Positions 1-64,000 of a stretch of 64,000 nt of DNA are shown here, in pieces. Within the stretch, counting starts at the first letter, position 1; each line of letters begins with the position of its first letter. Under the pieces are notes generated by a model. The model ran no database searches and was not told where the DNA came from. It saw nothing but the letters and a program-made list of their open reading frames with translations. Position numbers and translations under genes: made by a program. Source of the DNA: Bispira polyomma. Taxonomy: Eukaryota. The stretch lies in assembly GCA_965649765.1 (NCBI GenBank), contig OZ287748.1:94240001-94304000 (forward strand), read 5' to 3'.

Positions 1-143
1 TTCAGACTTTTGTCTTAACATAGTCTTAGCTAAGCCTCCTTTCGTGAATACCACTTAAGCCCAAAACTTAGCTGAGACAAAAGTCTTAGATTTGAGCCTG
101 AAGTTTTGGCTAAGTCTAAGACCTTTTGTGAATACGGCCCCAG
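1..143. mobile_element. Right end of a MITE (family with GGCCGTATTCACAAA-type terminal inverted repeats)
   Basis: Ends in TTTTGTGAATACGGCCCCAG. Related termini occur at 2455/2689, about 8285-8303, about 36685-36843 and about 49585-49612. Confidence 0.6.
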
Positions 144-599
144 TGGAAAAAAAATAGCCAGAACTAATTAAAATGAAGAGGTTTCCATATTACTATCCAA
201 ACTTAGCTATATTTCAAAAGAGGTTTTATCATTCTTTCCTACATAATATCTGGGAACATTTTGGTCCATTTAAGTCTTGTACATGAACAACCACTGAAGG
301 AAGGGACATATTTCTAGTTCTACTACATTGTTTACTCTAGTGGCAAAAAATGTACATTGTATATTCTACTACTATCTATGCTTTGACAAGTCTTGTTTTC
401 ATAGATATGTAAACAGTTGAATATGTCAAAATGATAATGCCTACTTGTGCATCAACAAGAAATTATCCTGTTCAGAAAATATCAATACGGCTATTATAGT
501 AATTGGTTTCCATATTTTTGTGTGTATTCTTACTTTGATTCTGATAAAAATACATGGAATTTCAAATTAACTCAATGTAAGAAAACTGAGAAGTGCAAA

Positions 600-1050
600 A
601 TGTCTCAAAAGGTCATGATGTGAACAAGGTCATTTTTGCATCATCTGCTTGCTTTGTACAGATTTCATTCAAATTTGGTTTGTGGATGGACTTTGGCCTT
701 GAGACAATGTTCAAGTTACCTTAAATTAAGGATGATAAACAAATAGGATCAACTTTAAGGTGATTATTTTGCTGACAATTAGTCAAAATATATTTCGTGG
801 ATTTAATTCAAATTTGGATAGATTTGAGCCTAGAGAGGAACCCTATTTTAAGATAACCTTAAAGTCACAATAATAATAATTTTAAAAAATCTCATTTTAA
901 GGGGACCTTAAACTCTCAACAATAATAATAAAAAAACTTTTTTATAAGTTGACCTAAACTCCCAATAATAAGGAAATAACAGCGACTTTATGGTCATAAA
1001 ATTGACTGGCACCTTGGCCAAAGTATGCGCTCTACTGAGTGCCCTTCTAC
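600..1050 (+). mobile_element. Degraded interspersed repeat, HINE-like 3' end
   Basis: The end motif TTGGCCAAAGTATGCGCTCTACTGAGTGCCCTTCTA recurs reverse-complemented at about 41963-41992 and directly at about 42548-42588. The left boundary is uncertain. Confidence 0.4.
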
Positions 1051-2454
1051 GTCAAATATAATTTTATTGATTTGCAGAAAGTGATGGTACTGATCTGTAT
1101 AATGTTACAAAACTTTGTTGTAAATGAAATCATTTAGGAATGTAAATATTCATTCGGAAATATGAAATAGGACAGTATTTGTGGTTGTGAATGTGGTGTC
1201 CATATGCCCTTAATGTGTTAGGGTAGAAGATATGTCATTATTTGACACTATTTGTAGTCCTGATAGTAAGAAATATGCCCATATTAATTGCAGTGCTTTT
1301 CAATGTTTAGCCTTCAGCATTAGGTGACAGATATCAAGAATCATTTTAGCCTTACCTAACTCCACTTTTCAATACAATAATGAATTAGGTAAACTTGTTC
1401 CTACTTACAATCTAAGGAAGTCACTGAATTAGTTATCACTATTGACAGATTTCACTGAAATGGTGAATTTTCACCATGAAAGGTCATCAGCAAAACTAGC
1501 TTTTCTGTTTAAGTCCAAGTTAAAAATGTCTCTTATAAAGTAATTCTGCCTATTGTGAATATACCTTGCAACATCAAGTGAGCGTTTGTGTAAGAAAAGT
1601 CAGCCGAAAGCAAGGTTAGTTGTAGCTATGGTTACATTTAGTTTATTGTGTGTGAAAACAGTAACCTTGGAGATTTACTGTCAGATGTTATGTCCCCTAT
1701 GCCAGAATGCATTCTTCATAAAGGTGTTAGGTTATCAAAGTCAGTGTTTTCTAAAGGACACACCTGGTTACTATTCTCTGGGCAGGTTGTGTCAATCCAA
1801 TATTATAAAAGATTTTAGTGTGCATCTAATGCAAGAAGACATTGGTTTTTACCTAAATTATCAATCAAATTTTCTCTTTTTTTTTTTCTTCTACTGTCAT
1901 AGGAACCTTAATTTTATTATACAAGTGCTCATAATTCTAACCAAGTAATAATTCTGTAAAATATAATATTTATTTTTATTAAAGGACAGAAATAATGTTA
2001 GAAAGTAGACATTACTTCAACAATATGGTATGGAAGATTATTTTTTAGATCTGAAAGTCTGCATATATAGCATACTTGTATTTGAAAATATTCACCTTGA
2101 AAATCCACAAGTGTGCCAGATGCACATGATTTGCATGACTTGAGAATTTATTAGATATATTTCATCCAGGTCAAGTTTGGCCAGGGACCAATATTGCAAA
2201 GAAATAATTGTTACAATATGTACTATTTTTGTAGACTTTACTGTAATAATATTGCATGGTTTCATTGTCAACAGCAGATCTTTAGTAAGGGTATTTTCTC
2301 TGACATTTAGATTTGTTTTAATGTCAACTAGAAACAAATTAGACAGAAAAGGCTCAGTAATACTGCAAAAAGGGATTTGTTAATGTCAAGACTATTTATT
2401 TAACTGTTGTATTAAACATGAAACTATTAAATTCTTTGTATTTTGTACATTATT

Positions 2455-2689
2455 AGCCATATTCTCGAAATAAACTCACATTTAAACTGAGACACAACTT
2501 TATCGAAGGCTATGTGTGGAAGTCCTTGTATGTGGAGACAACCTGTACTTGTGACCATTCATTTTAGACTAGCTTTCAGTGATGAATTTAAATATACACT
2601 TAGATTTTACTTAACTTTACTCTAGCCAGAGATATGGCGACTTTAAATTTAAGTAGGAGATGAGCTTGAGATCTTTCGTGAATATGGCT
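2455..2689. mobile_element. MITE, complete copy
   Basis: 16-bp TIRs AGCCATATTCTCGAAA / TTTCGTGAATATGGCT with one mismatch; same TIR family as 1-143. Confidence 0.65.
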
Positions 2690-5254
2690 GTATGTATATT
2701 ATGTATATTCTATTAAAGATTAATATTGTCATTTACAATGTTGACTATTTGTTAATTTATAAGCAAAGAAATGGTTTTATTCAAAATAAAAAAAAGTTAT
2801 TAAATTTATACCCCTGAAATTTGTAAAAATTAGTACGCCTAGCATGTTGATCTTCATTTCTTTGAAGTTTGAAATATTCTGTTCAAACACTGTATTTCGA
2901 GTACACATATAGATTATTTTTCATAAACATTTGAAAGGTATTCAGATACTTCTAGATTTGGTCACAATTGGTGTAAGTCCTCTTTTCAGAATAAATACTA
3001 ACACTGAAGCAAATGGTTTGTTAACTCAAGTACGATTTATATTTCCAGTAAGTTCATGTACAAAGGATACATTTCTACTTTAATCCCTGAAAAGATTATA
3101 TTTACTACTATAGAGAGGAGGGGGGGGGGGGGGGGTCATTGAGTGGTTTAAATCTTGTAAGTTTGGTACATAGAAATATGGTTTATAATGAATGAAGGTA
3201 CAGTGTATTATTGTGTTATAATTGTTACAGAGGGTAAATTGTGAGATTTTTTGAAGCGCACGTTAAATACAGCGTTAAGGGGGCTATGAGCCAGTCCGGA
3301 AATTAGTCAATGTATTTTAATAAAGTCTATTGATAAACTACACTTATGACAGTAGCATATAAAAACATTACTTTATTTTATGAATATATTAAAAGAGTAT
3401 TTGTTTTAAATATGAAACCAAAACAAAAACCAGATTCTTAGTTTTTACGTAATCTTGAAGTTTCAGTTGCAAGAAGGCATAGGATACTTATGAAGCCCTT
3501 TTGATAGTTAGTAAATCTATTTAAACCGAAAAAAAATAGATTTTAGGCTAAGTTTTCGTACTTTACAGTAGTTACAACAATTGTTTGGCACTGCAGTCTT
3601 TTCCCTTTGACAATATGGGGATAGATGTTCAGTTTGCTGTGAAAGGTTTTCATGCACACACATAACACCGCATACAAACGGCACAAATTATCATTATTTT
3701 TTTTTTTAATCTTTCCATCTTACTTTGTAGTTTGTGTCTGTGACATGCAAACACGTTTATATTAAGTAGTATTACAGAAAATACTCTGAGAGCAAATGTT
3801 TGTGATGCAGTGAAGGGGAAAGAGAAGCAGATATCAAAGAATTGTTTAAATTGCAAGGACTTGGTTTCATATGACAACCCCCTCTAGTAGCCTCTACATT
3901 TAGATAATTTACCATTTTATGAAAAAAAAAACATGATCTCGCACAGAAAGGGAGTTTATGGGAGAAAACAAACTGAATAGAAAATAGTAAGTGATAATGG
4001 GAGCCCATTTAAGTTATAGGAGTGATATCAATGCATGTTTGTGACCTAAGGTGCTGTGATGTCACAGTTTAAGATGTTTTGTGGCGTTTACAGGGTAAAA
4101 AGGATATAGGAGACAGATTCTCTGGCTATTAATTTGGCTAATATTAATATAATATAACAGAGTATTAAGTATCATTAATATGTGACTGAATAATGAAGAA
4201 ATATCTGCAAAACAAACTACATGTGGACAAAAAGACATTTTAATTGGTACCATTGGCATAGATAGTACTTTGACAGATGTGTGCTATAACAATGCATTTG
4301 AATTCTCAATGAAATGAGAGATATTTATATAAATAGTTAGACGTACCAAACGTGCTTAGCGGAGAAAGAGTTTATAAAGGTTTTTTAACAATATTTGTTT
4401 GAAATTTATCCATTTTATATTAGCATGGACATACCGTGTTCCTTCAGTATTATAAAAAATATTATTTATGTTTTGTATGCAACTTTCAAAATTATCGTGA
4501 ATTTGATAGCTTATATTGTGTATAAAAGATGAGATAAAATATGAAAGGCCTATTCAGAATTTTTGAAGAAGAGAACTGAGTCATGAAACTTCTTTTAAAT
4601 TGGATATGTGACTTGTTTTATAAAGCCATTTTGAATAGTCATCAGGTGAACACGTTATATTTGATGATTATTTAAAAGTCAAAAAAAATGTGAATAACTG
4701 GATATATAATATGTTTGGGACAACAAGGGGAAAAAGAGTATAACTCTATGATGGATGGCAACTGTTAACTGGGCAAGAACCTTCAACAATCAAAGGAAAA
4801 ATAGAATGTCAGGCTTAATGGAGTATTTATCTTAATATAGGCTTTGATTAGCTAAAATATATCTGCAGTATGCTGCACATCTATGCATCTTATATGTGGA
4901 CATTTTGAAAGAAGATGCACTGTATTTAAATATGGCAGTCCAGATGCGAAGAATTTTTTAAAACTAACTGCTGTTTTCAAATGATATACATGAATTTGTT
5001 TTAAGACCATCTTGTCATTTTTGCTATTTTTTGCAAACAGAAAGCATGTTTCAGCTGCTTGAAATGAATTAAATGAAGACATTCTTGTTGTCGGAATCCA
5101 GAAGAGAATCTTTTATAAAAATAATAGGTGAGAACCCTCCAGAATTTTTAATTGGGCCCCCTAAAATATTAAATGTGGCTAACGCTGGACTTCTGAAAAT
5201 TAAAAGCTACACAGATCACTACATCAGGGAGTATTTCTTTGTTACTAGGAACTA

Positions 5255-5505
5255 ACTTACTACAACCTAGTACAATCTGTCCCAGGATATAGGACTATGC
5301 ACTAACCTGGTACAATCTAGTGCAAGCTATCCCAGCATACCTTTCGGAGTGTTACTTTGGATATAGGACTATGAACTAACCTATTAGTACAACCTAGTGC
5401 AAGCTATCCCAGCATGCCTTTCGGTATGTTACTTTGGATATAGGACTTGAACTAACCTACTAGTACAACCTAGTTCAAGCTCTCCCAGCATGCCTTACGG
5501 TGGAG
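5255..5505. repeat. Tandem repeat, about 75-bp unit, about 3 copies
   Basis: GGATATAGGACT...ACTAACC...GTACAA.CTAGT.CAAGCT.TCCCAGCAT recurs at 5285, 5359 and 5436. Confidence 0.85.
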
Positions 5506-5594
5506 TGTCGGTGTTCGAGAGGGGAGCACCTGCTTACGTTACCAGACCAAGGGGAAAGTCTGTGGATCTGTTCAGGTCCAAGTTTGAAAAAGAG
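5490..5594 (+). CDS. Candidate alternative first coding exon A (MPYGGVSVFERGAPAYVTRPRGKSVDLFRSKFEKE)
   Basis: 35 codons from an ATG to a GAG|GTAATT donor, phase 0; GC-richer than the flanks; in-frame stop upstream at 5448-5450. Confidence 0.35.
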
Positions 5595-6694
5595 GTAATT
5601 TGTTTTTCATATATAACAGATCATAGTATTGATACTGGCCAATTGTTTTGGGGTGGTTGCATTCATGGACGCATCAAATGGTGTTTTTAGCATGATCCGT
5701 CATTAAGAGAGGTTGGTTTCGTATAACTAATAATATTAAGGGGGACCTTGGTTTATGGTCTGGCCTGAACTTGTCATTGGCGTTATGACCTTGACCTTTT
5801 GAAAGTCTTACCTTGTCTATGTTGTGGAGAGACCTCAGAAATTGATTTAAAATTAGTAAAAGTGTATGTAACCTTGCATAAGGAAGTGTAAACTTGGAAT
5901 GTGATGGATTGACCTCTGTTTGGCTTTTTGTAATTATTCCTAAAATTATGTTCAGCTGTGAAAGAATAGAAGGCATTGCATTTTATGAATAGGTATCTTG
6001 CACGTATTAACCTTGAAAGTTGATCTGAGACAAATATGTGAATAATATGTGAGGGAATGTATTCCTCATTTAAATGCTATAGAACATTTCTATTTGTTGT
6101 AAAATAGTTTGTCTAACTCTTTTTCTTTTTCAAACAAGGAACTAAACAAGACTATTGAATATTGTTTGTGTCCTCTACTGATTCCAAGGTAAACTTTTGT
6201 GTATGAAATTTGTATTTTTATATTTTACAAAGAGATACAGGTTACAAACATATCCAACATGAAGCAATGTATTACAGATGACTTTTTTGTCCAAATTGAT
6301 GTTATTGCCTAAACGTGTTGTGCTGCCTGTTAATGTGTCCCCTGCCCATAAATACATAGAACGGCAGAAATGTGTGGAAAAAAACAGACCACCAAACGGT
6401 GTCAGATGCATATTTAGTATTAATGGGGCAGCTTGCTTGCCATGTATCTGAAAAGAGAATTTAACTGTTCTATACACAAGTGCCAAATGGCCCCAGTAAG
6501 TGATTGATAAGTCATTATAGAATTGGTTATTTCAGTATGGGCAAATTGGTAAACATAAACATTGTGCAAGTTCATTGTAAAATTACTACATAAACTTCAG
6601 CAGTAATAAGAGTGTGTGTTTGTATACCACCGTGCTACATGTAATTTACTAACACTGGTGTCTTACTTGTAATACAAGATGCATCTAAATAAGT

Positions 6695-6946
6695 GAATTT
6701 GAATTGGGATATTTAACGTCCACTCTAGTACCTGTTTAGGTTATATTGGGACGGGTAGTTGGAAACGCTGGAGAAAACACTGCATACAGTTTATCAAGGT
6801 TCTGCACTGAAACCAGTGGCCCACAGTAAGGAACTACTACCTTTCCCAGATAGGCATCGACAGGACTCGAACTCACGCCGCCCAGAGGTGAGAGACCAGT
6901 GATTGTGAAGCGCAATGTTTGCTAACCACTAGGCCACCGCAGCCCC
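6695..6946 (-). mobile_element. tRNA-derived SINE, family 1, full length
   Basis: Minus strand has A box TGGCCTAGTGG and B box GTTCGAGTCC. 14-bp TSD GCATC(T/A)AAATAAGT at 6681-6694 and 6947-6960. Homologous to 61621-61878. Confidence 0.9.
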
Positions 6947-7400
6947 GCATCAAAATAAGTAAGGACTTTCTAAATTTACATTATGAAGCATTTTGCAATT
7001 TGTCTAAGTTATTCTTTAAAGTTAACCTCTGTCAACCCCTTTCAGTTGCCCAAAATGTGTGTTCAAATTGTTGTTTCCTATCAAGACATGGAAAGTGAAT
7101 ACAAAAGTTTTTTGTTCACCCATCTAGGAAACAAATTTACACTTTTAGTCAGGGGGTACTTCAATATTAATGCTGAAAACAGATAGTGCATCCAAAATAT
7201 TTACTGTTAACATGGGATTTTCATGTTCTAGACACATTTAAGATTAAAAAAAAAAAAGAAGTTTTGTTGGGAGGTTAATCGTAGTGTTAAGAACAAAGTT
7301 GACACTAAACAAATATCTTTTCTAACTATCCACAGGACTAAGACCAAAAGCTTAACATTTCAACAAAAATTAAAAACCAAAATCTTAAGCCTAAGACAAA

Positions 7401-8267
7401 TGGCCAGGTCACACTGGGCTTACATTTTGATTACGCACCCAAAAAAGTAAAACTGAGTAGAAACGTAGAAGAACCTACATATTTGTGTAATGAATGTATG
7501 CTTGCATAGGTCATAAATCTATCATTTCAAGCAGCATGAAAATATGTTACGTTTAAGACTTTTTTGGCAATCTCCACTGAAACGTTTCTTGCATTGAGGG
7601 ATAATGTATGGCATGTCTTACATGTCATCACTGCATATATGGACGTAAAAGACAGATATAAGACGTACTATGCATCTAAAACATCATCAAAACGTACCAT
7701 AAATGTCAAAGATGTAAGTGAAGCAAATACAATAATGTATTTGAAACTTGGCAAACGAGATGAAAATGTAATGAAATGCATAATGGAACGTATCCAAGCG
7801 TATTAAAAAAAGTGACAAACGTCACAAACGTAGTTGAAATGGCTGCCAAAACGTGATGAATAATTGAATAAAAGTCTTTTTTACGTTTCGCCATTGTCAC
7901 ATTTATATTTACTTGCTTGCCATGTATCTGAAAAGAGAATTTAACTGTTCTATACACAAGTGCCAAATGGCCCCAGTAAGTGATGACTGTAGAGGAGCCG
8001 AAAATAGTAGAGAGGCTAAGGTGGAAAAGCCTTGCCGAATGGGTAGATTTTGTAGAAATTAATTTTTAAGTGAGGCATTGCTGTATTAGCGTACATTGAA
8101 TGTGTGTATGTTATTTATATTATTCCCTTAATTGCCACTAGGGAGGCAAAGCTTTGGCAACAAGTACATTAAGGGAATAATATAAATAAAGCCTTAAGGC
8201 TTACACTTTATCAAATACTGTCAAAGGGCGCCATTGTAAACCCAAACGTTCAAGTGTGACCGAGCCA
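7401..8267. mobile_element. Non-autonomous TIR DNA transposon (PIF/Harbinger-like), nested in an older MITE
   Basis: Termini TGGCCAGGTCACACT ... AGTGTGACCGAGCCA; flanks AAA/TAA may be a decayed 3-bp TSD. The flanking CTAAGAC...TTTTTGTGCATACGG sequence matches the MITE family at 1-143. Confidence 0.6.
7912..8189. other. Chain of four locally templated insertions
   Basis: 7912-7984 = 6432-6504 (direct); 7983-8132 = reverse complement of 10734-10883; 8136-8167 = reverse complement of 9640-9671; 8166-8189 = 10732-10755 (direct). Confidence 0.92.
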
Positions 8268-8689
8268 TAAGTTAAGACTAAGACCTTTTTGTGCATACGG
8301 TCCACTGGTTCTTGGGGTTCTCCTTAAATGTGTTCAGATGTAGTCGGAATTTCATTTTTACATCAGATGACATTATGTCACATGATTTCATAGAGAGATG
8401 ATTCAGAGGTAAGCTTGTTTTTTAGTTTTTAGTATTGGCAGATGTATTTACCGGTAAATAAAAACTAGGCCTATTTAAAAAGACAAACCAAGCGACATTG
8501 ATTTCTCTTGGGACAGAATTAAAACATAGAAAAACTGATTGACGCTGGAAGTGCATTGTAGTGTGACAAGTTTCTTTACACTCTTGTTAATCTTTAATGA
8601 ACTCTTTTTTTACAACAAAAGCATTAGTTTTGATCAGGCACAGCTTGATGTTGTTTTCTGTCTGAAAAGGGTGCCGCCATGTTAGAAAT

Positions 8690-8761
8690 AATATGGAAGG
8701 CGCCTAAGAATCTCCTATTATGGAGAGCTTAAGCGCTATAAAAGTTAGATTAGATTAGATT
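8690..8761 (+). mobile_element. Extreme 3' end of an L2-like LINE with (TTAGA)n tail
   Basis: TTAAGCGCTATAAAAGTTAGATTAGATTAGATT. Related ends occur at 9762-9790, where it follows an L2 ORF2 remnant, and at 53415-53455. Confidence 0.6.
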
Positions 8762-9020
8762 CATGGACTGGTTGGAAGCGATCAACCCGTCCAAACTGAG
8801 GGGTGTCAGATTTGCCTGAGTATATATATTGGCCATATCAAAGTTAGTCTATTTCACACTCTGTGCCTGTGTCTTTTTTAAAAGACAACTCTTGTATTTA
8901 CACTACGATAGTACAAATTTTTTATTCTTGTTTTCTTTCTTACAAAATTGCTCCAGCAACCAAGATTATAAAATTACTGAATTTTTTTTAATTTGCCAGT
9001 TTTTACTACACAGCTATTAA

Positions 9021-9304
9021 CCTCTTGATAAGCTTGTCTGTCGACCAGTAGCCTACAGACGTTTCCATTCGCCAGTGTCATGTTCCTCGGCCAGCAGTCG
9101 ACGGTATATAATATCCTCATATTAGCTCCCTCAGCAAACAGGAATATGATTTATGTGGTGCAGTGCTTTCATCATAAAATTAAATGTATGTTTTATTTGT
9201 GGGGTAATGAGTATTAGCAAAAGTGTCATCTGTGACGTCATGGAAGTGGGTCAAACTTTTATCATTCAGTATACTAAAATTACTTGCTATCAGTGACGAA
9301 GGGG
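9021..9304. mobile_element. TTAA-flanked MITE (piggyBac-like)
   Basis: TTAA|CCTCTT ... AAGGGG|TTAA; an inverted homologue lies at 22855-23137. Confidence 0.65.
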
Positions 9305-9519
9305 TTAATGACTACCACTGGCATTTCTGTTGCCTTGTCCTTTTTGAGGCAGCTATTTTGTTTTCTCCAAATCTCTAAGAATATACTGGTCAAGGGAAGA
9401 AATATGGATGGTACACTATTGGTACACTTTTTATCTGAAATTGTGGTCTGACTTTATTTCACCTTTGTCTTCTGCGTATATAATCTGTGAATTTAAACAT
9501 TTTGTCACAATACACATGT

Positions 9520-9790
9520 CAACCTCATTTTGATCATAGTTTCGCCTATAATGCACCAAAACTTTGGAACAGTCTGTCGCAAGAAATTCATGCTGCTCCT
9601 ACCTTGTGTTCCTTCAGAAGTAAACTTACGACATACCAGGTACTTGTTGCCAAAGCTTTGCCTCCCTAGTGACATATTCATTCCGGCATCTCCTGGAATA
9701 CAACCATATTCCGGAAAAGGACGTTGCAAGACTTGAATATGAATATGTAATATTAATGGAGATTAAGCTCTATAAAAGTTTGGTTAGATT
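9520..9790 (+). mobile_element. Degraded L2/CR1-group LINE 3' end
   Basis: Translates to SFAYNAPKLWNSL..EI..APTLCSFRSKLTTY...ALPP*, which parallels the C-terminus of the RT ORF at 50823-52094. A 3' UTR and tail follow. Confidence 0.8.
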
Positions 9791-10557
9791 GCCCACAATA
9801 CATTTCAGGATGGACTTGTTTACAAGAGTTTTATTTGTAGTGCAAGTAGCGGGTAATTATAAGGGGTGTAATATTTTTTATTTTCACTTTTGTGCAGTAT
9901 AATTGTGTGACAGACGACCCCTTGATGTTGGAATGTTTGGTATGTCTGATTCATTCGATTTTCTAAATTTAGTATTTCTGTAATCATACAGGTAATTAGT
10001 ATAACTATAGTAGCCCAGGCAGACCAAAAAGGCACATAAAAGCAGTTCTCCTTGGAAAATACTGAGCATTAAATTTAGTTTCAGACTAAGAATCGTAATT
10101 ATTCCAGCCTTGGAGCCATGGTCTCAAAGTTTGTAACCTGAACACTTAAATCGTATTTTTGTTTTAAATTTTAAATATTAACTTGATCACTTTAAACAAA
10201 TATTTATGTCATGCTAAAGTAAGCAAGAGACTGCAGATGGATTGTTATGTGTATCTCTTTGTCATATTTAGTTGTGTACTTAAGCTACCTGTATGTTTAA
10301 GAGTTTAAATGTGAGCTTCCTCACCTCTTTCAAGCCCAGGCCTGTGTATGCTACAGTGTTAAAGTCTAGTTACAAGTGTTTTTGTCAGCTGTTTGCTGAG
10401 TCAGTTTGTGGCCACTGGTACAGGCTCTATTCACCACTGTGGGTGTTTGTACCGTTTGTTCTCTTCTTGATCTGTAAAATATATGTTAGCCTTGCTTGAG
10501 GCCTATATTTGTTAAAAATGTCAAAAATAAGTTCAAAATATTTGTGATCCCTCATTC

Positions 10558-10680
10558 TCTCTGGACCTAGTTGTTAGGGAGCTGGTTTGCTGGTCAAAAG
10601 GTCCTTGGTTTGATTCCAGGTAAGTTAGTTGCACTGGTGACCAGAAGGCATTCTTGGGCAACACGTTAAAATGCATTAGA
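10558..10680 (+). mobile_element. tRNA-derived SINE, family 2, fragment
   Basis: Decayed A box TGGACCTAGTTG, B box GGTTTGATTCC, then CATTCTTGGGCAA; similar to the copies at 31950 and 42230. Confidence 0.55.
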
Positions 10681-11959
10681 TACTGATGATCAGCGTTATG
10701 TTGTGGGACTCTCCATTGTTGGAAAACAAGCACATTAAGGGAATAATATAAATAACATACACACATTCAATGTACGCTAATACAGCAATGCCTCACTTAA
10801 AAATTAATTTCTACAAAATCTACCCATTCGGCAAGGCTTTTCCACCTTAGCCTCTCTACTATTTTCGGCTCCTCTACAGTCATGAGCCCTGTATGTCCAA
10901 TGGCTATATGAAATTATGAAAATGGTTTTCTTGTCTTATACACATTAGAATCTGCTAGTATGGAGTGTTATAAAAGTAAGATTTGATTAGATTTCTATAT
11001 TAGTATATTATAATATACATATTATTTAAGCCTATAAATACTACATTAGTGAATTGATATGTGACTTCCTGAGACAAGTACAGGGTCTTAGTAAGGCTAT
11101 AAATGAGGTTATACACTGAAGTGTATCCAGTTGCTGTTTGGATTAGAAATCTTCGCCCTTAGTTCATTAATCCTGGCCATGTTATTTCACAGTCTTGTTG
11201 TGTTGTAAGGCTGCTTTATTGAAGATGTTTTTTGGTTTACCTCCGTTCAGGCTAGCACCACTTCTTCTCACAGTGAAATTTTTTGTTCAAAGCCAGTTGA
11301 ATTTTCTTCTATATCAATTCATGAGTCAATTAAAGAGGTTTAAACATTCAGTTGAGTTTAATGTCTCTTTTCATCCTGTTCTGTGTAAAATAATGGCTGA
11401 CAGATCACTAGTGGAGGCAATCAAAGCAGGATAGTTGGTCAAGGTTTTTTGCTCTGTAAACCATCGGCCTTCAGCAAATTAAAACTCACTACTGGAGAGG
11501 GGGGTGGCGAGTGTGTTGCCACTTCACCACTGACCCCCCCCCCCCCCCCCCCCGCCCTCCCGACACACACACACATACACACAGACAGAGCGATCTAGGA
11601 GCAAAGATATAAGAACCACTGTTTGGACATCAGCTATAGAATATTTGTCCAAGCAATACCTGAGACACCCTTTCACTGATGAATGCCTTGGTAAACATAA
11701 AATAATCATCTGTGCATGTGGAAGTCAGTAGTGTCAAGGCCAAATCCCAGTTTGATCTTTGACCAGGGAGTGATGACCTTCGTTGAAAATCTGATTTGAT
11801 ACCAATTCGATGCAAAACAGCATCAGGTATCATGTATGCTTTTGTAACTTATGTGTCAGATTAAGTTTATACACAGCATTTTTTTAAATTTATATTTCAC
11901 TTTAAAGCATTGATATGGCTCCAAGTTGATATTTTGTCTAAGGCACTTGTTCTCAGAGA

Positions 11960-12100
11960 AATAAGGATTGGTCATCATCATAAAGCAATGATGGTGTCAC
12001 ATCTGACATCCAAGAATGTTATCCCTCAGTAAACATCTAGCTGGAGTTAAACCACGGACCTTCTCATCACACCAGAGCAATTCCCTGACCACTAGGCTAC
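11960..12100 (-). mobile_element. tRNA-derived SINE, family 2, fragment
   Basis: GGACCTTCT...CACCAGA.CA..TCCCTGACCACTAGGC is shared with 42490-42530. Confidence 0.55.
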
Positions 12101-13670
12101 AGTATCGGTACTCATTCTAGAGATGTGGTGTCATGCTCTGTCTTCAGTTTATTTTTAATCTCATCAAAGGATAAATAGCACATATAGTGGAGGTCCAGTT
12201 GTGAGAGGAAGATGCCATTGGGTGCATCTTATCACTTAACACAAACCAGAATGGATCATAGACTTAAAATTGTAATATGGAAACACCATCATCTGATTAC
12301 AGTGTGACCTTGAGAGTATGGCCTTGACCTCAAAAGATGACTTCTAGCCATGTCTGGGGAATTCCATTGTTTGATTGGTAAAAAAAGTATTCGGAATATT
12401 CAATTCGGTACATGTAGTTCTAAGTTATTTGTTTCGTGTAAAATCTTAAGTTTAATGAATATTATAGTTGCATTTGCTTTTCAGTAGAACAGTTTCTTGA
12501 ACACAATACATAATAAAGAAGATGGCAGAATTCTGCTTTTAACAAAGTAATCAAAAATTAATGTCACTTTTAATATACTGTTTGAAAGTTATTATCATAT
12601 AATCCATAAGATATAGAAACATATCCATTTAAAGATGCACCTATAGTCACTTTTTGAAAAAAACTCCTTTACAAAAATATCCATTGATATTGTAAACAGT
12701 TTTAAATGAGTTTGATAGCTCTAGTCCTCGTGTTTTTAATTAGCCTAACCCTGGGTAAAAGGAGAATACTCCCTGGATTTGGCCGACATCTAAATTTTCA
12801 TCAAAGTTCATGTGTGTGTGCACGTGACCTCCCTGGTTCTAGGTAGCACTGTGTGAATGGCCTGCAGTAAATTAGTCCCCATTCACCTTGATTACAGTAA
12901 ACATTCTGGCTCTGAATGTCGCAACGCTTTGTATGATAGTGTTACCTTGACACAATAAGAGCATTAGACAAAGCTTTTGACAATAAAATAAAAGACTATT
13001 CTGATAGAAGCCTACTGGTATAAAGTATGAAACTACTGAAATCACTTTTTCTAAGAATCACTAAGGTGTTTCAGATAGGAAATTTAGGATACGTACGGTA
13101 TCTATTTACTACCTTTGATTATTTAATTAATGTTGATGGTGTTACTGGGTGTTTCTTTTATATCAAAATATTTACTCTGAAAGATTTATACAAACCAAGT
13201 TTCCCAGTGTATCTTTAAGTTATTGGAAACAAAACTGTACATATATTATGAGAGCAATGTTGAACTTTCTAATAAATAGTGTAAAAACTATATATATATA
13301 TGATAATGACAGTAAGCATAATCTGACACCTTTAATGATATTTTATTTATGTGATATTGTTGAATTTTTCACTGTCTTTACACTTTGTATTGAGTAGATG
13401 TGCTGTTTCAGTGTACAATAAATTCTTTTCCAAAAATAAGTCAAATGATAGATTGATTGAAGTAATTTAGCCTGGAGTGTAAAGCAGAATAAATCTGCCA
13501 ATTATGATAGGGTGAAAACCTGAATTTCCTCATTCATTTTTAGTTGGTATTACAATCATTACATCCAAGTTAATTCAAATAGTATCTAAAAACCTCTGGC
13601 ACCTGAGAGGTTGATAATTACAGTTGTATTGAAATAAATCTGCCATAGACTAAGTGTAACTATTAAAATA

Positions 13671-13874
13671 CAAGATTATCTCTATTTATCCGAATATGGC
13701 AGGAGAGCAAGATTTTGTTTGGATAATAAAAGGTTCACAAAATAGAAGGGGCCATTTTTGGTATAATACAACAGGTAAATTTAAATTTGGGAGAGTTACA
13801 GAACTTGAGTTCATAAAATTGAATATACAGATAATACAACACATGTAGAAGTTTGGATAATAGAGATTCTACTG
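13671..13874. mobile_element. Tc1/mariner-pogo-type MITE (CAGTAGAACCTC TIR family), degraded
   Basis: Right end TTTGGATAATAGAGATTCTACTG|TA; internally similar, in inverted orientation, to 41728-41923. Confidence 0.65.
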
Positions 13875-15050
13875 TATTGTAACTGTAGATGACAAAGGTT
13901 CTACAGTACTTTCAACTTTTTAAAAATAATACGCAAGGTTAGATCATTATTTTTCTTGCACATTTTTGAAAACTTCTACCTCCTTCTGTCTTTATAAAGC
14001 TGGATTGAACTTTTTTAAGGTGCATTCAGCATTAGATCTGCATTAAACACCAGTTTAGCAACACATTTTCCACAGATAGATAGAGTTGTTGCCTTATATC
14101 TCCAGCTCAACAGCCAAATTCATTGTAACAATCAGGAATTTGTTTTAATTTGGGCAGCAAATGGCTTGAGGCTACTTTACTTCTTAAGACATAGATCGTT
14201 GGTGCGATAAACAAAAGCCTTGGAATTAGAAGTCTTGCCTTTCCTTTGACCTGAGTTTACATCAATATAAAGAATTTATACTAGTACTGGGGCTGGCTTC
14301 ACCTAACACAGGCGGAAAGAGGTTTTTACATATAACGCTGAATTTAAAAAACCCACCTAGTTTTGGAATTTTGCAGTTGTGAAAATTTCAAAGTGAGAAG
14401 GCCACTGTTTTTTCGCTTTTCACAAGATTTGAGAAGCTTTTCTTTTTTTGGTGAACTTTCCTCACTGGATACTTTTGCTCTAAAGCAAGTAGGCAGAGAA
14501 GGTTGTTAAATTGCTGAATTTAATGCTAATATACACATTTTAAGTAGGAGACAAGGAGTTTAGATAGGAACCTTGTGAGAAACTGTCTTGAGATAAACCA
14601 GCAGAAGGTGATCTTGGTGACTGACTGTGTTTTCTAAGAATAGTTGACATGTACAAATGGTGGTGAAGATTAAAAATATTACAGGGAAATATGTGGACTT
14701 TCTGATAAGCGGAGATAAGGAACACCGCTTTAATGTGAAGAATGTCATGTAGTTCTGGATTCTTTATCTGTGAAACAACCATTGTGTGTGTGTGTGAAGT
14801 TACATGGTTGAAACTTCTCAATAATAAACATAATAAAGTCAAGAAAAATATGTGCTTTTTAATATAAATTCTGCGTGGAAAAATCAAATACTTTTACAGG
14901 GCGTGACTTTACCAAAAGTAAAAACGTGGTAGCGAAAAAAAAAAATTAAAAATTAAAAGAACGTTGCAATAATTTTTCCTTTTTTTTGATGGGACAAGAC
15001 TTAATTCGTATAGTATATGATATAGCTATATATAGACATATCATTTAACG

Positions 15051-15974
15051 ATGGAAAAAGATCAAAAAGATAAGAAAGCCAAGATGAATTTCTCCAGTTT
15101 CTTGAGGTCTACAAAGGCCTCGTCTGCTACTTTGACAAAAAATAGTGCAAAAACCGCTTCACCGAGCAGCAAGACTCAGACCGCTCCTACTTCAGACTCC
15201 AAACTCAGTTCCTCTTCTGCTAGTGCTGCAGCTTCCAGCAAAAAGAACAGTCCCAAACGGACTCCGCCCGGTACTCAGCCCTCTCATAGACCCAGAAGAG
15301 TGGGCAGCGTCAAGGAGACCAGTGTCACCAGCACCAGCAAAAAGCTTGTGACGGAGAAGGAGCCGAAGCGGGTGGTGGCATCCACGGTAACCAGTAGAGT
15401 GAGGAAGAAAATCAGCTCCAAAGACATGAATGCAGGGGAAAACGGAGCAGGTAGTGAAGAATTGGACGTCACTGTTGTTACAGCAGTAGTCAGTAGTGAT
15501 AATAAGAAGAAAGCTTCCGGAACAAGCGAAGGTGTGAAGAAGAGACATTCGAAAGAGTCAGGAGGCAGCAAAGAGGAAAGGCGGACGAGTGGTAACAGTG
15601 GTGGGACTTCGGCAGCAGGAAGTAGTAGCAGCAGTACAAAACATGGGAGGAAAGCTGCTTCTAAAGGCTTGTCTCACCGGCCACCTGATATCATACCTCT
15701 GAAGGACAAAGAACTCAAAGCCAAGAAACTGCGCAGTAAAAGGGAAGCCTCTTCACCGCCTTCATCTCCTGACCAGGTGAATAAAGATATGGAAGAAGAA
15801 GTTTTGAATAAGAAAGCAGCAGCAGCACCGCTCTCTGCTTCACCCAGTGGGAGTAAAACCAAGGAGGGTCATCGGTGGCCATGGAACATTAAGATTGTCA
15901 AGGCTGTCAGCTTAGATTTTCACAAGGATATACACCATACCTGGTCTGCACCTGAAGCTGGATCTTCTACAAAG
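15051..15974 (+). CDS. First coding exon B: 308-aa Ser/Lys/Thr-rich, probably disordered N-terminus of an unidentified protein
   Basis: Long GC-richer ORF with start context ACGATGG and an in-frame TAG at 15033-15035. A donor AAG|GTAACG lies at 15974/15975 (phase 0), after which the composition becomes intron-like. The ORF-track extension to 16118 is probably intron read-through. Confidence 0.8.
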
Positions 15975-17430
15975 GTAACGATTAATGCTTCATTGTGTCT
16001 TCCCCTACTGTTATACATTGTGGGTAGAGCTTATCAGAACCAAGATGGCTGCTGTAGCTACCTATGTGAAATGTCTAGCTCAGTGCTGTTATATATAGTC
16101 TGTCTAAAATCTAGATAGAAGTGTTAAAGTTAATGTCAATTGTAGTTTGGTCTTTAAGAACATTATTATTTTTCTTGTCTGTATCTCCATCTTTTCATGT
16201 CATGTCATATATGTTGGGCACAGTGTATCCACTTTCATTTATTGCAAATTTTATTGGCATTACATCATCTTCCACTATGGCCATGTTAGGAGATTGACAG
16301 TTGCTAGTGCTGGTTGGCTTTACCAGGGCAGTCACCAACAGGTTTATTGGTGTTTTTGAACACCAGACAAAGGTAGATAAACGTGTATAGATTTAAATAT
16401 TAATACAACTTATATTTTTGACTGTTGATGTTAAGGCCATTGTCTGGGGAGTCTGGCACTCAGTCATCAAAGGTTTTAGCCTCTGCCAGTACTTTTAATC
16501 ATTATCCTCACTTCTCTCAAAAGAAAAACTAAAGCCAAAAACATTTTATCTCTTTCTTTTTTTTTTCAATTTTTTTTCGTGACAATTTTAGGTTTAATTT
16601 TGGGACTCATCAGTCATTTATTTTTTGGGCAGAATAAATGCTTTAACAAAACAATGGAAAATAACAAGGCAGTGAAATAAAATGTTTATATATTTCCCTT
16701 CATTCTGGGAACACAAAACAGTCACTGTTGAAAGCCCTACGGTGAAATGGAAGTTGATGTTAGTGCACTGTATATTTAAACTGAAATATATTGATATTTT
16801 TTTGTTGGTCTTGGAAAAGCTTTTGAGAAGAAATTGTTTAATTAAAAAAAACCTTGATCGTTTTTTGGTATGATAAACCTTATAAGAGAGGATGCTGTAG
16901 TTTGTAGCTGTTGTCATGGTGACCTTCTGTGATTTAATAGCGAATTCTCAACAGGCTACAGGAAGGTGGATGTAACAACTGGAATTGGATAGGGGGGTGG
17001 GTGGGTGCCCTGTCCATATGCAAAAAACAAGGTGATCCGTTTACGTCAGGGTTTGGAATGTGATTTGTAAAGAGGGTGGGGGTTTGTGTTCAGTTAGAGC
17101 TGTTGTTTTTGTAAAAATAAAAATATTACCCCTTGCTCTGTCACTTCAAGTTGATCTATTTTGGGGCGAGATATAATTGGCTGTTTAGTCAAAGAGCTTC
17201 ATCATCTAAAGTTATTGTAAAACCATAACTGTAGAAGTATCTTAGTTATGAACAAACATCAGACAAAAAATGATCTTCGGGCTCTCTGGGCATATATTCA
17301 GAACCAGTTTGTTTTAGGTAGTTTGCAGACATCAGAGGCCAAGGTGTATTTCACTGTTACTTGGTTGTGGTTCGCTTTGGTTCTTAGACACTTCCTTTTT
17401 GGATATGATTTTAATGTACTTAACAATTCA

Positions 17431-17495
17431 GTAACTATTATATAGATAAATACGAATACATGTAACTATTATATAGATAAATACGAATACATGTA
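17431..17495. repeat. Perfect 31-bp tandem duplication
   Basis: GTAACTATTATATAGATAAATACGAATACAT twice. Confidence 0.9.
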
Positions 17496-17973
17496 TGTGC
17501 ACTGCATGTGACTATTAATAGAACTGACTTGAATGAGTACATTATACTCCTATTTACCTGCATGTGTCAAACAAACAATTACAGTGGGTGAATCAATGTT
17601 GTGTGCAGGTTGATGTTAAATGATCAGTTCTTAAATTTAATTTAATACATGTAGTTTTCGATGTTTAAAAATGTTCCTGTTTACAAGCTAGCACAGATTC
17701 ATTTTTTTTTTGCAACTCAAGTTAATCTACCGCTAGTCTCAATGAAAACTATGCTCAACTATTGTTATATAGCTTTTTGTAAAACATTATTCTGACTCAA
17801 GGGAATGTTCGTCAACAATTAAAGTCTACAAGGAAATAAATTTAAGCATGTTTCTTTTGTGGAGGTTTGAGATATTTAGAAATGTAGTATTCGACACATT
17901 TAGCCCATGTTCTGTTATGCACTTCTATAAAAGTCTTCTTAAAAAGTCTTCTTCTTCCTAAATATGTATATAT

Positions 17974-19068
17974 TACAGTAAATATGCAAAATCAGTAAAT
18001 ACGCATATTTACTGAAAATTTCAGTAAGTACGCGTACTTATTGGTTTTTAGGTCCAGTAAGTTCATGTATTTACTGAATTGTCTCATTATTCTTCAAGTG
18101 ATGATTAACTAGCCACATTAAGTCTTTTTCATCTATATGATGTATCATTATGTGGTAGTGGTAATTTTACAAGTTATTAAAGTGTCTATCTTTATTTAGG
18201 TCAATTTGTTTAGGCACATTACATAGACACTATGTTTTCTATCCTAAGTGTATGTTATACATGTCACCCAATTTATTACACCAATAAGTTACAAGTAGTT
18301 TTCAAAATATATATTTACACCTGAAAATGACTTTTGAAATAGATTTGCTTATAAAAATGACATTTTCTTGTACATTACATTTCATGCAGTAAATTACATC
18401 CTATTAATTAATTACATTATTACAGAAAATATTTACATGTAAGTTCATTATTTATTTTTACAGGATAAATAGAGTGGCACCTGCTGTTGTATTTCAGTTT
18501 AGGTTTATAACATTTGTATTCATTGTTTTTGCATTGATTTTCACTAGTTACATTTTGTAAATCCTTGTGCACCAATTCTTGAGTTTCCCTGCTGGGGTCA
18601 AATTAGGTGGTTGAGAATGTGCACTAACATTGAATCTATGTTCAACTGAATCAACTGATATTGCATGCTTTAAAGTGACCTAACTGAATCCAGATACTCA
18701 GTAGTTTAATAACTTTAAACACAAACCGCCAAATAATATCATATGTATATCATATGCATTAGAAATTTATCTTTTAAATGTTATTAAACCCTTAAATAAA
18801 ATTTTCACATTACACATGTTTACTGAAATGACCACCAGTAAACTTGTGAAATAATGCAGGCCCAAAACCAGTAATTACGCGTATTTACGGAAATTTTTAG
18901 GGATTACGCATATTTACTGACCAAATCAGTAAATACGTGTCAGTAAATACACGTATTTACTGAAATTTTTAGGGATTACGCATATTTACTGACCAAATCA
19001 GTAAATACACATATTTACTGAAATTTTCAGTAAATACACGTATTTACTGATTTGACATATTTTCTGTG
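17974..19068. mobile_element. Non-autonomous DNA transposon with long TIRs and palindromic subterminal repeats (EnSpm/CACTA-like)
   Basis: About 48-bp imperfect TIRs (T/C)ACAG.AAATATG..AAATCAGTAAATACG..TATTTACTGAAAATTT; repeated palindromes CAGTAAATAC..RTATTTACTG at both ends. Confidence 0.75.
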
Positions 19069-20529
19069 ACATATATAAGTCCTTTATGGTAAAATTTCAT
19101 GCAGTTCAACTCTTTAAGGTAAAATTCTGTTAAGTGTATTCCTCTTTTGTGTGGAGAAATATTTACAATCCTTAAAGGTGTTCATAATGTACAAGTAACC
19201 CTGTTAAGTGGAAGTCCTGCTTAAGTTAAAATCTGGCTCAAGTAGAGGTATGCCTTCTGATCACCTGGCAGAGGTTCTACTTCAAGGGCTTTAACTTTGT
19301 CACTAAAGTTCTTCAAAAATTAGTAACATGGCTGTCGGGTGAGATGATAAGGGACTAGATGAATTCCTCACACGGTCTAAGGTTCGCCCTGGCCAAGACC
19401 ACAAGCTGCTTATCACTATTACCCAGTAGTGAAACTTAAAGGCAAAAGGAAGTGATGAAGTTAATAGAGTTTAAAGGAGGTCAAGTGAAGGTCAGAGGGA
19501 AGTCATTCCAGACCAGAGGCCCATAAAGCCAACACAGTGAATTATTTTATTTTAACATGTATTTTAATCACTTTGGAATATGTCACATATGAATACATAA
19601 CAATGATAGAGGACAATGAACTGTCCTAAAGTTGGAATGGTTTATGGTTTGTACCTCTTAAGACAAGTAAAGTTTCCGCAAACTTCTTCTGTGTATTTTA
19701 CTACCCATTCCAACCCACAGATGTCATCACTTGTTTCATGATTTGACTCCCAGACATCCCTAGAACTTTACAATATGTATACTTAAATACTTTTTTTTGT
19801 ACCACCAGATATCTCTAACTTGGATGTAAGTAAAAATAGACGAAATCTTTCCTTGCGAGAAGTAAATTTGAGAAAATGTCTTAGACAGGGACATTATTTT
19901 TGTTCTCAGTACTTATAGGCCACCTAGGCTGTGCTAACTTATAGTTTTCAATGTACAGTGGAAATTTGTGCCAGTCACGTTTGCAGTTTGGAAGGAAGAT
20001 TGTTGTTGTTTAAAGTCATAATGGCCTCATGTAATATGTGGAATTCAAAGACTCTCCCACAAAGTGTAGGAGAAGACAAGAGGTGATTATCTGTCACTTC
20101 TGACATTTCCCAGCCAGAGAGTTTCAGACAGGCGTTTTGTGATAATGGCATTTAATAGGTGATAATATAGACAGTTGTATGAAAACAAGAGACTGTGTGC
20201 GAGATAATAACCATTTGTGGGGAGGAGTTTAAAAACATGGACTATTTGGAGTGGCAATAATAGTCTGGTGAACATTAAGAGAGAGACCCACCAATGTGTG
20301 GTTGTCATTTAGGTGACAGTCTGATAGCCCCCTCTGACAATCACTTTACAGGTTTTTGTGTATTTTGATCCAGACAATGACTAGCCTTGACTAAGGCTCA
20401 AAATAAAAAAATTAAAAACAAAATGTGTCTTATAATTTGTTTCTCCCCGGCCATTTTGAAAAACACTCTGTCCGTCCATGTCTGCATCCGTCCCAAGGTA
20501 TGCGGATATTGGATAATTGTTTTTGTTCT

Positions 20530-20760
20530 GCATTTTCAACGTGCGTTATTGATGCTACGCATCTTTTAAAGAGCAACAACAGAATCAGTTAACCAATCAT
20601 GTAGTCCATAAATATAGCCAGGTCACAAGGAAGGATGTTGGGGTGTACAGGAGGAATTGAGGGGGATAAGCGATCTTGAAAAGGTAGGTTTTAAGTTTTT
20701 CCTAAAACTGGCAAGTGTTTCTAGTGATCTAAGCTTGACAGGGAGATTGTTTGGAAATAG
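20530..20760 (-). mobile_element. L2 3' end remnant
   Basis: Reverse complement resembles the ORF end and 3' UTR at about 52000-52220. Confidence 0.75.
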
Positions 20761-21800
20761 AGGTTCTATAGTACAAATTTATTGCCATCAAGGTTTTTAC
20801 CCAACTTTCAAATCACAGGCCATTTGCTTGATTATGTTGTGGTAATGTCGTCCCCACTTGGCTGATTCTTACTGAAACTTTCACTGGAAACCTTTTTTTC
20901 AATTCAATTTATGTTTGAAAGTCATAGAATGTTAGACTTTATGTAGGGCTCTGATGCATTGTGGTAATGGAACTGTATAAATCTTGTCAGTATGTTGTTT
21001 TGACAGGTCTGCACCCCTGGGAATTTACCTGTATTTGGCCCGACACATAGACATGTACTTTGTTATACTAATTCTTAGGTTTACAGCATCTGAAGTACCA
21101 CTTTTGTTACATATATCTAGAAGAATATTTACATCAGTCACATATATTTATTACACTAGCATGCTTGACCTTATGAAACTTCTGTCACATATAAAGTCTA
21201 ATGATTAATCTCTGTTTTTCTATATGAATGCAACTTTGTCCTTATTTGCATCTTTCTTATTTTAAATATCAAAATCTTGTTGACCCTTAATTCAAAGCTT
21301 ATATTCATATCCAGGTATTTTGAAAATATCAAGATAAGGCCATTAAATGGGGGGCCAATTACAGATCATTTCATTGTATCGTCATAATACGTCTATTCAG
21401 TGCTCTGACATTTTGTCACCACAATAATATCTTTTCATCATTATGAAGGATCAAATTCCATCATGAATCAGAAATATTTTAGTCTCAGTTCTTGATAACT
21501 CCTAAATAACTCCTCTTAAAATGAAGCAAGTATTTCAAAGCGTTATAGCTTTGATCATAAAGCAAGTGTTTGATACATAAACTGAGGTCAAATTATGGCT
21601 GACTAACAAGTAAATTAAGCTCAATTATGCTTTAATATAGGAGATAATATGAAAGTGGAGAACTGTATATATCAGGTGCCAGTAGTATTCACATTTATAA
21701 GTATTTCTGTGTTTTAAATCAGGTCTTTGATCTTATCAAGTTGTATAGCTATAGACTATCCCATTCTGGTGATTCCACACAAAGGATGCAGTTTGGCTAT

Positions 21801-22837
21801 TTGTTTCCACTAGAAAACTCAGGTGGATACTATGGATTAGTCTTCGTTATGCCGCCGCTCTGTCAGTGTGTGTAGAGACTTTACTGTTACCACTCTCCTG
21901 GGAGACTTTCACACCTAGGCTCCTAAAATTTACAGGAAATATTCTTTTTTACAAAGCTTGCCTGCGAGTAATTTCGGCCTCATTCTGAAGAACAAGATGG
22001 CTGCCATGGGCGTTTCTTTAAAAATAATCAGGCTTTTAACTGTGTCTGTTTCTCAGCTGTACAAGGTTGAATCTCTTTACAGATGATATGTTTAACGGAT
22101 TTATATGTTCTGTATAGCATGCAGACATTTGACCTTAAATCTCCTCATTCAAGGTCATCGACAGAGTGCCAAAGTAAACGATTTTGCCCAAACTCAAAAG
22201 TGCCAATATTTCGCTTAATATTGGTCCTAGAGGTTTGGGATCTGAAACAAACCTATAGGAAGTCATGAGCAGGGAATCTTTCGATGTGCTCAGATTTTAC
22301 CGTGGCCCTCTCCTTCAAGGTCAAACAGGGATGGCCAAACTTGAAAGTGCCTATATCTCGCTTATTATTGGTCCTAGAGGTTTGGAATATGAAACCAAAC
22401 CTGTAGGAAATCAAGACCTGGAAATCTTTTGATCTGGTCTGATTTGACCTTAGGCCCCTCGTTCAAGGTCAGTCTTGGTCAAACTTAAAAGTTTCTATAT
22501 CTTGCTTATTATTGGTCATACAGGTTAGGGATGTGAAACCAACCTATAGGAAGACATGAGCTGGTAATCTTTTGCTATGGTCAGATTTGACCTTGGATCC
22601 CTCGTGCAAGGTCAAACGGATAGGCCAAACTTTAAAGTGCCTATCTCACACTCATTATTGGTTCCACAGGTTTGCAATGTGAAACCCACTTGTGCCATTT
22701 AAGGCATTAGCATAAATACCCTATAGGAATTTGTAGGGTCCAGCTTGGGTGGTAGCAAGGGTGCTTGCTACCTAGGGTGCTTTGTCTTTCTGGTTGGTAC
22801 AAATATACACTGGTTCTCTGATGCGCTAAGTCTAGTT
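21801..22837 (+). mobile_element. HINE/DINE-1-like (Helentron-associated) element, family A, about 3 internal 147-bp units
   Basis: 5' subTIR plus inverted repeat (TTGTTTCCAC...GTGGATAC), GCC microsatellite, tandem array, 3' subTIR, stem-loop and CTAGTT end. Homologous to the copies at 29941 and 39773. Confidence 0.8.
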
Positions 22838-22854
22838 ATAAATCATTTCATTAA

Positions 22855-23137
22855 CCCCTTTGTCACTGTTGGAGAGTAATTCTACTATACAGAGAGAAAA
22901 TTCTTTAACACACTTTGATTATATCACAAGTGATGTTTTTGCAACAACTGATTACATCACAAATGAAAAAAATGTATTTTTCCTAATGTCAAATGCAGTG
23001 TTTCAAATACATTGTGTTCCCAAATGCTGAGGGGGCCATACAATAATATTTCATACTGTCGAGTGCTGGCTGACAGACATGGCTCTGAAAAATACATGTC
23101 CATCAACTTCTAGCTAACGGACAAGGTCATCAAGGCG
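22855..23137. mobile_element. TTAA-flanked MITE (piggyBac-like)
   Basis: TTAA|CCCCTTTGTCACTG ... CATCAAGGCG|TTAA; inverted homologue of 9021-9304. Confidence 0.65.
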
Positions 23138-24239
23138 TTAATAGTAAAACAATGTTTAATACATATTATAACATATCTGACCCATAGATCCTTTTACAGT
23201 TCTAAATGTATGATCACACTGCGAGTGTCTGCTATAAATTCTGGCAACAATTTGTTTGAACAACAGAAGTTTCATAAAATGGCCAAGATATATACCAGTA
23301 TAAAACAACAGGGAAGGCTCAATTTGGAAGCATGTAAATTTGTTCATAAAATCGAATATTCATACAACAGAAATTCTTCTGTACTTTATTTAAAAGTAGA
23401 GAAAGCAATAGAATGTCTGTTGGTCGTTGGGTGTCGGTGGTCGGATGTCACTACATAAAAACACAGCCGAACTAAATAAGATCTTTACTGTGATGTGTCT
23501 TTGTATACCCATTCCAAGCCTTATAAGTACAAAATAGCCATTGTTGCTGTGAGTATATACCATCATGATTTGATCTCGGTTTGATCCTCAACCAAAATGT
23601 TGTCAACTTAACATTTGAGTTCTGTGACTGGATGTGAATGATATATATAATCAATGATTTATTGATACAATCTCCTATGTGACTTTAGCAGACATTTGGT
23701 GTATACTGCTGTCACACTTTAGATGTACATTATTGGTTAAATTTACAATGGTCATGTATTGTTAATAGCCAAGATTTCAATATAAAATCTGAGGTTTTCA
23801 CATCTGTTTTACACAGTTGTTGTGATATGTGCAATCTGAATTTGAATTTATCTGTAATATTTAGTAGCATTAGGGTTCCCAGTTCTATGTGTTTTTGCCA
23901 ATACATACATGTATATACACTTAGTGATCAGCTATGTTGTTGCTCATTGGTTCAATACAAGCACAATTGTTAGCAATATTTTATAAGGGACAATGGTTGA
24001 TGGTCAGTAAGGGTAGATCAAGTGAGATAAATATTTTAAACCTGTACCATAGACTGGCACTGTAACTAGTAACTATACCATGTCTTAGTAATGAATACTT
24101 AAAGTACTGTGGCCAACCTTGTCTTATAGCTAGCTGAAATCTGTAGAAGCAAAACTTTCTTAAATCATTTAAGAGTCAACTCTGTAGTCCCAAAAAGGCC
24201 TTTTCATTTAAAATCTGTACTCATAATAATACCCTGTTC

Positions 24240-24751
24240 CACTGTCAAGGATGATCTGGAGCAGCCCCGATTTTTGACACCCCGGCCGTAATCCTGTAGC
24301 TCCAGGATTCATCTGGGCAGTCAGGGTCGCAATCCTGCTGATCTTTCTAAACAATCCCTTGATTTGAAATTTTACCCCCCTCTGGGCCAGGATAATCAGG
24401 AGTAACCTTGAGTACCCTAATGCCACCCAGGTTGATCTGGGTGTATATCCCCCTCCATCCCCCTAAAACAACAAAATGAAATCCTCATTATTGTAAAAAG
24501 ACCAACCTGGGTGACCTTCCCAATTGTCAGGATCAACCTGGGTGACTTTCCCGATTGTTAGGATCAACCTGGGTGGCTTGTTGCAGTTGAACCGTTGGGT
24601 CCTTCAAGATCACCCTGGCGTACCTCAGGATTATCTGGAGCATTTTTAAAAATTCAAGGTATTTCTTGTCACGGCAGGTGGTCCAGAGGATTCAGCAGGG
24701 TGCCACCAAGATCGTAAAAATCGGGGCTGCTCCAGATCATCCTTTACTGTG
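24240..24751. mobile_element. MITE with 36-bp TIRs
   Basis: CACTGTCAAGGATGATCTGGAGCAGCCCCGATTTTT versus the reverse complement of the right end, 2 mismatches; internal repeats of AGGATCAACCTGGGTG. Confidence 0.8.
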
Positions 24752-25296
24752 TTAAGTTGAGGCTTTTTAGCCCAAAAACTGGATTTTCAAGTAATAACGT
24801 CATTATAGAAGAGGCTTTCTGTGAGTGGACATGCCAGTTTGACTTTTGCAAGGAGCCCCAGTTTAACCTTCATTTGAGCCTTTTGAGGTGAAAAAAGTGA
24901 GGTCACAAATTTAAATAATGTACATCAGGATATATACACTGTATGTACAAATCTGCCAAAACGTCTGTCAAAATATAACATAAAACCTTTTTGTGTGTGG
25001 AAAGTGTTATCTGCTTTACTATTGTTATGACCTTGACATTTTCAAGGGTAACGGCTTTTGCCCCGTTAACATATTGGTAGGTGGTAGCAGAAGGTAGCAG
25101 AAGGTCTTGTAATTAAGCGTCCCTTGAAAATGGCGCTTATTTGGTTTCACCCCTAGTTTCCTCGCTGCCGCCGCCTGTGCCGCTGCCGCCGCTGCCACAC
25201 GGTCTTCCTTCAATATCTCCTTCAATATTATCTGCATCAAAATTACTTTTGGCAGTTCTCTTAACCAGGAGTGGGAAATTTTTTTCATATTCTTGG

Positions 25297-26591
25297 CAGT
25301 GTGCGAAATTTTGGTGGCCCGTTTGGCCACCTTGTTTCCGGGGCTTCGATTTTTTTTTGCTACATGCGCTAACAGTATAATATGGGTACCAGACTGTTCC
25401 ATTTTTCTTCGGCACGCATGCGCCGACAAAACTTTACCGTGAAACTTTTGATTTTATTGAAAAGCAGGGATATGGATGAAGAACCCTCTTTTTGTTAAAT
25501 AAAATGAAGATTTTATATATTTGTATGTAGTTTTGTATGTAATCTTTATACTTTCAAATTAAAAGCGAATTTTATGCATATTTCACTAACTTCATCTATT
25601 ATCGCCCAGTGCTCTCACCGCTAACCGACTAGCTTCGTCTTTGCTAGTGCTTTAATTTTTGAATTTTTACCCCATCTTGTGGCCCTTTCTTTGGGGTTAA
25701 ATAACTGGACTTGCTTTAATTTTAAATTTCGAATTCAGTCCAAATTCAGTGTTTTACAGTCAACTCGACCCCTCTTGCCCCCTCATTCGAAATAAATAAG
25801 AGGGGCTGATAAATTTTCAGCCCATCTTGTGGCCCTCTCTTTGGGGTTAAATAACTGGGCTTGCTTTAATTTTAAAATTCGAATTCACTGCAAATCTAGT
25901 GTTTCACAGTCAACTCGATCTCTCTGGCCCCCTCATTCAAAATAAAGATATAAATAAATAAATTTTCGGCCCATCTTGATTCTTGTGGCCTTCTTTTTAG
26001 GGTTAAATAACTGGGCTTGCTTTGATTTAAATTTCAATTCAGTGCAAATTTAGTGTCTCACAGTCAACTCGACCCATCTGGCCCCCTTACTTGAAATAAA
26101 TATATAAATAAATATATTTTCGGCCCATCTTGTGGCCTCTCTTTGGGGATAAATAATTGGGCTTGCTTATTTTTTAAATTTTGAATTCAGTACAAATTCA
26201 GTTTTTCACAGTCAACTCGACCCCTCTGGCCCCCTCATTGAAAATAAACATACAATGTATATAAATAAATTTTTGGTCCATCCCGTGGCACTCACTTTGG
26301 GGTTAAAATGACTGGGCTTGCTTAATTATTAAATTTCAAATTCAGTGTTTTACAGTCAACTCGACCCCTCTTGCCAAGGGGCTAATAAATTTTTAGCCGA
26401 TTTTTTTTAAAATTACACAATGCATAATTTATTATGCATTAAAAAATTTAAGTCGTATTCTAAAAAAACATTTTATAGCTTAATTTTTCATTACCAAGTA
26501 TTGGGCCACCTGATTCTAATCCGGGCCACCAAGCTATAAAATCTGGTGGCCCAAGGGGCCACCACACTTATTCCGCGAAGTTCACACACTG
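25297..26591. mobile_element. Non-autonomous hAT transposon with five internal units of about 150 bp
   Basis: TIRs CAGTGTGCGAA / TTCACACACTG; perfect 8-bp TSD ATTCTTGG at 25289-25296 and 26592-26599; units start near 25671, 25821, 25970, 26124 and 26278. Confidence 0.9.
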
Positions 26592-27334
26592 ATTCTTGGC
26601 TTTGAACTTTGGCCTACTTAAATGTCAGGTGACCCTGGGGGTGTAAAAGTGCTTGTCACTAGGTTTTCTCAGAAAGTATTCATCATAGCTCAATGAAATT
26701 TGGTATGTACCTTGGTAAGGGAATTTTCAGGACGGGAGACGCTGATGAGATTAATTGGATGATAATTGACCGATTGCCAACCGATTGATTTTTATTGAAA
26801 TGCGAAAAATCGGTACTTTTTTGCTATCTCAGAAAGTATTAGGATTTCGGCTTTTTCTTGGTATAAGTTATTCATCTACTTTTTGATTTTATGTATGATG
26901 TAAAAATCTCACAGTTCTAAGTCCAGTACTCAATGAGTACTGAGCTCTATTTTGCTCTATCTTGCACTTTTGTCAACTTTTCTTTTGAAGTACTTGTCAT
27001 GGTTCAATGAAATTTAGCATGCATATTGCAAATACCAAAGCATAGATGTCCGTAAATTTTTAGATCAATCTGGTGATAATTGACTGATTGACAGGGTCGA
27101 TCAATCATACAAAATGGGGAAAAAAATGTGTTGAAGGGTGCTTTTTTGAGCGTGTGAGGATTTTTTTTATTTTTAATTTTAGACCAGTACATGCAGCGCG
27201 TAACTTTTAAAGAATAGCCTGGATTTTTATTTGTTTTTTACCCCATCCAAAAATATGCGATCGTTACTGATAAAAACACTATTTCAATTTCAAAAATTTT
27301 AAAAAAATTTATTTTTTAAAGCGTCCATTATCTC

Positions 27335-28104
27335 TGTTACGGTCACGGGAGCAAGCGCGGTAGCAATTACCTGTTACTTTGAGGTTGTAACAGGAAAAGA
27401 CAAAAAGTTTCACTTAACAAATTTATTAACAAATAAAATAACAATTACAGAATTACAGTCAACTGAGATACCCTTAATAGCTCATACAATAATACAATAA
27501 TGAAACCAATCTGACCTGACCACAGTCCTGTCCACATAAATAACAATTAAACAAGTTTGTCCACTGTATCCAGCAATCTGTCTTGAGATCCGCTCAGTGT
27601 CCACACAATGCCTGTATCCTGTTATCCCTTTGGTGTCCTCGAACACAAAATATATATATATATTCAGAGAGTCTACACAACTAAGCTATCCAATCCAGGA
27701 TGCAAAAATATCCAATATGCAGTAAATCCAATCCCTGGTAGATCCACAACTTTTATCTAGTTCACTCCAATGAGTTCACCACAAAAACATATATAGTAAT
27801 CAGTTTATATCCACAGGAAAAGAAATAAAATGTTTCACAGTATAGCAGTTCATATAGCACACCAACTCAATAAACTCTTGTCTGTGGCCAGACTGTCAAC
27901 CCTTTTCTATACAACTGCTAGAGAAGGCTCTAGAATATGTAAGCAATTGCTAGAACATTCCAGAGATGAGATATACATATGAACACAACTTTAATAACAA
28001 CAAAGAACCAGCTTCTAGAAGCTTAGGGGTTTCCCCAATTCTATAAATAGATCACTCTAGCAGAGTGCTTTAACATACATACCACAATGTCCTTATATGT
28101 AACA
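27335..28104 (-). mobile_element. Solo LTR (Gypsy-like), 770 bp
   Basis: Inverted termini TGTTAC ... GTAACA with a 4-bp TSD TCTC. Removing it restores the host repeat motif TTATCTCGGAAACGG. Minus-strand AATAAA at about 27422-27427 suggests the orientation. Confidence 0.85.
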
Positions 28105-28756
28105 TCTCGGAAACGGTGCTAGATAGAGCGATTTCGAGCTCATTCTTGACCCACAGGGTTGATTTTGCTTATATGTAAACTTTCACAAAATTTTCTATTT
28201 TGGCGGCCATCTTGAATTTCTGCGTCTTTTTCGAAAATGTCTAATATCTCGGAAACGGTGCTAGATAGAGCGATTTCGAGCTCATTTTTGACCCACAGGG
28301 TTGATTTTGCATATATGTAAACTTTTAAAAAATGTTCAATTTTGGCGGCCATCTTGAATTTCTGCGTCTTTTTCGAAAATGTCTGTTATCTCGAAAACAG
28401 TGCTAGATAGAGCGATTTCGAGCTCATTTTCGACCCACAAGGTTGATTTTGCTCATATGTAAACTTTCAGAAATTTTTCAATTTTGGCGGCCATCTTGAA
28501 TTTCTGCGTCTTTTTCGAAAATGTCCTTTATCTCGGAAACGATGCTAGATAGAGCGATTTCAAGCTAATTTTCGACCCACAGGGCTGATTTGCCTTATAT
28601 GTAAACTTTTGAAGTAATTTTTGATTTGGGCAACCATCTTCAATTTCTGCGTCTTTTTCGAAAATGTCTGTTATCTCGGAAATGGTGCTATATAGAGCGA
28701 TTTCGAGCTTACATTTGACCAAAAGTACTGATTCTGCTTATATGTCAACTTTTAAA
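28105..28756. repeat. 142-bp tandem array, about 4.6 copies, inside HINE family B
   Basis: ATCTCG.AAA..RTGCTA.ATAGAGCGATTTC recurs at about 28104, 28246, 28388, 28530 and 28673. Confidence 0.92.
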
Positions 28757-29333
28757 CAATATCAAACCTTGTACACTAAACAATTTCATTATTATTTTAA
28801 CTTTAGGGAGGCTTCGTTTTTGTTATCAAAAACCGTTTTCTAGTTGTCTTTCCACCTGTTAGATCCGCTGTTCCATCTAAGGGGAAATATACCCACCGTA
28901 GCTTGTCCAGATAAATTTTACAAAAGGAAACAGATAGAAACATGCTGATTACTGGCAGACAAGAGTTACAGTAGTAATAGGGAAATAGTCTAAAAGGGGT
29001 GGCAATTGTCAAAAACAGGCGGAAACAGGCGATTATTGGTACAGCAAACTAACAGTAATGATATTGAAATACTCTGAAATTGGTGGAAGGATTTTTTCCG
29101 TTTTGACCCTACCCAAAACTTTCGCCTGGCACGGCTGATTGTAGAAGGTTTAGGAAGGAAGCTGAAGTTAAGGAAAGTTATAGATAGGGTTCACCGCAGT
29201 ACAAGACGATTTTCAGAACGTCTCTTGCCACCTCTGTCTGCCGTTATAGTGTGATCCCCACATTAGAAGGCTGTAACCAGGTAGTAATGATGCCATACCA
29301 TCAGAGTGTGAACCCCACATTAGCTGTGAAGTA

Positions 29334-29518
29334 CAGTAAAACTTCCAAACATGTCAGGGAGCAATATTTTTGTTTGGATAATAGAATTTGTTCATAAAAT
29401 AGACCAGGTATTTTAGTATAGAACAAGACATGTAGTAAGATATACATACAGGAGAGTGAAATTAGTTTATAAAATCAATATTTAGATAATAAAAGTTTGG
29501 ATAATCAAGGTTTTACTG
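29334..29518. mobile_element. Tc1/mariner-pogo-type MITE, degraded
   Basis: TA|CAGTAAAAC ... GGATAATCAAGGTTTTACTG; internally similar to 13671-13874. Confidence 0.6.
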
Positions 29519-29617
29519 AAATTCTTTGGATTGTTGCAGCTTAGGATCTGCCACTTAATTGCTTCAAATGTGATTGTTATATACAGTTAAACCTTTTTGT
29601 ATAAAAAATTCTGTTTA

Positions 29618-29930
29618 GCAGTTAGAGTGTCAGACTTTGAATCTGATAGACCTGAGGGTTCCAGTTCAATGCCTGCTGCTGGCCTGGTGATTGTACCCTT
29701 GGATAAGGTACTTTACACAAAGTTGTCCCTCTCTACTCAGGTGTATAAATACGTACCGTGCCGCTAATGGGTGTGAATCTTTGTGCACCATATGTGACAG
29801 CACGGATAGTATGCTTCCTGAGGGAGCTAAGACTGAACAATTGGAAGTTGACAAGTGAAAGAACCAAGGCTGGGATAATAATGTCAAAGCCCATTAGATA
29901 ACAATGATATTCATAACTGCATTATATCAA
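29618..29930 (+). mobile_element. Old SINE with a CORE/Deu-like central domain
   Basis: tRNA-like head remnant, then GTACCCTTGGATAAGGTACTTTAC...CTCTACTCAGGTGTATAAAT.CGTACC, resembling conserved SINE central domains as I recall them. Confidence 0.55.
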
Positions 29931-29940
29931 GTGATAATTA

Positions 29941-31309
29941 TTGTATCCACCGAGGTGGATACTTTGGTTTAGTGTTGGCGCCGCCGCAGGGAGATTTTCA
30001 CCGTTAACACTCTCAGTGGAAAACTAGACCAGCTAGCTTCACCAAATTGCAGGATATCTTCATTGGGAGGTAAGCATCTCTGCGACTAAAATAAGCCTCA
30101 TTCTGAAAAACAAGATGGCCGCCATGGGCATTTCTTTGAATATTATCTACCTTTTTCTACTGGCTGGTTGTCGTAACTAGAAGGTTGAATCTCTTCATAG
30201 GTGATATGTATAACAGATATATATGTCCTTTACAGACAGACATTTGACCTTTAAGCTCTTCATTCAAGGTCATCCACAGAGTTCAATTAAGGTCATCCAC
30301 GGAGTTTCAAAGTACCCCACATAGCAGACTTTAAAAGTGCCTATATCTCCCTTATTATTTGTCCTAGAAGTTTGGCATGTAAAGCAAACCTATAGGAAAT
30401 CATTGGCTGGGAATCTTCTGATGTGGTAAGGTTTGACCTTGGGCCCCTCATTCACGATCAAAGGAGGATAACCAAACTTAAAAGTGCTTATAACTCGCTT
30501 ATTATTGGTTCTAGATGTTTGCAATGTAAAACCAACTTTTTGGTAATCATGGGCTAGGACTCTTCTGATGTTGTTAGATTTGACCTTGGGCCAGTCCTTC
30601 AAGGTCATACATGTGTAGTTAAACTTAAAAGTGCTTAGAACTTGCTTATTATGGTCCTACAGATTTGAGATGTGAAACCAACCTATAGGAAATCATGGGC
30701 TGGGAGTCTTCTGATGTAGTCAGGTTTGACCTTGGACCCCTCCTTCAAGGTCAAACAAAGATAGCCAATCTTAAAAGTTCTTATAACTCGCTTATTATTG
30801 GTCCCACAGTTTTAAGATGTTAAACCAACCTACAAGAAATCATGGGCTAGGACTCTTCTGATGTGGTCAGATTTGACCTTGGGCCCCTCCTTCAAGGCCA
30901 GAGGAGGGAAGTTAAACTTAAAAGTGCTTATAACCTGCTTATTATTGGTCCTAGACATGTGGAATGTCAAACCAACCAAAGAAAATCATTGTCGTAAAGA
31001 TTTGGGATGTAAAACCAACCTACAAGAAATCATAGGATGCTAATCTTTTGGTCACATTTAACCTTGCATCCCTTGTGCAAGGTCAAACAGGTACGTCAAA
31101 CTTTAAAGTGCCGATGACAGACTTATTATTGGTCCCACAGGTTTGCAACGTCAAACCCACTTGTGCCATTTAAGGCTTTAGCATAAATGCCCTATAGGTA
31201 ATCATAGGCTTCCAGCTTAGGTGCTAGCTAGAGTGCTTGCTACCGCGAGTGCTTTGTCTTTTTAGTGGATACAAATATGCATCGGTTCTCCGATGCACTA
31301 GGTCTAGTT
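29941..31309 (+). mobile_element. HINE/DINE-1-like element, family A, about 5 internal 147-bp units
   Basis: 5' hairpin GTATCCACC-GA-GGTGGATAC; units at 30331, 30478, 30625, 30771 and 30918; 3' GTGGATACAA, stem-loop TGCATCGG-TTCT-CCGATGCA, CTAGTT end. Confidence 0.88.
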
Positions 31310-31949
31310 GTTATTATTGTTAGTCTTTTTTTGTCTTTTACGTGAATACAAATACAAGTAGTCCCAGAAAAGCATTTGTTTTAAAATCTACCTGTTTCAG
31401 TTGAAGTATTTCCTGTAGTCCCTTGATGTGTAACTTAAAAGTGTTCAATTGGATATAGCTTGCCAATTTAAAATCTGTTATCTATTAACACAATAGTATG
31501 TCTATGCAGCTGGTATATATGCTAAATATTAAGGTAATTTAAATGTCTTAAATGTTAATGGATTAGATAAAAAAAATTCCAATTTTTTTTGTCAACAGAA
31601 TTAACAATTCGTCCCCTTTTAAAAATACCATCATTAATATGAATGATCTGTTTTCAGGGTTAATAGATGGATGACTATTACAAAATGAATACACAAAACC
31701 ACTGTAAATTACCTTTACCTTTAAAGCGTGTAGTAGCAGTGTAGGACACACCTGTGATGTCAGGAATAATTGATGAGTGGGGTCAGCAAGTGCAGCATGG
31801 GTGCCGGGTAGATATTACCACAGGTGGAGAGCATACTGTCAGTATACAGTAAAGTGTCTGAAGTATGCTCCGGGTAGGAATGTGTTCACAATACATTAAT
31901 AAAAATATAGGTAAAATAGATGTATAAAATAGAAGTGAATTATCTGTGT

Positions 31950-32260
31950 TCTTCCTTGGCCTAGTGGTTAGGGATCGAATTGGTCTAGGGATTGGAAGGA
32001 CTCTGGTTTAACTCTCCAGCTGGAGGGATTTGATCTAAGGAATTGGAAGGTCCCTGGTTCGAACTCTGCTTATACTGCTAGGTTCATTGCTTAAATAACA
32101 CATCCTTGGGCAAGATGTGAACACGCCATTGCCGACTGGTGATGACCGGGCTATAGATGTTATAGCACTGTCCCTTTACGGAGAATGAGCGCTGTGTTGT
32201 AAGCGATCTGTAAAGCCCCATCAACATGATGCCATACACATGCTTTCATTATAATGATAA
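31950..32260 (+). mobile_element. tRNA-derived SINE, family 2, with a partly duplicated head
   Basis: A box TGGCCTAGTGG, B box GGTTCGAACTC, then CATCCTTGGGCAAGATGT; the segment TCTA.GG.ATTGGAAGG..C.CTGGTT occurs twice. Confidence 0.65.
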
Positions 32261-32471
32261 CAATAAAAAACTTAAAAAATACAGTGGACGCAGTGGTGTA
32301 TTGGACATACCTACCTAATTACCTTTGGAATAATTGATGTGGGGCATATTATGTGTTAGTCACTGTAAATACTTTCTGTACACAATCTATGTGTTACTAC
32401 ACCTTGCATGATGTATAAAATGTGTGCAGGCAAATACATACACTCATCAATAGCCATCCTAGATATATGTA

Positions 32472-32698
32472 GAGTAAGGAATCTGAAATTTGCCACTCTA
32501 TCTGAAATTCGCCACACCCCTGAAATTTAAGCCAAATCAATAAAAACTGGCCAAAAATAACTGGAATATAGGTAAGTAACGCAAAATAGTCACAAAACTC
32601 GCAATTTTAGCAAAATATTACCCACAGTTCTACCCAAAACACAACATTTTCTAGGTGGCGAATTTCAGATAGAGTGGCGAATTTTCAAATCCTTACTG
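32472..32698. mobile_element. TA-flanked MITE with long TIRs
   Basis: AGTAAGGAATCTGAAATTTGCCACTCTATCTGAAATTCGCCAC mirrored at the right end; second copy at 55927-56130. Confidence 0.8.
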
Positions 32699-35600
32699 TA
32701 CATAGTGTTTGCTAACCCAAGACACACACATAGACCCTGATTGATTGATTGACTGCCTTATATATGCAGTACTTTTTTTAACTGTCTGTGAAAAAAACAA
32801 ACAAATAAAAAATGAAATAATGCTGTACAGGAAGGAGTAAGTGCACTACTATATAGGCCCTACCAGATCGAAGGTAGAAAAAAAATAAAGGATGTATCTG
32901 GTTTAGATTTGTCTAATAGATAGAAGACCATTTCAGCTCTCATCGTGGGCACTATTGATTTTAATTATGGTAACTGCAATTTAGCAATTGTATTTCTTTT
33001 GAAAGCAATTACATGCATTTGTTTGCTTAGTATATCTTTGTCTCTTCCCAATCTATATACACAATAAATCGGCCCATTTTATATCCTGTTTCGTACACAC
33101 TGTTAGTATAATGCTACAGGTGGAAAAGTTCCCTAATTAAAATATATATACTGGTACAAGCTGGCGTACCTGTGAGTGATTCAGTTCTGTTTTTATTGCT
33201 CCTAAATGCATAACAGCATGGGTGGGTTCTCTAGTTGTGCTTCATTTGTGTCTGTGCAAGACTGAAAAACGTGGCTTATTATTTTATTTTTTCTTGGCTC
33301 TTAAAAACTGGGGGATTTCCTTATTTCCTCGTTCTTGAGTTAATTTATTTGTCTAATAAATTAGTTTAACGAATAAAGATAAATACTAAATGATTAATAT
33401 GTGTTGTACCTCTGTATATGAAATCTTAAAATCAAAATAAAGTGGGAATATTCTTTATTTATCATGATGTTATATGGCTGTATATATCCGGGGCTTTGTT
33501 TATTTTCACCAATTTATTTGTTTTACAAACGCCCACACAGTTAAAGGAGTAGTTATTACAAGCTTATATCAATATAAAAACCAGGAATGACAACACATGT
33601 TTTAACATTGCTTGATACAGAACTACATATAATAGTGTTATTTGTGTATTGTATAGTAAAAATACACTATGATTTAACAATGTGTTTATTATGACATGAA
33701 AGTAATTCAACTAACACACTATGTTAACTGGACTGGAATTCTGTCTTTAATCAGTCAGGCACCCTAAATAGAGCAGTGTAATGTAGTAATGTCAATGGTA
33801 ATAAAACTATAACAGGAGGGGAACTGCGTTATATTGACATTATTGTTTAATTTTTTAAGAAGCATTGGATAATAAAGTTGTTGTGTGTTACACACTTGAT
33901 GTGTGGGTTGTTTAGTTCTGGATCAGTAATCCGAAATAACAAGCTAAGTACAGGAGAAACACTTTCTCCTCAGGAATGTCTTTTTGTAGTATACACACAC
34001 ATGGCACTTGTATGATATCATTATATTTAGAGAGTTTCAGCCGACTTTTCTACGTTTTAATACAAGGTTCATAATGATATTCATAAAAGCAGGACAGAAA
34101 AGACTGTGGTTAAATGTGTAATCAGATATATAGACGTACTGTTTAAATTTTAAGTATATGTCTATAATATATTCTGACTTCTAGTTCTGGGATCTTTTTC
34201 ACTTATATTGTTTTGTGAATGAGTGTATATGTACTACTTAATCAAAGATATATAGACACGGTACATGGTAATAGTATGTGTCATTTGGAAGTAGTGTGGC
34301 AAGGAAAGGTGAAAGAACAGGGATAGAAACAGAAAGTGTAGTTTAAAAATATAATGAGGATATTATCGGATAATATTATCCAATCCTTTCCTATATCGTA
34401 AGGTGACAAGTCATTTACTTTTTTAATTATGACAAATTGGGTGGTTTCTTCTTGATAAAAGTGTTATTATGCATTGTAAACTTTATAATAAAAAAAAGGA
34501 TATATTTATCGAATGGGAAGACATAGAGGAATCCTTTGGTATGTTTCATTTTTGCAAAGAATGTCTTTTTTCAATATTTTTTTTGAAAAAAAAAAAACAG
34601 AAAAATATATGCAGACCATAAAAAGGGAATTTAAAGATGATTAGATACTAAATTTGAATGTGACGTTTTTTATCTATTTTATGTATTCTAGTTTGTTTTT
34701 TTAGTAAGGAAGAAGGGATATAGTGTTTCTGTCAAACTATTTGGGGCTCTATATATAAGGGTGTTGCGTTAAGGAGGGTATTTTTCTCTGATGGGTTACC
34801 GTGGTGTATCTTTTAATAAGAGGGTTTTCATTCACAAGGGAAAGAATCTATATAATGGAATCTGAGAATATTCGTTTGTGCCATTGTAACCTCATATTCT
34901 ACCAATCTATCTATCTCTCTCTATATATAAAAGATACATGTATATGTGTGTCATGAAGTAATACAAAACACTTCAAAGAAAGAATCAAATTCCCTGTGTA
35001 TGTATCACACTCATGGGTTTTTTTTTATTCTTTAATAATGACAAAGATTTGTGTGTTTTTTTTTCTCCTATCAGACACTATTTTTCACCCTGTTTAAGTC
35101 TGTCTAGAAGAGTGTATTTTGTGGACCTTTAGTGTCTTTTCAGTACGTTTGTTCATGGAATCAACATGCTTTGGAATCTTCGTTTGCTCGAAAAGTGAAG
35201 TTCAACGCGGATATATATATAGGATATGAAGTAGTTAAACAATATTTATACAGCATTGGATACATAGTGGAATTGTATAAATGATACGGTGTGAATCCTT
35301 TATGTTATTATGGATGAACCTTTTAAAAAAAAAAAGGACTTTGTGTCATTTGTGCTATGCATGTGTGTTCCCTTACATAAATGCCACTTAAACATGGAAA
35401 TTCCAAGTGGTCATGTGTTTGGAGAAATACAGTGAAAGAGTGATATATATTTTTTAAAAATGCCGATATACCCCAGATAAAACGGTAATGAACAAGAATA
35501 TGATTTAACTTGTGATATATATGACAAAAAATATACTGTGGACAATTACTGATCTAAAGATATTGTCCCAGTAACAGTTACATAATCAAAAAGATATAGA

Positions 35601-36100
35601 CTGGCAGGAGGAATAACATACAGGATTCCTCAATGTTGTTATCTTTAGGTGATGTGTACTTTACAAAAGTTACTGTTATATAACATTAGCAGTAAGCTGT
35701 TTTTTCTGTCTAAGTAAATAAAATTGTGGAACTGAACAACAGTAACTAGTAGAAGATATAGTTTTACACATATATATGATATATACATGTTTATTTTAAG
35801 TTTCTGTCTGCAATCACAGAAATGATATTGATAACAAAGTTACTTCATCTAATAAGCAGGGGAAAAAACTAACTATAAACTATTTTTTTGTTTGCAGTGT
35901 TCAGTTAAGTTTGGAATATACTTGTAATCTCAAGCTATTTGGATTGGTTTGAGTTTGTTTGAATGGTAGGGGAATGTTTTCTCTGGGTAGACAAGGGTTA
36001 TCAAGACAGTGAGGACCTGTATGTATGGGGAGTGTTTACCTGTGTGTCAGATTGTGTGGATATAGTTCCTGATTTCAGACATTTCTAGGGGACACACACC

Positions 36101-36151
36101 ATGTCCGTCATGCTGTGGAAGTGGGAGAAGAATAACTTCCATGTCAAAAAG
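36101..36151 (+). CDS. Candidate alternative first coding exon C (MSVMLWKWEKNNFHVKK)
   Basis: Start context CACACCATG, 17 codons, strong donor AAG|GTAAGC, phase 0; preceded by about 3 kb without recognisable transposons. Confidence 0.55.
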
Positions 36152-36640
36152 GTAAGCAAAAAACGTCTTCACAAGTTTACAACTCACACATAGTCTTTGC
36201 CTAAAGCTCAAGAATTTTAGTCATCAATTGTCATTTGATTTTGGAACAATCTCAAATGTATCCACACTAAAGTTATCATAAAGTAAACATGATGTTTAGT
36301 TGGGGTCCATATTCACCATCTGTCATCCATGTGAAAAAGGGTTAAAACAAACAGGTCTTCACGACTTACTAATACTTAGACTTGACTCAGGCTCAAGAAG
36401 TTTAACGTCAATTCTCTTTTGAGATACATGGAACAAACTCAAATGTTCATACACATATGTTATTATAAGGTACTCATGGGGCTTTATATTTAACTACATG
36501 TGAGACAAGTTAGCAAAGATGTCTTTGCACCTCACAAATCCATTGCTTTGCTTAAAGCTCAAGTTTTACAGCAATTTCTCATTCAATTCGAAGCAATTTG
36601 AAATGTACACACATTTTAAGTTTTCATAAAAGTAAAATGA
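36137..36640. repeat. Old diverged triplication, unit about 170-190 bp
   Basis: CATGT.A.A.AAG..T.A..AAA..GTCTT...GCTCAAG...CAATT...AAATGT...CAC...GTT.T.ATAA.GTA recurs near 36137, 36326 and 36495. Confidence 0.65.
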
Positions 36641-38629
36641 ATTCTTTCCTGGTTAGTGGTTCGATTCCAGAAAGGTTAAGAACAGGGTTGGTATTCAGAA
36701 AGACTTAATTTTAAATTTTTGTGTCAACCAGTTTGATTAGCTCAAAATATTCTTACAAAGAACCTGATTGGTTGAGACAAAGACAATTCTGAGAATGTTT
36801 GCAAATATGACCACAAATTGCAGTCTTTGTAAATATGGCCTCAGATCTTTATGTAGGAATAGAAGAGTTATGCAATAGCAGTTAATGTCTTCACTGTATT
36901 TTTAGATAGCTAGAATTCTTAAGAATTCATTATTTATCCAAGAATTTGGAGTGTCAAGCCTTGGGAAAGGCTAGATAAAACAATAAAAGGATCTACATTT
37001 CCTATCAACAGTATAAAAAAGCCTGGTTCATAGTGTTCCCCAAAATGTTTCCATAATGCTTATGTATAGACATATTATAACACATAGATCACTATTTAAA
37101 ACTGCTGCCTCAGTTTTGATACATTATTAAGTTTCAGGTTCCCACAATATTTTGAGTCCTTATCTGTCATAAGTCTGTCACCATATGCTTATCAAGTCAA
37201 TACAAGGCATACTTATTACAAAGATTTCTACTCTGTAAATTTTTGTATCAAGAAATATGATTGGCTAGTCAAACTCAGTGAAGAACTAACAAAATTGTAA
37301 GAATGGTTTATGTGTGAGAATGTTTGTGAATGTGGCCCTTGATAAGCCTATGTGTCCATGACGCAGAACGCTGACGGATCCTAAGAATAATAGATACTTC
37401 TCTTTGGGTAATCATGGTGAGATACACAATGTTTACAAGCTGACAGCCAACTCTGACTGATTTTTATCGAAAAGTGGCCAATGCTGCTCTTTCCATATTA
37501 AATTGGAAATTTTGTTCTGGTCAGGCGACAACATTTTCACCCAGTTTTCTTTTGAATTTTTGGATAAAATTTGGGATGTACACATGGCTTATATACCGAG
37601 GATTCTAATGATATCTTACTTGAAAAGGATCATCTAATTATTAAAGCACATGTGAGAAAGGTAAAAATGTAAAAGTAATTTTACTAATACTAATTAAGTT
37701 GATGTTTGAGCTCTGGTTCAGCATCTTAAATTCAGAGACCCTAAGCCTCGGCTTCCTTTTAGCATGTTTTTCTTTGCCGATGTTAACGGTCATTACATAA
37801 TACCGGTACTACCAAGTTCTTCTATTCAACATATTTCCATCAGATCAGACGCCTGTTACACCATCAAAATTTATCAATCAGGGAGCAAAAAAACACGGGA
37901 GGTCAGTCTGATTTTTAACAAAAATTAAAATAAAAAAAATTTATATTAAAATATTTAGTACACATCGGATGAAAGGAAGTGCTGCATTGGCTAATGTCAG
38001 ATTGGCTAGGATTTAAATAAATCGGCTGACTTTGGTGACTGCTGAAAGGAAGCCCAGACTTATTTGTTGTATTTATCTGCCAAAAATAAAACACAAGAGG
38101 AATTGTAAGTTGATAAATAGAGTTAAAATGTGAAGTTAAAGCATATGTGTCTGCACCATTGACAACATTGTTAGATGTATTTCCTTCCATATGACATGAT
38201 TAACACTGAATGTATTGTGTGGGAATGTGTTTTGACCTGAATTAATGAAAAGTTTCATCTCCAACTGTTTCTTAACCAGATGTCACTTTTGTTTTCACAA
38301 TATTTATGGGGTGGCTAAGTCAAAATAATAAATATTTGCTTTCTGTGTTCAATGCATGTAGCTTTAAATATTTCATTGGTCTCACTACACGCTGGCATTC
38401 TTGTCTGAATAACAGACTTGTAGCACACAAAATTACAAATAATATATTGATTGATAACAATTTGAAAATAATTCATGACACAGTTTTCATTTAGTAGAGT
38501 TGAATTCTATCAACCTATTTTCTCTGCTGTTTCCCCAAAGAATAAAAGTTGTTCTATTATCATTTTAAATAATTTAGATTTTGTGTGTGTGTGTAGAGGG
38601 AGTTTGGAGAGATAGGTTTTGAGCTTTCT

Positions 38630-38790
38630 GCTAATCCCAGAAAGTGTTTGCAGTGATCTGATAAGCTCAACTGGGAGACCATGTCAAAGGAGCAGCGATT
38701 GAAATCTAGATCCAGCTCTCTTCGTGGGTTTTACAGAGGAAACAAAATGTATCTTTTCCCCTGATTTAAGGTTACTGAAGGAATGGTGGG
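38630..38790 (-). mobile_element. L2 ORF2 3' remnant
   Basis: AAGCTCAACTGGGAGAC and TCTAGATCCAGC are shared with 53700-53800. Confidence 0.55.
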
Positions 38791-39772
38791 CTGTTGAGAG
38801 ATATGACAGCTTTGAAAGTGGTTATATGGATTTTAAATAATATTCTACAGTAAAAGTAAGAAGTCAATGTAATTGTTTTATGTATGTAGAGACATCAGTA
38901 CGGATTCCCAGATAAAAAATGACACAGATAGTTTTGAATGGACTGTAACTTATACCAAAAATTTAAAGTTCCCTGGATTCACACCTCTATATGTCTCCAC
39001 AATAACATTTCATGGATTCTTCCTTGGCAAGAGGCCCATTGCTAACCAAATTTGATCTAAATCAGTTCAGTAATGTTCGTTGTAGTGTGACAAACTAATA
39101 AACCAACATACACAGCAAAAAAACATTACCTCCCTGACACAGGTCATAATTAGGGTAATGTACAAGACACTGATGGAATGGGAAATGATTTTTATGCGAT
39201 TCCTATTAGCCTGTTATAAAATAAACCAAAATTAGTACGAGTATTTTCAGAAATAAAGGTGAAAAAGTGAAATGCATTTCCCTATAAAATGTCATCATTG
39301 TGAGTAGTGTTCTTGAGAAATGTATAAATCATAAGTCAGTTTTATATGACTCATTCAAAGGTACATGTGTTAAGGTTAGTTCAGGTGAGAGAAATGGTAT
39401 TGAGTCCCTGCCATTAACATGGAGAGGTGTCAAAATTGACAATGAAGTGTTAAATGAAGCGTTCCAATAGTACTTTTGACATAGATTCAAAGCTAGTTGT
39501 ATGTCTACTTGGTTCTAATTGCTTTTATACATAGTTTGTATCCAGAAAAAGAGGGCATTGTATCAAATCATTGTTTACACATATAGCCTCCAGGTTTTTC
39601 CTTACTTATGACAATCCTAAGTGTATATCAACAATTTTTTTATGCCAGAAAATCAGATAACTCGTCTACAAAATATTGATAGGAACAAAAAAGAAATTAG
39701 TTTTCTTGTATAGTTATGTCTTTGGTGATAGATCTAATGTATTTTCTGTGACAAGATTGAACAAATGAGTAA

Positions 39773-52094: not shown

Positions 52095-52240
52095 CTTTCC
52101 TCGTGCACGCTCCCACTTCCTTCCTTACGACTCTGCAATTTCCATGGACTTAATGATTGGACTAATGATTCTGCTGTTGCACTTTAGAAGATGCCTAGCA
52201 TCAATAAAGCGCGTTAAAAATCTATAATCTAATCTAATCT
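50823..52240 (+). mobile_element. 5'-truncated L2 (CR1-group) non-LTR retrotransposon, apparently young
   Basis: Uninterrupted RT frame, about 130-bp 3' UTR with AATAAA, and an (AATCT)n tail at about 52226-52240. No endonuclease domain or ORF1. Confidence 0.92.
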
Positions 52241-53499
52241 ATTATTGAGTGAAAAGATGTGAATCGAGTCATTGAGTACATTTACTCGGAAATTCATGAT
52301 GGTCTCTTTAAATACTCGTAAAGAAGCAATCGTGTCTATTGATAAATTCCCACTAGCTATAAAAGGTCTTAGAGCAAAAGGTACTACGGTTGTAATTTGT
52401 GACCCATATCTTTGAGCTATTTGTAGTTGTTGCTGTTCATGTTGTATAATGTTATTGGGTCTCCACAAAAAGTACCATAATACTTGAAATCTTCATTGGC
52501 CTGAATTTTTGCCACTGTAGTACCGTTTTTATTAGAATATCTTTTCCCTTTTTGTCATTCTGAAATGAAAAAGTTATTTATTATTTTATTTAGGTCATTA
52601 TGGGACTTAATGATCCTAGTCTACCTCAATATTAAACTGTAGTGAAAACATAAAGGACCGTTCCCATACATGCAGTATGTCGTATCCTGCAAATGAACAA
52701 ATCAAAATTGGACCCCCAAGAAATGATGAGAAAGAACTCTTTATCTTTTTTAAGCTCTTAGCAGGGTGAATATTACAAGAAAATACATCTGTGCGACTAC
52801 AAATGTTTCTCCATATAAAACAGAAATTGATATGACAGTTACGGCATGTGGTTATAGGTCTATCATATGTAAACAATCTAAAGATATAAAAGAACGGTTC
52901 TGATCTGTGCAGAACGAACCATAAATTAGGATATTTCTAGGAGCCTTAGAAAATGATGATATTATCATTACATTGCCTGCTGACAAAAAAGTTAATGTAC
53001 TTGTAATATATATGCACTGCACTAAATTTTTGAATGTCTTGTGACACCATCCAAACTGTCTTTTTCTATATGTCATGAGGAAGTAGAACAACACATTAGA
53101 GAAATATCCAAACTTTTTACTGTGTCCCACATTCAATGTGATTTGCATGCTCCTTCTGTGTAAATTTCCCGCGTCATGCCTTTCTGCCCTGACAATAAAT
53201 AAAGCTTTTCATCATTCCCATAGCAATAGAACATGGACAAAGTCCAGCATGAGTAATAACTCACCCTCTTTTCTCTGTACATGGGAAAATACTGCAAACC
53301 CCCCCCCCCCCAAGTGTCCTTCAACAGTTCTGGCCAATAAATTCTGAGCTGGGATCAACACAGTTATTTAATTCGTTATAATTATTTAATTCGTTAGAAT
53401 TTGTTGTACAAAGATTAAGCGCTATAAAAGTACAACTAGATTAGATTAGATTATTAGAACAAATATTGCAGTGAAACTGTTTATAATTGTATTGTATTA

Positions 53500-53800
53500 T
53501 GCATTTTTAACGTGCTTTATTGATACGAGGCATCTTCTAAAGTGCAACAACAGAATCGATGAACTAATCGAGAAGTCTCAAAAAAACATAGCCAAGGTCA
53601 TATATAGAAGGATGTGGGGGGTGTTACAGGGAAAGAACTAAGGGAGGTAAGCGAAAAGAGAGGTTTTACGCCTTTTCCTTAAACCCAGAAAGTGTTTTGA
53701 GAGATCTAAGCTCAACTGGGAGACTATTCCATAACAATGTTACATAAGGGGCAGCAACAGAGGTCTAGAAAGCTCTAGATCCAGCCTTCTTGGTAGGTTT
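53500..53800 (-). mobile_element. L2 3' end remnant, tail-to-tail with a (TTAGA)n L2 tail at 53415-53455
   Basis: TTTTTAACGTGCTTTATTGAT.C.AGGCATCTTCTAAAGTGCAACA.CAGAATC is the reverse complement of 52167-52220. Confidence 0.8.
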
Positions 53801-55926
53801 TACATTATCCATGCTATATACTGGTAAATGATACTGAGAAAATCTGTATATAGTGATTGAAATGTTTTTATTTATTTCACTATGGGCTTATGATTAATAT
53901 GAGCCAATCTGTATTTTGTAGTGAACTTTCTTTACACAAAATTGCATTAAAAATTGCGTCTATTTGATACATTATAATGCTTCATACCAACAAAGAGATT
54001 CCTGTATACTTTTGTAAAGCTTTCAGTGACTATAACATGGTATGTCGTTGTCTATCTTTTATAGTTTTGATATTTAGTTTTTAACAAAAATTTTAGGTAA
54101 AGAAAGTATACAGTTAACTCCTTTAAAAAAAATCCAAGGACCAGGAGAAATATCTGGACGTAAGTTAAGGATGTCCACTTTAGAGGGTATATTTTTATAA
54201 GGAAATGGCTTTCTGCGACAATATATTGTTCTATTCTTAAAAGGGGAACTATATAATGACTTAACACAGTGAATGTCAAAAGTATACAGTTGAGCTCCTT
54301 TAAACCGGGAGAAACGCGCAAGAATTATGACCACTATACAGTGTAGATTTGATAAGGAAATGCTCTTGTGGGACCATAGAGGGGAAATATGACTTAACAC
54401 AGTTCTACTTAATGTGGTTTAAAATAGATTTAAATCTTTCTTCTTGTGTTCAGTAAATTTAATATTGTCAACTAAGAAAAAATAATATAGGTGTTAATCG
54501 GATGTAATTACATCTTAAAATACCTTCCAAATTAACTAAGTACTGCCAAGTGGCATGGAGGTGGGCTTGTCATATTCTAACAAACACAGTCACACAAATG
54601 TACCATAGCAGAGTTTTATGAATGCCATACACCACCCCGTCAAGGACTATAAAACTGGCTATTGCAAGTAGACGGACCTTCAGAACATTATTGTAAGAGA
54701 TGGAATTTATTGTAGTGAATTAATAGCATTGGGAAGTGTGATAAAGGGGGCCATATTTAATAACCAGCAGGGGGGAGGGGGGGAACTCTTTTTATGACAC
54801 TCAGGTAAGCTTACATAAAAATCCATAAGAAGGTTTGCGTAGGTGCAAGCTGTTGTGGCTTATTTGTGAAGATTTAAAACAGAAGTTTTGAAAAATTCTT
54901 TGAAATGTTTGTGTTGAAAAAATATTTCTGCGGATCCATTTTAAAATTAAAATTATTACCATGTATAAAATAAGGTAAAGTATGCATTGCTTAAGCCATG
55001 TTATGCGATACTGTTATATCTGATGCCATGCTTTTTTCTGTGCCATCTGGAATTTTGAATCTAAAGGCTCGGTCTTCTTCAGATGAATGTTTGGCAGTAT
55101 TTGTTGCATCTAGCAAATCCTGGTTTGTGTCGTATTCGAAATAATCTATAATGAAACTGTCATGGACCTGCCGCAAAACACCTACTAATGAGAAACAAAG
55201 AAATAACAAACACTAACAAATACCCACCAATACCTCACTAATGCCCACTATTCATAACGAAAGGTCACTAACTGGTAATAATTAACACCAATGCAATAAT
55301 GCAAAACGAGCCAACACAAATTGCTATGGACGAGAAACATTCAAAACTAATCGTAACACTTATATCCCCCTCTCCCACACACACAAAAAACCACAAAAAC
55401 CCCTGACAAATGAGCTTTCTGCTGTGGTATGTTTTGAAGATTTTAAAACTTTCGTGGCGGCATGACTAATGCTCATAAATATCAACAAAGAGTTCCGAAG
55501 TGCTCCTAATGAAGGCATACCTGAAACAAAGTTGAAACGTATACTGGGGGAACTAACTGATCGATACAAAGACATTCGTTGTCCATTCGGAACGGTCATC
55601 CATATGAATTTTAGGGTTTGCTGCAAATAGATATAACGAGAGGTACTATTATGTAAAGTGATCATCTGAAATTTACCATCACACAAGCATGTTTGAAGTA
55701 TTTCGAATAACAGACTATGATCTAGTCTTTTAAAAACTATATAAGAGGTTAGCCGTATTTTGAGCTTTATGTACAGACTCACTGGGTTGTACACAATACA
55801 CAGGTTTATGAGATTGATTAAAGGTAAATTATCAGTTTCTTGAATTGTTCCCATACATAAGTGATAACCACAGCTCTCAGGTGGTAAACAGACTAATCAA
55901 CGATCATTCTTCTCAATCTCATATTT

Positions 55927-56130
55927 AGTAAGGAATCTAAAATTCACCACTTTATCTGAAATTCGCCACCCCTAAAATTTAAACTAATCAATAAAAACTG
56001 GTGACAACATAACTGAAATTTAGGTAAGTAATGCACAATAGTCACAAAATTCTCAAATTCGGCAAATATTACCCACAATTCCACCCAAAACACAACATTT
56101 TTCTAGATAGCAAATTTTAGATTCGTTACT
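55927..56130. mobile_element. MITE, second copy of 32472-32698
   Basis: Collinear similarity over about 200 bp; right TIR partly deleted. Confidence 0.75.
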
Positions 56131-57409
56131 TACTCTACAAGGTTCAATTCAGCTTATTTCTTTACCATAAGGCTGTTATTCTTAAATTCACAAATCTTCT
56201 CTTTCCATTTAAATTTTGGACCAATCAAAATAGTTCTTGTAACCCCAATATGTCCTAAGTTAACCATGCCATTAAGAAAAACTGTGACACTCACTGTCCT
56301 ATTCCTATCTTGGGTGTTTTTGTGGGTTATTGGTCTACAGCACAGTGAGTGAAGCCATGGGGCCAGGTCTTTGTATATTGAGCTCTAGGTGAATGTCAAG
56401 TAATATTAATGGTTGGCTCTATTTGTGAAGATTAATGTGGGATCCTGCATGGTCACCTTTGCACAAAAATTGCCAAAAAAGTGAAATATAATATGCATGG
56501 CCCTATTCATTGGTGACAGGATTTCAGTAGTTTGCAGAACACAAAGTCCCAGCCATATTGGTGTAACCAGCGATACAAATGGTTTTATTGCCCTCACACA
56601 TTTAAGAGCTAAGATTGGATTAGACCGTGTATTCGAAATTTTTAACGTACTATTTACTTATATGTTACGCTTATGCGTCAAAAATACAATACAATAAATG
56701 CAGTTTTCCCAGTTTGTATGTTTACCACCACACAAATTTTCTAGTTTGACTAACTCATCTTACTTATTAGTACTTAAACCTGCTGCAAATGTACAGTGCA
56801 AGGAAAGTTAAAAACTATGATGTAGAACGTCACCTGCTGGCCAATCTTAGAATAATATATGGTGCCGACTGCTAGTTGACAGACGTCATGGTGAAAAGGG
56901 TTAAATATGTTTGGTTATTGACTGATACCAGTTATCATCTCTGGATGATGCCAGAACTGATGATTTACTTAAATGTTGACTTTTCAGTGTACAAATTAAG
57001 TACTTTTTTCGCAATGTACATGTATATGCTGTGCTGTCTTTGGTTTTGTTGACTCAGCTTTGAGTCATTTTTGCATTTGATCGTAAAGCTTGTGCAGTGA
57101 TGTGTCTGTCACTTTACTGTATAAGCTATGTGACCAGAAAACGGAGCCGAGTTGTGAGGAGAAAATGGCTGTGAGGTCTCTATTGATTGTAGACCCCACA
57201 ACCCCAGCATACAATCAGGAAAATTGAAGTAACCCCAGGGGGAAAGTGATGATTGCTCTCTACACAGCTGCCAGCTTAACACACTCTTCTCGCCTACTTG
57301 CTGACAAGATAATATTTGATATATGAAGATATAGTGTATAAATCTTGACTGTATATGTTTAATTTAACCATTTACAAAAAATAAAAGTCGGTGTCATTTG
57401 TACATTTAA

Positions 57410-57412
57410 ATG
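57410..57412 (+). CDS. Candidate alternative first exon D, contributing only the start Met
   Basis: TAAATG|GTAAGT consensus donor directly after an ATG (phase 0), downstream of non-repetitive sequence at about 57050-57410. Such a short motif can arise by chance. Confidence 0.35.
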
Positions 57413-58550
57413 GTAAGTATGGCGAGTATGTAGTTTTTGGACACCAAAGTCATGTGAAGCTTCTTAGTTCCAGTGATTCGTTTACCTAGATGTACAGAGA
57501 TCTGGTTTGGCAGGAAACAGCTGAAACATGTTAGGCCACATGATTTTATCTTTAACCCCACCTCTCAAACAAGTACAAATTTTCATGTACGATTTGTGAT
57601 TGCAATTTGTTAGATAGTTCATTAAAGACCTTAACTTATAAACATATTTCTTAATTAAAGATATAAAGGTATTAAAAACAGCAGTTTGAGTGTACAATAC
57701 CTGAGCAATGTTGCTCATTCAATGATTCCATTGAAAAAAGTAGTTGATCTTGTAATTGTCACGGTATCCCGAGTGTGAAATAAAGCAAAGTCTTAAAGCA
57801 ACTCCAGTGTAATGGTTTTTATCTGGCAATGAGTATTTTGGCAATCACGGAATTTTATCGAAGAGTATCTCTGTAGTAAAAAAAATGTAGTCAGTTGAAC
57901 TACATGTAATATGTTTATATTGGCCTAAAAATCAAAATCAAATGGCCAACAATTTTGTACATTTAATTCTATGGCTTGTGCATTTGCTCATTTCAGGAAC
58001 TTTGCTTCTAAATGCAATTACTTTAAATGCTGTGTTTGGAATTTATTAATATATAACATCTATTATATGAAACAATATTCCCGTGCTTGGTAATATACAG
58101 AATTGAATATATTGTTTGCCCCTTAAACATCATGGGATAAGTTAAGTCAGTTAGGACTTGATATTTTTGTTGTCGGCTCTTGTCAGCATGCTAATGGATT
58201 GCTTCTCCCCTTATTTGTGTCCTTTATTGAGACCGCATTATGGGTGTGACAATTACTAGGCTACCAAAAAAGACCTAAATAAGAAGTAAAACTACTGTTA
58301 ATATCAAGTTGCAAGTAATTAAAAGTTAAAAATTTTATGGTAAAATTATGTTTTTCTGAATTACGTATACAACATATAGTTAGTTCTTAATATAAATAAA
58401 ATGCAATCATTTTGTAAATATTTCATTGCACGAATTTTTAGATGTACATGTAATTGCAAATTTGTACAATTGTTTCCTTATTGCTAACAAATTTGTTTTA
58501 TCAAATTTATAAATTTTGTTTTGTATACCTAATTATTATTTGAATTATTT

Positions 58551-58806
58551 TTACCTCTGCTGAGAAGGTTATATTTTCACCCAGTTCCACTATGGTTCGC
58601 TTACTTCGAAGGTCTTTTTGTCACCAGCATTACCGAAAAACTACTGACCCTATTTACATCAAATTTGGTTGAGATATAGGTATAACACTGTTGATGTGAT
58701 CTGGGTAGAAAGGCAGATGCAATAAGTAGTCTTTGTATGGTCTTAGTGACAACATAACAACCAACAGAACTGTTCGAAGACATAATCTCCTTGGCGAAGT
58801 TAATAA
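58551..58806. mobile_element. Degraded MITE/HINE-like repeat with imperfect TIRs
   Basis: TTACCTCTGCTGAGAAGGTTAT ... ATAATCTCCTTGGCGAAGTTAA; related end at about 39120-39150. Confidence 0.45.
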
Positions 58807-59353
58807 TAATGTAATGAGTATGGTATGCAATTTTTTTTAGGAACAAAATAAGGTTTGCTTGTTTCAACAATTTTATATTGCAATCTTGATTTACAACAAT
58901 TTCGGGAAAGAGGAAAAAAATTCTGTGAGCAGAAGACTTTAGATAAAAAAAAATATAAGCCCTAAAAAAGAAGTGTTGTATGTTGTTCCCTGACTCATCA
59001 CATACAGCCCCTGCGGTCTCTGGAGAGCTTCATACTCAGAAACAGGGTACCCCCCCCTCCAATTCCTCCTCTTTCCTTATTTTTGTGGCCCTTTCTTCAG
59101 GGCACTATTTTTTCCCATCTCCACCACATTTGTCTGTCATATAGCATTACTTTCATGGCTTCTTGATTGCTGTGTGAGCACCTCTCCCTGTCTCTCTTCA
59201 TCTGTCTCCCCCTCTTCTTTCTGTTACTGCTCAAATTCTGTTCTGGCCAGTTACTGCTTTTAGCAGAGTGTATGGTGTGACACTTTTGTAAAGACAACCT
59301 TTCTGCAGTAAATCACTTTTGAATTAAAATATTTGCCCTAAATGTATGCAAAT

Positions 59354-59545
59354 CAGTAGAACCTCTATTATCCGAGCTTTTATTATCTAAATATTTAATT
59401 TTATTTTAGGAACATATTTCCCTTTCCACCAAATTTATATTTACTATTGTTTAAGTATTAAAATGCTTTTTCTATTTTCAGAACCTTCTATTATCAGAAC
59501 AAAATTGTGCTCTCCCAACATGTTCAGATAATAGAGTTTCTACTG
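59354..59545. mobile_element. Tc1/mariner-pogo-type MITE
   Basis: CAGTAGAACCTCTATTATCCGA ... TTCAGATAATAGAGTTTCTACTG|TA; homologous to 41728-41923. A partial copy starts at about 62457. Confidence 0.85.
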
Positions 59546-60387
59546 TATATTACTTTTATGCTTTGTGAAATCTATTGCATGTAAAGGGCTATTTCCATTT
59601 AAATGTCCACCATATGATAGTTCATGGGAATATTTGTCATATGTTAATTAACTTTTTTTTCCGTAATAATTTTGGATATAGGACACATAAAATAGTTCAC
59701 ATAGGTTCCACTTTTGTAAAGGGCAACCACCTGTTGTACTTCATCAACTTTCTGCAAGTAACAATAATTTGCTTAGTATTGAATTGGAGGCCCTTCCAAG
59801 AACTCGAGGTGACTGCCACCTTCATAATGGTTTCTATAGCAGAAGCGCAACACTAAATGATATACCCTAGAGGATAAATGATGGCAGAGTAGATATCTTC
59901 ACCAATCATCAAATGAAGTTTTATTACACTGGTTTCTTATTTGGAAGTTATTTTATTATGACAATTCCTAACATTACTGTGGCCACAGGTACAATCCAGA
60001 ATTTACTGCTTTGTATAAGTTGTATAGTTAAAACGTCAAGTACTAGAAGTTTTTACAACAATTTTACTACCCTATTACAATTTTTCCGAAAAAATTAAAT
60101 ATGGTGAGGAAGTTCGCTATATATCTGACTTTTCAGGAAGTGTTTTGTTTGAACCCTATCAGGAAACAAGGATAGGCCTTCACCTTGTTTGAAAAAATTT
60201 CTTCCTCTAGGCCTGTATGTTTACCATATTATCATATAAGTCGAACCCAGTTGTTATTATTTTTAAGTAGCATAAGGATGAGGATTAACTTAAACTGATG
60301 ATCTTTTCTTGATATAGTGATAGCAATGTGTCATGTTTTAGAAGAGAATGTTGTGTGTAAAGAGGTTTTAACTTTGTTATTATTATT

Positions 60388-60575
60388 ATGCATTTTTAAC
60401 GTGCTTATTTGATGTTAGGCATCTTCTCAAGCGCAACAGCAGCATCAGTGATCCAATTGTGTAATCCATGGACATAGCAAAGTCGCAAGGAAGGATGTGG
60501 GGTGTACAAAAGGGAAACTATAGTGGGAAGGCCAGGTTAAAAAGATAGGTGTTAAGCTTTTTCCTAAAACCATTA
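60388..60575 (-). mobile_element. L2 3' end remnant with (TAA)n tail
   Basis: Reverse complement resembles about 52040-52220 (GFRKKL..YLFNLA.P*). Confidence 0.8.
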
Positions 60576-61620
60576 ACAGATGAAATGAGTTAAACTTAAT
60601 TCTTTTGGTAAATAGGTTTAATTGGATTGCGAACTGGTTCAAAGTTCTGCCATATATAATATTTCTGTTGTCACTTCACTGAAATTTGCTTTGTTTTTAT
60701 GTTTTGCTTATGGTTTCTTAAACAATGGTGTACAGCTTAACATTTGGGTATATGTTTTACGGCTGAGTATCTATCAATGACTTTACAGTAGTTCATAAAG
60801 CTCTAGAGGCTAAGAAAATACCCTTCAAGCAGTATCTCAAGTTTTGCCTTTGTGTTGTGGTTTATGCCGTTGTTTGAGAAAGGAAGTTTGGTTTCCTCTT
60901 GAATTGTTTTAATCCTTCACCTCTTAACATGTTACGTAAGTAGTTGCCTTTTCTGTTAAAATTGGGCACTTTGAGCAAGTAAATTGTATTGATAGGATAT
61001 TTTGCATGTCATTGATTTTACTCTTGAAAAAAAAAAAAACTTTATACACCCGATTTAACTCTGGTTTACAGTTATATTTTGACTCTTGAAAAGTCATAAA
61101 CTAAATCCGCACAGTTAGATTATGGCTAAGCCAATTTGATGGTTAGCCTGTCGGTTAAATTGTGTTCTTCAACTTTAGACTTTAAGGTCAAATGAAAATC
61201 CCAAGGCAGGGCAAACTTTGGAGCATTTGTTGTATTATTTTCATTTACATAGCATCCAAGAGTTTTCACACCCAAGAGCTATTTTTTCTGCTGTTTCGGT
61301 CCCATCATAGTATTGTTTGTAAAGATTTCGGCTTATATTTACTGTTTAGGTGATGTTGGCACACTATGAACTAAAAGGTTGTACAAATTTTGCTCGTTGT
61401 TTATGTTTTATGTTTAGATAGAAACTCATGGCCTGCACAAAAATTTTGAAGAGGTCATATTTAATGTTTGACCTCTCGTTTAGGGTTCCGAGGTGACCAA
61501 GTTGTCTCTCCATATGAGTGGAATAAGTTTGCCAACTGGAATCAGATCCCAGACAGATATTCATAAATCCAGGGCAAACTCAAGACACATCTTTTCCAAC
61601 TAGCTTCTCTCCAATCTCAG

Positions 61621-61878
61621 GGGGGTCGCGGTGGCCTAGTGGTTAGCAAGCATTGCGCTTTACAATCACTGGTCTCTCACCTCTGGGCGGTGTGAGTTCG
61701 AATCCCATCGATGCTTATGTGGGAAAGGTGGTAGTTCCTTACTGTGGGCCGCTGGTTTCTCTGCAGAACCTTGACCGACTGTATGCAGTGTTTCCTCCAG
61801 CGTTTCCAACTACCCGTCCCAATATAACCTACTAAAAGGTACTAGAGTGGACGTTAAATATCCAAATTCAAATTCAAA
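61621..61878 (+). mobile_element. tRNA-derived SINE, family 1, full length
   Basis: A box TGGCCTAGTGG, B box GTTCGAATCC, (AAATTC)n tail; 14-bp TSD CTCTCCAATC(T/A)CAG at 61607-61620 and 61879-61892. Confidence 0.92.
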
Positions 61879-62088
61879 CTCTCCAATCACAGCTTATCCC
61901 CCCTACAGATGACCTTCTGATCATGACCCATTTCTGTCCTCTGACTAACCATTTGGACAACTATCGCATTAGAGTATACTGCATCAATTTGGTGCTGTAT
62001 AAATTCTTCTTTTATAATAATAATTAAAAAAACTAGCAAGAACGCTGCTGTGGTGAAAGTATCCTACCTTTGTAATAACAATGGGGAA

Positions 62089-62415
62089 GGAGGGGGTGGT
62101 GTGTGGTGCCTTGGTTGAGGTGTTGGGGATGGAGGGGGTGGTGTGTGGTGCCTTGGTTGAGGTGTTGGGGATGGAGGGGGTGGTGTGTGGTGCCTTGGTT
62201 GAGGTGTTGGGGATGAAGGGGGTGGTGTGTGGTGCCTTGGTTGAGGTGTTGGGGATGGAGGGGGTGGTGTGTGGTGCCTTGGTTGAGGTGTTGGGGATGG
62301 AGGGGGTGGTGTGTGGTGCCTTGGTTGAGGTGTTGGGGATGGAGGGGGTAGCGGGTGGTGCCTTGGTTGAGGTGTTGGGGATGGAAGGGGTGGTGTGTGG
62401 TGCCTTGGTTGAGGT
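62089..62415. repeat. G-rich minisatellite, 42-bp unit, about 7.8 copies
   Basis: GGAGGGGGTGGTGTGTGGTGCCTTGGTTGAGGTGTTGGGGAT repeated with period 42. Confidence 0.97.
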
Positions 62416-62990
62416 CTCTGTAAAGTCATACAAGTTATCTAATATCATACATATTACAGTAGAACCTCCATTATCCAAACTTCTGTTGCCCAAATATTCA
62501 ATTCATGGATTATGGATTAAGATAAACACAAATTTTAATTTTCACTGTGGCCAAACTCATTAGCAAAAAGAGCTAAAATAAATTCTTATAATTTGCACTG
62601 AAACATTATTCTATATGTTAATACCATACAATAAACTATAATAAATATACATGTAAACATATTGGTCATACAAAAAACTACCATATCAGACACAACACAT
62701 GAATCAATCATGTTATAATAACAATTAGAGGCAATTATATTGTTTACAGTATATGTAGTATGATCTAAATCAGTTAAAATTTTAACCGATACAGTAAACC
62801 ACTTGTGTAATAAATATTTAACCTTCAACATAAACTTTCAAACAAAACAAAATTCTGAGGCATATACATGTAGTTGCCCTGTAGTTCTGTGGTTTTATGC
62901 TACCATTAATGCTGCAGTTAATCAACAATTGACTTTTGGAACAAGTTATTGAATCCTGACATGTTTTGTTATGTTTACCCTTGTTATCAG

Positions 62991-63034
62991 GTGGCAGAAA
63001 ATGAAAGTGATAAGAGGTTTCAACATTTTACCAG
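62991..63034 (+). CDS. Candidate internal (first shared) 44-nt exon VAENESDKRFQHFT(R/S) with a GC donor
   Basis: CTGAC branch motif at about 62956, pyrimidine-rich tract, TATCAG acceptor, purine-rich open frame in phase 0, donor CAG|GCAAGT. Confidence 0.55.
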
Positions 63035-63297
63035 GCAAGTTGTGTGTAAAAGACCACAAGCTAGTCACCACAAAGTACACATGCACTTTAAGTAATTATT
63101 TTCTTGGGGTGCCAGTACCTTAACTAAAGACTTCAGTACTTGAATTTGTCATCATGGGAACTTACAGCCTGTTCACATATCGGTGGTTTAGTACATGCAT
63201 TTAGTCTTCATACATCCACTTTTAGTAGTTCATTTCTAGCTGTGCCAGTATCTGTACTAAAGACTTCAGTATTTCAAATTGTCATTATCAAAACTTT

Positions 63298-63780
63298 AGG
63301 CCTGTTCACATAGTGGTGATATGGTTGGCGGTACCAGAAGGAACCAGAAGGTAACAGAAGATACTGTAACTTCGGCTATTCCATCTCTGCGAAATATAGC
63401 CCCTGAAATTTGTCCAGATAAAATTTACAGATGGCAACAGACGGAAAAAAAGGGAACAGATGATTACTGATTTGGAAAATAATCCGAAATGGGTGGAAAC
63501 GAGAGGAAGATTGACAGTTGTGAAACAGAAATATATGGAGATAGTCGGAAAAAGGCTGAAACAGCTGATTACTAGAACTGAAGAGTTACTACTTAGTGAT
63601 TCTACAATACTTTGAAATAGTCGGAAATAAGCGGAGGCATTTTTCCGCCCTTTCCACTTTGATGAGGCCGAAGTTTTGACTCCAAACAAAACTCCAACCA
63701 AAGATAGAATTCCCCGTGCTATGAGGCGAACTCAATAATGCCTAAAACCGACTCTGCTTTCCATCATGGTGTGAATACCA
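63298..63780. mobile_element. Interspersed repeat, probable non-autonomous DNA transposon
   Basis: CAGAAGG..CAGAAGG, TTGTCCAGATAAA.TTTACA and GCTGATTACT are shared with the two flanks of HINE B (about 25060-25112 and 28846-29030). Confidence 0.55.
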
Positions 63781-64000
63781 GTTTACTTCCCTTTAAAATA
63801 GTAAAAATAGTGTCCGACTTACTGCAGTGTTGTTATAATGTTGGTTCACCCTTTAACTGGTGTGTCTATAGTGTCCCAGTCAGATTTACTGTTACTCTCA
63901 TTCCCAATTTCAGGCAAATTTTGCTTCTTTTCACCATGTCTGCCCTCACAATGACTAACACATTTATCTATGTAGTTACCAATAAGATGTGGCAGACATA

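What the first reader, a model, noticed from the sequence alone, without database searches (positions are those of the whole stretch)
7912..8201. A transposon interior stitched together from four copies of nearby sequence
Seen: inside the TIR element 7401-8267, 278 bp is almost entirely exact copies of sites within 3 kb. These are 73 bp from 6432-6504 (direct), 150 bp from 10734-10883 (inverted), 32 bp from 9640-9671 (inverted, an L2 remnant) and 24 bp from 10732-10755 (direct). A perfect 12-bp palindrome AGCCTTAAGGCT follows at 8190-8201. Two junctions share 2-bp microhomology (AT, AC). Established: serial template switching at microhomologies is the signature of polymerase theta-mediated end joining, MMBIR/FoSTeS and aborted SDSA. 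Inference: this is a recent repair scar that loaded host DNA into a TIR element still at its original site, which could be the first step of Pack-type capture. The inverted pieces could also pair with their templates in the pre-mRNA.
Basis: partly seen in the sequence, partly recalled or inferred. Interest (0 to 1): 0.8.

Follow-up and report, generated by a model that had tools for sequence, protein, structure and literature searches.

The report
Multi-template repair scar in dead transposon
A recent DNA break inside a long-dead transposon of this animal was patched with about 280 bases copied in short pieces from both strands of neighbouring DNA, a real and unusually readable example of a known kind of repair scar rather than a new way for transposons to capture genes.

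Summary
In detail: 275 of 278 bases at 7912-8189 are exact copies of four sites 1.4-2.7 kb away. Read-derived contigs of two samples (one study) carry the patch at flank depth and its shared pieces at twice that depth, so it is not an assembly chimera. The host is a non-autonomous PIF/Harbinger-like element, about 15% diverged from its family, with no young copies found. No other copy carries the patch.

Additions: almost nothing was deleted. The insert (284 bp) starts at a 6-7 bp match between element and first donor and ends with a 4-bp duplication. One '2-bp' junction is an 8/9 match. Both palindrome halves match one spot in the 150-bp donor. Two mismatched junctions suggest left-to-right synthesis.

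This is an iterative microhomology-primed templated insertion (MMBIR-like gap filling, probably closed by microhomology end joining). It works like the single-copy, transposition-independent Pack-TIRs of Tan et al. 2021 but fails their single-donor criterion. Multi-template germline insertions are known in humans. Onward Pack-type mobilisation is unlikely, and pre-mRNA pairing is untested. The scan noted a similar, unchecked multi-template insertion elsewhere in this genome. Low interest.

The parts
7401..8267 (+). Host non-autonomous TIR element, PIF/Harbinger-like MITE (583 bp without the patch; family about 500-620 bp; 15-bp TIRs; TWA target duplication, mutated on the left here)
   Evidence: 40 or more copies at 69-81%; full copies end in TWA on both sides, 85.4% to the family majority, best single copy 84.7%; no young copies
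7912..7918 (+). Left priming microhomology, 6-7 bp shared by the element and donor A (6432-6438)
   Evidence: The family majority carries TTGCTT at this position independently of the donor; chance of 6 bp or more about 0.0005
7912..7984 (+). Segment A, direct copy of unique DNA 6432-6504
   Evidence: twice single-copy depth in run X3
7983..8132 (-). Segment B, inverted copy of 10734-10883 (about half unique DNA, half an old dispersed repeat)
   Evidence: twice single-copy depth in X1 and X2
8133..8135 (+). B/C junction: three bases that read as donor B continued with one base skipped; B and C share 5 of 8 bases in register here
8136..8167 (-). Segment C, inverted copy of 9640-9671, the 3' end of an L2-type LINE remnant
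8166..8189 (+). Segment D, direct copy of 10732-10755 (the strand opposite to the end of B), entered through an 8/9 match at 8159-8167
   Evidence: chance of 8/9 about 0.0003
8188..8202 (.). Terminal 14-bp palindrome (8189-8202): left half equals the reverse complement of 10833-10840, right half equals 10833-10839; it ends in the 4 bp that duplicate 7915-7918 and rejoin the element
   Evidence: 8-mer in a shuffled donor B: p = 0.005 before correcting for the start positions tried
6432..6504 (+). Donor A, unique sequence 1.4-1.5 kb left of the break
9640..9671 (+). Donor C, inside an L2-type remnant at about 9520-9720, 1.4-1.5 kb right of the break before insertion
10725..10883 (+). Donor of B and D, and probably of the palindrome, used on both strands, 2.5-2.7 kb right of the break before insertion

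Best explanation
One recent, inherited repair event at a break or stalled fork after base 7918, inside a long-inactive MITE. The left 3' end primed on a 6-7 bp match 1.5 kb upstream and copied 66 nt. It then switched through short or imperfect matches to the + strand at 10883 (about 150 nt), to 9671 (32 nt), back to the opposite strand at 10732 (22 nt), and twice more around 10833 (6-8 nt). That last step produced the 4 bp that annealed to the right end, so almost nothing was lost and 4 bp were duplicated. Shown: donors, junction matches, near-zero loss, single copy, presence in reads, old host. Inferred: single event, left-to-right order, replication or D-loop synthesis (MMBIR/FoSTeS or aborted SDSA) for the long tracts, polymerase theta-like closure for the short ones. 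The transposon is a passive host.
For: Exact donors. Family alignment shows the pre-insertion sequence and no gap (L016 flanks abut). Microhomologies 6-7, 2, 5/8, 8/9, 2, 0 and 4 bp. At B/C and C/D the extra matches lie upstream (5/8 and 6/8) and not downstream (1/8 and 2/8), and the left segment's base is kept. Patch-donor divergence is at most 1.1% (95% bound) against 14.6% of the element from its family. Contigs in three runs at flank depth. It matches published features: filler median 224 bp, nearby donors mostly under 5 kb, microhomology, small gaps, old elements (PMC8277862); germline insertions from up to five templates (PMC8421209).
Against: No empty allele or outgroup was seen, so the pre-insertion sequence is inferred from a 15%-diverged family. 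The enzyme cannot be read from sequence. The palindrome centre has no microhomology. Polarity rests on two junctions. Several separate events at one spot cannot be excluded formally.
Confidence: 0.82

Rival explanations
1. Pure polymerase theta-mediated end joining made every tract, by repeated priming and release at a double-strand break with 4-nt overlapping ends.
For: Many short or mismatched microhomologies, both orientations, tracts shrinking to 24, 8 and 7 nt, closure on a newly made 4-bp match. Theta is known to make secondary microhomologies in this way (PMC7165422) and to sample non-flanking molecules (PMC10923293).
Against: Theta scars are described as 3-30 bp, first tracts rarely over 10 bp, from flanking DNA (PMC7165422). 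Here the tracts are 66 and 150 nt from 1.4-2.7 kb away. This is a variant of the best explanation, differing only in enzyme.
Confidence: 0.25
2. Transposase-triggered event: the element was cut or excised, and abortive gap repair from the sister chromatid with template switching produced a Pack-type derivative that can still move.
For: The patch lies between recognisable TIRs, 65 bp from the right end. A junction palindrome can arise from hairpin ends (own knowledge).
Against: No young family member among those scored; the patch is at least about 25 times younger than the element; no internal deletion, whereas excision repair should leave larger gaps (PMC8277862); single copy; mutated TSD and TIR.
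Confidence: 0.05
3. Several independent small duplications accumulated at one fragile site over time.
For: Three separate donor regions; the palindrome could be a later addition.
Against: All segments are equally undiverged, abut with 0-3 bases between them, and three of the pieces return to the same 150-bp donor.
Confidence: 0.06
4. Assembly or library chimera.
For: The runs are from one study and may be the assembled individual; the B/C junction is not spanned by a listed contig; three junctions are spanned by 28-30 letters on the short side, just under the tool's 31-letter rule.
Against: Three runs from two samples show junction-spanning contigs with no differing letters at flank depth, and the shared pieces at about twice that depth.
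Confidence: 0.02

Closest known systems
Single-copy Pack-TIRs formed by transposition-independent gap filling (Tan et al. 2021, PMC8277862)
   Same: Old non-autonomous TIR element at its original site; filler of a few hundred bp (median 224); donor within 5 kb on the same chromosome; microhomology at breakpoints; small gap; single copy.
   Different: Three donor regions in four to six pieces on both strands instead of one parental copy; donors overlap other repeats; no exon shown. Their pipeline would have excluded this case.
Germline complex MMB-TI (MMBIR-like templated insertions; Osia et al. 2021, PMC8421209)
   Same: Inherited insertion from several templates in both orientations, joined by microhomology or microhomeology, returning to the original template; 26-33 complex events per human genome examined, up to five templates.
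   Different: Their first template was sought within 100 bp; here all donors lie 1.4-2.7 kb away, in an invertebrate-like animal genome.
Local n-jumps and cycles of templated insertions (Li et al. 2020, PMC7025897)
   Same: A string of copied local templates with inversions that returns to the host site and re-replicates a short stretch (here 4 bp).
   Different: Those are somatic cancer events at kb-Mb scale; this is a 284-bp event at full copy level in normal samples.
Polymerase theta templated insertions, TINS or filler DNA (Carvajal-Garcia et al. 2020, PMC7165422)
   Same: Iterative priming, direct and inverted pieces, closure on a newly synthesised microhomology.
   Different: Typical size 3-30 bp from flanking DNA; here tracts up to 150 nt from kb away.

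Membership tests
Single-copy Pack-TIR (Tan et al. 2021 criteria) | Both termini of one TIR element flank the insert (at least 10 bp each) | tested here: met
   TIRs at 7401-7415 and 8253-8267, 13/15; family copies have the same ends
Single-copy Pack-TIR (Tan et al. 2021 criteria) | Internal foreign sequence of 100-5000 bp, at least 90% identical to a source | tested here: met
   284 bp, 100% identity
Single-copy Pack-TIR (Tan et al. 2021 criteria) | One parental copy whose length is 80-120% of the insert | tested here: not met
   The largest donor is 150 of 284 bp; criterion read
Single-copy Pack-TIR (Tan et al. 2021 criteria) | Parental copy free of transposons within 100 bp | tested here: not met
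   Donor B overlaps a repeat family, donor C lies in an L2-type remnant
Single-copy Pack-TIR (Tan et al. 2021 criteria) | Element without filler at the orthologous site in outgroups | not testable with these tools
   The genome has no relatives in the tools; no empty allele was listed
Multicopy, mobilised Pack element (Pack-MULE, FoSTeST Pack-TIR) | Further copies of element plus cargo with distinct target duplications | tested here: not met
   The patch matches only itself and its donors in the genome
Multicopy, mobilised Pack element (Pack-MULE, FoSTeST Pack-TIR) | Recently active family or available transposase | tested here: inconclusive
   No copy above 85% identity among those scored, but only 40 candidates are scored per search and no transposase search was run
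Complex templated insertion (MMB-TI, local n-jump) | Insert made of copies of two or more templates that remain in place | tested here: met
   twice single-copy depth for A and B
Complex templated insertion (MMB-TI, local n-jump) | Microhomology or microhomeology at junctions above chance | tested here: met
   6-7 bp (p about 0.0005), 8/9 (p about 0.0003), 4 bp (p about 0.006); the 2-bp junctions alone are not significant (p about 0.075)
Complex templated insertion (MMB-TI, local n-jump) | Return to the original template with little loss | tested here: met
   Family alignment: 0-4 bp lost, 4 bp duplicated; inferred from paralogues, not from an empty allele
Polymerase theta TINS | Short (3-30 bp) inserts from break-flanking DNA | tested here: not met
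   66-150 nt tracts from 1.4-2.7 kb (definition); only the last three pieces fit the size
Polymerase theta TINS | Genetic dependence on POLQ | not testable with these tools
   Needs mutants
PIF/Harbinger non-autonomous element (host) | 3-bp TWA target duplication and short TIRs | tested here: met
   Most of ten full copies are flanked by TAA or TTA on both sides, with 15-16 bp TIRs; the assignment of TWA to PIF/Harbinger is from my own knowledge
PIF/Harbinger non-autonomous element (host) | Matching autonomous element with Harbinger transposase and Myb-like ORF | not tested
   No search run

The most novel reading that the evidence does not exclude
This animal's germline regularly repairs breaks by kb-range, both-strand, zero-loss multi-template copying, a size class between theta inserts and cancer template cycles that single-donor Pack-TIR screens filter out. 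A genome-wide census would then show many such scars, some inside still-mobile TIR elements, giving a direct route to multi-fragment Pack elements in animals.
Probability: 0.1. Interest if true: 0.5.

Novelty: new member of a known kind. Interest (0 to 1): 0.22.

Why it matters
It is a clean natural record of one multi-step template-switch repair event in an animal germline, with readable order, mismatched priming and closure. It shows that single-donor Pack-TIR catalogues miss multi-donor fillers. It carries no gene, sits in an inactive element and has no shown effect, so its value is as an example. It would matter more if such scars proved common in this genome or were found in mobile elements.

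Tried and rejected
Patch as part of the family consensus: rejected. Donors as mere dispersed repeats: rejected; A is unique, B crosses a repeat/unique boundary, and other copies of the B and C repeats are 77-90% alike against 100% locally. Assembly chimera: rejected. Segment D as a fold-back on the new strand: possible but less economical, since the genomic donor gives an 8/9 match and two more identical bases. RNA-templated origin: unlikely, since the donors are copied from both strands. The palindrome could also derive from 7386-7394 with a one-base slip; not resolved. Gene context: Pfam on ten ORFs found only an L2-type reverse transcriptase at 50760-52091; the 360-codon ORF at 15036-16115 had no Pfam or Atlas hit, so an intronic position is not shown. 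No RNA run held the stretch.

Full report
Observation. Exact-match scans confirm all four segments at the stated coordinates: A, 73 bp direct from 6432-6504; B, 150 bp inverted from 10734-10883; C, 32 bp inverted from 9640-9671; D, 24 bp direct from 10732-10755. Together they cover 275 of the 278 bases 7912-8189. The palindrome is 14 bp, 8189-8202. No similar cluster of abutting exact local copies was seen in the rest of the window or in 105 kb of other loci from this genome. The window lies on the largest contig of a 1.035-Gb assembly with 75 contigs and has no N.

Is it real? Three public runs from two samples of one study hold the region. Their contigs include 7563-7941 across the left junction, 7955-8132 across A/B (run X3) and 8138-8753 across C/D, the palindrome and the right junction. 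All have no differing letters and lie at the depth of the flanks (12.6-14.8 in X1, 14.2-14.7 in X2, 66-78 in X3; the X3 contig across A/B, which includes two-copy sequence, is at 111). Segment B has about twice that depth in X1 and X2 (29.3, 31.5), and segment A twice in X3 (164). So donor and copy both exist in the DNA. The B/C junction is not among the listed pieces. The samples may be the assembled individual. The contigs run unbroken over 7918 and 8202 and no joint skipping the patch was listed (192 joints were not shown), so no empty allele was seen. Equal depth argues against a rare somatic event; inheritance is inferred from that.

The host element. 7401-8267 belongs to a family with at least 40 copies at 69-81% identity. 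Full copies are about 500-620 bp, with 15-16 bp TIRs and TAA or TTA on both sides, the PIF/Harbinger pattern (own knowledge). Without the patch the window copy is 583 bp, 85.4% like the family majority and at most 84.7% like any other copy. A search with another copy also found no young member. None carries the patch. With 0 differences in about 272 bp, patch and donors differ by at most 1.1% (95% bound), so the patch is at least about 25 times younger than the element. The element was most likely inactive when the patch formed.

What the patch replaced. Aligning 19 copies across the site shows that almost nothing was lost; in L016 the two flanks abut. The last four of these bases recur at 8199-8202, where the element resumes. 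The insert is therefore 7919-8202, 284 bp, with a 4-bp duplication and 0-4 bp lost. This is inferred from paralogues, not from an empty allele.

The donors. A is unique in the genome. B is unique over 10734-10813 and part of an old repeat beyond, whose other copies are 81-85% alike. C lies in an L2-type 3' remnant with copies at 77-82%; its translation matches the C-terminus of the window's own L2-type ORF. The patch is 100% identical only to the local copies and holds cut pieces of them, so copying went from donors to patch. Before insertion the donors lay 1.4-1.5 kb left, and 1.4-1.5 and 2.5-2.7 kb right of the site.

Junctions and order. A/B shares 2 bp, which is chance level (p about 0.075). 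At B/C, donor B continued and the sequence upstream of C agree at 5 of 8 in register; the three 'untemplated' bases read as B with one base skipped. At C/D the match is 8 of 9, not 2 bp (p about 0.0003). At both, the extra matches lie upstream of the switch and the base of the left segment is kept, as expected if a 3' end growing left to right primed on an imperfect match. D starts where B ended, on the other strand. The palindrome's left half equals the reverse complement of 10833-10840 and its right half equals 10833-10839, again one spot of donor B read on both strands; an 8-mer would occur in a shuffled donor with p = 0.005, and more like 0.05 after allowing for the start positions tried, so this step is suggestive only. 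Its last 4 bases supply the match to the right end.

Mechanism. The best reading is one iterative microhomology-primed synthesis event at a break or stalled fork. Long tracts from kb away on both strands point to MMBIR/FoSTeS or aborted SDSA. The short final tracts and closure on a newly made microhomology look like polymerase theta. Theta scars alone are described as 3-30 bp from flanking DNA (PMC7165422). The enzymes are inferred, not shown.

Comparison with what is known. Tan et al. 2021 (PMC8277862) found 370 Pack-TIRs in 100 animal genomes. Nearly all are single-copy, in elements a median 18.3% diverged, with fillers of median 224 bp, nearby donors mostly under 5 kb, microhomology and small gaps, formed without transposition. 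This locus works like those. It fails two of their criteria (one parental copy of matching length; no transposon beside the donor), so I do not file it as a member. Multi-template inherited insertions with both orientations are described in human genomes, 26-33 complex cases per person and up to five templates (PMC8421209), and as local n-jumps and cycles in cancers (PMC7025897). It meets the features of that class.

What is not supported. Nothing shows onward mobilisation: single copy, old family, no coding cargo. The 150-bp arms 2.6 kb apart could pair if both lie in one transcript, but no RNA run or gene model covers them.

Earlier notes of the scan. First readers noted a multi-template insertion with a 43-bp duplication and a filler fragment inserted 2 kb from its donor elsewhere in this genome. 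I could not fetch them, so they are unchecked leads that such scars recur here.

Verdict. A real, well-preserved scar of a known repair process in a passive host element. New member of a known kind; interest 0.22.

Noticed in passing
window 7330-7400 and 8268-8310: The MITE sits inside another dispersed repeat: contigs from other genomic copies join 7389 to 8268, and 8268-8300 matches other loci at 97%.
   Followed up: partly
window 15036-16115 (+): A 360-codon open frame rich in S, K and T with no Pfam or Atlas hit; looks like a large low-complexity coding exon of an unidentified gene.
   Followed up: partly
window 18863-19075 and 17967-18081: A scrambled array of short direct and inverted units, with a 47-bp exact internal repeat and a related copy 1 kb away; could be a minisatellite-bearing element or an older template-switch scar.
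   Followed up: no
window 24240-24275 and 24716-24751: A 36-bp inverted pair (29 bp exact) about 440 bp apart, probably the TIRs of another small element.
   Followed up: no
window 8650-8900: A very high-copy short repeat: summed contig depth thousands of times the single-copy level.
   Followed up: no
window 50760-52091 (+): A 444-codon open frame of an L2-type LINE ORF2 with a reverse transcriptase domain.
   Followed up: partly
window 48360-49491, 62082-62415, 28100-28760, 25662-26375: Tandem arrays with units of about 43, 42, 142 and 150 bp.
   Followed up: no
window 6694-6946 and 61622-61876: Two inverted copies of a 255-bp repeat at 91% identity, younger than the MITE family.
   Followed up: no
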